Source: Arcobacteraceae bacterium
GTDB taxonomy: Bacteria; Campylobacterota; Campylobacteria; Campylobacterales; Arcobacteraceae
Length of the DNA stretch: 64,000 nucleotides
NCBI GenBank assembly: GCA_963662945.1
Contig: OY759974.1
Span: 576,001 to 640,000 of the forward strand
Direction: 5' to 3'
Both the position numbers and the translations under genes were made by a program. The notes under the pieces were generated by a model. It ran no database searches and was not told the origin of the DNA. It saw only the letters and a list, made by a program, of their open reading frames with translations. Below, one piece after another: positions 1-64,000 of the stretch (positions are counted from its first letter, which is position 1; each line of letters starts with the position of its first letter).

Positions 1-2
1 GA

Positions 3-137
3 AAACGCTATAAAAGTGTAATCTCACTTACAAATAGAGCAGATATGAAATACCCAATGTTAATAGGAAGAAGATTTTTAAGTGGCAAGTTTCTTGTAGA
101 TGTGCAAAAAGAGTATTTAAGTAAAGAAGTAAAATAA
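3..137 (+). CDS. 3' end of a RimK-associated retropepsin-like aspartic protease (RimB-like); 5' part lies outside the window
   Basis: Not in the ORF track. Frame from nt 3 reads KRYKSVISLTNRADMKYPMLIGRRFLSGKFLVDVQKEYLSKEVK*, matching the C-terminus of the paralog at 3176-3658 (SLSFRGSMKFPLLIGR..FLVDV); lies directly before rimK. Confidence 0.8.
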   Translation, partial: KRYKSVISLTNRADMKYPMLIGRRFLSGKFLVDVQKEYLSKEVK

Positions 138-146
138 GGAAAAGAG

Positions 147-1082
147 ATGAGAGTATATATATTATCAAGAAACAAATCATTGTATTCTACAAGAAGATTA
201 GTTGAAGCAGCAGAAGCCAAAGGTTGGGAAGTTAGAGTTGTTGATTATTTAAAATGTTCTATAGAAATTATGAAAAATGAATTAAAAATAAATTATCAAG
301 GAAAAGAATTACCAGCACCAGATGCTATTATTCCAAGAATTGGAGCTAGTAGAACTTTCTATGGAACTGCAATGGTTAGGCACTTTGAGATGATGGATAC
401 TTTTTCTACTTCTGGAAATTTAGCTATTAAAAGAAGTAGAGATAAACTTAGAAGTTTACAAGTTCTCTCAAAATATGGTGTTGATATGCCAAAAACAGTT
501 TTTGCTTCAAATAAGTCAAATGCAAAAGATGTTATTGAACTCAGTGGTGGAGCACCATTAGTTCTTAAAATCCTTGAAGGAACACAAGGAGTTGGAGTCG
601 TTTTAGTTGATAGCGAAAAAGCTGCAAAATCGGTTCTTGATGCCTTTTACGGAATGGATGTAAACTTACTTGTTCAAGAGTTTATTGCAGAAGCTGGAGG
701 TGCTGATATTCGAGCATTTGTTGTTGGTGGTGAAGTTGTTGGTGCTATGAAAAGACAAGGTGCAGAAGGTGACTTTAGATCAAATCTTCACCAAGGTGGA
801 AGTGCAACTGCCTATAAATTAAACCGAAAAGAAAAAGCAACAGCATTAGCTGCTGCAAAAGCAATGGGACTTGGAGTATGTGGTGTAGATATGATACCTT
901 CAAAAAGAGGTCCACTAGTGATGGAGGTAAATTCTAGCCCAGGACTAGAAGGTATTGAAAAATCAACAGGTATTGATATAGCTGGTAAAATAATGGAATA
1001 TATTGCAAAAAATGTAACACCAAGATGCCCAGAAAACCCTACCAAAAAAAGAAAACTTAAAAGAGATAACATAGGAGCATAA
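147..1082 (+). CDS. rimK: RimK-family alpha-L-glutamate ligase (ATP-grasp)
   Basis: [34 protein letters not shown] and [12 protein letters not shown] motifs; AGGA RBS. Confidence 0.93.
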
Positions 1083-1086
1083 TAAT

Positions 1087-2136
1087 ATGCCAGTCCAGAA
1101 ATTTACTCTTGGTGGTGTAGAGATACCACGAGGAGCAAATATTACTATAAATATTGAACTTCCAAAACTTTATAATACCCCTACACAATTACCTATTCGG
1201 GTAATCAGAGGGAAAAAAGATGGTCCAATTGTATTTATAAGCGCCGCTATTCATGGTGATGAGTTAAATGGAGTTGAGATTATTAGAAGATTTCGAAAAT
1301 TAAATATTTTAAAAAGACTTAAAGGTACTTTGATACTTGTTCCTATAGTAAATGTTTATGGAATTATGAATCTTTCAAGGTATCTACCAGATAGAAGAGA
1401 TTTAAATAGAAGTTTTCCTGGTAGTAGTAAAGGAAGTTTAGCAGGTCGTGTAGCAAAAGTTTTTTTTGATGAGATTGTTTTAAAATGTGATTTAGGGATA
1501 GATTTACATACTGCTTCAATTCATAAATCAAATCTTCCTCAGGTTAGAACAAATATAAACAATGAATATACTTTTAATCTTGCAAAAGCTTTTGCCGCAC
1601 CTGTTATATTACACTCAGAAGTAAGAGATGGTTCACTTCGTGCTGTTGCACAAGAAAAAGGAGTGCCAATACTTTTATATGAAGCGGGAGAAGCTTTAAG
1701 ATTTGATGAAACCTCTATACGCATTGGTGTAAATGGATTGGTAAATGTATTACGAGCAAACAATATGCTTCCTCAAATAACAAGAAAAAAAGCACCTAAA
1801 ACACCACTAATTTCAAGAATAAGTAAATGGATTCGTTCGAGTGAAAGTGGTATGTTACGAACTATTAAAGCTCTTGGAGACACGGTAAAAGAAAATGATG
1901 TGATTGCATATATTGATGAGCCATTAGGAGAACAATCATTTGAAATAACATCCCCTTATGATGGAGTTATTATAGGAAAATCTGAAATTCCTCTCGTTCA
2001 AGAGGGAGATGCTGTTTTTCATATAGCAAAATTTGGTAACCTTGAATTGGCTGAAACAAAAATAGAATACTTTAATGAAGAGATAATCGAACAAAGTGAA
2101 TTCTATGAATTAAATAACGAAGAGATAATAGAATAG
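1087..2136 (+). CDS. Succinylglutamate desuccinylase/aspartoacylase-family (M14-like) metallohydrolase
   Basis: HGDE, DLNRSFPG, DLH and YEAGE motifs; usual rimK neighbour. Confidence 0.88.
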   Translation: MPVQKFTLGGVEIPRGANITINIELPKLYNTPTQLPIRVIRGKKDGPIVFISAAIHGDELNGVEIIRRFRKLNILKRLKGTLILVPIVNVYGIMNLSRYLPDRRDLNRSFPGSSKGSLAGRVAKVFFDEIVLKCDLGIDLHTASIHKSNLPQVRTNINNEYTFNLAKAFAAPVILHSEVRDGSLRAVAQEKGVPILLYEAGEALRFDETSIRIGVNGLVNVLRANNMLPQITRKKAPKTPLISRISKWIRSSESGMLRTIKALGDTVKENDVIAYIDEPLGEQSFEITSPYDGVIIGKSEIPLVQEGDAVFHIAKFGNLELAETKIEYFNEEIIEQSEFYELNNEEIIE

Positions 2137-3183
2137 ATGGAACTTTTTTACGATATTTTAAAACAACTTATAAGAATCCCAAGTGTAGTTGGTGCTGAGC
2201 ATCCTTTTTTCATGTTTGTTAAACGAGAATTAGAAGAACTAGGGGTTGATGTTGAATACTATGATGGTGTACTTGTAGCAAAGGGAAGTGAACCAACAAG
2301 TGGTTATATTTCAGCCCATGCTGATAGACATGGACTTATTTGTACTGGACATAATGAGTTTCAATATGCTGCTTTTATCGCAAAAAACCAAGCAGACCTA
2401 ACAGGAAATTCAAACTCTGAACAACTTCTAAAAAACTTTACAGATAGATTTGTAGATCAAAAAGTTCAAGCGTATGAACCTTGGTCTGGAACATATCTTG
2501 GATTAGGAAACATTAAAGAAACTTTTTTATGTAAACGGCGAAACAATATTATTTTTAAAGTTGATGGTTTTGAACATCTTATGCCAGGAACTCCTATAGG
2601 CTTCGTAGATAAACTTAAAATTGATGAAAATGGGCTCGTTTCTGCACAATTAGACAATGTTATCTCTGTAGCAATTATTATTTATATGTATACAAAGGGA
2701 TACAAAGGTACTTCGTTTTTTACAGCATCAGAAGAAGCTGGAAAAAGTTGGAGATTTTTATTAGAATATTTTAGACGATTTGATCTTGATACAAAAAAAC
2801 TTTTGGTACTTGATACAAGCCCTTATAAAAATGTAAGTGATATCAATCATCTTGATGTAGTCTTGCGAAATAGAGATGAAAATGGTGTATTTCGTTCGTC
2901 ACTAAAAAACAAAATTAAAAATATCTGTATTGAAAACAATATAAACTATCATTTTAAAGATGCTTATTTAAAAAATATAATGCAACAAGAGGGAACAAAA
3001 GGTTCATTAGGGGTTACAGAACTTGGAAGAATCATACATGCAACAAAAGGAAATATTCAAGGGGCAACTCTACAGCTTCCAACAATTGGCTACCATACAG
3101 TTGAAGAAACAACAACAAAAAAATCTATAGATAGTATGATACTTATTCTTTCAAAACTATATGGTGTAGACGATAATGTTTAA
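2137..3183 (+). CDS. M42/M20-like zinc metallopeptidase
   Basis: LIRIPSVVGAE N-terminus; HADR, QLDN, SEE and GYHT metal-ligand motifs. Confidence 0.75.
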   Translation: MELFYDILKQLIRIPSVVGAEHPFFMFVKRELEELGVDVEYYDGVLVAKGSEPTSGYISAHADRHGLICTGHNEFQYAAFIAKNQADLTGNSNSEQLLKNFTDRFVDQKVQAYEPWSGTYLGLGNIKETFLCKRRNNIIFKVDGFEHLMPGTPIGFVDKLKIDENGLVSAQLDNVISVAIIIYMYTKGYKGTSFFTASEEAGKSWRFLLEYFRRFDLDTKKLLVLDTSPYKNVSDINHLDVVLRNRDENGVFRSSLKNKIKNICIENNINYHFKDAYLKNIMQQEGTKGSLGVTELGRIIHATKGNIQGATLQLPTIGYHTVEETTTKKSIDSMILILSKLYGVDDNV

Positions 3184-3658
3184 AATATTTATCATCTCTC
3201 TTATTCTTCTTACAAATCTTTTTTCAGATAAATTAATTTTAGGAAAAAATGATAAATTTGATTTACCAGAACTTTCTTTAAAAGAAGTACGAGCAAAAAT
3301 TGATACTGGTGCAAAAACCTCATCATTACATTGTAAAAGTATCAAACCTGATAATCAGGGTAATGTAACCTTTATCATTTTAGATGAAAAAAATCCAAAA
3401 TTTACAGGACAATCTATAACAAAAAAAATATTTAGAATTGCCGATGTAAAAAGTTCAAATGGAAGTGTGCAAAAAAGGTATTTCATTCATACACCAATCA
3501 TAATATATGGTAAAACTTATACGATGGAATTATCATTAAGCTTTAGAGGAAGTATGAAATTTCCTCTTTTAATAGGACGAGAACTTATCCAACAAGGTTT
3601 TTTAGTTGATGTAACAAAAACTGATTTATCATTTAACGCTAGTCAGTTGTCTCAATAA
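3176..3658 (+). CDS. Second RimB-like aspartic protease, with predicted signal peptide
   Basis: AKIDTGAKTSSLH catalytic motif, VKSSNG..QKR, LIGR; hydrophobic N-terminus MFKIFIISLILLTNLFS. Confidence 0.82.
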   Translation: MFKIFIISLILLTNLFSDKLILGKNDKFDLPELSLKEVRAKIDTGAKTSSLHCKSIKPDNQGNVTFIILDEKNPKFTGQSITKKIFRIADVKSSNGSVQKRYFIHTPIIIYGKTYTMELSLSFRGSMKFPLLIGRELIQQGFLVDVTKTDLSFNASQLSQ

Positions 3659-4160
3659 TATCTTCTTTTTTTACCTTATTTTTTAGTTTAATAATGGGCT
3701 TTTGTAAAAAAAGATTATTGGGATATAGTACAATATTATCATTTTCATCTAAAATCTCAATTTGAAAAAGTGATATTTCTATAATCTCTCCAATGATAGA
3801 ATTATCCCCATCTACAACTTTAATTTTATCCCCTACTCTTGCTGGAAAAGTAAAAAATATAATAATACTTGAAGTAAGATTACTCAAAATTGACCATTGA
3901 GCAAAAAGGGCAACTCCAATCACTGCAAAGATTGATGAAGCAAATATCATAACTCCACCTAATTGTACATTCCAGATTACAGCTAAAAAAAGTACTGTCA
4001 TCAAAATAATAATAAAATGTGAAAACTTTGTAACATAATAAATTCTTTTAGGAATAGTACGTTTTGTTCGTCCAATTTTGTTTATAAAATAATCTGATAG
4101 TTTAGATACGATAATTGATAATACAAAAAGTCCTATTGTTAAAATAAAATTTGTTGTCAT
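3639..4160 (-). CDS. Small MscS-family mechanosensitive channel protein
   Basis: Three TM helices, FAQWSILSN, PARVGDKI, YPN motifs; start moved to the ATG at 4160 (MTTNF). Confidence 0.8.
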   Translation of the reverse strand: MTTNFILTIGLFVLSIIVSKLSDYFINKIGRTKRTIPKRIYYVTKFSHFIIILMTVLFLAVIWNVQLGGVMIFASSIFAVIGVALFAQWSILSNLTSSIIIFFTFPARVGDKIKVVDGDNSIIGEIIEISLFQIEILDENDNIVLYPNNLFLQKPIIKLKNKVKKEDIIETTD

Positions 4161-4222
4161 AAATATGCCTTGAATATATAATTTTATTGCTATAATTGTA
4201 CAATAATTGTAAGGATATAAAG

Positions 4223-5620
4223 TTGAAAGCACTTACTCTTTTTCTATTTTTATGCTTGAGTTTATTTTCAAATGAAAGTATTATCAATACAAACATTACT
4301 GTTGAAAAAAATATTTGGTTAAAAACATACCAAAATTACAAGAACTACAATATACTTATCAACAATATAACTGTAATTGAACAAAAATTAAAAAATCCAG
4401 ATAATTCAATAAAAACACAAGAAGAACTCAATAAACGATTAGGTATTTATAAATCAAAACTAGAACTTTATGAGAGTAATCAAACTTTCAATAGTATTTT
4501 AAAACAATATAAATACACTTCTCAACCTATTACATTAAGAGATTTTATTTTCAAAACTTCTTTAAAAGATATTGAGAAAATTTCACAAAAATATAAAACA
4601 GTTAAAGATAATTTTTATATAGCAAAATCAACTGTTAATAATAAATATAAAACACTTTTAGACCTTAATGAAGATACTAAAAAACTCAAATCTGCAAAAG
4701 AAGATTTAGACTATTTTATAGAATATACAGAAAATATAGATAAAACAGAAAAAAATCTTTTAGAATCAAAAGAAGAGTTGTTAAAAAAATATGAAGAATA
4801 CAAAGATGAAGTTTTTATCAAACATCTTTTTACTTTTGGTATGATTATCCTCTTTTACACAATTTATAAAGTATTATCTTCCTTAGTTTTCTATCTTACA
4901 CATAATTCAGAAAATCATGAAGACCAAAAAAACTATAGAAAACTTCTTTCACTGCTTTTTGTAATCTTAGTAATAGTATTTGTCGCTATTCGGTATATTG
5001 ATGATATTATGTATATTATAACATTTTTAAGTGTTATAGCAGCAGCTCTTACACTTGCAACTAGAGAAATTATTCTTAATATTGCAGGAGCTATTTATAT
5101 ATTCTTTACAAGTATTGTCAAAGTTGGAGATAGGATTATGGTGCAGTTTGAAACGAAACACACTATTGGAGACATAGTGGATATCTCATTAGTCAAAATG
5201 AAACTCAATGAAATAGAAGACTATACAAATATTAAAGAAGTAAAAAATGTGGGACGAACTATCTATATTCCAAACAGCTATATTTTTACAAAAGTTTTTT
5301 ATAACTACTCTTTGAAAAAAAATGGAATCATCACTGACTTAATAGAATTTGAGTTTGATATCAATAACGATTTTGAACTTATAGAACAAATCACCCACAC
5401 AGTTTTTACAAAACTTGGCATCACCTATAAAATCTCATTTAACCTTAACAGTACAAAAACAGCTATTACAGCTTTAATATCTTATCAAACAAATTATAAA
5501 CGTGCTTCAAAAACAAGAGGAGAAGTTGCTATAAAGCTCTTAAGTGAATATAAAAACAACGATGCAGTTAAACTTAAAGCAGCGAAAGCTCTGCCAAAAG
5601 AGAAAGAGGAAGTAGAATAA
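4223..5620 (+). CDS. MscS-family channel with N-terminal periplasmic coiled coil
   Basis: KVGDRI, GDIVDI and GRTIYIPNS MscS core; TTG start at 4223 after AAGGA gives a signal-like N-terminus. Confidence 0.8.
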   Translation: MKALTLFLFLCLSLFSNESIINTNITVEKNIWLKTYQNYKNYNILINNITVIEQKLKNPDNSIKTQEELNKRLGIYKSKLELYESNQTFNSILKQYKYTSQPITLRDFIFKTSLKDIEKISQKYKTVKDNFYIAKSTVNNKYKTLLDLNEDTKKLKSAKEDLDYFIEYTENIDKTEKNLLESKEELLKKYEEYKDEVFIKHLFTFGMIILFYTIYKVLSSLVFYLTHNSENHEDQKNYRKLLSLLFVILVIVFVAIRYIDDIMYIITFLSVIAAALTLATREIILNIAGAIYIFFTSIVKVGDRIMVQFETKHTIGDIVDISLVKMKLNEIEDYTNIKEVKNVGRTIYIPNSYIFTKVFYNYSLKKNGIITDLIEFEFDINNDFELIEQITHTVFTKLGITYKISFNLNSTKTAITALISYQTNYKRASKTRGEVAIKLLSEYKNNDAVKLKAAKALPKEKEEVE

Positions 5621-5623
5621 AAA

Positions 5624-6400
5624 TTATTTCCTCTTTAAAAAATAGGCAAGTAGTGTTGAAATAAGTCCTATGCTTATAAGAATAGATATAACAGAATAAG
5701 TTCCACCTTCTCCTTGTGTAAAAAATAAAGAAGTTGTATTCATTCCAAAAAAACCAACTATAAAATTTAAGGGTAAAAATATTCCTGATAAAATAGTCAA
5801 TGTGTAAATGATTCTATTCATTTGTTCATTGGTTTGTGTCAAATGAAAATTATACAAAGCATCAAGCTTTTCTAAAAGTAATCCACTATTTCTGTAAGCT
5901 CTTTGTAAATGTTCCTCAATATCTTCAAAGTTTCGCTCTAAATACTCTTCTTCTTGTTTATAATTAAATATTAAATCATCCATTGTCTGTCCAGCTTTAA
6001 ACAAAACTCTATTAATTCGTACAATATTATTTTTATACATAAACCATTGCTGATTAAAATCTTTTAAAGATTTCCCGTCATAAATACGATCTTCAATCGC
6101 TTCTATCTCATTAAAGTGATCTAAAATAATTTTTAATACATCATCTATTTTTTTATCTAAAAATCGATAGAAACCCTTGATATTTTTCAAATCTACAAAT
6201 AAATCTTTGACTTTATCAAAATAATAATATGATTCATCTGTAACAACAAAAGCATTACTTATTTGAACTATCCTATCATCCTTTACTTGTGGTAATCGTA
6301 AAATAATAAGATCATAATTTTCATGTTTGAAAAATACTGAAGGATGTACTTCACTTCTTACATCTTCTAAGTGGAAACTATCTAATTTTTCTCTTATCAT
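5624..6400 (-). CDS. corA: CorA-family Mg2+ transporter
   Basis: FLPLNFIVGFFGMN signature and two C-terminal TM helices. Confidence 0.85.
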   Translation of the reverse strand: MIREKLDSFHLEDVRSEVHPSVFFKHENYDLIILRLPQVKDDRIVQISNAFVVTDESYYYFDKVKDLFVDLKNIKGFYRFLDKKIDDVLKIILDHFNEIEAIEDRIYDGKSLKDFNQQWFMYKNNIVRINRVLFKAGQTMDDLIFNYKQEEEYLERNFEDIEEHLQRAYRNSGLLLEKLDALYNFHLTQTNEQMNRIIYTLTILSGIFLPLNFIVGFFGMNTTSLFFTQGEGGTYSVISILISIGLISTLLAYFLKRK

Positions 6401-6410
6401 CTTAATAATC

Positions 6411-7781
6411 CTATAATAATATTAAAGTAGCCAATCCTAAAAAGCTAAAAAATCCAACAACATCAGTAACAGTTGTTAGAAGTACTGTACTTCCTATAGC
6501 AGGGTCTATTCCCATTTTTTGTAAACTCAATGGAATTAAAGCACCAAAAAAACCTGCACTTAAAAGATTTATAACCATAGATAAGGCAATAACTACTCCA
6601 AGCATTGGCATAGAGAACCATAGATATGAAATAACTCCTATAACCACTGCAAATAAAAATCCATTTGCCAAAGAGATTAAAACCTCTTTATAGATTGTTT
6701 TCTTTGCATCTTCTTTTTCGATATCCCCTAAAGCCATTTGTCGTACAGTTACTGTCAATGTTTGTGTTCCAGCATTTCCACCCATTGAAGCAACGATTGG
6801 CATCAAAATAGCCAATGCTACAAGTGATTGAATAGTAGTATCAAATAAACCTATTACAATAGAAGCGGCAATTGCAGTTACAAGATTAATTGCTAACCAA
6901 AAAGCTCTACTTTTCCCAATCTCGTAGATACTTTCTTCTTGCTCAACCTCATCATTAACCCCAGCCATGTTATAGATTTGTTCTGTTGCACTCTCTTGGA
7001 TAATATCGTATACGTCATCTGAAGTGATTCTTCCCACTAACTTTTGATTATCATCTAAAACAGGTACACTTGTAAGATTATAGTTTGTCACCATATCTAC
7101 AACCTCTTTGATTGTAGCTTTGTGAGAGATATTGTAAGTTCTAAATTTTTCACTTGGAATATCTGAAAACTTTAATCCATGTTCAAAAATAATCAGTTCC
7201 TCTAAACCAACACTTCCAATATATTTACCTCTTGTATCTGTAATATGACAATGCCAAATATTATCTACTTCACCACTTTCTTTAAGCTCTTTAAGTCTTT
7301 TGATTGCATCACCTATCTTTTCATTCTGTTTTGCAGAAAAAAGCTCTGATTGCATGTATGAACCAGCCTCATCATCATCATAAGAGATAAGCTGTTCTAA
7401 AAATTCTTTATCCTCTTCATCAAAACTTTCTAAGATAGTTTGTGCAACATCTTCATGGTCTTCACTAATATTTTGAATAAAGTCTGCTGCATCATCTGTA
7501 TCCATGTTTGAAGCAATGGCAACAAGTTTTTTTGTACTGATATATTCACTAATCTCTTCTTGAACATAAGAAGGCATTTCGGAGAGAACTTCAGCAAGAA
7601 GTGCACTTGGTATTTTTTTGAGGATTGAAGAATATTTATCTTCATCTAAATCCCGAAGCTTTAATAATTGCTCAGAAATATCATAAGGGTGGACAGTATT
7701 ATTTTCCTCTTTATATTGGGAAATTTCTTCAATTAATTGGTTTGATAAACTCTCAATTTGTTCTATATCTTTTTCATTCAT
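6411..7781 (-). CDS. mgtE: Magnesium transporter MgtE
   Basis: Acidic N-domain, CBS pair, MGGNAGTQT, DPA and TTVTDVVG motifs. Confidence 0.93.
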   Translation of the reverse strand: MNEKDIEQIESLSNQLIEEISQYKEENNTVHPYDISEQLLKLRDLDEDKYSSILKKIPSALLAEVLSEMPSYVQEEISEYISTKKLVAIASNMDTDDAADFIQNISEDHEDVAQTILESFDEEDKEFLEQLISYDDDEAGSYMQSELFSAKQNEKIGDAIKRLKELKESGEVDNIWHCHITDTRGKYIGSVGLEELIIFEHGLKFSDIPSEKFRTYNISHKATIKEVVDMVTNYNLTSVPVLDDNQKLVGRITSDDVYDIIQESATEQIYNMAGVNDEVEQEESIYEIGKSRAFWLAINLVTAIAASIVIGLFDTTIQSLVALAILMPIVASMGGNAGTQTLTVTVRQMALGDIEKEDAKKTIYKEVLISLANGFLFAVVIGVISYLWFSMPMLGVVIALSMVINLLSAGFFGALIPLSLQKMGIDPAIGSTVLLTTVTDVVGFFSFLGLATLILL

Positions 7782-7900
7782 AACTGGCTGTTTCCCTTGC
7801 TTTATACTAGTTTCGTATTATATTGAAAATTTACCAAATTTTTTGACGCAAATTGATAAAAAAGATGTATAATTCGCAAAATTAATATAGGAGGCTTACT

Positions 7901-8884
7901 ATGTCTACTTTAACTGTGAGTAATTATACTTTAAAACACTTTGATTTAAAAGCAAAAGAGATAATGGATAGATATCTTGATGTGATTAATGTTGATATTA
8001 GTGATTATACTTTTGCAGGTAATTATATCTGGCTTTCAACAGCAACAGGTTTTTATGCAATAGTAAATGATACTTTTTGTTTATTTATCTTAAATTCTGG
8101 GGAGCTGTCTATGTTGCTTCCACCTTTAGGGAAAAAAGAAAATACCTATGAAGCTATGCTTGATTGTTTTGATATTATGAATACTCACAATAGTAATAAA
8201 AACTATTCTAAAATAGAATATGTTCATGAAAACTTGTTAGAGGGATTTGTAAACTATCTTGAAGAAGGAACTGTTATCTATGATATGTTAAAAGATTTTT
8301 TAATAGAAAAAAAACTTGTTGACTATATCTATGAAACAGAAGATTTAATAGAGTTAAAAGGTGATCCATATAAATCAAAAAGAAATGAGATAAACAAGTT
8401 TAAAAAAGTATATCCAAACCATAGAGTTGAAATCATTGATATTGCAAAACATAAAGATGGTATTACAACACTTTTTAACAAGTGGGTAAAAGATAGAACA
8501 CTTTATATGCCAAAAGAGGAAGTAGAAACTTTCCTTGATGGTATCTATTTTGAAAGGTTTGCAATCAAAAGATTATTGAATGATTATGAAAATCTTGATG
8601 TAGTTGGAATGGTTTTATATATTGATGATGAGATCAAAGGATTTACAGTGGGTGAACAAATTAATGAAACAACCTCAAGTGTTATTATTGAAAAAACAGA
8701 TTTTGAGATACTTGGATGTGCACAATTTATCTTTAGAGAATTTACAAAATATCTTAAAGAATTATACGGAAGTATTTATATAAATGTTGGTGATGATATG
8801 GGATTTGAAAACTTAAAAAAAGTAAAAATGTCATATAGACCTGATAAACTTATTCCTAAATATACTATTTATCAAAAACAATGA
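7901..8884 (+). CDS. DUF2156 / MprF C-terminal-like (tRNA-dependent aminoacyltransferase fold) protein
   Basis: SDYTF, DYIY..EDLIELKG..YKSKRNEINKF, IEKT, YINVGDDMG..NLKKVKMSYRP motifs. Confidence 0.75.
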   Translation: MSTLTVSNYTLKHFDLKAKEIMDRYLDVINVDISDYTFAGNYIWLSTATGFYAIVNDTFCLFILNSGELSMLLPPLGKKENTYEAMLDCFDIMNTHNSNKNYSKIEYVHENLLEGFVNYLEEGTVIYDMLKDFLIEKKLVDYIYETEDLIELKGDPYKSKRNEINKFKKVYPNHRVEIIDIAKHKDGITTLFNKWVKDRTLYMPKEEVETFLDGIYFERFAIKRLLNDYENLDVVGMVLYIDDEIKGFTVGEQINETTSSVIIEKTDFEILGCAQFIFREFTKYLKELYGSIYINVGDDMGFENLKKVKMSYRPDKLIPKYTIYQKQ

Positions 8885-9303
8885 TAAAAATTGCAACTTT
8901 ACAAAATACAAAAGAGCTTTTTAATTTAGAAAGCTCTGTATTTTCAAAAGATGATTTCGGATTGAGTTTGAACTCTTTTTATTATCATATAAAAAGAAAT
9001 CAACTCTTTACCTATATCATTAACGATAAAATTGTAGGATATATTTTGTGGCTCAAAAGAAAAAATCATTATAGACTCTACTCTTTATGTATATCTACAG
9101 AGTTTCAAGGGCAAGGTATTGCTTCAAAGCTTTTAGACTACTCTTTTAAAACACTAGAGATAAAAAATTTTACTTTAGAGGTTAAAACAATAAATCATAC
9201 TGCAATCAATCTCTACAAAAAAAATGGTTTTGAAATTGTCAAAGTTTTAACAAACTATTATCCAAATAACTATGATGGGTATTTAATGAAAAAGGCTGAT
9301 TAA
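8881..9303 (+). CDS. RimI-like GNAT N-acetyltransferase
   Basis: FQGQGIA acetyl-CoA motif, LEV..N..AINLYKKNGF, NYY. Confidence 0.85.
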   Translation: MIKIATLQNTKELFNLESSVFSKDDFGLSLNSFYYHIKRNQLFTYIINDKIVGYILWLKRKNHYRLYSLCISTEFQGQGIASKLLDYSFKTLEIKNFTLEVKTINHTAINLYKKNGFEIVKVLTNYYPNNYDGYLMKKAD

Positions 9304-9956
9304 TGGCTTTAAAAAATTATAAAACAATGTTTCTTGAAGTAAAAAAATCTTACTTTTTATATCTTCAATCAATCGTATTATTTTTAGTGACTTATATCGA
9401 CTGGACATTATTACCCTATATTACAAAACTAGAAGGTACTTATCTTCCTGTATTTATGATAAGTTTTTTTATGCTTTTAGGTGCACTTGATGGAATAGTG
9501 CAACCACTTTTTAAACATATCAAGATTTATAATATCTATCTTTTTACAATTATTTTAGATATTATTCAAATATCCTCATATCCACTTCTTTCACATTCTA
9601 TTGTAGTTTTTACTTATGTAATATTATCAATATTTACTCTTCAAGCTATCACTTTTGAAATTGCAAGGGTTCATACTGTTGATTTTATGCAAGATGAAGC
9701 TATTGAATTAAAAGATTATCTAATGCTTCGTTCTTTTATGATTTCTATTGCTATTGTATTTGGAAGCTTGAGTGCTATGTTATTTGATTATTTTGAAATA
9801 AAACTTATAAATCTTTTGTATTATATAGCATCTTTGGGAATAATTGCTATTTATATACAATACAAACTTTATAAAAAATTCAAAGTGAAAACTTATGAAA
9901 ATGAAGTAGAAATTTTAAAAGAGAGACGAGATCTTTATGAGAAGTTTAAAAAATAA
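9303..9956 (+). CDS. Integral membrane protein (about 6 TM; half-MFS-like)
   Basis: Hydrophobic segments; translationally coupled to the GNAT gene (TAATG). Confidence 0.6.
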   Translation: MALKNYKTMFLEVKKSYFLYLQSIVLFLVTYIDWTLLPYITKLEGTYLPVFMISFFMLLGALDGIVQPLFKHIKIYNIYLFTIILDIIQISSYPLLSHSIVVFTYVILSIFTLQAITFEIARVHTVDFMQDEAIELKDYLMLRSFMISIAIVFGSLSAMLFDYFEIKLINLLYYIASLGIIAIYIQYKLYKKFKVKTYENEVEILKERRDLYEKFKK

Positions 9957-9963
9957 ACTTCTC

Positions 9964-10743
9964 CTACAAATGATCCATTATATTCATAATAATTTCAAAT
10001 GCAATCAGCACAATTATAATCCACTCTAAAAATGAGGAATAATTATGTTTTTGTTCATTCCCAAGCATATCTAAAAGCTCTTGGATAACTTCAACTTTTT
10101 TATTAAGTACCACAACCCTTGAGTTTATATCCAAATATTTTGTAATTTTTTCATAATAATGTTCACACTCAGGATACTCCCAGATAAATTCAGGAGTATC
10201 AAGCAAATCATAATGAAGATTTAATTTACTTTTTACTAGAAACAACTCCCCAATTTTACGAGAAAGTTCTTTTTTTCGTAGTGAAATAGCACCTTTAATT
10301 GCTAATTCTTTTGGTATATTTGAATTTCTATCAATACTACTTTGTATCTCATTTTCAAAATTTTCTAATTTTAAACTTTGAGCTATAGAACTCGAAATCG
10401 AAACTTTGGTTAAAATATCATCATTATCTAAAGAGATGTGGTCAAGATGTATTTTAAAAATATCCCCATAACTATATTCTAAATGTTCCATAAGTTTCAC
10501 AGGTAATGGTTCTATAGTATAATCTTTGATAAAATCTTCAAAAAATTTTATAGTTTCAAAATCAACACCCCAGCAAACAAAGATACCATATCTAAAAAGA
10601 ATAATATCTTTGTCTTCTTTTATATTTACAACTATAATATCTTTTTGTTGTGTGACGGGATATCTTTGTTGTAATATTTCATAAATATTATCAGTAAATT
10701 TTTCACATATATTGTACGCAATAATATTTTTAGAGTTTTGCAT
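9964..10743 (-). CDS. RMD1/DUF155-family protein
   Basis: FRYGIFVCWG, AQSLKL, LLDTPEFIWE and LEWIIIVLIAFEI motifs. Confidence 0.85.
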   Translation of the reverse strand: MQNSKNIIAYNICEKFTDNIYEILQQRYPVTQQKDIIVVNIKEDKDIILFRYGIFVCWGVDFETIKFFEDFIKDYTIEPLPVKLMEHLEYSYGDIFKIHLDHISLDNDDILTKVSISSSIAQSLKLENFENEIQSSIDRNSNIPKELAIKGAISLRKKELSRKIGELFLVKSKLNLHYDLLDTPEFIWEYPECEHYYEKITKYLDINSRVVVLNKKVEVIQELLDMLGNEQKHNYSSFLEWIIIVLIAFEIIMNIMDHL

Positions 10744-10750
10744 AATTAAA

Positions 10751-11152
10751 TTATTTTCCTAATTGTTTATATAACACATTTAAGTCCCCAAGAACCCAAA
10801 TCTCAATTATTTTTTCATTTTCAATTTTGAAAAATGATGCACCATTGTATTTAATTCTATTATTTGTTGCTTCAAACTCAAATAATTTTCCTTTATGTGT
10901 ACCATTATATACAGCTCTTACTGCTACTTGATTATCTTCTGCAATAATTGCTTCAATTCCATGATAAAGGTTTGGAATAGCAGTTGTAATCATATCAAAA
11001 TACCCTTCAAAACCTTCTTTGCCCTTAGTTTCAATCCCTAAAGAACCTCTAAAAACAATATTGTCATCGAATAACTTATCTATGTAAGTTTTATCTTGCT
11101 TATTCCATAGATTTTCATAATATGACTCTACAATTTGTTTTTTCGTTTTCAT
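10751..11152 (-). CDS. SnoaL-like ester cyclase-family protein
   Basis: W(N) near the N-terminus, GTHKG.LF, GASFF..ENEKI.EIWVLGD; start moved to the ATG at 11152 after GAGG. Confidence 0.8.
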   Translation of the reverse strand: MKTKKQIVESYYENLWNKQDKTYIDKLFDDNIVFRGSLGIETKGKEGFEGYFDMITTAIPNLYHGIEAIIAEDNQVAVRAVYNGTHKGKLFEFEATNNRIKYNGASFFKIENEKIIEIWVLGDLNVLYKQLGK

Positions 11153-11292
11153 TTTTTTCCTCAAATTCAATTTTGTTGAATTATACAATATTTTTCAAAT
11201 TTTCTTATTAAAATAGTTTTTTTCGTAACTTTTCAAAGTTAACTCTTAAGAGTAAGAATACTATAATGACACAATTTATTTAGGAGAAGACT

Positions 11293-11814
11293 TTGGATTT
11301 TATTTATATTATTATGGCTATATTGCTACTTGTATTCATCGTATTTCTATTAACAAAAACATTTTTATTTACTTCTCATTATCCTAAAGAATCTGTGAAC
11401 TTATTAACACAAGTTTTTGGAGAACAAGATTTTTCTCAAAATGGAGATATCTTTCAATTACAAGAAAAACTTCATATTAAATTTCATCCACAAAACAACC
11501 ACGAAAACTCACTTCAAAATATTATAGAAGTCACAAAACATAAAATAGATGTTATATATACACAAAATATGAGTAAAAACAAACCTTATGATGAAACAAC
11601 AACATTTCAAATTTTAGCAAATGAAGTTATTGATTATAGTATCAAAAAAAATATAAACCTTAAAGGTGCTATTCGATTATTATTTTTAACTTTAAATAAC
11701 AAAGTATTAGAATCTATTTTAGATGAAAAAAAACAAGAAAAAGAGTTTATAAACTTATTCTATGACTTACTTCCAAATTTTGTAAATAAATATAATAAAA
11801 GATTCACAGAATAA
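11293..11814 (+). CDS. Hypothetical protein with N-terminal membrane anchor
   Basis: TTG start after a strong AGGAG RBS; single hydrophobic N-terminal helix. Confidence 0.6.
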   Translation: MDFIYIIMAILLLVFIVFLLTKTFLFTSHYPKESVNLLTQVFGEQDFSQNGDIFQLQEKLHIKFHPQNNHENSLQNIIEVTKHKIDVIYTQNMSKNKPYDETTTFQILANEVIDYSIKKNINLKGAIRLLFLTLNNKVLESILDEKKQEKEFINLFYDLLPNFVNKYNKRFTE

Positions 11815-11847
11815 AAACTTTTAAATAATAATTGTAAAAGAGGTCTT

Positions 11848-12774
11848 ATGATAAATTATCAAGAAGTATTAGATGAAATATTCCAAGAGATACAACCAAC
11901 ACTTTCAAAAGGAAAAGTTGCTGACTATATTCCTGCTTTAGCTAAAGTTCTTCCAAATCAATTTGCTATGAGTATCACACTTTTAGATGGAACAAGTCAT
12001 CATATAGGATGTAGTGACACTAAATTTTCTATTCAAAGTATCTCTAAAGTATTTACATTTACAAAAGCTTTAAATATCTATAGTCGTGAACTTTATAAAA
12101 AAGTAGGAATAGAACCATCAGGAAATCCCTTTAACTCTTTGGTACAATTAGAATACGAACATGGTATTCCTAGAAATCCATTTATTAATGCAGGGGCAAT
12201 AGTAGTTACAGATACACTTCTATCGCACTACAAAAATGTCGATAATACTTATGATAACATCATAAGATTTATCCAAGAAATAAGTGATAATCAAGAGATT
12301 ACTTTTGATAAAGATGTTTGGTTTTCAGAATATAGACACGGTCATAGAAATATAGCTTTGGCTAATCTTATGAAAAGTTTTCATAACCTTGATAACAATG
12401 TAGATGATGTAGTCAAAACCTATTTTAAACAATGTTCTATTACGATGACTACAAAAGAACTTTCTCGTGCTATGTTATTTTATGCAAATCATGGTGTAGA
12501 TCCTATTACAAATAAACAATTTATAACTACAAGTCAAGCCAAAAGAATAAATGCTGTTATGCTTACTTGTGGTCATTATGATGCTAGTGGAGATTTTGCA
12601 TTTCATGTGGGGTTACCTGGTAAAAGTGGTGTTGGTGGTGGTATCGTTGCTGTTGTTCCAAAAGTTATGAGTATAGCTGTCTTTAGTCCAAGATTAAATA
12701 GTTGGGGGAACTCATATAGTGGTACAAAAGCACTAGAACTTTTTACCAATAAAACAGCTTTATCAATTTTTTAA
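11848..12774 (+). CDS. glsA: Glutaminase
   Basis: GKVADYIPAL, SIQSISK, NPFINAGA and GLPGKSGVGGG motifs. Confidence 0.95.
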   Translation: MINYQEVLDEIFQEIQPTLSKGKVADYIPALAKVLPNQFAMSITLLDGTSHHIGCSDTKFSIQSISKVFTFTKALNIYSRELYKKVGIEPSGNPFNSLVQLEYEHGIPRNPFINAGAIVVTDTLLSHYKNVDNTYDNIIRFIQEISDNQEITFDKDVWFSEYRHGHRNIALANLMKSFHNLDNNVDDVVKTYFKQCSITMTTKELSRAMLFYANHGVDPITNKQFITTSQAKRINAVMLTCGHYDASGDFAFHVGLPGKSGVGGGIVAVVPKVMSIAVFSPRLNSWGNSYSGTKALELFTNKTALSIF

Positions 12775-13094
12775 AAAAAAGTTTTTTTTCTAAGAAAAAT
12801 AAAAAATATTTAACAAAATTTTCGATGAAAAAAAGCTATTTTTTTCCTTAGAAATGCGGTAGATAAAGGGCTCTATAAAGGTAAAGTAAAATTCAGAAAT
12901 CTTTCAGCTTAAAAATCTCATTTTTAGTTTATAATTTCAATTACGAATAAGGGAAAAAAAAGAACCCTAATATCTATAGTTATAATTGGCGTTAGACTTG
13001 TAGATATCAGAGTTAAAAAATGTTGTGTATTCTCTAAAAAAGAATACATTTATACTAACAAAAAAAACTTATCTTAAAATTAAAGGAAGTATAA

Positions 13095-13322
13095 ATGATA
13101 CTAAAAAAAGTTGCGATTTTTGTAATTGCTTCAATTCTTTGTGTAAATCTAATTGCAGCTGAAGAGGTTGCATCTGAAAATAAAACTGCTGACAAATGTG
13201 AAGCTGCGTATTCACAATGTTTAACTGTTTGTGATTCAAGTGGTGAATCAAATGTAGAAAAATGTTATGACAAATGTGACGAAATTTATTCTGCTTGTCT
13301 AGAAAACGCACAAGAAAAATAA
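13095..13322 (+). CDS. Small secreted cysteine-rich protein
   Basis: AAGGA RBS, signal peptide ending LIA-A, six Cys in the mature part. Confidence 0.65.
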   Translation: MILKKVAIFVIASILCVNLIAAEEVASENKTADKCEAAYSQCLTVCDSSGESNVEKCYDKCDEIYSACLENAQEK

Positions 13323-13383
13323 CCAAAAAATTCTGAAAAAAATCCCCCTTATTCTAATAATCCATTACTAGTAGTAACAATAT

Positions 13384-14100
13384 ATGCAAATATCAAATCA
13401 CATATATTGTGATAATCTTTTTAAAGATATCACAATTGAAAATCTTCTCTTACCAAATCCATACAAAGAGTATCCCTATTTGATAATAGAAAATTTTTTT
13501 ACTCCTGAACTTTTAAAAGAGATAGTTGACTATTCAAAACAAAAAGATGATATTGCCCAAGCAAAAATTAAAGCAACTCTAGTGGATGGAATTATTCAAC
13601 CAAAACTTAATGAGAAACAAAGAAAAACAAATATTCTTAAACTCAATAAACTCTTTTTAAATATCTATAATAAACAATTTCAACACTTCCAACCACAAAT
13701 TGAAGAGTTTTTCAATACCCCTTTAACTTTTAGCACAAAAGTGCAGATGCTTCAATACAAAAAAGGTTTTTTCTACAAAAAACACGCTGATGATTCAAGT
13801 GAACTTGTAGATGAAAATGGAAAAACAGTTGGATTTGTCAATGTGGCTAGCCAGAGAAAAGTCACTACTGTACTTTTTGCTACAACTTGTCAAGATGAAA
13901 ATGATGGTTATAGTTTTAGCGGAGGTGAGTTAGTATTTAACTACCTTTACGATAAAGAGGGCAATCAAATAAAACTCAAACCAAAAGCTGGTGATATGGT
14001 GATATTCCCAAGTAATCCATACTTTAGCCATGAGGTTTTACCAGTAACTGATGGATATAGACTTACTCTTGTGCAATGGCATGATGGGATCATTCAGTAA
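13384..14100 (+). CDS. 2OG-Fe(II) oxygenase (prolyl-hydroxylase-like)
   Basis: HADD, GGELVF, FPS...HEV.PV..G.R motifs. Confidence 0.85.
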   Translation: MQISNHIYCDNLFKDITIENLLLPNPYKEYPYLIIENFFTPELLKEIVDYSKQKDDIAQAKIKATLVDGIIQPKLNEKQRKTNILKLNKLFLNIYNKQFQHFQPQIEEFFNTPLTFSTKVQMLQYKKGFFYKKHADDSSELVDENGKTVGFVNVASQRKVTTVLFATTCQDENDGYSFSGGELVFNYLYDKEGNQIKLKPKAGDMVIFPSNPYFSHEVLPVTDGYRLTLVQWHDGIIQ

Positions 14101-14157
14101 ACTTTTCTAGAAAAATAAAATACTATCTAAATTATAATTTTTAAAATTTGTAAAAAA

Positions 14158-14177
14158 TGTGACACTAGATGTGACAT
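14158..14177 (+). promoter_or_regulatory. 20-bp operator-like site TGTGACACTAGATGTGACAT, 8 nt upstream of a -10 (TAAACT 14186-14191)
   Basis: Exact reverse-complement copy at 19366-19385 with the same 8-nt distance to a -10. Confidence 0.7.
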
Positions 14178-14250
14178 AGTTTAGGTAAACTAATGGCATA
14201 AATTGTTATTATTGACTATAACAATTAAACAACAAAAATATGGAGAAAAA

Positions 14251-14697
14251 ATGAAGATTAACTTATCATTAATTGCAACAGGATTTATAGGTATAACATT
14301 AGTAGTTGGATTTACAGGTTGTGGAGCAAAAGGAAAACAATTTTCTGGTTTCAAAACACCATCAGAAGGTAAAGGGATAGTCTATGTATATAGACCATCA
14401 AGTTTCGTAGGTGCTGGAGTTTATTATGATGTCAAAAATAAAACAAACAATGATGAAGTTATTGGAACATTAAGAAATGGTGGTTTTATTTCAAAAGAGA
14501 TGACACCAGGTAAGAAAATTATATGGGCAAAAACTGAAGCTACTTCTACAGTTACAGTAGATGTAAAAGAGAATGATATTGTTTGTGTTCAGGGTAGTGT
14601 TAATATGGGACTTTTAGTGGGTAGACCTGATTTAAAAAATGTAGATAAATCAGTATGTGAAATAGAAATAAAAGATACTAAAGAAAGTATAGAGTGA
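14251..14697 (+). CDS. DUF2846-like lipoprotein
   Basis: GGAG RBS before ATG 14251, lipobox FTGC, VYVYRPSSFVG and IGTLRNGG motifs. Confidence 0.75.
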   Translation: MKINLSLIATGFIGITLVVGFTGCGAKGKQFSGFKTPSEGKGIVYVYRPSSFVGAGVYYDVKNKTNNDEVIGTLRNGGFISKEMTPGKKIIWAKTEATSTVTVDVKENDIVCVQGSVNMGLLVGRPDLKNVDKSVCEIEIKDTKESIE

Positions 14698-15894
14698 CTA
14701 AATGTCACTCATATTTTCATAATGTTCAGCTCGTAATCTTTTCGCATACAATAAAAACAAAATACCAATACTAGCTATAAAAGCTGTAAGATACAAAGTG
14801 GTATTATAATTGCCATATTTCTCTATCAAAGCTATACTATAAAGTGGTGCACTCACCTGCCCTATCCCATAAGCAGCTGTCATAGAACCCATAAATATCA
14901 CAGGATTTTTTCCAGCTAACTTTCCACCATAGTGCATAAAAAGAGCCACATGACCTATAAAGGTACTTCCGTACAGAGCTCCACTTAAAAGGTTTAGATA
15001 AATATTATTGCTCAATGTAGGTATCAAGATACCAACTATCTGTAATACAAAAGCTAAGATGATGATATCTACACTATTGTATCTATGGGCAAGTCTCATC
15101 CAAATAATTGCAGAGGGAATACCAGCAACTCCAACCACAAGCCAACCTAAACTCCCATAACCATCAAGCCCCTCTAAAGAGTTAATAATATCTGGAAAAA
15201 ATGTAGCTTGAACCACGAAGCTCACCCCTGCTGTAAAATAGGCTAAGATTAGTAATATAACATAAGGTGTAAACATATCTTTTGAAACTTTATGTTTCGT
15301 TGCCTCTTTTTTTAACTCTTTATCAAAAGATAAAATATAAATAGCATAAATAGACGCAAAAAAAGCAAAGATAGTAAGTACCATCCAAGCATCACTCCAA
15401 GTACCACTTTTCAAAGTGTATTGGGATATGAGTTCACTTACAGTTATAGCAAAACCTATCCCACTAAAATGTATCCCCATAGCTTTTGTTTTATCTTCAT
15501 AGTTGAGTTTCACCATAACTATAGCCCCACCAACTATCAAAACCATAGCAGACCCAAATCCAGCAATTACACGAGATACAAACCATAAAATTTCATTTGT
15601 AGTAGTTGCCAATACAAGTGTAGTTAAGACACTTAAAATTATCCCTATCCTAAAGTATTTCACTTTACTATTGATATCTTTTAAAAATATACTAAATACA
15701 GCACCACTTAGATACCCAGCATAGTTAAAAGAAGCAAAAAGCCCAGCATTGGTCACACTTAAAAAATCTTCAAGCATAGAGGGAAGCAGTGTAGTAAATG
15801 CAAATCTTGCAACCCCAACACCTATGATGATACTTATAATCCCTGCAAGGAGTATATTGAAGTTTTTGTTTTTATCTAATAAATTTATGTTCAT
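14698..15894 (-). CDS. YbfB/YjiJ-family MFS transporter
   Basis: GVARFAFTTLLPSM, ASFNYAGYLSGA and MTAAYGIGQ motifs; about 12 TM. Confidence 0.85.
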   Translation of the reverse strand: MNINLLDKNKNFNILLAGIISIIIGVGVARFAFTTLLPSMLEDFLSVTNAGLFASFNYAGYLSGAVFSIFLKDINSKVKYFRIGIILSVLTTLVLATTTNEILWFVSRVIAGFGSAMVLIVGGAIVMVKLNYEDKTKAMGIHFSGIGFAITVSELISQYTLKSGTWSDAWMVLTIFAFFASIYAIYILSFDKELKKEATKHKVSKDMFTPYVILLILAYFTAGVSFVVQATFFPDIINSLEGLDGYGSLGWLVVGVAGIPSAIIWMRLAHRYNSVDIIILAFVLQIVGILIPTLSNNIYLNLLSGALYGSTFIGHVALFMHYGGKLAGKNPVIFMGSMTAAYGIGQVSAPLYSIALIEKYGNYNTTLYLTAFIASIGILFLLYAKRLRAEHYENMSDI

Positions 15895-15929
15895 TTTTTT
15901 CTTTTATATGTAGAAATTATTTGATTTTT

Positions 15930-18900
15930 TTATTTTAATATTTGAATAATTCTTTCCACTATTTGACTAAGCCCTTTATCTAACTCATTTCTATTTGCAA
16001 GGTCTTTTAAAGACAAAATTGTTTCTTCACTTTGTTTAGTGAGTGGATTTATATTTTTTCCATAAGCAAGATATTGAAATTTACCAAGTCCTAAAATAGC
16101 CTCTTGTTTTTCAGTTGGATTTTTTATTGCACTTCCTAATTTATCTAATCCTACAAAATCACTTACTATAACTGGTAAAATCTTCTTATTAGTATTTTGA
16201 GCTATCATCTCCATCCCTTTTACAACCTCCTCTTCTAAAATATAAGCAGATGTAAAAAAGTTAGCTGAAAGCATATAAATTATTAGGTCACTTTCCTCAA
16301 GCTCTCTTTGAATTTGATCATGCCATTTACCAATTTGTATATCCTCACAAGCCCAATTGTCAGCTAAATCAAAAAACTTTAATACACTTAAGTGTTTTCT
16401 TAATTCGTCTCTAAAATCAATATCTTTTCTTGAATATGATATAAATATCTTTTTCATCTTACTTATCTCCTTGTTATCTGAAATATTTTTAAATGCTCTT
16501 GTTGAAAGAACTATACTATTTTCTTTATTTATTTGTTTCTCTTTTATATTAAAAGCGATAATTTGTTCTTTTGTTTTTTCTTCATCTTCTAGTGTTTTAT
16601 AATGAACAAAGTGTTTGTTATTTAACGATATATATAAATCATCAGGAATAACCTTTTTAGTTTGTAATCTTTTTTCTAAAATTTCATTATTCTCTTTATG
16701 TTTGTTCTGTTCTATCTCATTTTCTTTTCTTGATGGATATAATTTACTTTCATATATTTCAATATCATTATATAACATCAATATCTCTTCAAAAAGGTAT
16801 TTCTGTGTCTCATCTATATCTTTTTTTGAAGTTTTATTATCCCCTATTACATATAATTTTATTTTTAATTCTTCAAAATCAAGTCTTATAAATACTTTGA
16901 TATGTTTATTGTTAAGTGTAAAAAGTAGCACATCTTTCCAATATTTCTTTATATCAGGAGTTCTGCCGTAAATACTAATCAATCGATTCATAAATCCAAA
17001 AGGAATAAAATACTCAAACTTCAAAGTTATACAAGGTGTTTGTATATCAAAGATATATAAAAAATCAGAACTATCTTCATTTATCCTAGGAAGATAACTA
17101 GGAACTATATAATACTTTTCGTTTGATATATCATCTGAAAATATCACTTTATTTTCTATAAGCATTAACACCAAATTTTCATCATTACAAAGTTTTCCAA
17201 ATTTATCTTTTGGTACTCTCCCTTTGTATGTAGATAGACTAGATACATCGAATATCTCATCATGTATTTTTTTTAGTGTTTTAGATGGATTAAGCCACGC
17301 TATTTTTGATAGTTCTTTATTATGAGGATAATAAAGTATCAATCCCTGCCTTGCAAGTTGATTTAAAATAAAATTAATTCTCTCTTTTGCATCTGGAAAC
17401 TTATCTACTATTGCAGATATTTCTATAGCATCGGGGCTATTTTGTTCAAAGATATATTTTTCTACTGCTATATCTATAGGGAGCTTTTTTATCATTTCAC
17501 TATTATCTATCTCATTTTTTAAATGTTTTTTTAATGAATCTAAATCTATATCATTAGTATTTTTATTATTTATATGAAACTGTCTATATATTTTTTTTGA
17601 AAGAATTTTATTATCCAAAAACTCTACACCATCATCATCAATATGTGTTTGAATAAGCCAGTACCTATTTAATAATACTTTTTCTTTATCTTTTTTATCA
17701 CCATTACTATTATAATTTTCATCAAAATTCCAAAGCTGTTTTATCCAATAATCTTTTGTAAAATTCTGAGTCTTTTCATTTCTTTTACTTTCATCATCAG
17801 ATAGAGTATTATTATCAGTTTGTTTTTTCCAAAAAATTAAACTTGTGGCATGATTTGTCATAAATGCTTTATATATCCCATGATAATAATCTTGTCCACC
17901 AAAATCATATATAATAGCTTTTTTATTTTCGTTATTTGGATAGGAAACAATATTAAGTATATGAGTACTTCCTGTTTGTGAATTATCTTCTATAAAGTGA
18001 TTTAAAAATTCACTCTTACCTGAGCTGTGATTTCCAACTAGCATTATTTTTTTTATACTTTTTATATCTTTTGCACTTTTACTACTAATACCTTGAAAAT
18101 AATCTTTTAGATCTTGAAGATTATTTGAGTCATAAGTTTCATCAAGCTTGAAATCAATTAATTCTTCTAAAAAAGGATTTTTGTAAATCCGCAATTCATC
18201 AAGTTCAGGTAAAGATTTTAACTCTTTTATACTCTTCATATCACTTATCTGATTCCTTGATAAATCTAATTTTTGTAAAGATTTTAACTCTTTTATACTC
18301 TCTATATCACTTATCTGATTATTTGATAAATATAATGTTTGTAAAGATTTTAACTCTTTTATACTCTTTATATCACTTATCTGATTATTTGATAAATATA
18401 ATGTTTGTAAAGATTTTAACTCTTTTATACTCTTTATATCACTTATCTGATTACTCCATAAATATAATGCTTGTAAAGATTTTAACTCTTTTATACTCTC
18501 TATATCACTTATCTGATTATTTGATAAATATAATGTTTGTAAAGATTTTAACTCTTTTATACTCTTTATATCACTTATCTGATTATCTGATAAATCTAAT
18601 TCTTGTAAAGATTTTAACTCTTTTATACTCTCTATATCATTTATCTTATTATATGATAAATCTAATTCTTGTAAAGATTTTAACTCTTTTATACTCTCTA
18701 TATCACTTATCTGATTATCTGATAAATCTAATTCTTGTAAAGATTTTAACTCTTTTATACTCTCTATATCATTTATCTGATTCCTTGATAAATATAATGT
18801 TTGTAAAGATTTTAACTCTTTTATACTCTTTATATCACTTATCTGATTACTCCATAAATATAATGTTTGTAAAGATTTTAACTCTTTTATACTCTTTATA

Positions 18901-19319
18901 TCACTTATCTGATTACTCCATAAATATAATGTTTGTAAAGATTTTAACTCTTTTATACTCTTTATATCACTTATCTGATTCCTTGATAAATCTAATTTTT
19001 GTAAAGATTTTAACTCTTTTATACTCTCTATATCACTTATCTGATTATCTGATAAATCTAATTTTTGTAAAGATTTTAACTCTTTTATACTCTCTATATC
19101 ACTTATCTGATTATCTGATAAATCTAATTTTTGTAAAGATTTTAACTCTTTTATACTCTCTATATCACTTATCTGATTATTTGATAAATTTAAACCTACT
19201 ATATTATTATCTTTATCTAATACATAGCCACCTTGATAGATGTTATATACCTCTTCTAAAGTAATACCATATGTTTTTTCCAATTCTAATATTAAATTTG
19301 GTTTTTCATTTTTCTTCAT
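15930..19319 (-). CDS. LRR-Roc-COR-TIR (bacterial Roco) protein
   Basis: 15 x 22-aa LRRs; Roc G1 GNHSSGKS, G2 STH, G3 YDFGGQ, G4 THID; COR-like WL.P / YIVPS.L / PFGFM.RLI; TIR KKIFISYSRKD..SDLII...S.NF..S.YI...E. Confidence 0.88.
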   Translation of the reverse strand: MKKNEKPNLILELEKTYGITLEEVYNIYQGGYVLDKDNNIVGLNLSNNQISDIESIKELKSLQKLDLSDNQISDIESIKELKSLQKLDLSDNQISDIESIKELKSLQKLDLSRNQISDIKSIKELKSLQTLYLWSNQISDIKSIKELKSLQTLYLWSNQISDIKSIKELKSLQTLYLSRNQINDIESIKELKSLQELDLSDNQISDIESIKELKSLQELDLSYNKINDIESIKELKSLQELDLSDNQISDIKSIKELKSLQTLYLSNNQISDIESIKELKSLQALYLWSNQISDIKSIKELKSLQTLYLSNNQISDIKSIKELKSLQTLYLSNNQISDIESIKELKSLQKLDLSRNQISDMKSIKELKSLPELDELRIYKNPFLEELIDFKLDETYDSNNLQDLKDYFQGISSKSAKDIKSIKKIMLVGNHSSGKSEFLNHFIEDNSQTGSTHILNIVSYPNNENKKAIIYDFGGQDYYHGIYKAFMTNHATSLIFWKKQTDNNTLSDDESKRNEKTQNFTKDYWIKQLWNFDENYNSNGDKKDKEKVLLNRYWLIQTHIDDDGVEFLDNKILSKKIYRQFHINNKNTNDIDLDSLKKHLKNEIDNSEMIKKLPIDIAVEKYIFEQNSPDAIEISAIVDKFPDAKERINFILNQLARQGLILYYPHNKELSKIAWLNPSKTLKKIHDEIFDVSSLSTYKGRVPKDKFGKLCNDENLVLMLIENKVIFSDDISNEKYYIVPSYLPRINEDSSDFLYIFDIQTPCITLKFEYFIPFGFMNRLISIYGRTPDIKKYWKDVLLFTLNNKHIKVFIRLDFEELKIKLYVIGDNKTSKKDIDETQKYLFEEILMLYNDIEIYESKLYPSRKENEIEQNKHKENNEILEKRLQTKKVIPDDLYISLNNKHFVHYKTLEDEEKTKEQIIAFNIKEKQINKENSIVLSTRAFKNISDNKEISKMKKIFISYSRKDIDFRDELRKHLSVLKFFDLADNWACEDIQIGKWHDQIQRELEESDLIIYMLSANFFTSAYILEEEVVKGMEMIAQNTNKKILPVIVSDFVGLDKLGSAIKNPTEKQEAILGLGKFQYLAYGKNINPLTKQSEETILSLKDLANRNELDKGLSQIVERIIQILK
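18213..19202 (-). repeat. Intragenic tandem array of 15 x 66-bp units encoding LRRs
   Basis: Unit consensus LQxLxLxxNQISDI(E/K)SIKELKS; DNA units near-identical. Confidence 0.95.
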
Positions 19320-19365
19320 AATATAATATCCTATATTTTATATTGATAATTATTTTATCATATCA

Positions 19366-19385
19366 ATGTCACATCTAGTGTCACA
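19366..19385 (-). promoter_or_regulatory. Second copy of the 20-bp site, upstream of the Roco gene
   Basis: Minus strand reads TGTGACACTAGATGTGACAT-tgatatga-TAAAAT; overlaps the stop codon of the upstream gene. Confidence 0.7.
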
Positions 19386-20082
19386 AAAAATTTAAACTTC
19401 TATTTTCTTTTAAAAAGCACCCAACACCATAAGGCTTTTTAGAATAATAATGTTTCCCATGCTCAACAATAAGTGCATGGTATTCTTGATATATTTTTCT
19501 TCTTTCATCTGTATCTTCTATCTCTTTTTCTAAAGCATCTTCAAATATCTTTTTTATATCCCTATACTTAGACTTTTCATCAATCAAACCAAGTTCTAAA
19601 AGCAATCTTTTAGTATAGGCATCTACTTTAAATTGCGCTTGATTATAACCATATAACAAAATAGAATCTGCTGTTTCTTCCCCTATTCCTTTTACTTTTA
19701 AAAGCTCTTCCCTACTTGGAACAGCCCCATTTAATGTATCAAAAAACTGTATAAACTCCAAAATATAATTTGCTTTTTGGTTAAAATACCCTGCTGGTTT
19801 TATAAGTGTTTTAAGTTTCTCTACATCCATAGCTTTTATAGCAACACTAGTGATACAATTATTTTCTTGTAAGTTGTTCATAGCTTTTGTAACAGATATA
19901 AAAGTAGTATTTTGCGTCAAAATTGACCCCAAGGCAACTTCAAATATTTGATCACTATTTTTAGGATAGCTATAATCATTTGGATGATAACCTATATCTA
20001 AAAAAGGCCACCAACCTTGTGCCCCATAATGTTTAAAAAGTGTTAAATAAATTTTGTAAATACTATTTGAAGTTTCCATCAA
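19381..20082 (-). CDS. Endonuclease III-like HhH-GPD DNA glycosylase
   Basis: G.QGWWP, ILTQNT, LLKVKGIGEETADSILLY, VDAYT.R and YHALIVEHGK motifs; no 4Fe-4S Cys cluster. Confidence 0.85.
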   Translation of the reverse strand: MMETSNSIYKIYLTLFKHYGAQGWWPFLDIGYHPNDYSYPKNSDQIFEVALGSILTQNTTFISVTKAMNNLQENNCITSVAIKAMDVEKLKTLIKPAGYFNQKANYILEFIQFFDTLNGAVPSREELLKVKGIGEETADSILLYGYNQAQFKVDAYTKRLLLELGLIDEKSKYRDIKKIFEDALEKEIEDTDERRKIYQEYHALIVEHGKHYYSKKPYGVGCFLKENRSLNFL

Positions 20083-20602
20083 GTTTCATCTTTTTTAATA
20101 TCTCATAAGTTTTACTTACATCATAAGTTGCACTATGATATGAATATGGATCAAAATCTATACCATAGTAGATACAAGTTTCATCTAGTTTTGGATTTTT
20201 AATATTGCCATTTTTATTCAAAGCTTTTACTATCTGTTTATTTTCTTTCATAGTACAAAAGTGTTTTTCAAACTTTACAAGCTTTTCTATATGTCGTAAC
20301 TCAAAGCTGATATTATGAGCAACCAAAGTCGTACAACCTTGACAAAAGGATACAAAATCTTCATCCTCTTTAAAATATGATGCATATTTTATCTCTTGTT
20401 TATTTCTATGTTCAAGAATAAGTTCTGGGGTTAATCTATGAACTGCGTAAGAGTAAGGGTTTACACTGTGTCTTGAGAGATAATATCTATGAAACTTATC
20501 TTTTACTATTATTTCATTATCTACAATTTCAACTTTTACAGCTGCTGCTTCTATCACATCATACTGGTGTGTTGTATTTGTTTCAAAATCTAATATTATC
20601 AT
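20063..20602 (-). CDS. DEDDh 3'-5' exonuclease
   Basis: ILDFET, LVAHNISFE, CTM, PKLDE and HSATYD motifs. Confidence 0.85.
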   Translation of the reverse strand: MIILDFETNTTHQYDVIEAAAVKVEIVDNEIIVKDKFHRYYLSRHSVNPYSYAVHRLTPELILEHRNKQEIKYASYFKEDEDFVSFCQGCTTLVAHNISFELRHIEKLVKFEKHFCTMKENKQIVKALNKNGNIKNPKLDETCIYYGIDFDPYSYHSATYDVSKTYEILKKMKLDGNFK

Positions 20603-20613
20603 ATATTATCCCA

Positions 20614-22425
20614 CTATTTTATACTGTGAATTGTAGCGAAGTTCCCATTTGTTTTTACTAACCCTGATAATTTTTGTTGCTCCTGTTTAGTAATAATTTC
20701 ACTTTTTAAAAGTTCTCCTAAAATTGCTCCCGTTGTTCGTTCTAATTTTAAAGCTATTTGATCTATAGTATTTCCTTTTTTAAACATACTTTTGAGTTTT
20801 ATTTTATCTTCTAAACTCCATTTAAGTCCACTATTTTTAGCTTTTCCATCTTCTTGATTTTTTTGCTGTCGAAGGAGTTCTTTATCTTCTTGTTGCATTT
20901 TAGATGCACTAACTTTTTTCCCTGATTGTATCGCTTCTATATTTGCTTTTGCATCTTTGATTCTAGTGTCTATAAGTTTATCTACATTTTTAGCCATAAG
21001 ATAGTGAAAATTCTCACTATCTTTAACAAGTGCTTTTTTTGCTCTAGTAATAGCTACATAAAACAAATTAAATTCATCAAGAAGTTCTTGATTTGGTAGA
21101 AAGTTCTGCTCTTGCTTAAACTCCTCTAAACTATCACAACCAAAATCAACTATCAAATCTGCAAAATCTGTAAAGTCATCAGCTATCGTTACTCTGTCCC
21201 ACTCTAAACCTTTTGCAGTATGTGCTGTTGTTAAAAAGAGTATCTCTTGAAGCCTTTGTTCAAAGCCATTATTTGTTCTATTTTTCCAAGCATCATAAAA
21301 CTTTTTTGCTACCTCTTGAAATTCAAATATCTTTTCTTTATACTCTTTGGCAACTTTAAGTGCTGATTTTAGTTCAAAATCTTCAACCTCTTTTGCATAC
21401 TCTACAATATCTTCTTCACTACTAAAATCTTTTAAAAATCTATTTCGTACTATTTTTTCTTTTTGCTCATTAAGAAAATAATATACTTCAATAGTAAGAT
21501 TAAATATCTCATTTGGATCTCTTACTGTTACAAAAGGTTTTCTTTCATCTATTCGAGTAGAAATAGTAGCTATAAGTTGTGCATTTGTTCTTGAGATATA
21601 TCCACTTGTATTTATTGTTTTATCTCTATCTTTTGATGCTTCTATCTCTACATTTTCATTTTTAAATTTACCTAATAATTTATTGGCATACTGTGCTATA
21701 TCGTTATTAAATCTAAAACTGGAACTTAAATATAGTTTTTTATCACATTTAATTTTATCCAAGGCATTTTTACTTCCACGAAATGAGTAAATTTGTTGGT
21801 GTTTATCACCCACATATATTTTTGTTTTTGAACTTAAAGCTTCAAAGATACCTAATGTCACTTCATTTGTGTCTTGTGCTTCATCAAGCATAATAATATC
21901 GTAAGTGAATTGTGGGATTTGTTCAGAGGAAAGAAGAAGAAAATAGTACTTTAAATAAAAGCTATGAGTTGGTTTCATCTTTCCTAGTAGCATCAGGTCA
22001 AACATCTTTTGAGCACTTTTATGTTCTATATCATCTTTACCTATCTCTTGTTTTGTATTATTACAAAAATTTTCAAATATTTTTAAAGTACCTATTGCTT
22101 GATTATAAGTAATTCCAAACTCTTTTGATATATCAATTGCTCTATAATTTACAAGAGAATCCAAATTTACTTTAGTATATTTTTTTACTGCAACATAGGC
22201 TAAACCATGGGTTGTTTTTACACTTGTATTAGAAGGAAATATATTTGAGGCTTCATTTTTAATAGCACTGTTAAAAGCAAGATAAAGTATTTTTTTATTA
22301 TGATATTCTTGTGCTATAAGTTTTAAAGTGGTTGTTTTACCAGTACCTGCAAAAGCATTTATTTTTATATTTCTATACTGTTTTATAGATTCTAAAATCT
22401 CTTTTTGTTGTTGAGTTATTTTCAT
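20614..22425 (-). CDS. UvrD/REP-family SF1 helicase with C-terminal small helical domain
   Basis: AFAGTGKT, DEAQD, VGD.HQQIY.FRG, SFRF, TAHTAKGLEW and YVAITRA motifs. Confidence 0.9.
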   Translation of the reverse strand: MKITQQQKEILESIKQYRNIKINAFAGTGKTTTLKLIAQEYHNKKILYLAFNSAIKNEASNIFPSNTSVKTTHGLAYVAVKKYTKVNLDSLVNYRAIDISKEFGITYNQAIGTLKIFENFCNNTKQEIGKDDIEHKSAQKMFDLMLLGKMKPTHSFYLKYYFLLLSSEQIPQFTYDIIMLDEAQDTNEVTLGIFEALSSKTKIYVGDKHQQIYSFRGSKNALDKIKCDKKLYLSSSFRFNNDIAQYANKLLGKFKNENVEIEASKDRDKTINTSGYISRTNAQLIATISTRIDERKPFVTVRDPNEIFNLTIEVYYFLNEQKEKIVRNRFLKDFSSEEDIVEYAKEVEDFELKSALKVAKEYKEKIFEFQEVAKKFYDAWKNRTNNGFEQRLQEILFLTTAHTAKGLEWDRVTIADDFTDFADLIVDFGCDSLEEFKQEQNFLPNQELLDEFNLFYVAITRAKKALVKDSENFHYLMAKNVDKLIDTRIKDAKANIEAIQSGKKVSASKMQQEDKELLRQQKNQEDGKAKNSGLKWSLEDKIKLKSMFKKGNTIDQIALKLERTTGAILGELLKSEIITKQEQQKLSGLVKTNGNFATIHSIK

Positions 22426-22480
22426 AAAGAAATTGTAACAGAATTTTTACAAGAGATAAAAAAATATTGCATTATGCAAT

Positions 22481-23059
22481 TTAAACAAAATTCTCTATTT
22501 GTAAAATCTCTTTAATAAAGATTTCAAAATCAGCTTTACAACTTCCAGCAAAACTGTTTTCTAAAAATTTATTTATCCCTTTATTTCTATGTTGTACTAT
22601 TGGAACTATTTTTATCCCTGTAATTTCAGACATAAAATGTGACTCATCTGCTTCTTCATACGCATGATTTAAAATTGATCTTGAAAAGTTATTTAAGATA
22701 TGATAATAGATATGTAAAAACTCGAGTTCATTTACCTTTAAAGCATAAAGATGTGTTACAAATTTTTCATCTTCATGGGAAACTACCCCTTGTACTTTTT
22801 CAGGTCGTACGCGAATACCAACTTCTTCTTTGATTTCCCGTACTAATGCATCTAAAAGAGGTTCCCCCTCTTCTAATGTTCCACCTGGAAAACCAATCCG
22901 TCCATCCCATCTATCAATCATAATAACAGCAGGGCAACGCGTGTGTTTTATATCGTCATTGAAGTATTTCCAAGGGGCTATCTCATCTGTATAAATTGAT
23001 AAGAAAACTGCATTTTTTTTATGATGATTAATCTCTCCAAAAGGGATTCGATTACTCAA
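22481..23059 (-). CDS. Nudix hydrolase, NUDT16-like
   Basis: Nudix box GGTLEEGEPLLDALVREIKEEVG; RWDGRIGFPGG and FLENSF motifs; likely TTG start at 23059 after AAGGG (ORF track gives 23104). Confidence 0.8.
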   Translation of the reverse strand: MSNRIPFGEINHHKKNAVFLSIYTDEIAPWKYFNDDIKHTRCPAVIMIDRWDGRIGFPGGTLEEGEPLLDALVREIKEEVGIRVRPEKVQGVVSHEDEKFVTHLYALKVNELEFLHIYYHILNNFSRSILNHAYEEADESHFMSEITGIKIVPIVQHRNKGINKFLENSFAGSCKADFEIFIKEILQIENFV

Positions 23060-24062
23060 TAATAACCCTTTTAATAGATGGTTTAAGGTTTGTAAGTATT
23101 TCATAGGTGATTGTGTTATGAACTTGCGCTAAATTTTTTGCATTATCAAAAACACATACTTGATTTTCTACTGATTCTACAAAAAAACTATCCATAGAAA
23201 CACGACCTAATATCTCTAATCCATTTGCTATTTTTCGAGACTTTTGTGTATTAGCACGACTTAAACCATCACCATAACCAATATCATAATTTGATACAAT
23301 CATATCACAAGGTGCAATAAAAGCATCGCTTCCATACCCTATATGGTCACCTTGTACAATCTCTTTTGTTGCGATTTTTTGTGCATAAAGAGAGAGAACT
23401 GGTTGTAGCTCTTTTTCTTCTTCAGTATCAAGGTAACCATAAATACCAATTCCTACTCTTGCCATGTCATATTGAGTCATATCTACTTTAAAAACACCTG
23501 TACTATTTGCACAATGTACTCTAAAGTTATAATCTATATATTTTTGTGTCTCTTTGATAGCTAATTGAAAATTTTCTTCTTGTTCTTTAGTAATACTATT
23601 TTCTTCATCTGAACAGCAAAAATGTGTAAAAATACCATTTAAAATAAGATGTTTGTTTTGTATCATTTCACAAGCTTTTTGTATCTCATTGATATAAATA
23701 CCATTTCGATTCATTCCTGTATCAATTTTTAATTCAACTTTACTACCGTTTGGAATTTGTTCTAAAAAAGCAAGTGAGTTTATAGATATTATGATACTTT
23801 GATCTTGTTTTGTGGTTGGAATATCATAAAGAACTAAAATTGACTCAAAATTAAATTTCAAAGCGATATGTGCTTCAGTCAAATCCCTTACAAATACATG
23901 TTTTATCCCATATTTACTTGCCATTGAAGCAACTTTTTCTGTTCCATGTCCGTAAGCATTGTCTTTTAAAGCTATAGCTAATTTGTTTTTAGAACCACAA
24001 GCTTTAGAAAAGAAATCTAAATTATGAAAAAAAGCTTTTTGATTTAGTTGAATATATCCCAT
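23052..24062 (-). CDS. alr: Alanine racemase
   Basis: ALKDNAYGHG, KIDTGMNRNG, GYGDG and GRVSMD motifs. Confidence 0.93.
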   Translation of the reverse strand: MGYIQLNQKAFFHNLDFFSKACGSKNKLAIALKDNAYGHGTEKVASMASKYGIKHVFVRDLTEAHIALKFNFESILVLYDIPTTKQDQSIIISINSLAFLEQIPNGSKVELKIDTGMNRNGIYINEIQKACEMIQNKHLILNGIFTHFCCSDEENSITKEQEENFQLAIKETQKYIDYNFRVHCANSTGVFKVDMTQYDMARVGIGIYGYLDTEEEKELQPVLSLYAQKIATKEIVQGDHIGYGSDAFIAPCDMIVSNYDIGYGDGLSRANTQKSRKIANGLEILGRVSMDSFFVESVENQVCVFDNAKNLAQVHNTITYEILTNLKPSIKRVIIE

Positions 24063-24063
24063 T

Positions 24064-24918
24064 TTATTTTTGTAAAAATTGTGTACCTATACCATCACTT
24101 GTAAATAGTTCAAGTAAAATACTATGTTCAACTCTTCCATCTATAATATGAGCTTTATGTACGCCATTATAAATTGCTTCAATACAACTATCAACTTTTG
24201 GTATCATTCCACCAGCAATTGTTCCATCATCTTTGTATCGTTGTACATCTTCTTTGTCAAGTGAATTTAAAAGCTCTTTATTTTTATCTAAAACACCAAC
24301 AGTATCTGTTAAAAATAATACTTTATTTGCTTTTAGTGCTATAGCTATTTGAGCTGCTGCAATATCTGCATTGATATTAAATCCCGGATGATTTGGACTC
24401 TCACTGTTTGCAATAGGAGCAATAACAGGAACAAATCCCTCTTTAATCAAATCTTCAATCATCTGAGCATTGATAGAAGTAACTTCACCTGTATAACCAA
24501 ATTTTCCACCATCTTTTGGTTGAGCTTCAATACAATTACTATCTTTTCCACTAATACCAATAGCTTTTGTTCCATGATAATTTAAAAGTGAAGTGATATT
24601 TTTATTGATTTCACCACTTAAAACCATTTCAACAATTCTCATACTCTCTTCACAAGTTACTCTATGCCCATCAACAAATGTAGATGGAATCTGTAGTTTG
24701 TTTAACATATCAGATATTTTAGCACCACCACCGTGTACAATAACAGGTTTTATACCAACAAGTTGTAAAAGTGTAATATCTCTAGCAAATTTTTCTTGTA
24801 ACTCTGGACTTGTTTGTGCACTTCCACCATACTTTATAACAATTGTTTTATTTCTGAACTCTTTGATATAAGGAAGGGCATCAAGAAGTGTTTTGATTTT
24901 TTCTTGTTTTAATTTCAT
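24064..24918 (-). CDS. argB: Acetylglutamate kinase
   Basis: IKYGGSA, VHGGG, NINAD and GGMIPKV motifs. Confidence 0.95.
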   Translation of the reverse strand: MKLKQEKIKTLLDALPYIKEFRNKTIVIKYGGSAQTSPELQEKFARDITLLQLVGIKPVIVHGGGAKISDMLNKLQIPSTFVDGHRVTCEESMRIVEMVLSGEINKNITSLLNYHGTKAIGISGKDSNCIEAQPKDGGKFGYTGEVTSINAQMIEDLIKEGFVPVIAPIANSESPNHPGFNINADIAAAQIAIALKANKVLFLTDTVGVLDKNKELLNSLDKEDVQRYKDDGTIAGGMIPKVDSCIEAIYNGVHKAHIIDGRVEHSILLELFTSDGIGTQFLQK

Positions 24919-25286
24919 ATATGTTGTCTTTTTAGTTTATTTTTATTCTTTAAAAATATATATTTATCAGGATCAAGACTATCAAGAAAATCTATAATAT
25001 TTCTATCTTTCATTTTAATAGCATACATATAAGTTTCACTACTTACATGTGCACCATTATTTACTAAAAATTCTACAGCTTCTAAATGTCTATCTTTAAT
25101 AGCATAATCCAACGCTGTCATATTAAGAGCATCTTTATCATTTATTCTAGCGGCATAACTCAATAATAATCCCATAGAAATAGTATCATTATTTCTAGCA
25201 AAATGCATCAAAAGGGTAAAACCATTTGCATCAGATGTATTTGCATCTGCCCCATTTCGTAATAAATTAAATAAATCCTCTTTCAT
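24915..25286 (-). CDS. Ankyrin-repeat protein
   Basis: GADAN..D.NGFT.LM and TALDYA...HLEAVEFLVNNGA repeats. Confidence 0.85.
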   Translation of the reverse strand: MKEDLFNLLRNGADANTSDANGFTLLMHFARNNDTISMGLLLSYAARINDKDALNMTALDYAIKDRHLEAVEFLVNNGAHVSSETYMYAIKMKDRNIIDFLDSLDPDKYIFLKNKNKLKRQHI

Positions 25287-25294
25287 GACATCTA

Positions 25295-26659
25295 CTAACT
25301 CTTAAAACTATTTATAATAAATTTTGCAGCTACTTTACCATCAGCTGCTGCAGTAACAGCTAAATCTGCACCTCTTACACTATCTCCACCAGCATAAATC
25401 TTAGGATTAGATGTTTGGTATTTTTCATTTACTTTTAATCCATTCCATTTATCTAATTCTAAACCACTCTCTTTGATAAAAGTAGGTAACTCTTGATCAA
25501 ATCCAAGTGCAAGTATAATTATATCAGCTTCTTCTAAATATTCACTATTTTCTATAATTTGAACACTTTGTCTTCCTGAACCATCTGGCTCACTCATTTT
25601 AGTTTCTAAAACAAGTACACCCTCTTTTACAATAGCTTTTGGAGAAACATTAAATACAAATTCAACACCCTCTTCTTTTGAGTTAACAACCTCTTTTTTA
25701 CTTCCAGGCATATTTGCTTCATCTCTTCTATAAAGACATTTTACAGATGATGCACCTTCTCTTATAGATGTTCTTACACAGTCCATAGCAGTATCTCCAC
25801 CACCTATTACAACTACGTTTTTATCTTTAACATCTATAAATAATGGATTTTCTTCTTCAAAATTTCTTTTTTGAATTCCTGTTAAAAACTCCATTGCCAA
25901 ATAAACATTTTCGTTGTTCTCACCATCAATATTTGGTAATTTCCCTTTTGTTGCACCAATTCCTAAAAATACTGCATCATAAGATTTTTCTAATTCTTCA
26001 AATGATTTATCTTTACCAATTTCACAATTTGTATAAAGATTCATACCAGCCTCTACAAGCCAATCAATTCTTCTTTGTACTCTAAATTTATCAAGTTTAA
26101 ATCCTGGTATTCCGTATGTTAAAAGTCCACCTGCTCGACTAGCTCTTTCATACATATCTACATCAACACCTGCTCTTAAAAGAAAAGTTGCCACACTAAT
26201 ACCAGCTGGTCCACTTCCTACAACTGCAACTTTTTTTCCTATTTTATGTGTAGCAAATTTTGGTTTTAATCCTTGTTCAAATCCAGTTTCACTAATATGT
26301 GTTTCAACTGCTCCAATAGTAATAGCTCCATGAGTATCATTTAAAGTACAATCTCCCTCACATAATACATCTTGAGGACATATTCTTCCTAAAATTTCAG
26401 GAAAAGGTGAAGTTTCATTTGAAATATTAAAAGCTAATTCAATATCATTTTGTGCTGTTTGTTTTAACCATGCAGGAATTATGTTATGCAATGGACATTT
26501 ATTATGACAATATGGGTCACCACATCCTATACATCTATCAGCTTGCTCTTGTGCTTTATTTTTATCGAACACATTATACACTTCACTGAAGTCTTTAATT
26601 CTCTCCATAACCCCTCTTTTTGAAGGGTTATTTCTATCTACTTTTGTAAAATTTAACAT
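25295..26659 (-). CDS. gltD: Glutamate synthase small subunit
   Basis: RCIGCGDPYC..KCP, GSGPAG and GGGDTAMDC motifs. Confidence 0.95.
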   Translation of the reverse strand: MLNFTKVDRNNPSKRGVMERIKDFSEVYNVFDKNKAQEQADRCIGCGDPYCHNKCPLHNIIPAWLKQTAQNDIELAFNISNETSPFPEILGRICPQDVLCEGDCTLNDTHGAITIGAVETHISETGFEQGLKPKFATHKIGKKVAVVGSGPAGISVATFLLRAGVDVDMYERASRAGGLLTYGIPGFKLDKFRVQRRIDWLVEAGMNLYTNCEIGKDKSFEELEKSYDAVFLGIGATKGKLPNIDGENNENVYLAMEFLTGIQKRNFEEENPLFIDVKDKNVVVIGGGDTAMDCVRTSIREGASSVKCLYRRDEANMPGSKKEVVNSKEEGVEFVFNVSPKAIVKEGVLVLETKMSEPDGSGRQSVQIIENSEYLEEADIIILALGFDQELPTFIKESGLELDKWNGLKVNEKYQTSNPKIYAGGDSVRGADLAVTAAADGKVAAKFIINSFKS

Positions 26660-26663
26660 TCTA

Positions 26664-29600
26664 TTAATCTCCCTGCTCTGGGTTTAAAGGTAAAATTGTC
26701 ATATCTTTTGGTTTTACCATCCAGAAATTTCTAATCTCTGATCTAAAATCTTCTAATATCTCTTCTGCTTTTAAAGACTCTGTTTCTTTGAGATAATCTT
26801 TAAGTGTATTTTTTAAATAAATTCTTTCTAATTCTGTATCATCTGTATCAATTCTAAGAGCTTCAATTAACTCTTGATTCATTTTATCTGTAAACTCTCT
26901 ATGTGGATCGTAAATAAATGCTAATCCACCTGTCATACCTGCACCAAAGTTAATACCTGTTTGACCTAAAATCACAACAATACCACCTGTCATATATTCA
27001 CAAGGAGAATCTCCTGTTCCTTCAACAACAGCAATTGCTCCAGAATTTCGTACTGCAAATCGCTCTCCTACAGAAGCTCTTACATAAAGTTTTCCACCTG
27101 TTGCACCATAAAGACATGTATTTCCAGCACCTGCGTATTCACTTCCTTGTAGTGTTGGTTTAATAACAACTTTACCACCACTCATACCTTTTCCCACATA
27201 GTCATTTGCTATACCATCAAGATAGATTGAAACACCACGACTAAGGAATGTTCCAAAAGATTGTCCTGCAACACCTGTCAAATTATATGTAATAGTATCT
27301 TCAGGAAGTCCAGCATCTCCATATCTTTTTGCAATCTCACCTGATGTTAAAGTACCAAAACTTCTATTTAAGTTAGAAATTTGTGCATCTACTGTTACAG
27401 GAATACTTGGACTTTGAATTGTTGGTAAAACTTTTCTCAATAATTTATGAGAATCTTCATTTTGATCATAAGGCACATTCGAATTTACTTGACAAGTATC
27501 AACTCCATCAATTCTTCTTAATACATTTTGGAAATCAAATTTTTGTGAGAATTCATCATCAAGAACTTTTAATAAATCACTTCTACCAATAATTTGTTCT
27601 AATGATGTATATCCTAATGATGCTAATATTTCTCGAACATCTTGAGCTAAAAATTCAAAATAAGAAATAAGTCTTTCAACTGTACCACTAAATTTTTCTC
27701 TTAAATCTTCATCTTGAGTTGCAACACCAACACTACACTTGTTTGTATGACAAATTCTTAGTATTTTACAACCAAGAAGTGTAAGTACTGAAGTACCAAA
27801 TGCGTAACTCTCAGCTCCTAACATCGCTGCTTTTACTACATCAAGACCTGTTTTTAATCCACCATCTGTTTGAAGATGAACCATACCTCTTAAATGATTT
27901 GCTTTTAATGAATTATGCGCTTCACTAAGACCTAATTCCCAAGCATTTCCAGTATGTTTAATAGATGTTAATGGTGCTGCACCTGTTCCACCATCGGCAC
28001 CACTAATAATAATTTTATCAGCATATGCTTTTGCAACACCTGATGCAATTGTTCCAACACCAATTGAAGAAACAAGTTTAACAGCCACTTTTGCTTTTGG
28101 ATTGATTTGTTTTAAATCAAAAATCAACTGTGCTAAATCCTCAATAGAATAAATATCATGATGAGGAGGTGGTGAAATTAATGTAACACCTGGTGTTGTA
28201 TGTCTTAATGTTGCAATCATAGGAGTTACTTTAGATCCTGGTAACTGTCCACCCTCTCCTGGTTTTGCACCTTGTGCTAACTTAATTTGTAACTCTTCAC
28301 AGTTTACTAAGTATCCTGGTGTTACACCAAATCTTCCTGAAGCAACTTGTTTGATTTTAGAGTTTTTAAGTGTCCCAAATCTTGCAGGATCTTCTCCACC
28401 TTCACCTGAGTTACTTTGTGCACCGATAGTATTCATAGCAACAGCAATCGCTTCATGTGCTTCAACAGAGATAGAACCACAAGACATAGCAGCAGCTGCA
28501 AATCTTTTAAAAACTTCCTCTTTTGACTCAACTTCATCAATACTAATTGCCGCTTTATCACTATTAAATTCGAAGAAATCTCTAATAAATTTTTGACCTC
28601 TATTTTCTACTAAAGATTTTAGACCTTTGAAATCACTAATATCTTCTTTGTCTGTTGCATTTTTATTATGCATAGCATGTGTAATAGCTGGTGCATAATC
28701 ATGATATTCTCCACCATCAATATATTTATAAAATCCACCCATATTTAAAGGGAACATAGATTTATCATCAAAATATGCATCATAGTGTACAACTTCTATT
28801 CTTTTTTCAATATCTTCATATCCAAGACCAGCTAAATCGCTGTTTGCATGTTCAAAACAATCTTTTACAATTTGGTCACTTAATCCCATAATATCAAATA
28901 ATGAAGAGTTTCTATAACTTGCAATTGTAGCAATACCCATTTTTGACATAATTTTTAATAATCCAGCACCTATAGCTTTCATACTATTTTTTAATTTTTT
29001 TTGTAATTCATAATGAGAAATATTTTTTCTTTCATAATATGATACAATTGAAGCATACATCATATATGGATAGATTACAGATACACCAAATGCGATTAAT
29101 ACAGCTGCACTATGTGGATCATAAACTTCACTTGTAACTGCAACTATTGAAACTCTACTTCTTATTTTGTCATTTTGAAGTTGATGATTGATATATCCTA
29201 CTGCCATTGCCATAGGTATAACTTTAGAATCCTTTGATACATCTCTATCATCTAATATTACAATACTAATATTTTCATTAATTACCGCATCTTTTACATT
29301 TAAATAAAGATTTTTTAGTGATGTTTCTAAATCTGTTGTAAATGTTGTACTAAAATTTTTATTTTGAAAATCTTCATCATATAATGGATCTTTAGCATCT
29401 CCAAATCTTTTCATAACATCAAATTTTTCTTTCATTAAAATTGGACTTACCGCTTTTAATCTTTTTGAATTGTGTTCACTTTCTTCTAATACATTATATG
29501 CATGACCAAGTCCTGTATTTAAAGACATAACTATCTTTTCTCTATATGGATCAATTGGTGGGTTTGTAACTTGTGCAAACTTTTGTCTAAAGAAATCTGT

Positions 29601-31100
29601 AAAGTTTCTTTTTACATTTGAAAAACATGCTAATGGAGTATCATCTCCCATAGAACCAGTTGGTTCTTTTCCATCATCAGCCATAGGAATAATCATCTGA
29701 TCTAATGTTTCATAAGTGATATTTGCATATTTTTGTCTATGTTCTAAATCATCAAATTTATAATCTTCTAAATCTGTAAATGTATCTTCTACATATTCTT
29801 GAAGATATTGCATATTTGATGTAAGCCATTTTTCATAATTTTGAGTAGATTTTAAATAATTATTGATATCATCATTTTTTAATATTTTACCACTATTTAA
29901 ATCAACAGCAATCATTTGACCACTTTGTAATCTTCCTCTATCAATAATCTCTTCATCAGGAATTAATACTGTTCCATATTCACTTGTGATAAAAAGTCTA
30001 TCATCTTTTGTTTGAAAATATTTTGATGGTCTTAAACCGTTTCTATCAATTAAACACCCTATATGTCTTCCATCTGTTAAAGATACTGCTGCTGGACCAT
30101 CCCAAGCTTCAAATCTAATTGCACAATATTCATAAAAAGCTCTTAATTCTGAGTCCATATATGGAGCATTTTGCCAAGGAGCTGGAACTAAACTTCGTGC
30201 AGCTTTAAAAAAGTCCATACCATTTATCATTAGAAATTCAAACATATTATCTAAAGAGGCACTATCACTTCCACCATCTTGTAAAAGTGGGAAAATTCTT
30301 TCCAATTCTTCATCACTAAATATTTCAGATTTTATTGCTTCTGTTTTTACTAATACATTAAATCTATTTGCTTCAACAGAGTTTATCTCACCGTTGTGTG
30401 CTATTCCTCTAAATGGTTGCGCAAGTCTCCATTTTGGTAATGTATTTGTTGAGAATCTTTGGTGAAAGAGTGCAAAAGATATTTTGAAATCTTGATCATT
30501 TAAATCAAGATAAAACTGCTTAATAGTAGTAGGCATAACAAGCCCTTTATAAGCAATCACTTTTGAACTAAATGTTGGAATATAAAAATCTTCTTGATCT
30601 TTTAATGCGTGTTCTGATTCTTTTCTTGCAAGATATAACATCGCATCAAATCTTTTTGAAGAGATTAAAGTATTTGGTACAACAAATACTTGTGTAATCT
30701 CAGGTAATATTGCTAAGGCTTGTTCACCTAAAGCATCTGTATTTACAGGAACTTCTCTACTTAACAATACTTTTAAATCATTTTTCTCACAATAATATTT
30801 AAAAGTTTCTAGCTGTGCTTCCCCTTTTGAAAATACCATTGCAACTGCATAAAGCTTTGGAAGGTCAACTCCATTTTGCATTGCAACTTTTCGCATAAAC
30901 TCATCTGGAATTGATAAAAGCAATCCACTTCCATCTCCACTTTTACCATCAGCTGCAACTGCACCTCTGTGCATCATTCTCTCTAATGCTGTTATAGCAT
31001 CCTCTAAATTTTGATGTGTTTGTTTATTTTTTAAGTGAGCTACTAGTCCAAACCCACAATTGTCTTTGAAAGAAGTTAATTTGTCTAAATTACATCCCAT
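26664..31100 (-). CDS. gltB: Glutamate synthase large subunit
   Basis: NCGFG, HQRFSTNT, AHNGEIN, QGAKPGEGGQL and SPPPHHDIYSIEDL motifs. Confidence 0.97.
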   Translation of the reverse strand: MGCNLDKLTSFKDNCGFGLVAHLKNKQTHQNLEDAITALERMMHRGAVAADGKSGDGSGLLLSIPDEFMRKVAMQNGVDLPKLYAVAMVFSKGEAQLETFKYYCEKNDLKVLLSREVPVNTDALGEQALAILPEITQVFVVPNTLISSKRFDAMLYLARKESEHALKDQEDFYIPTFSSKVIAYKGLVMPTTIKQFYLDLNDQDFKISFALFHQRFSTNTLPKWRLAQPFRGIAHNGEINSVEANRFNVLVKTEAIKSEIFSDEELERIFPLLQDGGSDSASLDNMFEFLMINGMDFFKAARSLVPAPWQNAPYMDSELRAFYEYCAIRFEAWDGPAAVSLTDGRHIGCLIDRNGLRPSKYFQTKDDRLFITSEYGTVLIPDEEIIDRGRLQSGQMIAVDLNSGKILKNDDINNYLKSTQNYEKWLTSNMQYLQEYVEDTFTDLEDYKFDDLEHRQKYANITYETLDQMIIPMADDGKEPTGSMGDDTPLACFSNVKRNFTDFFRQKFAQVTNPPIDPYREKIVMSLNTGLGHAYNVLEESEHNSKRLKAVSPILMKEKFDVMKRFGDAKDPLYDEDFQNKNFSTTFTTDLETSLKNLYLNVKDAVINENISIVILDDRDVSKDSKVIPMAMAVGYINHQLQNDKIRSRVSIVAVTSEVYDPHSAAVLIAFGVSVIYPYMMYASIVSYYERKNISHYELQKKLKNSMKAIGAGLLKIMSKMGIATIASYRNSSLFDIMGLSDQIVKDCFEHANSDLAGLGYEDIEKRIEVVHYDAYFDDKSMFPLNMGGFYKYIDGGEYHDYAPAITHAMHNKNATDKEDISDFKGLKSLVENRGQKFIRDFFEFNSDKAAISIDEVESKEEVFKRFAAAAMSCGSISVEAHEAIAVAMNTIGAQSNSGEGGEDPARFGTLKNSKIKQVASGRFGVTPGYLVNCEELQIKLAQGAKPGEGGQLPGSKVTPMIATLRHTTPGVTLISPPPHHDIYSIEDLAQLIFDLKQINPKAKVAVKLVSSIGVGTIASGVAKAYADKIIISGADGGTGAAPLTSIKHTGNAWELGLSEAHNSLKANHLRGMVHLQTDGGLKTGLDVVKAAMLGAESYAFGTSVLTLLGCKILRICHTNKCSVGVATQDEDLREKFSGTVERLISYFEFLAQDVREILASLGYTSLEQIIGRSDLLKVLDDEFSQKFDFQNVLRRIDGVDTCQVNSNVPYDQNEDSHKLLRKVLPTIQSPSIPVTVDAQISNLNRSFGTLTSGEIAKRYGDAGLPEDTITYNLTGVAGQSFGTFLSRGVSIYLDGIANDYVGKGMSGGKVVIKPTLQGSEYAGAGNTCLYGATGGKLYVRASVGERFAVRNSGAIAVVEGTGDSPCEYMTGGIVVILGQTGINFGAGMTGGLAFIYDPHREFTDKMNQELIEALRIDTDDTELERIYLKNTLKDYLKETESLKAEEILEDFRSEIRNFWMVKPKDMTILPLNPEQGD

Positions 31101-31233
31101 TATTTTCCTTTATGTGTTTTATCTCTATTTATTAAAATTTGTTTGTATTTAAGAGATAGTCTAAGATTATCTTACATTATTACGGCGATTTTATCTAATT
31201 TTTGTTTAAAATGGCGTTAAATAAAAACAATAA

Positions 31234-31266
31234 AAAAAGGTGATAGAAAAACTCTATCACCTTTTT
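31234..31266 (-). terminator. Intrinsic terminator after glnA
   Basis: AAAAAGGTGATAGA / TCTATCACCTTTTT perfect stem with A/T tails. Confidence 0.85.
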
Positions 31267-31292
31267 AAAACCCTAATAAATAAAAATTTATA

Positions 31293-32720
31293 TTAACAAG
31301 AATAAGTACTGATAAACTCAAACGCAGTTGGTCTAGCTTCATCTGGCCAAACTTGTCTTTCAAATAAATAATGTTGATATGTATCAACAAATTCTTTTGT
31401 AAATACAGGTTGTAAGAATTCATTATCTCTAATTAAAGCTTCTAAAGAACCTCTTAATGTATGTGGCATTTGAGGAATACCTTTCTCTCTAATCTCATCT
31501 AAACTTAATTCAAATAAATCTTCATCCATTGGTCCTACTGGTACATCTTTATTTTTAATACCATCAAGTCCAGCCATCATCATAGCTGCAAATGCTAAGT
31601 ATGGACAAGCTGTTGAATCTGGGAATCTCATCTCAACTCTTACAGCTTTTTCACCAGCTCCATAAGGGATTCTACAAGATGCAGATCTATTTTGTGAAGA
31701 GTAAGTTAAAATTGATGGTGCTTCAAATCCTGGAATTAATCTTTTGTATGAGTTTGTTGATGGATTTGTAAATGCAGCAACTGCACGTGCGTGTTTAAAA
31801 ATTCCACCTACATAGTTTAGTGCCATCTCTGAAAGGTTTCCGTATGCACCTTCTTGGAAGAATAAGTTTTTACCATCTTTCCATAATGATTGGTGTACGT
31901 GCATACCATTTCCATTATCACCATAAAGTGGTTTTGGCATAAATGTACAAGTTTTACCATTTAAGTGTGCAACCATTTTACATACATATTTGTATTTTTG
32001 TACGTTATCTGCAGCTCCAATAATATCACTAAAAACAATACCAATCTCACCTTGTCCTTGTGCAACTTCATGGTGTCCAAGAACAACTTCTAAACCAACC
32101 TCTTCAAGAACTTGCATCATCTCTGCTCTTAAATCTACCATAGAATCTGTTGGTTGTACTGGGAAGTATCCACCTTTTGTTCTTGGTCTATGTCCCATAT
32201 TTCCCATTTCATAATCTACATTATCAGCCCATTCACCCTCTGTAGAATCAATTCTATATCCTGATTCATTGATAGAATCTTTAAACTGAACACTGTCAAA
32301 AATAAAGAATTCATTTTCTGGACCAAAATATGCTGCATCAGCTATACCTAAATCTTCTGCATGTTTTAATGCTTTTTTAGCAATACTTCTTGGACATTTT
32401 GCGTATAATTCATTTTTATAAATATCATATACATCACAAATTACTATAATTGTTGCATCAGCCGTAAAAGGATCTAAAAATGCTGTTGGAACATCTGGTT
32501 TTAATAACATATCTGATTTATTAATTGGCTGCCATGCATCAATACTAGAACCATCAAATGGTAGTCCATTTTCAAGTTGACTTGCACTTACTGCACTCAT
32601 TCTATATGAAATATGATGCCAAGCACCTTTAATATCTGTAAATCTAAAATCAACGAATTCTACTTCATTCTCTTCACAATATTTAAAAAATTCTTCTGTG
32701 TTATTCACAAATTTACCCAT
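31293..32720 (-). CDS. glnA: Glutamine synthetase type I
   Basis: [29 protein letters not shown] and NRSASCRIP motifs. Confidence 0.97.
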
Positions 32721-32875
32721 ATACTTAACTCCTGTATTATTTTTATACCATTTTAGCTGATTATATCAAAAAGTTACGTTAATTTTTGTACATAAAACAT
32801 ACAAAATACTATTTTTACATTAAAATTGTATAATACCAAAAACAATCTAATAATTTTTAAGATAGAAGGAGTTTT

Positions 32876-33547
32876 ATGACACAAAATCAAGCAGTAAAAA
32901 ACTTAGATGACATAATAACGAAAATAGAATTTTCGAGACTTCAAGTAAGTGATCATCATATTGTACAACTTGTTGCAATTAGTAAATATTCAACAGCCCA
33001 AGATATACAAACCCTTTATGAAGCAGGTCAGCGAGCTTTTGGAGAAAACAAAGTACAAGATTTAAAAGAGAAGCAAGAGATATTAAAAGACTTACCAATT
33101 GCATGGCATTTCGTGGGAAGTTTACAAAAAAATAAAATCAATAATCTTATAGATTGTAATCCAACTTTAATGCACTCTCTTGATAGTCTAGATTTGGCAC
33201 AAGAATTAGACAAAAAATTAAAAGCAAAAAATAAAACAATGAGATGTTTACTTCAAATAAACTCTGCTTACGAAGATACAAAATCAGGAGTTGATCCAAA
33301 AGAAGCAATTGCTATTTATAATGAAATTCAAGAAAAATACACAAATATAAAACTTGTTGGGGTTATGAGTATTGGTGCTCATAGTGAAAAGAAAGAAGAG
33401 ATATTAAAAAGCTTTCAAACTACAAAAAATATCTTTGATCAATGCCCTGATGCAACAATATGTTCAATGGGTATGAGTGGAGATTTTGAACTTGCTATTG
33501 CAAATGGAAGCAATATGATACGAGTCGGAAGTGCTTTATTTAAATAA
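32876..33547 (+). CDS. yggS: YggS-family PLP homeostasis protein
   Basis: VAISK, FGENKVQ, WHFVG.LQKNK and SMGMSGDF motifs. Confidence 0.93.
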   Translation: MTQNQAVKNLDDIITKIEFSRLQVSDHHIVQLVAISKYSTAQDIQTLYEAGQRAFGENKVQDLKEKQEILKDLPIAWHFVGSLQKNKINNLIDCNPTLMHSLDSLDLAQELDKKLKAKNKTMRCLLQINSAYEDTKSGVDPKEAIAIYNEIQEKYTNIKLVGVMSIGAHSEKKEEILKSFQTTKNIFDQCPDATICSMGMSGDFELAIANGSNMIRVGSALFK

Positions 33548-33553
33548 CACTTC

Positions 33554-33967
33554 TTATTCTTTCACTGTTTCTAAACCTTTGTCAATCCAACCGTAATTAA
33601 TTCCACCATCTAATTCTTGCACGTATTTATATCCAAGTTGTAATCCTAATAATTCACCTACCGCTTTCGTTCTATTTGCATGGGCACACACAAGGATAAA
33701 AGGTTGTTCTTTTGAAGTCACTATTTTAGTAAACTTATCCATCCACACATTAATATCATATCTACCTTGTCCATCAAAAAAAGTAAGTTTATGACTACCT
33801 TTTATTATACCAAATCGTTCCCACTCATCTGGTCGTCTTATATCTATCACCACAATACCATTTTTTATGGCTTCTTGTACTTGCGTTGTTTTTAATGTTG
33901 TAAAACCAGCCATTAATGTTTCTGCCATCAATAACACTCCTAATATAATTATTTTTAATCTACTCAT
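33554..33967 (-). CDS. Periplasmic rhodanese-like protein
   Basis: IDIRRPDEW..GII.GS, LVCAHANRT, LDGGI..W; signal-like N-terminus from ATG 33967. Confidence 0.8.
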   Translation of the reverse strand: MSRLKIIILGVLLMAETLMAGFTTLKTTQVQEAIKNGIVVIDIRRPDEWERFGIIKGSHKLTFFDGQGRYDINVWMDKFTKIVTSKEQPFILVCAHANRTKAVGELLGLQLGYKYVQELDGGINYGWIDKGLETVKE

Positions 33968-35168
33968 TTCGTAATACATCCAATACGTCTATTTGTGTTG
34001 CTTTTTTTGATGGATAATAAGATGATAAAAACACTATTATCATACTTCCAACAACTATAGAAATAAAGTCTACAATATCTAATACTAAAGGTAATTTTGT
34101 TGTTCCATACACATCAGCAGGAAGGGAAATAATATCAAAATTTTCAAGTAAATATATTCCACTAAAACCTAACATAATTCCAAGTATAATACCAGTATAT
34201 CCAATAATTACACCCAGTCGTAAAAAAATATGTTTTACCTCTTTTTCACTTGCACCCAGTGATAAAAGTAAAGCTATCTCTTTTCGTCTACTCATAACAG
34301 TCATTAAAAGAGAACTAATAATATTTAATGATGCGATTAAAATAATCAGCATTAAAACAACAAAAAGAGCTTTTTTTTCCATTTCCATTGCTGCAAAAAA
34401 ATTCCCATTTTGTTGCCACCAACCAATTACACCCACTCCAAAACTAGGTAACTCTTTTTTAATAAGTTCTATGTCTTTAAATGGATTATCACTATAAATA
34501 TGTATTCCATCATAGTATGTATCACTTTTTTTCAATAAAGTTCTCAAAGCATCAATAGAAGTATACATATAAGCTTTATCATAAGCTGTTAGCCCAGATT
34601 TGAACTCACCACTATAAACAAATCTTTTCATTTTTGGCATCATTGAAAAGCCACTTGGATTAATAGTAGTAAAATATAAAGTAACCTTTTGTTCATCATA
34701 AAGATACAAACTATCTTTGATCCCTTGCCCAACAATAAGATGATATTTCCCTAAATTAGTTAATTTATCTGCTGTTTGTTTATAAATTTTATTTATTGAT
34801 GATTCTTTATCTTTATCAACACCAAAAATAACACCACCACCCATAGATTCATCACTTTGTACCATAACCTGAGAAGTAAGATATGGTGAAAATTTTAAAT
34901 TTGGGAATTTTTTTTCTAATTGTTGCAGTAGTTCTTCATTTACAGTACCTTCGATTTGAGGATAAATACTTAACGGATAATTCATCGTAAAAAGTTTATC
35001 TTTAAACTCTTTTGCTGTTCCATTCATAATAGCCATTGCAACTATAAGTACCATTACTCCAACACTTACACCAACAAATGCCAAAATGGCACTTATAGAG
35101 ATAAATGGATTTTTTTTATCAAATTTAAGATACTTTCTTATTATAAAATTAATTAATTTTGTATTCAA
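33960..35168 (-). CDS. Lipoprotein-release ABC permease (LolC/E, LolF-type)
   Basis: FtsX-type permease; MEK.ALF.VLMLIIL.ASLNIISSL.M.V..R.KEIA.L.S.GA. Confidence 0.85.
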   Translation of the reverse strand: MNTKLINFIIRKYLKFDKKNPFISISAILAFVGVSVGVMVLIVAMAIMNGTAKEFKDKLFTMNYPLSIYPQIEGTVNEELLQQLEKKFPNLKFSPYLTSQVMVQSDESMGGGVIFGVDKDKESSINKIYKQTADKLTNLGKYHLIVGQGIKDSLYLYDEQKVTLYFTTINPSGFSMMPKMKRFVYSGEFKSGLTAYDKAYMYTSIDALRTLLKKSDTYYDGIHIYSDNPFKDIELIKKELPSFGVGVIGWWQQNGNFFAAMEMEKKALFVVLMLIILIASLNIISSLLMTVMSRRKEIALLLSLGASEKEVKHIFLRLGVIIGYTGIILGIMLGFSGIYLLENFDIISLPADVYGTTKLPLVLDIVDFISIVVGSMIIVFLSSYYPSKKATQIDVLDVLRNE

Positions 35169-35177
35169 GTATTTTAC

Positions 35178-37796
35178 CTAATTTCTTGCCAAAAGTCCTT
35201 TTTTAGGACCACTTTGTCCACAACATTGTTTATATTTTTTTCCACTTCCACAAGGACAAGGAGAATTTCTAGGAATTTTCTTTTCTGTCGTTGTTTGTTG
35301 TTCTTCATTATTTAAAGAGATATCGTCAATTGTATGTTCCATCTCTTCTCTTAATTTTTCAATAGCTTCTCTTTCTCTTTCCATCTCTGCTTCATCTCTT
35401 AATTGAACAGAAAATAGTATTCGAATAATTTCAAATTTAATAGAACTGATTAATTCTAAGAACATATTATATGATTCTTTTTTATACTCAACAAGTGGAT
35501 CTTTTTGGTTATAACCTCTAAGCCCAATACCTGTTTTTAATGTATCCATTGAGTATAAGTGTTCTCTATATGCTTTATCTAAAACTTGAAGATAAAGTAT
35601 TCTTTCAATCTCACTTCTTTGTTCTGGTGCAGGTGCAGACATTTTTTGTTCATAAATATCTTTTAATATTTTCACTAATTTTTCATACATTTCATCAAAA
35701 TCATTTGATTCGATATCTGCTTTTGTAATGTCAACATTTAAATCTTCTTTGATTTTAAGGACAACATTTTCATAGTTAAAATCTTCAATCATAACACTAT
35801 GACTTACATCTTTCGCATTTTCAATAGTAACAGCTACAAATTCACCAATATTTTCATCTATTTTACTTGCAATATCATAATCTTCATTTAAAAGATTATT
35901 TCTAAAACTATAGATAACTTTTCTTTGTTCATTTGCTACATCATCATATTCAAGTAGATGTTTTCTTGATTCAAAGTGCATTGACTCAACTTTTTTCTGT
36001 GCGTTTTCAACTGCTCTTGTAACCATACCAGACTCAATATGTTCACCCTCTTCAAGTCCAAGTCTACTCATAACTCCAGCAATTTTGTCACTTCCAAAAA
36101 TTCGTAAAAGATTATCTTCTAAACTTAAATAAAATTGTGACTCACCAACATCCCCTTGTCTTCCAGCACGACCTCGAAGCTGATTATCAATTCTTCTACT
36201 TTCATGTCTCTCTGTTCCAATGATAACTAATCCACCAAGTTCTAAACACTCTTGTGGCAATTTAATATCAACTCCACGTCCAGCCATATTTGTTGCAATA
36301 GTTACAGCACCTTTTAGTCCTGCATCCTCAACAATTTTTCCCTCTTTTTCATGTTGTTTTGCATTTAAAACTGTATGTGGGATTTTCTCTTTTTTCAACA
36401 ACTCATGAAGTTTTTCTGATTTTTCAATACTTGCCGTTCCAACTAAAATCGGTTGGCCTGTTTTATGAATCTCTTTTATTCTATTACAAACAGCAATAAA
36501 CTTTTCTCTTTCTGTTTTATAAATAAGGTCATTTTTATCGATTCTTTTAATAGGAACATTTGTAGGAATTGACACAACATCTAAATTATAAATCTCAGCA
36601 AACTCTGTCGCTTCTGTTTGTGCAGTTCCTGTCATACCAGCTAACTTATCATACATTCTAAAATAGTTTTGGAAAGTAATATCCGCTAAGGTTTGAGATT
36701 CTTCTTTAATTTCAACACCCTCTTTTGCTTCCAATGCTTGATGTAATCCATCGCTAAATCTTCTACCTTCACTTAAACGTCCAGTAAACTCATCAACAAT
36801 TACTACTTCACCATTTTGAACTACATAATCAACATCTTTTTCAAATAAATTATTTGCTTTTAAAGCTTGGTCAAGATTGTGAGAAAGTGAAGCATGTTCT
36901 AGTGAGTAAAGATTATCAACCCCAAATAACTCTTGTGCTTTTTCAATACCAGCTTCAGTTAAAAGTACCACTTTATTTTTTTCATCTACTGTATAATCTC
37001 CAGTAACTTCATCTGACTCACTTGGATTTTTAGCCTCTTTTCTTTCACCTTTTTCTAGTTTTAAAGCTATTTGATGTGATCTTACATAATCAGAATTTTT
37101 ATGACTTGTAGGACCTGAAATAATTAAAGGTGTTCTTGCTTCATCAATTAAAATTGAATCCACCTCATCCACTATAACAAAATTATATTCTCTTTGTACT
37201 TGCTCTTCAAGTGAGTAGTGCATATTATCTCGTAAAAAATCAAATCCAAATTCATTATTTGTACCATAAGTGATATCTGCATTATATTGTTCTTTTCGCT
37301 CACCATCACTCCCAATAGCTGCAGTTAACGCACCAACACTAAATCCTAAAAAATTATATAAAGGCTCTAATTCTTTTGCATCTCTACTAGCTAAATAATC
37401 ATTTACAGTTACAACATGTACACCTTTTCCACTTAAAGCATTTAATGCAACTGCAAGTGTACCAACAAGAGTTTTTCCCTCTCCAGTTTTCATTTCTGCA
37501 ATTCTTCCATCATGTAAAACCATACCACCGATAAGTTGTACATCATAATGTCTCATACCTAAAACTCTTTTACTTGCTTCTCTTGTGATTGCAAAACTAT
37601 CTACTAGTACTTCATTTAAAGTTTTTGTATTATTTTGAACTTCTGTTTTTAGTTCGTTAAATCTTTGTTGTAATTCTTCATTTGAAAGTGCAGAGTAAGA
37701 CTCTTCTAAAGCATTAATAAGCTCTACTCTTTTTCTATACTTTTTAACCTCTTTATCATTTCGTGTACCAAATATTTTTGAAAAGATATTTAACAT
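35178..37796 (-). CDS. secA: Preprotein translocase ATPase SecA
   Basis: [28 protein letters not shown]-terminal [13 protein letters not shown]. Confidence 0.98.
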
Positions 37797-38354
37797 CTAT
37801 AGTGTTCCTTGTTGTATTTTTGTAAGTAAAATCGCTTAAGACGATATATGCTATGATTTGAAGCCCTTATTTTATCTAAAGGTTTGTTATGAAGTTATTA
37901 AGCCAGTGAAGTTTCACATGACATAATAATTTCTAAATATGCAGCATTTTATGGTTTACACACTTTTGCTACTTAAACTATATTGACAAATATTTAAATT
38001 GTAAAGACATTACATCGTACAAAACTAGTACAATTGAGTTTTATTCTCTATTCGCAAAAGATGCTAAAAATAAAACTATAATATTTTGAGATTTTCTGAA
38101 TATAGCGGTGGTCGAGGAGATGTTTGAACTCTTTTCTAAAATCAACAAACCCCTTAACTAAAGGGAATAAAATTAAAAAAATTCGCTCATAACTAACTGA
38201 AAACTATAAATGTAGAACAATTGTTCTACAATTTATCTCCATCTATAAGTCAATAAGACACTACTTATATGTCTACGTTCTCAAAAAGTTTGATAATTCA
38301 TCATTATTTCCTTATAATATCATATCGTAATAATTCTATATATAAATTATTATG

Positions 38355-38368
38355 TTGACTTACATCAA
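38355..38368 (+). promoter_or_regulatory. FNR/Nss-type box TTGACTTACATCAA upstream of the Crp/Fnr gene
   Basis: TTGA-N6-TCAA; 22 nt before TAGGAT (38391-38396). Confidence 0.7.
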
Positions 38369-38402
38369 ACTAAAAATATTAATTATAAGATAGGATATTA
38401 TT

Positions 38403-39065
38403 ATGACAAATATGACAGAAACTATTAAAAAAATTAACCTTTTTGCACATTTAGATGATGAGTCTTTAGAGAAATTAGCTTCGATATCTTACTTGTCAAA
38501 ATTTGATAAAGATGCTATTTTATACTATGAATCAGATTCAATAGATAAAATACTTTTTTTAATCACTGGACTTATAAAAGTGTATAAAATAGACAAATAT
38601 GATAATGAGATATTTTTATATTATATCTACCCAAACAGTATGATATCAGAGTTATCAAATCTCAATCATAATAAAATTAGGTGCTTCTCAAATACGGAAT
38701 TTGTAGAGGACAGTTTAATGCTTTCAATAGATTATAAAAAGTTTAAAGAGTTTTTTTTACTAGATAATGAACTTGCGTTAAAATTTATAGAAGAGATTAT
38801 ATACAAAAACCAACAATTACAATGTATTGTCAACCGCGAATTAGTATTTGATGCTACTTCAAAAGTTGCCTTTATGTTAGTCAATGACTTGGATATGTTT
38901 AATCAACTTAAACGAAATCAAGTAGCTTTAATGTTACATATTCAACCAGAAACCCTCTCCCGAGTTTTAAACAGACTTATGAGAAATAAAACAATAAATA
39001 TAGATAAAGGAAATGTAATCATCGAAAATATCGAAGAGTTACAAAGTATCTATTTAGGAGTATAA
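38403..39065 (+). CDS. Crp/Fnr-family regulator (Nss/DNR-like, no N-terminal Fe-S Cys cluster)
   Basis: cNMP-binding fold N-terminus; HTH recognition helix QPETLSRVL. Confidence 0.88.
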   Translation: MTNMTETIKKINLFAHLDDESLEKLASISYLSKFDKDAILYYESDSIDKILFLITGLIKVYKIDKYDNEIFLYYIYPNSMISELSNLNHNKIRCFSNTEFVEDSLMLSIDYKKFKEFFLLDNELALKFIEEIIYKNQQLQCIVNRELVFDATSKVAFMLVNDLDMFNQLKRNQVALMLHIQPETLSRVLNRLMRNKTINIDKGNVIIENIEELQSIYLGV

Positions 39066-39067
39066 AC

Positions 39068-40057
39068 GTGAAAAATATTAGTGTAAGTCAAAAAATAAAA
39101 GTATTAGCATCTCTTTTAATAATAACTGTTTTTTCAGTTATTAGTATAACCATATATTTAAATCAAAAAAATGTAAAAGATGCCACTATTGTCAACCTTG
39201 CTGGTAAACAAAGAATGCTAACTCAAAAAATCACAAAAAATATTTTTTATCTTCATCAATATAAGACAAATAATTTTTCAGAACTTGACAATGCAATTTC
39301 AGAGTTTAACCATGGACTCAGAACATTAAAAGATGGAAATAAACTTTTGGGTATAGCACCTGCCCCAACGCAGGATATTAGTAACCAAATAGCAAAAGTG
39401 ATCATTTTGTGGGATAGTTTCGAAAAAAATACCAACAATTTTAAAGTAGCTTTAATGAACAATGATATTAATCAGCTAAATGCAATTTTAAAATATATTA
39501 ATTCATCAAATAATAAATTACTTGAAGAGGTAGACACTATTGTAACTCTCTATACAAAACATATTGAACAAAAAACAGATTTTATTAAAAATTTTCAATA
39601 TCTTTCATTTTCTTTTTTATTTGTTTTTACACTTTATGCACTTATTCAACTAAGACAAATAGAAGCACATGCAAGAGAATTTATAGAAAAATCTAAAAAA
39701 ATAAGTTCTAATGATTTAGAAAATATTGAACTTTTAGATATGAATGGAGAGAGTGAATTTGTTGAGATGGCAGATAGTTTCAACTGCTTTATCAATAAAG
39801 TCTCAAGTGCTATGGACTCTTCACAAATTGCACTAGAACAATCAAAACTAGCTTCTGCTAAGCTTGAAAGTCTTACTAATGAATTTAGTGATATTATTAA
39901 AGAACTTGAAAATAGACCAGAGATATCAAGACAGCTGGACAAAAGTGAAGATATTGTTATAGAGTCAACAGAAGATTTAATGAAGTCTACAAAAAAACTA
40001 CAAAATTTAAAAGATGAACTAGATAAGTTACTTACAAACTGCAAGTCCAATATATAG
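39068..40057 (+). CDS. Membrane sensor with NarX/PilJ-like periplasmic domain and short cytoplasmic coiled coil
   Basis: TM - VNLAGKQRMLTQK (P-box-like) - TM - HAMP-like (EF.EMADSFN); no kinase or full MCP domain. Confidence 0.7.
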   Translation: MKNISVSQKIKVLASLLIITVFSVISITIYLNQKNVKDATIVNLAGKQRMLTQKITKNIFYLHQYKTNNFSELDNAISEFNHGLRTLKDGNKLLGIAPAPTQDISNQIAKVIILWDSFEKNTNNFKVALMNNDINQLNAILKYINSSNNKLLEEVDTIVTLYTKHIEQKTDFIKNFQYLSFSFLFVFTLYALIQLRQIEAHAREFIEKSKKISSNDLENIELLDMNGESEFVEMADSFNCFINKVSSAMDSSQIALEQSKLASAKLESLTNEFSDIIKELENRPEISRQLDKSEDIVIESTEDLMKSTKKLQNLKDELDKLLTNCKSNI

Positions 40058-40062
40058 CTAAA

Positions 40063-40506
40063 TTAGCTATATATTACTCGTCGTATATTCTCTTTATCAA
40101 TATTTCTATAATTATCATAAAGTTTTTGAAATTTTAATTTATCCTCATATGAAATAGGCACCCGTATAGATTTGTATTCTACTAGTTTATCATCTTTATA
40201 CACACCGCTAATTGTGGCATGAACCCAATAGTATCCCGTGTCTTTTCGTAAGTTTTTTACTACACCTGTCCATTGTTGTTGATTTTGAAGTTTATTCCAC
40301 ATCTCTTTATAAGCCCGTTTGGGCATATCTGGATGACGAACGATACTATGCGGCTGTCCAATGAGTTCCTCGACACTATATCCAGAAATTTGTGCAAAAG
40401 TTTCATTCGCATAAGTTATGACACCTTTTAAATCAGTTCTTGAAATGATAAGCTCATCTTTTGGAACTATAGTTTCTATCAAAAATTCACTTTGATTATA
40501 TTCCAT
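40063..40506 (-). CDS. Stand-alone PAS protein (Aer/CetB-like)
   Basis: ISRTDLKGVITYAN, RHPDMP and KN.RKD.GYYWV motifs. Confidence 0.85.
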   Translation of the reverse strand: MEYNQSEFLIETIVPKDELIISRTDLKGVITYANETFAQISGYSVEELIGQPHSIVRHPDMPKRAYKEMWNKLQNQQQWTGVVKNLRKDTGYYWVHATISGVYKDDKLVEYKSIRVPISYEDKLKFQKLYDNYRNIDKENIRRVIYS

Positions 40507-40533
40507 AATATTTTCCTTTGTACTTTTAGCTAC

Positions 40534-40917
40534 TTAATCTACTCTATCAAAATCAGCAGCAAATCCTTCTAAATCTTTTTTCTTCAAATCACCTCTATAG
40601 ATAACATTATCTAAATCTATAGTATCATCATTTAACATTTTTGGTACGGCATCTGCATTGTCTAATATTTCCATATGTTCATTTAGTTCATCTTCACTAT
40701 ATGCCATTTGCATATCTGCTGCTATTACATGAGGTATAGCTTCTATAACTCTTAGTTTCTCTAACTCCTCTTTTACACCATTTCCCTCAATAGTGATAAT
40801 AATTCGCCCCTTTTCATCATGCATATGATAATCACATACTTCACAACTTTTTAAACTTTCTACAACCTCATCTAAATACTTTGGTACCGTTTGTACTACT
40901 ATACTTGAAATATTCAT
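40534..40917 (-). CDS. napD: NapA chaperone
   Basis: MNISSIVV..., GRIIITIEG; last gene of the nap operon. Confidence 0.88.
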   Translation of the reverse strand: MNISSIVVQTVPKYLDEVVESLKSCEVCDYHMHDEKGRIIITIEGNGVKEELEKLRVIEAIPHVIAADMQMAYSEDELNEHMEILDNADAVPKMLNDDTIDLDNVIYRGDLKKKDLEGFAADFDRVD

Positions 40918-40927
40918 TATTAACTCC

Positions 40928-41878
40928 TTAATTTAATATATAATAATTTATTGTTTGACTATCACTACTTACAAATAGCTCTTTATCATTTATAAATAGT
41001 ATTTGTGTAAGTGTCGCCTCTTGGGCACTTAAATTATATAAATACTTTTGTGTTTTTATATCAAATACTAAAACCTCATTTTGTTCATTATAAGCTATTG
41101 CACCTAAAGTTGCATTTGGACTTAAAGCACAGGCATACAATAAAAAACTAAAATCTAAACTATACACACTATTTTTTCCATATACTACTGCTTTTCTATC
41201 TTGTCCTGCTGTTAAAATCAACCCTTTTTTAAAATCCAGCTGATACACTCTATCAAGATTTAAAGCTTTTGGTGCATGTAATACTTGTCCGTTTTGAACA
41301 TTTAAAATTCTTACTATTCCACTTTCATCTGTATGAGAAAATTGTTTTTTGTCTTCACTTACCATAAAATGTGAAAATGAAGAAGGACTCACCTGAATAA
41401 GATAAATTTGTTTTTTATTTTTTATATCATAAAGCCCCACTTGATTACTTAGCAAACCAAATAAAACTAAATCAGGTGCAACAAAGGCGGCTTTTTGTAT
41501 AAACATTTTTTTATCTATACCAATCACTTTTTCTAGTTTTTCCTTTTCATATACAAAGATATTTCTATAGCCTTTCATACCTTGTGAAACTATTAATATT
41601 TTATTATCAATAAGATCAATAGAATATATTTTTGCAGCTATAGTATCTCCCATAAAATCTTTTATATCAGGTATCTTAATAGTTTTTATTTTTTCATTTG
41701 AAGTAATATCAAAAACCTCAACACTCCCATTGTCTGTTCCAGCATAAAGTTTTCCATCTTGAAAAACCATACTTTGTACAGTACCTGTTGCTTTAAATAC
41801 CTTTGCAGGAGATAGATTTTGTACTGCAAAAAGATTTAAGCTGAACAGTAAAAATATGAATAATAAGTTTTTAGCCAT
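40928..41878 (-). CDS. napL: WD40/beta-propeller periplasmic protein NapL
   Basis: Signal peptide, IKDFMG motif, position before napD; start at ATG 41878 (ORF track gives 41899). Confidence 0.8.
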   Translation of the reverse strand: MAKNLLFIFLLFSLNLFAVQNLSPAKVFKATGTVQSMVFQDGKLYAGTDNGSVEVFDITSNEKIKTIKIPDIKDFMGDTIAAKIYSIDLIDNKILIVSQGMKGYRNIFVYEKEKLEKVIGIDKKMFIQKAAFVAPDLVLFGLLSNQVGLYDIKNKKQIYLIQVSPSSFSHFMVSEDKKQFSHTDESGIVRILNVQNGQVLHAPKALNLDRVYQLDFKKGLILTAGQDRKAVVYGKNSVYSLDFSFLLYACALSPNATLGAIAYNEQNEVLVFDIKTQKYLYNLSAQEATLTQILFINDKELFVSSDSQTINYYILN

Positions 41879-42191
41879 TTGGATTGAACCCACTTTCATC
41901 TTGATTTTGTTGACTGATTTGCTCTATCTCATTTTGATATTCTTTTTGCAGTTCTTCCATTTTATTACTTAAATCTTGATAGTTTTTTGGAGAAAGAGTT
42001 TTTGATTTAGTCCATATAACTTCTATGTCAGCTGCATATTTACTACCAAGTTCTTCAATATTTTTTTTGTATTGCTCTAAATCTTTACAGACTACTGTTG
42101 TTTCTTCTAAAGTATCAGTTAATTCAATAAACCAATTCCCAAAAACATCTTCATCCACATATGATATAAATTTAACTGCCATTTTTTTCAT
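41871..42191 (-). CDS. Acidic hypothetical protein between napF and napL
   Basis: Overlaps both neighbours; AAGGA RBS. Confidence 0.65.
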   Translation of the reverse strand: MKKMAVKFISYVDEDVFGNWFIELTDTLEETTVVCKDLEQYKKNIEELGSKYAADIEVIWTKSKTLSPKNYQDLSNKMEELQKEYQNEIEQISQQNQDESGFNPNG

Positions 42192-42666
42192 CCTTTATTA
42201 GTATAGCGTCCGTTGGACATACATTAATACAAAAACCACAAGAGGTACATTTATCATTTAAGATACTTGGTTTGTATATACCTAAAAATTCTATTGCATC
42301 TTCCATACAAGGATCTTTACAACTAAAACACATTGTTCCATGCCAACTCATACATTTAAGTATATCTATTTCTACTGTTTGTTGAATATTTTTTTTATAT
42401 TCAATTTTTAAAACTTCATGTGGACATGCCACAGCACAAGCATCACAATAAGTACATCCACCAAGCTTAAAATCTAATTTTGGTGTTTTATCTTCTTGCA
42501 TTACTATAATTTTCTCTTCACAAAAAGTGCTACAAATACCATCGCATTCTACACACTCTTTAAGAAAGGAATCTTCTTCTTGAAAATATGGTGGCCTTAT
42601 AATTATCTCTTTTTTTTCTTTTGATTTAGAAGAAAAAAGAGAACCAAAAAGTTCTCTTCTATCCAA
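42172..42666 (-). CDS. napF: Ferredoxin-type protein NapF
   Basis: MDRRELF, IRPP, four Cys clusters. Confidence 0.85.
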   Translation of the reverse strand: MDRRELFGSLFSSKSKEKKEIIIRPPYFQEEDSFLKECVECDGICSTFCEEKIIVMQEDKTPKLDFKLGGCTYCDACAVACPHEVLKIEYKKNIQQTVEIDILKCMSWHGTMCFSCKDPCMEDAIEFLGIYKPSILNDKCTSCGFCINVCPTDAILIKDEKNGS

Positions 42667-42668
42667 GG

Positions 42669-43304
42669 TTATTCCCCCATTATTGTATCTAAACCTTCAG
42701 TAAGTTTAGAACCATTCCAACTTGATTTTGAAGCACCATCTTTACTTGTAAATTCTGGACTAAATGTGTTTTCTACAAGTTGTCCCTCACTTTGTGGTGC
42801 ATGACATTGGCTACAGTTAAATCTCGCATTTACAAGTGTATCTTTTTCTTGTATTGCAATCTCATTTTTCATATTATCAATACTTTTTTCAAACTTTTTC
42901 CCATCAAATTTATGATGTGGTCTAAAATTTGTAAAGTGAGATTTTGGAATTGGTGTTGCATTCATCCCAACAGCAACTTCTGGCATATGACACCCCACAC
43001 ACTGATTGTTTTCGATTGTAATTGGTAACATACCCTCTGTATCATGTGGTATCATAGGTGGTGCATCTTGAAATGCTCTTGCTATCTTTTTACCACTTCC
43101 CGCATACTCTTTACTATATTTTGTCTCTTCAGGTTTTACAACATTTTCGCTATATAAATCTACTTTTCGTAAACCTAAAGATTCTTCACTTACTAATTTA
43201 GCTGGTTTTACCTCTGTAGCTTTTTCTGGTGCACTATTACATCCAGTAAAAAACAAAACAGACCCAGTAACCACACTTAGACTAATTTTTATCATTGTTT
43301 TCAT
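42669..43304 (-). CDS. napB: Diheme cytochrome c subunit of periplasmic nitrate reductase
   Basis: APPMIPH, CVGCH and CSQCHAPQ motifs; lipobox-like FTGC. Confidence 0.93.
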   Translation of the reverse strand: MKTMIKISLSVVTGSVLFFTGCNSAPEKATEVKPAKLVSEESLGLRKVDLYSENVVKPEETKYSKEYAGSGKKIARAFQDAPPMIPHDTEGMLPITIENNQCVGCHMPEVAVGMNATPIPKSHFTNFRPHHKFDGKKFEKSIDNMKNEIAIQEKDTLVNARFNCSQCHAPQSEGQLVENTFSPEFTSKDGASKSSWNGSKLTEGLDTIMGE

Positions 43305-44121
43305 AACTCATCTCCTTAGTTTTTTGACTTATTAAATCTCTTATTGAGAAATTCAAAGCATCATCATCACAAACCTCTATACATCTTGCACAATTTGTAC
43401 ATTCACCACTCAAAACCTGTTCACTTGATTTTCCAACCATAAATAACACTTGACTTTCAGGACAAACTTCTTTACACTTCATACACAATGTACACTTTTC
43501 TTCTTCATGCTTTACTCGAATCAAACTAAATTGCCCAATCAAAGAGTAAAATCCACCCAATGGACAAATATGTCCACACCAACCATTTTTTAAAACAAAA
43601 AGGTCAAATAAGAATATAACTACAATAGCAGCCCATCCAAAACCCATTCCAAAAACAATACCTCTATGTACCATCGATATAGGAGAGATAAATTCAAAAG
43701 CAGTCACTCCAAAACCTACAGAGATAACAAGACTCAAAGCTATAACCCAATATCTCATACTTCTAGTAGCAGGTTGTCTTTTTTGTATTTGATTAAACCC
43801 TAATTTTCTACGTAAATAATTTGCACCATCTGTAATAATATTTACAGGACAAACCCAAGAACAAAAGGCACGACCACCAACAAGTCCATAGAATAAAACT
43901 GCAACTAAGGCACCTATAAATACATTGGATGCTATTAATGCACCTGCTGCAAACATTTGTAACACTGCATAAGGGTCACTCATAGGAATCGTATCTAATA
44001 TTAAAGAACTACTTAAATTTCCTACTATAAAATCCCAACCCCATGCATTTGCACCAAAATATAAAACCATCAAACCTATTTGAGAGATTCGTCTCAAGAT
44101 GAGATATTTATTTTTAATCAT
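43282..44121 (-). CDS. napH: Quinol dehydrogenase membrane subunit
   Basis: GRAFCSWVCP, WCGHICPLG and two 4Fe-4S motifs. Confidence 0.93.
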   Translation of the reverse strand: MIKNKYLILRRISQIGLMVLYFGANAWGWDFIVGNLSSSLILDTIPMSDPYAVLQMFAAGALIASNVFIGALVAVLFYGLVGGRAFCSWVCPVNIITDGANYLRRKLGFNQIQKRQPATRSMRYWVIALSLVISVGFGVTAFEFISPISMVHRGIVFGMGFGWAAIVVIFLFDLFVLKNGWCGHICPLGGFYSLIGQFSLIRVKHEEEKCTLCMKCKEVCPESQVLFMVGKSSEQVLSGECTNCARCIEVCDDDALNFSIRDLISQKTKEMSYENNDKN

Positions 44122-44917
44122 CTAAAAGCCCTCCCATATCATTTAATGAATCCACAGCTTTTTCTTTACTAAGCTCTGTTTTTGTTGTTTGACTTGTAGC
44201 ATTTTCAAGCCTTTTCTCATCATTTTTATCCCAACCTTTGATATAGTAATCTCCAGCTTTACCTAAAGCTATATCTCTTGGTAGTACAAAAATAGATGCT
44301 TTTTCAGTTACACAAGCCCTTTCACATAAACCACAACCTGTACAAAAATCACTATCTACAACAGGTTTTAAAAATGCATGTTTACCAGTTCTTTCATTTT
44401 TTTCATATTCTATTTTTATAGCCACATCTAACAATGGACATGCTCTATAACAAGCATCACACTGAATACCCCAAAAAGCTATACAGTTTTTAGTATCAAT
44501 AACAGCGATTCCCATATCTGCCATATTAATATCAAGTTGCCCATCAGATTTACTTACCTTTTTTATATCTAAAGCATCTGTGGGACAAACAGGCACACAC
44601 GGTATATCTGTACACATATAACAAGGAACTTCCCTTGGTGTAAAATACGGAGTACCTATTGGTTTATTATCTCCAGGTGCTGCTAATTTTAATGTATCAA
44701 ATGGACACGCTTCTACACACATTCCACATTTAATACAAGTTGCAAGAAAATCTTCCTCTTCTAAGGCTCCAGGGGGACGAAGCACGAATGAACTTGCTGT
44801 TACCTCATCAACATAAGCACTCCAAACTAAGCCACCTAAAGCAGCTAATCCTGTAGCTCTAGCTATCGTTAAAAAGAATTTTCTTCGATCAGTCATTGTA
44901 TCTTTCATAATCTTCAC
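44114..44917 (-). CDS. napG: Quinol dehydrogenase periplasmic Fe-S subunit
   Basis: Tat DRRKF, LRPPGA and CIKCGMCVEACP motifs. Confidence 0.93.
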   Translation of the reverse strand: MKIMKDTMTDRRKFFLTIARATGLAALGGLVWSAYVDEVTASSFVLRPPGALEEEDFLATCIKCGMCVEACPFDTLKLAAPGDNKPIGTPYFTPREVPCYMCTDIPCVPVCPTDALDIKKVSKSDGQLDINMADMGIAVIDTKNCIAFWGIQCDACYRACPLLDVAIKIEYEKNERTGKHAFLKPVVDSDFCTGCGLCERACVTEKASIFVLPRDIALGKAGDYYIKGWDKNDEKRLENATSQTTKTELSKEKAVDSLNDMGGLLDD

Positions 44918-44930
44918 TTCTTGTTTTTAA

Positions 44931-44958
44931 AAGTAATTAGTCTAAAGACTAACTACTT
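44931..44958 (-). other. Intercistronic hairpin between napA and napG
   Basis: AAGTAATTAGTC-TAAA-GACTAACTACTT imperfect inverted repeat. Confidence 0.5.
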
Positions 44959-44964
44959 AAATAT

Positions 44965-47781
44965 TTATGCTTGGTAAATTTTTACAGCACACTTTTTAAA
45001 GTCAGTTTGTTTTGACTGTGGACAAGTTGCATCAAGACAAACTTTATTGATAAATACTTTTTCATCAAACCATGGTACGAATACAAGTCCTCGTGAAGGT
45101 CGATTTCTACCTCTAGTTTCAACTCTCGCTTTTACTTTTCCTCTTCTAGATTCTACCCAACAAAGACCACCTTGTTTGAGTCCTTTTGCAGCTGCATCTT
45201 CTGGGTGTATATAACATAAAGCTTCTGGAACAGCTCTATAAAGTTCAGGAACTCTCATTGTCATAGTACCACTATGCCAGTGTTCTAGTACTCTCCCTGT
45301 ACATAACCAAGTATCGTACTCACTATCTGGTATTTCTGGTGGATCCATATATGGTCTTGCAAATATTTTAGCTTTATTTGTTAACGCTTTTTTGTTTTTA
45401 TCTTTTACACCATTTAAGTCACCATAAGGTAATGCTTTGGCTAACTTACCATAAAATGCAAACTCTGTATGTCCCGTCTCTTTTCCATATTTTTTAGCAT
45501 AAGGGTCATATTTTGCATTAAATCTCCATTGAGTCTCTTTTCCATCAACAACTGGCCATTTAAGTCCTCTTACCCTATGATAAGTATCAAAGTCTGCTAA
45601 ATCATGAGCATGTCCTCTACCAAACCATGCGTATTCTTCAAATAAGTACTTTTGGATAAAGAATCCATACCCTTTCCAAGCTTTACCGTCTGATCCTAAA
45701 ACATTTCTACTATCTCCAAAACCTTCAGTATTATCATAGCCTTTTTGGATAGGATCATTTTGATCTAGTTTATAACTTCTAGCTTCATCATTTGCAAAAA
45801 GGATATCAAACATTGTTGTATCTTCATTGTATCCCATTGCCTTTGCTTTTTCAATAATATTTGGTAATGCTTCTTTTCTTGGACCACTTGGTGCATAAGA
45901 ACCCCAAACATCTTTAACAGTAAACCTTTTTGACAATTCAACCCATTGCCAAGTATCAGACATAGCATCACCTACTGGTAAAACTTGTTGTCTCCAATGT
46001 TGTGTTCTTCTTTCCGCATTTCCATATGCTCCCCATTTTTCATAAATCATTGCAGATGGTAAAATAAGGTCACTAACTTTTGCAGAAATACCAGGATATC
46101 CATCAGATGTTACGATAAAATTATCCATCTCACGTGCAGCTTTAATCCAGTGTTTTGCTGATGCTGTATCTTGATAAGGATTACATACATTTACCCAAGC
46201 AAACTTAATAAGTCCATCTTCAATATCTCTATGGATTCTCATTATATCTTGAGTTCCAACAGGATTAATTGTACCCTCTGGTACTTTCCATCTATCTTCA
46301 GTGATTTTTCTATGTTTTGGATTTGCTACCATCATATCAGCAGGCAATCTATGACAGAACGTACCAACCTCTCTAGCAGTTCCACAAGCAGATGGTTGTC
46401 CCGTAAGTGAGAATGCACCACTTCCTGGTTTTGCTTGTTTATTCAATAAGAAGTGAACATTGTACGAAAGTGTATTTACCCATGTACCTCTTGTATGTTG
46501 GTTCATACCCATTGTCCAGAAACTTACAACTTTTCTGTCTTTTTCAATATAATATGAAGCTAATGTTTTAAGTTTTTTCTTAAACTCTTCAATATCTTCA
46601 TCAGGATTTCCTTTAGATATTTTTGCTACATAATCAAGTGTATAAGGAGCAAGAAATTTTTTATACTCTTCAAAAGAAATTTCCCAGTGAGCTAAACCTG
46701 CTGGTTTATTCTCCATTACATCACCCTCTTTATATCCAAAAGGCTCTAATGCTGGTGCTTCAGTAGCTGAAACTACTTTTTTCATCTCTTTTGAAATAGT
46801 CTCCATCTCTTTTGCTGTATATTTTCCATCTTTAAGAGCTTGTTCTCCATCTCTTCTCATACCATACCCTGTATTTACAGGTTGTGAACAGAAAATCATA
46901 TGTTTGTTTACAAAGTCCCAATCAATAGACTCTGGATGATTATACACTATCTCATGTGCGATATAGTTCCAAAGTGCCAAGTCAGTATTTGGTGTAAAAA
47001 TAATCTCGATATCAGCAAGGTCTGAAGTCCTATGTCTATATGTAGAGATATTTACAACTTTTACTCTATCTGGATCAGATAGTTTTCTATCCGTAACCCT
47101 AGACCATAAAATCGGATGCATCTCTGCCATATTTGAACCCCATGATACAACTGTATCAGTAATCTCAATATCATCATAACAACCACTTGGTTCGTCAATA
47201 CCAAAAGTTTGATAAAATCCAACAACCGCAGATGCCATACAGTGTCTTGCATTTGGATCAAAAGCATTTGATCTAAATCCACCTTTCATCATTTTTTGAG
47301 CTGCATATCCTTCCATAACAGTATATTGCCCACTTGCAAATACACCAACACCCTCTGGTCCACTCGCTTTAAGTGCTTTTTTAATGTGAATTTCCATCTC
47401 ATCAAATGCTCTTTTCCAAGATACAGGTGCAAATTTTCCATTTTTATCAAACTCACCTTTTGCATTTACTCTTAAAAGTGGTGTTTTAAGTCTATCAGCC
47501 CCATACATGATTTTTGCATTAAAGTATCCTTTAATACAATTAAGCCCTCTGTTAACAGGTGCAGCTGGGTCACCCTTTACTGCTACTATCTTACCCTCTT
47601 TTGTAGCCATCATAATTCCACAACCTGTACCACAAAATCTACAAGCTGCTTTATCCCAACGCCAACCAGCTTCAGCCGTGTTTGCAGCAGCGCTTAAATT
47701 ACTTGGTACACTCATACCAACAGCAGCAGCAGCTGAAGCAGCAGCTGAACTTTTTAGAAAGTCTCTTCTTGAAAGTGCCAT
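44965..47781 (-). CDS. napA: Periplasmic nitrate reductase catalytic subunit
   Basis: Tat [23 protein letters not shown] and TGRVLEHWH motifs. Confidence 0.98.
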
Positions 47782-47847
47782 GTTTTCTCCTTTTTATATG
47801 TTTGTCCTTAAACAATAAAAGTTTAACACTATAAATAATTAATTATC

Positions 47848-47861
47848 TTGACCTTAGTCAA
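47848..47861 (-). promoter_or_regulatory. FNR/Nss-type box for the napA promoter
   Basis: TTGACCTTAGTCAA; 22 nt from minus-strand TAAACT (47820-47825). Confidence 0.75.
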
Positions 47862-47959
47862 TTATATTAATTATTAAACCTAAACAACTAAATTTTATTG
47901 TAACAACTCTCAACTTAAGATTTTAATTTTTTAAAATTATAATTTAACAATAAATATAT

Positions 47960-48001
47960 TTGATGTAAGTCATACTTTTTTTGATTTTATTTTTATAGAA
48001 T
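47960..48001 (+). promoter_or_regulatory. Class II FNR-type promoter of candidate sRNA 1
   Basis: TTGATGTAAGTCAT (47960-47973) + 22 nt + TAGAAT (47996-48001). Confidence 0.7.
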
Positions 48002-48006
48002 TTCGT

Positions 48007-48076
48007 AAATTAAAAACCGCTTGTTTTTTACGGACCCTCCTAAAGTCATAAAGTTTCTTTCGGTTTTTAGTTTTTT
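48007..48076 (+). ncRNA. Candidate small RNA 1 (anti-SD loop)
   Basis: 13-bp closing stem AAATTAAAAACCG/CGGTTTTTAGTTT; inner GAC-CCTCCTAAA-GTC hairpin; paralog at 49529. Confidence 0.6.
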
Positions 48077-48165
48077 GCATATTGAACTTAAATATAATTT
48101 TATTAAGTTAAGCACTTTTATTTATTAGTGTGTGATACCTATAATAAAAAAACTTTTTTAAGAAT

Positions 48166-48603
48166 TTAATTAAGTATCCCAGCACCATCAATAGCAGTGC
48201 TTCTATCTTGGGCATACACTCTTTCACCCTTGATAATATCATATTTCCATATAGGAGCACTAGCTTTAAAGTCTTCTACAAACTCATCAATAAGCTCTAG
48301 TGCAACTCTTCTTTTTGGGCTACATACTGCTGCTATATAGGAGCTTGTATGATTTGGAACATCACCTCGACTATGAGCCATCAGTACTATTGCATTTTTC
48401 TCTTTTGCTTTTATCTGCCAAGATTCAAACCAAGAGTTTAAGATAGGCTCATAGATATCAAAACTCAAACCATCAATTCCATCTTCATCTCGAACTACTC
48501 CAACAAAAGTGATAATTGCTCCAAAATTAGAAAGTCTAAAATTGTTATACCACTTGTTTGTTATTTTTTCTACCTCTAAGCTACCATCATATAACTCTAA
48601 CAA
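48166..48603 (-). CDS. moaE: Molybdopterin synthase catalytic subunit
   Basis: GAIITFVGVVR and FKASAPIWK motifs. Confidence 0.9.
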   Translation of the reverse strand: MLELYDGSLEVEKITNKWYNNFRLSNFGAIITFVGVVRDEDGIDGLSFDIYEPILNSWFESWQIKAKEKNAIVLMAHSRGDVPNHTSSYIAAVCSPKRRVALELIDEFVEDFKASAPIWKYDIIKGERVYAQDRSTAIDGAGILN

Positions 48604-48680
48604 AATTATTCCTTTTTAAATTTTAATTTTATACCTGAGTTTTTTATGCTAAAGCATATAAAAAAACTCCTCCTAAGTTA

Positions 48681-48707
48681 AAAAAGCAAAGCAGTTTGCT
48701 TTTTCTT
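48681..48707 (-). terminator. Terminator-like hairpin after moaD
   Basis: AAAAAGCAAA-GCAG-TTTGCTTTTT inverted repeat. Confidence 0.55.
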
Positions 48708-48712
48708 AACAC

Positions 48713-48934
48713 TTATCCGCCACATACAGGAGGAAGTAAAGATACTTTATCTCCATCTTTGAGTATTTTATTTTTATCTTTTACTAAAGTGTCATTTACT
48801 GCAACTGCACTATTGTTTAACCAGCTTTTTAAATTTTCATCTTGTTTTAAAATTTCACTTAATTCATTAAGGTTTTGTATATCAACACTTATTGGTTTTT
48901 TATTGATTGGTCCTAAAAATTCTATTGTTACCAT
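48713..48934 (-). CDS. moaD: Molybdopterin synthase sulfur carrier
   Basis: [17 protein letters not shown] with C-terminal GG. Confidence 0.92.
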
Positions 48935-49422
48935 AATCTATCCTCCTTCTCTCTATTAAAATCTCCAGATTTTCCACCACTTTTATGTTCAAGTTGTAGA
49001 TTTGATATTATCATACCTTTATCTATTGCTTTTACCATATCATAAATAGTAAGTAATCCTATAGATACTCCTGTTAGTGCTTCCATCTCTACACCTGTTT
49101 GTCCTTTAAGTTTTGCTGTAACTGTTAGTTTAAATCCTGGCAACTCATCTAATTGTTCTACATCACAATTAATACCTGTTAGTAGTAGTGGATGGCACAT
49201 AGGAATAAGTTCAGGTGTTTTTTTTGTTCCCATAATTGCTGCAACTACTGCTGTTTGTATTACAGGTCCTTTTTTATTTTGATTTGATATTACATTTTGA
49301 AATGCAACATTGCTCATAGATATAATTCCACTTGCAACAGCAACTCTTGTAGTATCCTCTTTAGAAGAAACATCTACCATTTTGGGTCGATGGTTTTGGT
49401 CTAAATGTGTTAAGTTATTCAT
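48928..49422 (-). CDS. moaC: Cyclic pyranopterin monophosphate synthase
   Basis: [22 protein letters not shown] and YDMVKA motifs. Confidence 0.95.
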
Positions 49423-49480
49423 TGTTTTATCTTTCCTATTTTTTAAAACTAATCACAAAGTAAAATATTTATAATTCTCT

Positions 49481-49522
49481 TTGATGTAAGTCATAGCATT
49501 GAATATAATTTATTTATATAAT
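49481..49522 (+). promoter_or_regulatory. Class II FNR-type promoter of candidate sRNA 2
   Basis: TTGATGTAAGTCAT (49481-49494, identical to the 47960 box) + 22 nt + TATAAT (49517-49522). Confidence 0.7.
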
Positions 49523-49528
49523 GTTACT

Positions 49529-49618
49529 AGTAAATTAAAAACCGATTATTGTTCAATATCCTTGTCTCCTAAAGTTAAAGCAAAGAAGTTACAATATTTA
49601 ATTGGTTTTTAATTTCTA
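49529..49618 (+). ncRNA. Candidate small RNA 2 (anti-SD loop)
   Basis: 17-bp closing stem AAATTAAAAACCGATTA/TAATTGGTTTTTAATTT; central TCTCCTAAAGT. Confidence 0.6.
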
Positions 49619-49624
49619 AGGATA

Positions 49625-49951
49625 TTATTGGTATTCTATAACAGTATAAAAAATATTATCTTCTAAAAAGCACTCTTTTACTGTATAGCCATCTTTTAAC
49701 TTTAAAAATGGTTTTAAAGAGTTATTTGAAGAGACTACTAAGCGATCATTGTTTTGCAATAATGTTTGTCCAATTTGGATATTGTGTAAGATCTCTTCTC
49801 TTTGAAGATATATTCCCTCAAAACAATAATGTATACCATCTTCTTGTTTTACTTTATAAAAATCTACTGTTGTCTCAGGAAGTATAGATTTATTTGTATC
49901 TTCTACTACTCCGCCACTACATAGACAAGCTCCTGTTCCACAACTTTCCAT
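49625..49951 (-). CDS. Hypothetical protein with N-terminal CGTGACLC motif
   Basis: AAGGA RBS and its own FNR-type promoter. Confidence 0.65.
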   Translation of the reverse strand: MESCGTGACLCSGGVVEDTNKSILPETTVDFYKVKQEDGIHYCFEGIYLQREEILHNIQIGQTLLQNNDRLVVSSNNSLKPFLKLKDGYTVKECFLEDNIFYTVIEYQ

Positions 49952-50008
49952 TTTTTATCCTTTTTTGTTAATTTTGAATAATTTTAGCTTTTTTAGTATG
50001 ATTTTAAA

Positions 50009-50022
50009 TTGACCCATATCAA
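50009..50022 (-). promoter_or_regulatory. FNR/Nss-type box
   Basis: TTGACCCATATCAA; 22 nt from minus-strand TAAAAT (49981-49986). Confidence 0.75.
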
Positions 50023-50035
50023 AAATTTTTACTAT

Positions 50036-50374
50036 CTATTTTGATTCATAAAGATAAGTTGCAATTTTTTCTAAAGTATCTTTGTCGTACCCAAGCTCTG
50101 GCATAATCTCATATTTTTCTATCATATCCTGCATAATTGAGCCTTCATGAAAAGGTTTATAAACCCAATTCACCATATAATTTACAAACTCTTTTTTCTC
50201 TCCAAAAGCTTCGTGGTATCTCTGTTTTATCATTTTTAAAGAGGGTGCTGAGATATTTTTTGTTTCATGATGACAAGTGATACAGTTACCATACAAAAGT
50301 AATCTTCCATAGGAATCTGCATAACCCAAGCTTGTACTGAATAGTAGTATTAAAACTAAATGTATTGTTTTCAT
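50036..50374 (-). CDS. Monoheme cytochrome c
   Basis: Signal peptide, CITCH, distal MP. Confidence 0.85.
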   Translation of the reverse strand: MKTIHLVLILLFSTSLGYADSYGRLLLYGNCITCHHETKNISAPSLKMIKQRYHEAFGEKKEFVNYMVNWVYKPFHEGSIMQDMIEKYEIMPELGYDKDTLEKIATYLYESK

Positions 50375-50437
50375 AATATATCTTTCTCTTATTATTTTTA
50401 TTATTTATTATAATATCTTAAATATAATTATTTGTAA

Positions 50438-50451
50438 TTGACATATATCAA
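50438..50451 (+). promoter_or_regulatory. FNR/Nss-type box between divergent genes
   Basis: TTGACATATATCAA; 22 nt before TAAAAT (50474-50479). Confidence 0.75.
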
Positions 50452-50485
50452 AAAAAAATCCATTTTTTTTCTATAAAATTAACCT

Positions 50486-51097
50486 ATGAAAAAAATAAAT
50501 AGTATCAGTAATACAAGAATAAAACCAAAACTTCTAAGGGAACAAAAAACAGAAGCACTATTAGTTTTTATTCGAACTACCTTAGAGCAAATCAACTATC
50601 AAGAAAACTGTATAGAACTAGGCTCTTTGGAAGATAGAAACTATATTCAAAAAACTTTACAAGAACTACTTGAAAATCTTCAAAAATATGTTGTCAATTC
50701 TTCCTATCTTCAATACCTTATAGACAATAGTCATACAAGTAAGAAGCTTTCTATACTACTTATTACAGAAATGCCTCTTATTACTTATTATAGTGATCTT
50801 TCAAGAGTTATGAAACACAAACTACTAAGTGGAACAAGATGGATACCGCAGCTCATAGTGATAGCACTGTTAAGTGAATGGATACTAGAAGAGGAAAAAT
50901 CTATGCATCTTTACCCTTTTTTACAAAATATTGACTATCTAGATTTAATAGAAAGATATGATAAAATAAAGCAAAGTGAAACATCAAAAAATAAAACAAC
51001 AATTATGAAAATGTATAAACTATCTACACTTTTAATCCAAAAACTCAAACTTTCATCGTATAAGATAAAAAAATCTAAAAAAAAGAAAAAAAGATAA
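50486..51097 (+). CDS. Hypothetical helical protein with basic C-terminal tail
   Basis: 203-aa ORF; no recognised motif; ATG sits at the predicted +1. Confidence 0.65.
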   Translation: MKKINSISNTRIKPKLLREQKTEALLVFIRTTLEQINYQENCIELGSLEDRNYIQKTLQELLENLQKYVVNSSYLQYLIDNSHTSKKLSILLITEMPLITYYSDLSRVMKHKLLSGTRWIPQLIVIALLSEWILEEEKSMHLYPFLQNIDYLDLIERYDKIKQSETSKNKTTIMKMYKLSTLLIQKLKLSSYKIKKSKKKKKR

Positions 51098-51127
51098 CTA
51101 CCACCAATGAATAGAGATTTATATAAT

Positions 51128-51141
51128 TTGACAAAGGTCAA
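51128..51141 (+). promoter_or_regulatory. FNR/Nss-type box
   Basis: TTGACAAAGGTCAA; 22 nt before TAAAAT (51164-51169). Confidence 0.75.
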
Positions 51142-51195
51142 AGATTTAAATTTTAATTTAGTATAAAATTAGACAAATTAAAAAAAGGAAAGAAA

Positions 51196-51489
51196 ATGAA
51201 AAAAATAATTTCAATTGGTTTATTATTAGGGTTTGCTTCAACTATGGCATTAGCAGATGGAGCAACAGTATATAAAAAATGTGTTGCATGTCATGGGGCA
51301 AATGGGGAAAAAGTTGCTTTGGGAAAAAGCAAAATTATCAAAGATATGACAAAGGCTGATATAGAAAGCTCACTTTTAGGATATAAAAATGGAACATACG
51401 GTGGTGCTATGAAAGGTCTTATGGCTGGACAAGTAAAATCATTAAGTGTTGCTGATATTAAAGATATTGCAAATTTAATAGGAAAATAA
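51196..51489 (+). CDS. Cytochrome c553-like
   Basis: Signal peptide, CVACHG, YGGAMKGLM. Confidence 0.9.
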   Translation: MKKIISIGLLLGFASTMALADGATVYKKCVACHGANGEKVALGKSKIIKDMTKADIESSLLGYKNGTYGGAMKGLMAGQVKSLSVADIKDIANLIGK

Positions 51490-51638
51490 CTCCTATTTAT
51501 TCACGTCTCACATCTTCTAAAGTTGTATTTTTAAATGTGTTAAAATATACTCTTTAGAAGATGCCTACTTGAGTTGTAACTCAATCTGTACTTTATTCTT
51601 TTAAGATATAATCAACTATAAAGTTAGGAGTTATTCTA

Positions 51639-53918
51639 GTGTTCCAAAATTTTTCTATAAAACAATCTTATACACTAATATTTATCATCCTTATTTTTTG
51701 GGCAAGTATAGCATACTATACAATGAATACTCTTATTAATTCGCAAAGTTACTATGCAAAACTTATAAACTTAAGTGGTAAACAAAGAATGCTTTCACAG
51801 AAAAGTGCTTTTCTAGCTTCAAAATATATCCAGCAATCATCTAAAGATTATTTAATATTAATCGAAGAAACTATTAAAGAACTAGAACAAAATCACTTTT
51901 ATATCACAGAAAATCTTTCACAAGAAGCACAAAATTTTTACTTTAAAGAACCTGTAAAGTTAGACACTAAAGTTACAAGCTATATAAACTTGCTCAAACA
52001 GTTTCACTCAAATGCGACATCTACTTTGGAAATAGCTATCTTTGAAAATTCCCAAACACTTCTGATGCATTTGGATAAAGCTGTAGCCATATTTCAAAAA
52101 GAAAGTGAAACAAAAACAAAAAATCTTCAACAAAGAGAGTTCCTAATATTTTTAGGAACTATTCTTACTATTTTGATAGAAGCACATTTTTTTGCACGGC
52201 CTGTTATTGAAAAAATGAAACTTAAATTTCAAGATTTTTATGACAAATTAAAACAAAAAGACAACCTTATAGACTTACAAACAAAGTTTTTCCAAAATGC
52301 TCATGAGGGTATAGTAATAACAAATAAAGATAACAATATCATTGATTTAAACAAAGCTTTTGAAACTGTCACAGGATTTACTAAAAATGAGCTTTTAGGA
52401 AAAAATCCCTCTATTTTAAAATCAGGGGAACACAATGAAGATTTTTATAATACCATGTGGAAAAGTCTCAATGAAAAAGGATACTATAGAGGGGAAGTAA
52501 TCAATAGAAAGAAAAATGGAGAAAAATATGTACAAAATGTATCTATCTTTGCCCTTAATGATGAAAACCAAAATCTTTTAAACTACTTTGCTTTGGTTTC
52601 AGACATCACAGAAAGCTATCTAACACAAAAACAACTCTATAGTCTTGCCAATTACGATACACTAACTAATATTTACAATCGCCACTCTTTTTATGAAAAA
52701 TTAAAACTTTTTATAGATGAGCACAAAAGAAATGGTAAAAAATTTGCATTAATATATATAGATTTAGATGATTTTAAAAATATAAACGATACTTTAGGGC
52801 ATGATTATGGCGATATCTATCTTGTAAAATTTACACAAATTTTACAAGAGGCAATAAGAAAAAATGATATTATAGCAAGAATTGGTGGTGATGAGTTTAT
52901 GGTTATACTCAATGGTTTAGAATCAAGCGAATCTGTACCTCATTTTTTTAAAAGACTATTCTCTTACATACAAAATCCTATTATGATGAAAGGCCTCACA
53001 CATGATATTAAAGCTAGCTTTGGTATTAGTGTATTTCCAGATGATGGAACAAATTCACATCAATTAGTCAAATATGCAGACCTTGCCTTGTATGAATCAA
53101 AAAAAAATGGAAAGAATCAATACACTTTTTATAATATTGATTTTGAACAAAAGCTTTTAGAGGAACTACAACTAGAAAAAGATATTCAAAAAGGACTTCA
53201 AAACAATGAATTTATATTGTTTATGCAGCCAAAAGTTGATTTAAAAAGTGGTAAAACTGCAGGGGTTGAGATGTTAATACGATGGGAAAAAAATGGAAAA
53301 CTTATTTTCCCTGATAACTTTATCCCATTTTGTGAAAAAAGTGATTTAATCGTAGATATTGGAAATGAAGTCTTTAATCAAGTTATTTCAGTCATGAAAA
53401 GATGGGACAAAATTGAAAAATTGAAAAATCTTAATATCTCTTTTAATCTTTCTGCAAAACAAATTCAAAATCAACAGTTTAAAGAAAAAATCTTAGAAAA
53501 TAAAGATTTTTTACTTTCTAAAAAATCTATTTTAATTGCAGAGATTACAGAACACTCTATTGTAGAAGACTTTGAAAATATGCAAAATTTTTTAGGGTTT
53601 TTAAAAGAGTGCAATATTAAAATTGCTCTTGATGATTTTGGTACAGGATATTCATCTTTACAGTATCTCAAAGTTTTACCTATTGATTATCTAAAAATTG
53701 ATAAGGAGTTTACTTTTAATATTTTAAAAAATCCAAAAGATAAAGCTATAACCAAAACGATTATAGACCTTGCGAAAAATCTTGAACTTGAAATTATCGT
53801 AGAAGGGGTTGAAACAAACGAACATGTAGAGTTTTTTGTGCAAAATAACTGTAAATATGCCCAAGGGTATTTCTACTCAAAGGCTATTCCAGTTCAAGAA
53901 TTAGAAACAAAAATTTGA
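51639..53918 (+). CDS. NarX-like sensor-PAS-GGDEF-EAL c-di-GMP enzyme
   Basis: INLSGKQRMLSQK, PAS (NKAFE.VTG), RIGGDEF, EML and DDFGTGYSS motifs. Confidence 0.88.
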   Translation: MFQNFSIKQSYTLIFIILIFWASIAYYTMNTLINSQSYYAKLINLSGKQRMLSQKSAFLASKYIQQSSKDYLILIEETIKELEQNHFYITENLSQEAQNFYFKEPVKLDTKVTSYINLLKQFHSNATSTLEIAIFENSQTLLMHLDKAVAIFQKESETKTKNLQQREFLIFLGTILTILIEAHFFARPVIEKMKLKFQDFYDKLKQKDNLIDLQTKFFQNAHEGIVITNKDNNIIDLNKAFETVTGFTKNELLGKNPSILKSGEHNEDFYNTMWKSLNEKGYYRGEVINRKKNGEKYVQNVSIFALNDENQNLLNYFALVSDITESYLTQKQLYSLANYDTLTNIYNRHSFYEKLKLFIDEHKRNGKKFALIYIDLDDFKNINDTLGHDYGDIYLVKFTQILQEAIRKNDIIARIGGDEFMVILNGLESSESVPHFFKRLFSYIQNPIMMKGLTHDIKASFGISVFPDDGTNSHQLVKYADLALYESKKNGKNQYTFYNIDFEQKLLEELQLEKDIQKGLQNNEFILFMQPKVDLKSGKTAGVEMLIRWEKNGKLIFPDNFIPFCEKSDLIVDIGNEVFNQVISVMKRWDKIEKLKNLNISFNLSAKQIQNQQFKEKILENKDFLLSKKSILIAEITEHSIVEDFENMQNFLGFLKECNIKIALDDFGTGYSSLQYLKVLPIDYLKIDKEFTFNILKNPKDKAITKTIIDLAKNLELEIIVEGVETNEHVEFFVQNNCKYAQGYFYSKAIPVQELETKI

Positions 53919-53931
53919 TAAATAAAGATTT

Positions 53932-53959
53932 AAAGCCTCAATGAATTTTGAGGCTTTTT
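53932..53959. terminator. Bidirectional terminator between convergent genes
   Basis: AAAGCCTCAA / TTGAGGCTTTTT stem. Confidence 0.8.
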
Positions 53960-53975
53960 GATAAATGTGCTTGTA

Positions 53976-56204
53976 TTAAAACTTTTTACTAGAAGATTCT
54001 TCTACAATAGTTTGAGCTATTGAAGCTACTTGATTAGCCACACTTGATGTTTGATTGGCAATAGCAGCATTTTGTTGGGTTTGTCTATCTATGGAGTTAA
54101 CAGCATCATTAATTTGTTCAATTCCAGCTCTTTGCTCTTTACTAGCAGATTCTACACTTTTTATTATCTCTATGGTTTGAGTAATATTCACATTGAGATT
54201 TTCATATCCTTGTATCATCTCATTTGAAATATTTTTTCCATCATGTGCTTTTTGGAGTGCATTATCAACAAGTACTTTAATCTCATGAGCAGCTTCAGCA
54301 CTTCTTGAAGCTAGATTTCTAACCTCTTGTGCTACTACAGCGAATCCTTTCCCAGCTTCTCCAGCAGTTGCGGCCTCTACTGCTGCATTGAGACTTAATA
54401 TATTGGTTTGGAAAGCTATCTGATCAATTATCCCTATTGCTTCATCAATAGATTTTACCTGTAAATCAATCTCATCCATAGCTTTTGTAGTATCTTTTGC
54501 TAAGTTTGCTCCTTTTGTAGAAGCTTCTGTAACACTATTAGCCAAATTTGCCATTTGAATAATATTATTCGTAGTATTTGAGATATTTGAAGTTATCTCT
54601 TCAAGTGCTGCTGCTGTTTCTTCCAAAGATGCAGCTGATTGATTTGAATTGTGACTAAGGGTATTAACATCTTCTAAAAGTTTGTCACTACTGTTTTGAA
54701 GAGTATTGCCATTTTTTATATTTTGAGTAAGCATACCCACTATAGAGTCTCTTAAGCTATTAATTCCCTCTATTAGCTCTTTGTATTCCCCTGTCATTTT
54801 TGTATCAAGAGTAATTGTTTGACGATAATCATACGATGCATATTGACTCAACACTTTCAAAATATCTTGAAACACTTTTTGTTGTGTATCCATCGTTTGA
54901 TTAACAATATTAACAAATGTTTGTACTTGTGGACTTGAAGCTGGATTTTGAATTCTAAAAGAAAGATCTCCATCTTGCATTTTATTTAATGTTAATATAG
55001 TTTCTCCAGCACACAACATGTCTAGTTCTGTTGCTTCATTCACTACAAGAACATTTTGGTTTATCATCTTAGCAAGTGTACAAAATTCATCTTTTCCCTC
55101 AAGATTTATAGGGTCAAACTCATTATTTTTTCTTTCCAAATAGGAAACAAATCCTAACACTCCACCATAAATCTCTTTGGTGGATGAAGTGATATTCAAA
55201 TAGATAAAATGAGCAAGTGCATTTACAATAAGCACTAAAATGCTTAACAAAATTGTAAAAAAGTAAAAATTTGAATTTTTATTTTCTAATTCGGTAGAAG
55301 CAGTATCAAGTAAAATGTTTCCCAAAGAATCGTCAACTTTTTTAAGTAAATTTATCTTTTGAGTCATAAGATCAAACCAATACACAGCATCAGTAGAAAA
55401 TTGCTTATTCAATATTTCATCCTCTACTGCTTGAATTTTTTGAAAAAGATTCTTATCAATATTAGTTTGAAAAATATTTTTATTTACACTATCACCCAAT
55501 GATATAAATTGGTTCAAATAATTTTCTTGCAATACTTTAAGTGAAATAAACTTTTGAATTAAATTTTCATTCTTACTTACAAGAATTGTTGCACCTACAG
55601 CTCTTTGGATACCTGCCTTCTCTTTGGACATCAAAAAACTATAATATGCTAATATATCTCTTGAAAGTTTTGGAGATTGCATTTCATTTGCAGTTGAAGG
55701 TAAAATACTCAATAAGCCATTATTTATAGAGGTATAATAACCCAATGCCTCATTTAAAGAGCTTTGGAAGTTTGAAATTTTCTTTCTCATATTTTGTAAA
55801 GATTTCAGTTTTTGCTCTACATTAGAGATAGTTTCTTGAGTACTTTGATGAAAGATATCTTTAGAAAGTGAATTGTAAAATTTTTCAAATTCTTCTAATT
55901 TAGTGTTTGTAAGGGCTCTTTGAGATTGAAGTGATTCTGCAAATTTTTTTCCATCACTTCCTATAAATCCAGCAGTCAATCCTCTCTCTTTTTGAGTTTC
56001 ATGAATAAGAAGAGATATCTTTGATGATAGTTGCATAAAGTAAGTAATCTTTTCATACTCTTTTTTCTCTTGATAAACTTCCTTTACATACAATAAACTT
56101 AGTAAAACCATAATTGTTATGGGAATAAAAACCAAAAGAATTAATTTTGTACGAACATTGAAACTTCTTAAAAATATTGGATAATAGTGAATCAAATTTT
56201 TCAT
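53976..56204 (-). CDS. Methyl-accepting chemotaxis protein with NIT (nitrate/nitrite-sensing) domain
   Basis: [10 protein letters not shown] and [12 protein letters not shown] motifs; [30 protein letters not shown] signalling tip. Confidence 0.9.
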
Positions 56205-56623
56205 ACTTTCATCTCCTCTTGTCTCATTTTCTTATATAGAATTTCATATTTTTCCACCTCTTTTCTTGAAGCTCTTCTTCTACAAGAGATATATCCCCTA
56301 CCTCCGTTTGATGAAGTAAAAGGAAAAACTGTAGCAAATACCCAATAATATTTTCCATCCTTTGTTTTGTTTTTCACAAAACCTCTCCACCTCTTGTTAC
56401 TTTGTACCGCTTTCCACAAATCTTCAAAAGCTGCTTTTGGCATATCTGGATGTCGCACAATATTATGAGGCTTGCCGATAAGTTCTTCAAGGCTATACCC
56501 AGCAAAATGGCAAAACTCATCATTTGCAAATAAAATAATCCCTCTTTCATCTGTCTCTGATACTAGAAAAGATTTATCATCTAAAATTAATTCATTACCT
56601 TGAATATCCATAATAAACTCCAT
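56201..56623 (-). CDS. Stand-alone PAS protein (Aer/CetB-like)
   Basis: [19 protein letters not shown] and KN.TKDG.YYWV motifs; coupled to the MCP gene. Confidence 0.85.
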
Positions 56624-56667
56624 ATTATATAGTAAAAATAGGTTATCATATTTGAAGAGATTTTTTT

Positions 56668-56681
56668 TTGATATAAGTCAA
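56668..56681 (-). promoter_or_regulatory. FNR/Nss-type box
   Basis: TTGATATAAGTCAA; 22 nt from minus-strand TGaTAACCT (-10 at 56640-56645). Confidence 0.7.
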
Positions 56682-56712
56682 TAATTTTATAATTTATTTT
56701 TATACAAAAAAT

Positions 56713-56955
56713 TTAGTAATAATTTAAAGCTATAAAAAGTATCACTACAACCAACCAAAGTATAGGAATAATACGATACTTCAATGATACAGCTTTTAAA
56801 CCCATAAAATGTTCAATCACTAGATAAGCTTTTATGAAAGTAGTAATAAGTAGTATTGCTACAAAAAAATCACTTACTATCTCAAACCAACCCAAAACAA
56901 ATGCAAAAGTGGAAAATAGTAGTAATACTATCCAAATTTTTGTGATTTTGTCCAT
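56713..56955 (-). CDS. NorF-like / cytochrome c oxidase subunit IV-family membrane protein
   Basis: W..LL..S, K..LV..HFMGLK; start moved to ATG 56955. Confidence 0.7.
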   Translation of the reverse strand: MDKITKIWIVLLLFSTFAFVLGWFEIVSDFFVAILLITTFIKAYLVIEHFMGLKAVSLKYRIIPILWLVVVILFIALNYY

Positions 56956-56966
56956 ACTATAATCAC

Positions 56967-57548
56967 TTACCTTATGATATAAAGCAATGGAAATAAAACA
57001 ATCCAAAGTAAATCAACCATATGCCAATAAGAAGCTCCAGATTCTAACCCTCTATGCTCTTGTGTGGTATAAAGACCCGCTTTTGTATTGATATACAAAT
57101 TGTACAAAATAATCATCCCTAAAATCACATGCAAAAAATGAAACACCGTCAAGATAAAATAAAACATAAAAAAAGTATTGGTGCTTAAGTTAATTCCACT
57201 AGCATATTTATCACTTAACTCAAAAAGCTTTATCACTAAAAAAATAGCTCCGCTCCCCATAGCTGTCAAAAGATAATAAGAAGCTTTTTGGAAAACCTCT
57301 TGGGTATTTATTGTTTTGATTTTGTTAACTGCCTTCACCACAAAATAGCTACTAGAGATAAGCAAAACAGTATTGACAAACCCAAACCTTTGATCTAATA
57401 AAAGCTGTGAACTATTAAAAATCTCAAGCTCTTTTTGTCTTGAAAAGGCAAAGCCTATAAAAAATAGTCCAAAGGTCAGTAGCTCAATATAGATAATAAT
57501 CCATACACCAAAATCGCCAGGTGGGTAAAGTAGTTTTTCTTTTTTCAT
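56967..57548 (-). CDS. norE: NorE (cytochrome c oxidase subunit III family)
   Basis: PPGD.GVW, NT.LL.SSS, FH..HV..G and YWHMVDLLW motifs; divergent from norC. Confidence 0.85.
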   Translation of the reverse strand: MKKEKLLYPPGDFGVWIIIYIELLTFGLFFIGFAFSRQKELEIFNSSQLLLDQRFGFVNTVLLISSSYFVVKAVNKIKTINTQEVFQKASYYLLTAMGSGAIFLVIKLFELSDKYASGINLSTNTFFMFYFILTVFHFLHVILGMIILYNLYINTKAGLYTTQEHRGLESGASYWHMVDLLWIVLFPLLYIIR

Positions 57549-57576
57549 AGTGAAAGTTTATAGGAAGTTTTATTAA

Positions 57577-57643
57577 ATACTACTTTAAAGTAGAATTAAA
57601 AATAAATAAGCTATAGTTTCATATACTACTTTAAAGTAGAATT
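57577..57643. promoter_or_regulatory. Two identical 21-bp operator sites ATACTACTTTAAAGTAGAATT (57577-57597, 57623-57643)
   Basis: Each contains the perfect palindrome CTACTTTAAAGTAG; between divergent norE and norC. Confidence 0.8.
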
Positions 57644-57660
57644 TATAAAAGGGGTTATTT

Positions 57661-59486
<1,826 letters not shown>

Positions 59487-59489
59487 ATT

Positions 59490-61286
59490 ATGCTTAGCTA
59501 TTTTTTGGAGTTTGAAGAGAGTATCGGGAAAGCTTGGGATAAAATTTTGAAAAAAAAAGTTCATAAGTTTTATGAAGAGCAACGGGTAAACCTTGCAGAG
59601 ATCTCCAAAAATCTTACCATTTTTCATCACCTTTTAGGTGGTGAAAAAGCTAAAGATATAAAAGCTACAGATAAAAGAATACTTCAAACCAAAAGAACGA
59701 TACTAGAAAAAATCTCTTTTTTAGGATATGAGTTTTATCTTCCATGGCAAGATGAAAAATCTTTGTATTTGCCACCCTCATTTGCCTATTTTCCAAAAAA
59801 AGAGGATAATGAGATGTTGTATTATTGGCTTGTAGCTATGATGAGTCAAATTGATTGTCAAGATTCAAATATGATAGAGCAAAATATCAATATAAGTGAA
59901 AAGTTGCAAAAACACTACGCTGGATTTGAACAGTTTTATGCTTACGCAAAAGAATTTTTAAGTACGCAGTTTGAACAATTAGATTTTATTAAGTCTTTAG
60001 AAAAGATAGATTATAAAGATTTAATAAAACACTATCCAAACCCTTTATGGGTCTATCCTACTCCTTTTTCAAAACAGAATAACCATAAACAGACAAGCGA
60101 AGAGGAAGAGCTACAAAGGGGAAACGACAAAGAAAAAAAAGATTCATTGGAAATGAAAAAGAAAGCTAATCAAACAACTCAAAAAAATGAAACAGATGGT
60201 TTTTTGGCTTTTTTACCAGAATCTTTGATGAGTATTTTTGAACAAGTCAATGTTGATAGGATGGAAGATGATAGTTTTGATGAAAATGCTTTGTATCATG
60301 CCCAAGATTTAGATGAGATTACTATTGGGAAAAAAGAGGCGAATCTTTCTTCAAGAATAAAATTAGATTTGGATTTAGTTCCAGATACAAAAGAGATATA
60401 TCCATTAGGTAAAGGGCATTTTATCGATGAGTGGGATTATAGAAAAGAGAGCTATCTTAAAAATTATGTGTGTATCAAACCACAAGTTACTATCAATGTT
60501 ACCCCTATAGAACTTCCCATAAGACTTAAAAAAGAGGTGCAAAAAATCCAAAGAGCCTTGGATATATTAGCTCTTGATAGAATCAAAAATGATAGATTAC
60601 CTTATGGGGATGAGCTGAATATTGATACTTGGATAGATTACAAAGGGCATCAGAACAAATCACTACACCATCAAAACTTTTACACCTCATTTGAGAAAAA
60701 AACAAGAGATATGGCGACACTTATTTTGGCAGATGTTTCACTCTCTACTGAGGGTGGTATCACTCAAGAGTTGCGAATAATCGATGTCATCAAAGATGGT
60801 TTGATGGTGTTTAGCCAAGCTTTGGAAAAACTGCAAGATAGATTTGCTATCTATTCTTTTTCATCATTGCAAAACAAAAAAGTTTATTTTACTATTATCA
60901 AAAACTTTAAAGACAAATACAATGACCTTATCCGTGGACGAATTGATGCTATGCAACCATTTTATTATACAAGATTGGGTGCAGCTATTAGAGAGTCCTC
61001 TAAGATTTTAGAAAAGCAACCCGCAAGCAATAAGCTACTTCTTATAATAAGTGATGGAAAACCAAATGATGAAGATAGATATGATGGAAGATATGGCTTA
61101 GAAGATACAAAAAAAGCAATAGAAGAGGTGAAGAAAAAAGGGATTACCCCTTTTTGTATCACTATTGACCAAGAAGCGAAAGATTACTTACCATTTTTAT
61201 TTGGGAAAAAAGGTTTTGCTATAGTTAAAGATGGAAAAAACCTACCAAAAGTAATACCAGAGATTTATATAAACTTAACAAAGTAA
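59490..61286 (+). CDS. norD: NorD vWA-domain activation protein
   Basis: EWDY, D.SLST, YYTRLGAAIR and SDGKPND..RY.GRYG.EDT motifs. Confidence 0.92.
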   Translation: MLSYFLEFEESIGKAWDKILKKKVHKFYEEQRVNLAEISKNLTIFHHLLGGEKAKDIKATDKRILQTKRTILEKISFLGYEFYLPWQDEKSLYLPPSFAYFPKKEDNEMLYYWLVAMMSQIDCQDSNMIEQNINISEKLQKHYAGFEQFYAYAKEFLSTQFEQLDFIKSLEKIDYKDLIKHYPNPLWVYPTPFSKQNNHKQTSEEEELQRGNDKEKKDSLEMKKKANQTTQKNETDGFLAFLPESLMSIFEQVNVDRMEDDSFDENALYHAQDLDEITIGKKEANLSSRIKLDLDLVPDTKEIYPLGKGHFIDEWDYRKESYLKNYVCIKPQVTINVTPIELPIRLKKEVQKIQRALDILALDRIKNDRLPYGDELNIDTWIDYKGHQNKSLHHQNFYTSFEKKTRDMATLILADVSLSTEGGITQELRIIDVIKDGLMVFSQALEKLQDRFAIYSFSSLQNKKVYFTIIKNFKDKYNDLIRGRIDAMQPFYYTRLGAAIRESSKILEKQPASNKLLLIISDGKPNDEDRYDGRYGLEDTKKAIEEVKKKGITPFCITIDQEAKDYLPFLFGKKGFAIVKDGKNLPKVIPEIYINLTK

Positions 61287-61297
61287 AGGAAAAAAAA

Positions 61298-62074
61298 ATG
61301 GAAAATATATATTATAAACCCCAATCAAATGAAGTGGAACTTTTTGAAGCATCAGCTCATATGAATTTACCAGTTCTTATCAAAGGTCCTACAGGATGTG
61401 GAAAAACAAGATTTATAGAGTATATGGGACAAAAGCTACAAAGAGAAGTTTACACGGTGGTATGTCATGATGATTTAAGTGTAGCAGATTTGGTGGGACG
61501 ACACCTAATAGATGAAAATGGCACTTTTTGGCAAGACGGTCCACTTACAAAAGCTGTACGCAATGGAGGAATTTGTTATCTTGATGAGATAGTGGAAGCT
61601 AGAAAAGACACTACTGTTGTATTGCATTCACTAGCAGATTATAGAAGAATTTTACCCATTGATAGAACTGGTGAACTTATAGTTGCACATCCTGATTTTA
61701 TGTTGGTAGTTTCTTATAACCCTGGGTATCAAAATCTGCTAAAAGGTATGAAACCAAGTACAAAACAAAGATTTATAGCTTTAGAGTTTAACTATCCAAA
61801 AGAGGATATTGAAAAAGAGATTGTAATTAAAGAGAGTGGAGTTGATGAAAATATAGCCTCAAAATTAGTTAAAATAGCAATAGAAATCAGAAATCTTGAT
61901 GATGTAGAGCTAGGTGAAGCTGTATCAACAAGACTTTTAGTATATGCAGCCAAACTTATAGTGCAAGGATTTAACCCTTATGAAGCATGTGTACATTCTA
62001 TTATCTATTCACTCACTGATGAAGATGATCTTATAGAAGTACTTCAAAAGCTTGTAAAATTGTATTTTGTATAA
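61298..62074 (+). CDS. norQ: NorQ MoxR-type AAA+ ATPase
   Basis: KGPTGCGKTRF, YLDEIVEAR, SYNPGYQ and STRLL motifs. Confidence 0.95.
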   Translation: MENIYYKPQSNEVELFEASAHMNLPVLIKGPTGCGKTRFIEYMGQKLQREVYTVVCHDDLSVADLVGRHLIDENGTFWQDGPLTKAVRNGGICYLDEIVEARKDTTVVLHSLADYRRILPIDRTGELIVAHPDFMLVVSYNPGYQNLLKGMKPSTKQRFIALEFNYPKEDIEKEIVIKESGVDENIASKLVKIAIEIRNLDDVELGEAVSTRLLVYAAKLIVQGFNPYEACVHSIIYSLTDEDDLIEVLQKLVKLYFV

Positions 62075-62122
62075 AATTAAATAAGAGTTTTGATAGAATA
62101 ATAAAAAAGTTCAAGGATAAAG

Positions 62123-62518
62123 ATGATACTCTCTACTACTTCACAATATGCTATTAAAGTTTTGATATATATGTCGCAAGATACTTCAAAGCTTTATTCA
62201 GTCAAAGAGCTTTCAAAAATTCTTGAAATACCCTATAAATATCTTTCAAAGATTATGACAAATCTTTCAAAAAAAGAGTTAATTTTAGCTATTCAAGGAA
62301 GATACGGTGGATTTAAACTCTCAAAACAAAAAGAGGATATAAAACTCAAAGATATCCTCAAAGCACTTGAGGATGAGAGTTTTAAAGAGTGTATTTTAGG
62401 AGGAAGAATTTGTGATGGAACCGACAAATGTGGACTTCATGATAGCTGGATAAAACCAAAACAAACAATCCAAAAAAACTTTTTGGAACTGAACCTTGGG
62501 GAGTTAAAAGAAAACTAA
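62123..62518 (+). CDS. Rrf2-family transcriptional regulator with three Cys
   Basis: YAI, IP..YLSKI, G..GGF.L and CILG..IC....KC.LH motifs. Confidence 0.9.
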   Translation: MILSTTSQYAIKVLIYMSQDTSKLYSVKELSKILEIPYKYLSKIMTNLSKKELILAIQGRYGGFKLSKQKEDIKLKDILKALEDESFKECILGGRICDGTDKCGLHDSWIKPKQTIQKNFLELNLGELKEN

Positions 62519-62530
62519 AAAATTTTTATA

Positions 62531-63022
62531 TTATATAAGAAACCTTTTATCAGACCTTGCATAACTTACCTCTTCATAAGACTTTTTCATCCAACCTGAT
62601 TTTGAGGGAGTAATTATTTTATCAAAATTTTCAATATAAGGCTTAATATCAAGTAGCGGTGTACCGTTAAGTACATCAATCCCTTTTACGATTACGATAT
62701 TTTGCTTCACAGTTAGAAGTTCGACAATTGAAAGTCCAATACTATTTGGATGCATAGGAGTTCTTGTAGCAAATACTCCTCTTTTTGTATTTGTATGGTC
62801 GTTAAAAGGAATCACCTCAAGTTCATAGTCTTGAACTTTATGAAAATAGTACATAAGGTACACATGAGAAAAACCATCCAAATCTTTTAGTCCCTTTTCA
62901 TACTCTTTTTTAAAGACAATTTTTCCTATAGATGCATCAGCCCCACAAGGTTGCACAGGCATATTTTCCAAAAATTCAAAAGGGGTATGTATTGTAGCTA
63001 AACTATTCAGTTGAAATTTCAT
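62531..63022 (-). CDS. tsaA: TsaA/TrmO-family SAM-binding methyltransferase
   Basis: GLKDLDGFSH, GVFATR.P.HPN.IGLS and GTPLLDIKPY motifs. Confidence 0.88.
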   Translation of the reverse strand: MKFQLNSLATIHTPFEFLENMPVQPCGADASIGKIVFKKEYEKGLKDLDGFSHVYLMYYFHKVQDYELEVIPFNDHTNTKRGVFATRTPMHPNSIGLSIVELLTVKQNIVIVKGIDVLNGTPLLDIKPYIENFDKIITPSKSGWMKKSYEEVSYARSDKRFLI

Positions 63023-63037
63023 AGTACAAGCTTCACT

Positions 63038-64000
63038 TTATCCATCAATTCGTAAAATAGTTTTACCGTATCGGATACTCCAACCAAGAAATAAAACAAT
63101 CCATAAAATGATACTTAAATGGAAAAAACCCATAAAAAAGTTATACTCACTTAAATATAAAAGAGACCCCAATATTCGTGAAACAATAACAACTTGCAAT
63201 AGTACAAAAAGAGCTATTGTAAATTTATCTGCAACTATTTTTTGTGCAGGTACAGCATGACCCATAATAACACGACTACCAAAACCAATCAAAAGATTAA
63301 GAACAAACCCCAAAGCAAAAATATGTAAAGAAAGCTTCATAGTATAAATTTCTAATACAGCTTCTAAAAAATAAACCACAACGCCTAAATAGAACCAAAA
63401 AAATGAAACTACTAAAATAGAGATAATTGCAGGGGTTTTGCTGTAAATATTAAGATTAAATATTATGTATCCAAAAAATCCAAGAGCTATGAGTGCTATA
63501 ACTTTTGAAAAAAATATCAACTCAAACTGCAATACTATCCCTATAAAAAAAAGTAAAATTAAAGAAAACTCTAAAGTAAACTTTGGTTTTTGCCACTTTG
63601 GTTTTTGGGTATAAAGAGCGTAAAAATTAGGTACCATTTTTAAAGCGACTAAAAAAACTGTACTTAAAAGGTACCCATAAAATATCAAAATAGATAAATC
63701 TTTTTTAAAAGCAATCTCACATATAAGTATCCATGAAGCTACAAAAAGTAATAAAGTTAAAAGATAACTCTCTTTTTTATCTATACTGTATCCCTTTAAG
63801 ATTATATTATGAAATAAGATTACAGTAAGCAAAAGAGTCGTAACAGTTATTAATTTACCTAAAAAAACAAAATCAAATAATACTAAAATGACTCCTATTT
63901 GATACAAGACCCATAAGGGTAAGTATCTTTGTTTTCGTATCACTTGAGATGTAGAATATTTAGGAATAACTGTAATTAAAAATCCCAAAAAGGCATTGGT
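63038..64000 (-). CDS. nnrS: NnrS-family membrane protein (5' end outside the window)
   Basis: GFLITV.P, H.FALG and SRVIMGH motifs; many TM helices; NO-response context. Confidence 0.75.
   Translation of the reverse strand, partial: TNAFLGFLITVIPKYSTSQVIRKQRYLPLWVLYQIGVILVLFDFVFLGKLITVTTLLLTVILFHNIILKGYSIDKKESYLLTLLLFVASWILICEIAFKKDLSILIFYGYLLSTVFLVALKMVPNFYALYTQKPKWQKPKFTLEFSLILLFFIGIVLQFELIFFSKVIALIALGFFGYIIFNLNIYSKTPAIISILVVSFFWFYLGVVVYFLEAVLEIYTMKLSLHIFALGFVLNLLIGFGSRVIMGHAVPAQKIVADKFTIALFVLLQVVIVSRILGSLLYLSEYNFFMGFFHLSIILWIVLFLGWSIRYGKTILRIDG

Follow-up and report, generated by a model that had tools for sequence, protein, structure and literature searches.

Two intergenic elements in an Arcobacteraceae genome with the architecture of putative Crp/Fnr-activated, anti-Shine-Dalgarno small RNAs

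In the genome of an Arcobacteraceae bacterium (G000), two promoters of the Crp/Fnr type have no protein gene downstream, which raises the question of what they drive. Both lie in a 64,000-nt stretch of DNA, here called the window and numbered from its first letter. A preliminary description took them for the promoters of two sibling small RNAs (sRNAs) that present an anti-Shine-Dalgarno loop. Here we analyse the architecture, promoters, predicted folds, relatives and candidate targets of the two elements, and weigh the sRNA reading against its competitors.

Two intergenic elements share one architecture

Each element comprises a box, a 22-nt gap, a -10 hexamer, a series of shared blocks and a closing stem, and all the parts that had been described before were found in place:

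47960-47973, + strand: Crp/Fnr-type box of copy 1, TTGATGTAAGTCAT (sequence, pattern scan)
47996-48001, + strand: -10 hexamer of copy 1, TAGAAT, 22 nt past the box (sequence, pattern scan)
48007-48076, + strand: predicted RNA of copy 1, about 70 nt (predicted ends; fold and covariance model, 77.4 bits)
48007-48019 with 48061-48073, + strand: closing-stem arms of copy 1, 13 nt, 92% complementary
48037-48046, + strand: motif of copy 1, CUCCUAAAGU (DNA block CTCCTAAAGT), apical loop in the predicted fold
48074-48076, + strand: U-run of copy 1
49481-49494, + strand: Crp/Fnr-type box of copy 2, TTGATGTAAGTCAT (sequence, pattern scan)
49517-49522, + strand: -10 hexamer of copy 2, TATAAT, 22 nt past the box (sequence, pattern scan)
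49531-49618, + strand: predicted RNA of copy 2, about 88 nt (predicted ends; covariance model, 68.1 bits)
49532-49548 with 49599-49615, + strand: closing-stem arms of copy 2, 17 nt, 94% complementary
49566-49575, + strand: motif of copy 2, CUCCUAAAGU (DNA block CTCCTAAAGT), predicted unpaired
48005-48019 and 49530-49544, + strand: block GTAAATTAAAAACCG, common to both copies (sequence comparison)

The two copies are identical over the box (14/14), the 5′ arm (15/15) and CTCCTAAAGT (10/10), and the 3′ arm is also kept; spacer and interior have diverged. The statement that neither element encodes an ORF proved not to be literally correct, as mechanical translation yields TTG-initiated ORFs of 35 aa (48021-48128, + strand) and 37 aa (49499-49612, + strand). 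Both are devoid of a ribosome-binding site, the 37-aa ORF would begin before transcription is predicted to start, and the homologues described below conserve neither; inspection by eye revealed no conserved small ORF on either strand.

The promoters belong to a Crp/Fnr-type regulon island

In class II Crp/Fnr-type promoters the regulator site is centred about 41.5 bp upstream of the start, that is, with about 22 nt between site and -10. Both copies show this geometry, with an inverted-repeat site resembling TTGAT-N4-ATCAA. The pattern TTGAY-N4-RTCAW-N22-TANNNT has nine matches in the window against a mean of 0.10 in shuffled sequence, and none of 100 shuffles reached nine. Genome-wide, 22 occurrences of the box, 22-nt gap and -10 were found, 14 of them inside 614-648 kb, heading crp/fnr, napA, nnrS, moaA, nrdD, cytochrome c and hemerythrin-like genes; the box is, as had been suggested, a regulon site with a fixed 22-nt geometry. 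The 2.5-Mb genome has four exact copies of TTGATGTAAGTCAT, including one that stands, with the identical 22-nt gap, ahead of an nrdD-like gene. Other members of the island that bear on the two elements are:

38355-38396: box, 22 nt and -10 of the regulator gene that follows (pattern scan)
38403-39065, + strand: Crp/Fnr-family regulator gene, candidate activator (Pfam cNMP_binding and HTH_Crp_2)
47820-47861, - strand: napA promoter with palindromic box TTGACTAAGGTCAA, 22 nt and TAAACT, distinct from the box of copy 1 (pattern scan)
49981-50022, - strand: box promoter of the unit formed by a 108-aa ORF and moaCDE, through which copy 2 runs antisense (pattern scan)

The Pfam domains confirm the Crp/Fnr gene that had been placed at 38403, and its product may activate both RNA promoters. 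At napA, 17/17 examined loci of the genus have a TTGAY-N4-RTCAA box some 80-180 nt before the ATG.

Predicted folds present an unpaired CUCCU motif on the + strand

The minimum-free-energy fold of copy 1 places CCUCCUAAA in the loop of a GAC/GUC hairpin, in agreement with the preliminary description. Compared with dinucleotide shuffles, copy 1 has a z score of -2.25 (3/200 shuffles as good) and copy 2 one of -4.98 (0/200). Across the aligned homologues the closing stem spans 154 cells, 96.8% of them paired, with covariation that is thin: compensatory changes occur at two pairs and 7/14 pairs are invariant. G-U pairs on the + strand account for seven cells, which the opposite strand would turn into A-C; on the + strand itself A-C is seen in just two cells, both at helix ends. 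Together with the direction of the promoters, whose orientation is kept in 13/13 instances, these G-U pairs point to the + strand as the likely transcribed one, as had been proposed. The reverse strand folds more stably in 13/13 instances (in G134, -22.8 versus -13.5 kcal/mol).

The motif is well conserved, UCCU being present in 11/11 aligned variants and CUCC(U) in 10/11, and the mean unpaired probability predicted for CUCC/UCCU is 0.67-1.00 in 8/8 variants tested. The elements, for which a CUCCU loop had been claimed, therefore carry a conserved seed of predicted accessibility, as expected of a trans-acting base-pairing sRNA. We found no ligand-pocket-like conservation of the interior in the aligned variants. 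A simple intrinsic terminator scan of 47700-49800 called none at either element, and the closing stem, which is AU-rich and encloses an interior of 41-50 nt, is unlike a canonical intrinsic terminator, although its 3′ arm does have a U-rich tail after it.

Relatives carry the element behind the same promoter, in part directly upstream of nnrS

A strict pattern (AAAACC..CTCCTAAAG..GGTTTT) occurs at three places in 183 other genomes of the family, all of which look like chance matches in coding sequence, and homologues were then sought by synteny and covariance models. Matches with the same promoter geometry were present in 8/28 genomes of the genus and 4/11 of a second genus (g8), at one or two copies per carrier genome and always behind a box promoter. 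In all 13 homologous instances the box is followed after exactly 22 nt by a TAnnnT hexamer, from which the stem is 5-9 nt away. At least four metagenome loci found by an arm-pattern scan share this full architecture. The covariance-model scan that had been suggested thus extends the element to two genera, with stem covariation limited to the two compensatory pairs. As for the sibling pair, two copies are present in G000, and only there. Copy 2 is missing from the syntenic moaC loci of G115 and G131, in which the 108-aa ORF and moaC abut; G131 retains an orphan element, at a longer distance from napA and with little visible resemblance in the interval between them, a pattern that, like the block-wise identity of copies 1 and 2, speaks for selection on orphan copies. 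Two other hits were rejected as homologues: the lone weak match of an order-wide model search (in G316), a generic intergenic AT-rich hairpin with neither box nor CUCC, and a 36-bit match in G115 (contig C21), which also has neither.

The instances fall into two contexts. In five genomes of the two genera (G138, G115, G133, G073 and G077), nnrS follows the element on the same strand, with its start codon 35-45 nt further on and no other box promoter. Seven orphan instances (two in G000, one each in G131, G132, G134, G135 and G074) keep the box, -10, stem and motif. The nnrS-upstream position in two genera suggests that the element was ancestrally part of a promoter-to-nnrS region, which makes a cis-acting leader a live rival to a free-standing sRNA. 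On this point the preliminary description is contested, although its promoter and motif stand and its strand is favoured. According to this alternative, the element is an nnrS 5′ leader (an attenuator or terminator, or a hairpin controlling stability or translation), and the orphans are relics or stop transcription from leftover promoters.

In the five nnrS-linked genomes the element is physically at least a 5′ leader, and the U-rich run after its 3′ arm would suit such a role. Furthermore, short nnrS leaders elsewhere (at nnrS of G000 and in Sulfurovum, L084/L085) start with ACUCCUA and have a GGAG ribosome-binding site 12-15 nt later. From their sequence, these short leaders may contain an anti-Shine-Dalgarno sequence acting in cis, from which the CUCCUA of the element may descend. 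However, the nnrS ribosome-binding sites behind the element itself read AAAGGC or AAAGGG, and inspection by eye found no conserved complement of CUCCU there; 12/17 nnrS loci do without such a leader; and a purely cis-acting leader would not be expected to leave seven orphans with box, -10, stem and motif intact, one of them duplicated with block-wise conservation. We consider this reading somewhat unlikely, though it is the strongest of the alternatives.

ccoN is the best predicted target in G000

If the motif acts in trans, which mRNAs would it reach? Among 2276 ribosome-binding-site windows of G000, the only genome ranked in this way and one for which gene starts are crude, ccoN came first for copy 1 (-20.6 kcal/mol, z -4.7), fourth for copy 2 and first for both combined. 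In the second genus, four elements paired with their own ccoN leaders at -19.4 to -21.2 kcal/mol, with 1-7 of 2276 background windows as good. In the G073 genome, four sites match the loop complement at two mismatches; the ccoN site is among them and alone keeps GGAGGA. In addition, exact matches to the 10-mer ACTTTAGGAG precede the start codons of three genes, ccoN and two that encode small ORFs (104 and 114 aa); no functional theme was seen among 22 near-matches.

Several controls temper this prediction. When the anti-Shine-Dalgarno core was fixed and its flanks shuffled, 91/2000 sequences for copy 1, 220/2000 for copy 2 and 70/2000 for G073 scored as well against ccoN (p about 0.035-0.11), and much of the ccoN score arises because ccoN has an unusually long ribosome-binding site, AGGAGGAG. 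Complementarity to ccoN is weak in other carriers, with 599 (G131), 166 (G115), 92 (G133), 52 (G134) and 25 (G138) of 2276 background windows as good, and the ccoN leader does not vary across the genus, genomes that do not have the element included. For the complement of the G133-type loop (G133, G115 and G138) no extended target stood out, counts being close to those of a reversed-pattern control. A seed-based scan returned many equally good sites inside coding regions, which makes it uninformative in the absence of gene starts.

We tentatively favour, at a little short of even confidence, a pair of Crp/Fnr-activated + strand sRNAs derived from an nnrS leader that act through an anti-Shine-Dalgarno loop, with ccoN as the best predicted target. 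Each copy would be a gene on the + strand for an sRNA of some 70-90 nt, and its class II-type promoter would belong to the local nitrate/NO/anaerobic regulon of the Crp/Fnr family. Its transcript would start at, or a few bases from, the 5′ arm of the long AU-rich stem that joins the 5′ and 3′ ends, and would finish in the U-rich tail. Because this stem pairs both ends, the RNA would form a closed rod, whose weakly structured top would leave the anti-Shine-Dalgarno sequence CUCCU unpaired. With the regulon on, pairing of the exposed CUCCU(AAAGU) with ribosome-binding sites would block the translation of target mRNAs; the best prediction among these is the mRNA of ccoN, subunit I of the cbb3-type cytochrome oxidase. 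The element would have arisen within the nnrS promoter-to-gene region, where several relatives still have it; there, the small RNA may be the product of termination and the nnrS mRNA that of read-through. In G000, nnrS would have been lost from the site while promoter and RNA survived and were then duplicated.

Local and minus-strand readings

The immediate surroundings of the two copies suggest further explanations. The 108-aa ORF and moaC flank copy 2 on the opposite strand and probably form a single operon with moaDE, judging from gene order and from relatives in which moaC directly follows the 108-aa ORF. The elements could act locally in G000 on the 108-aa-ORF/moaCDE and napA units, as antisense RNA, a brake by convergent transcription or a bidirectional terminator or insulator. 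Consistent with such a role, copy 2 sits inside a unit that has its own box promoter, in 4/4 orphan contexts examined (copy 1, copy 2, G131 and G134) the element and a convergent gene face each other with their 3′ ends, and the reverse-strand hairpins of copies 1 and 2 are stable (-13.9 and -21.8 kcal/mol). Yet the context is not conserved, since elsewhere the element lies upstream of nnrS or, in G134, divergent from a Crp/Fnr gene that is 31% identical to the one at 38403-39065; a terminator or insulator would leave the conservation of unpaired CUCCU unexplained; and the G-U pairs of the stem favour the + strand. Local action is, on this evidence, quite improbable.

The position of both copies upstream of molybdoenzyme or molybdenum-cofactor (Moco) biosynthesis genes on the minus strand, and minus-strand folds that are at least equally stable, would also suit a functional minus-strand RNA, such as a riboswitch-like leader (for example for Moco) of napA and moaCDE. 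This is very hard to sustain: Rfam gave no match, to Moco or otherwise, even with the E limit relaxed to 10 for the short regions; napA's own conserved box promoter sits downstream of the element; homologues are linked to nnrS or crp/fnr instead of moa or nap, and the syntenic moaC loci have no copy 2; the interior lacks the conservation expected of a ligand pocket; and A-C mismatches would replace the G-U pairs.

A mobile MITE-like hairpin or functionless chance repeat, brought to mind by arms that resemble terminal inverted repeats, by copy 2 being an insertion relative to G115 and G131, and by the metagenome arm-pattern scan, in which 116 among the 120 loci listed had no box architecture, AT-rich hairpins of a generic kind that share the arm words being common there, has next to nothing to recommend it, as the element is present at only one or two copies per genome instead of many dispersed ones, is always joined to a box promoter at a fixed distance, shows no target-site duplication on inspection of its flanks and has an internal motif conserved across two genera.

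Relation to known riboregulators

The preliminary description recognised no described family, and neither did Rfam. A covariance-model scan of 44000-53000 with Rfam 15 (E<=1) gave only two spurious mir-5984 matches, outside the elements, and at E<=10 the regions 47780-48170 and 49420-49640 yielded nothing beyond chance matches below threshold, of at most 18.7 bits; the Moco RNA motif, FnrS and the Campylobacterota sRNAs had no Rfam 15 match in the element regions. In the literature searched we found no description of an Arcobacteraceae regulatory RNA of this kind, and the portions consulted of Stav et al. 2019, on intergenic regions of Arcobacter sp. L, contain nothing for nnrS, nitrate reductase or cbb3.

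Several known sRNAs offer partial parallels. FnrS is an enterobacterial FNR-activated sRNA with an Rfam family (PMC8595263, PMC10993149). Like the RNA predicted here, it is a small RNA of an anaerobic regulon with an FNR-type promoter site at class II distance; it matches the element in neither sequence nor structure, the latter being a 5′/3′-closed rod of 65-90 nt linked to nnrS. FnrS is about 120 nt long, Hfq-dependent and ends in a canonical terminator, and it represses mRNAs by pairing at or near their ribosome-binding sites. RoxS/RsaE is under NO control and has ResDE/SrrAB and Rex as regulators. It is a Firmicutes sRNA with C-rich loops (PMC5419742, PMC8216469). As proposed for the element RNA, it is linked to redox state and NO, pairs unpaired C-rich motifs with G-rich ribosome-binding sites and adjusts respiratory and central metabolism. 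It differs in phylum, regulator and fold, shows no homology and has several CCCC motifs where the element has one CUCCU.

Within the Campylobacterota, CJnc190 of Campylobacter is an sRNA with a C/U-rich loop, and to our knowledge Arcobacteraceae lack Hfq. RepG is an sRNA of Helicobacter pylori (PMC8295292). Both would share with the element the phylum and action through a C/U-rich loop without Hfq; neither has an FNR-type promoter or any Rfam or sequence similarity to it, and what RepG pairs with is a G-repeat of the tlpB leader, not a Shine-Dalgarno site as proposed here. The nnrS-linked instances recall sRNAs derived from 5′ UTRs such as SreA and SreB of Listeria, which arise from riboswitches by premature termination: in both cases a structured leader could give a short RNA acting in trans or a read-through mRNA. 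Unlike SreA and SreB, the element has no conserved ligand-binding core and persists where the downstream gene is absent. The Moco riboswitch shares only a neighbourhood with it, upstream of napA and moaCDE; it would lie on the wrong strand, its model does not match and the relatives have no moa linkage.

Discussion

Were the elements no more than leaders or terminators, the analysis would still map a compact 35-kb regulon island with a strict promoter grammar of box and 22-nt gap. A fuller account would make them members of an undescribed Arcobacteraceae family of riboregulators, born as an nnrS 5′ leader, induced by a Crp/Fnr regulator under NO or anaerobiosis, repressing ccoN and perhaps other mRNAs with strong ribosome-binding sites through the loop, and freed from nnrS and duplicated in G000. 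With all its parts taken together we regard this account as doubtful; an RNA of this kind would couple nitrate respiration and NO defence to repression of an NO-sensitive oxidase. If the RNA is real, the nitrate/NO regulon gains a post-transcriptional arm, and the locus becomes a clear case of a 5′ leader turned into an independent and duplicated sRNA gene. Induction of nitrate respiration would then be predicted to coincide with repression of the NO-sensitive cbb3 oxidase.

Two copies of the element in a regulon island

Copies 1 and 2 are read on the plus strand between minus-strand genes, copy 1 in the gap between moaE and napA and copy 2 in that between a 108-aa ORF and moaC (window, C1:576001-640000 of the source genome G000, a single contig of 2.5 Mb and 29% GC). 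Every sequence block listed in the preliminary description was recovered in place, and both copies fold better than shuffled sequence (copy 1, z = -2.25; copy 2, z = -4.98).

Features around the two copies
44965-47781, minus: napA (NCBIfam NapA, 1432 bits against a cut-off of 904)
47820-47861, minus: napA's own promoter, comprising palindromic box TTGACTAAGGTCAA, 22 nt and TAAACT
48007-48076 (approximate), plus: copy 1
48166-48603, minus: moaE
48713-48934, minus: moaD-like gene
48928-49422, minus: moaC
49531-49618 (approximate), plus: copy 2
minus: two small ORFs of 108 and 112 aa

The window contains nine instances of the promoter grammar TTGAY-N4-RTCAW-N22-TANNNT, where 0.10 would be expected. 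Genome-wide, 14 of its 22 sites fall within about 35 kb (614-648 kb; window 38355-64000 and beyond), forming a regulon island. The genes behind these boxes include a Crp/Fnr-family regulator (38403, Pfam), napA, the 108-aa ORF (whose promoter also heads moaCDE), a cytochrome-c-like ORF and cytochrome c, together with nnrS, MoaA-like, NrdD-like and hemerythrin-like genes, these last four identified by eye from N-terminal sequences. This set fits a nitrate/NO/anaerobic regulon, and a TTGAY-type box was present at all 17 napA loci retrieved from the genus. The promoters of copies 1 and 2 belong to the box set and are the only two in the island with no plausible protein gene downstream. The proposed membership of the box in a regulon is supported, the same pattern heading crp/fnr, napA, nnrS and cytochrome c genes.

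Several further features of the island were observed. The box, 22-nt spacer and TAGGAT of the Crp/Fnr gene (38355-38405 region) end 6 nt upstream of the ATG (38403), suggesting autoregulation and possibly a leaderless mRNA. A single palindromic box at 50438-50451 (region 50410-50479) satisfies the 22-nt grammar on both strands and would drive divergent promoters for the 112-aa cytochrome-c-like ORF (minus) and a 203-aa ORF (plus) that matches no Pfam family. Directly 3' of the cytochrome c gene lies a near-perfect palindromic hairpin (51499-51574), probably a terminator working in both directions; its mir-5984 match, seen on each strand, is spurious. Outside the window, a second moaC (C1:1229119-1229595, locus L039; 96% protein identity) adjoins a gene that by eye resembles rpsU. 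This moaC probably serves housekeeping, which would make the moaCDE set next to napA a duplicate specific to the regulon; two moaC genes also occur in several relatives.

Conservation and predicted structure

A strict sequence-pattern search for relatives of the element failed. Synteny led to homologues in three relatives (G131, G138 and G115), where they lie upstream of napA and point away from it, and two covariance models were built, on five and then eight sequences. This survey of Arcobacteraceae, proposed in the preliminary description, identified 8 carriers among 28 genomes of the genus and 4 among 11 of a second genus, g8. The first model gave zero matches in any other genus among 151 family genomes sampled, and a covariance search of 140 genomes from other families of the order gave no credible match. 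Scanning metagenomes for the arm words returned at least 120 loci, with the full architecture in four among the matches listed. All 13 genome instances place the box exactly 22 nt before a TAnnnT hexamer, followed after 5-9 nt by the 5' arm. The element is real, conserved and regulon-linked.

Across 11 distinct sequences, 96.8% of 154 closing-stem cells are paired. Stem covariation in relatives, a prediction of the preliminary description, was found at two positions (C-G to U-A and G-C to A-U), but support is only modest because 7 of the 14 pairs never vary. On the plus strand the stem contains seven G-U cells from four independent events, which would be A-C on the opposite strand, and two A-C cells, both at helix ends; this pattern and the conserved orientation of the promoter favour the plus strand as the one transcribed. 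A real caveat is that in all 13 instances the opposite strand gives the more stable fold, which we attribute to G-U pairing of its GGAG-rich sequence. The interior is poorly conserved except for the CUCC(U)-plus-A-rich motif. The motif is conserved in relatives, as expected, and is predicted to be unpaired in all eight variants tested, with probability 0.67-1.00.

A putative origin in the nnrS leader

In five genomes (G138, G115, G133, G073 and G077) the start codon of an NnrS gene (Pfam, 1.4e-44) lies 35-45 nt downstream of the element, and the gene has no second box promoter. No element was present at 12 of 17 nnrS loci retrieved from public genomes, most of which combine a short leader with a box spaced 22 nt from a -10. 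In several of these short leaders ACUCCUA stands at the start and GGAG follows 12-15 nt downstream, immediately ahead of the start codon; they include the leader of the source genome's own nnrS (C1:640201-640260, minus; L061) and those at loci L084, L085 and L087. From these leaders and the nnrS-linked elements, the element appears to be an elaborated nnrS leader, one in which the anti-Shine-Dalgarno sequence first acted in cis. The (A)CUCCUA and GGAG pair, a possible hairpin hiding the ribosome-binding site, recurs from Arcobacteraceae to Sulfurovum.

A purely cis-acting leader is accordingly a serious alternative to a small RNA. Bearing on it are the orphans: nnrS is gone from behind the element in G000 and G131, the element is also orphaned in G074, and in G132, G134 and G135 it diverges from a Crp/Fnr gene and converges on a cytochrome c gene. 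Because orphans keep the box, -10, stem and motif, and the diverged G000 copies are conserved block-wise, the unit would appear to function without nnrS; this retention and conservation are the main grounds for that view.

Two side observations concern these loci. The cluster divergent from the orphan element in G132, G134 and G135 (L067 in G134, 1573-3055) starts with the Crp/Fnr gene, followed by ORFs that by eye look hemerythrin-like (141 aa) and DUF2249-like (85 aa), a typical NO-response trio. In G115 (L053), the stretch between element and napA resembles the 3' end of a sensor-kinase gene intact in G133 (L049) and looks like a decayed remnant, a sign of repeated rearrangement between these genes.

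Another serious alternative is a local role in G000, where copy 2 runs antisense to the gap between cistrons of a co-regulated unit with its box promoter at 49981-50022. The sibling pair of the preliminary description stands for G000, the only carrier genome with two copies; it does not extend to relatives, copy 2 being absent at the matching 108-aa-ORF/moaC junction in G115 and G131.

ccoN as a candidate target

Acting as a small RNA, the element would pair its exposed CUCCU with ribosome-binding sites. In a crude scan of 2276 such windows in G000, ccoN (cbb3 oxidase; TIGR00780, 683 bits against a cut-off of 583) ranked first for copy 1, fourth for copy 2 and first combined. The copy 1 duplex comprises 11 contiguous bases (ACUUUAGGAGG) and a second block of 7 bp, and in g8 the motif CUCCUCC-A-AAAAUAAAA-C-AAAG matches the ccoN leader CUUU-A-UUUUAUUUU-A-GGAGGA. 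Most of the score comes from core pairing with the long AGGAGGAG site of ccoN; shuffled flanks did at least as well in 91 of 2000 trials for copy 1, 220 for copy 2 and 70 for G073. Five other lineages show core pairing only, one g8-like variant from metagenomes differs in its flank, and a pattern search for an extended target in G133, G115 and G138 found none. On balance, ccoN is a reasonable but unproven target.

Relation to known RNA families

A minus-strand Moco riboswitch, first suspected because the neighbours are molybdoenzyme and Moco-biosynthesis genes, was rejected, as Rfam scans gave no relevant match and napA has its own box promoter.

Neither an Rfam scan of 9 kb at E ≤ 1 nor scans of the two short element regions at E ≤ 10 returned a relevant match, placing the element in no Rfam family. 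The literature retrieved on Arcobacter sRNAs, and on ccoN with sRNA and Campylobacter, contained no description of it, in keeping with its initial designation as unrecognised; the text and supplements of the one genome-wide ncRNA survey of an Arcobacter that was found do not mention nnrS, nitrate reductase or cbb3. The element most likely represents a new family of small RNAs, of a kind already familiar. We give the small-RNA reading itself slightly less than even weight; from sequence we infer transcription of the RNA, its ends, its termination efficiency and its action in trans. As a small RNA embedded in a regulon and carrying a C-rich seed, it would resemble FnrS, the FNR-induced sRNA of Neisseria and RoxS/RsaE. 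The evolutionary interest lies in the putative passage from a leader to an orphaned and duplicated gene.
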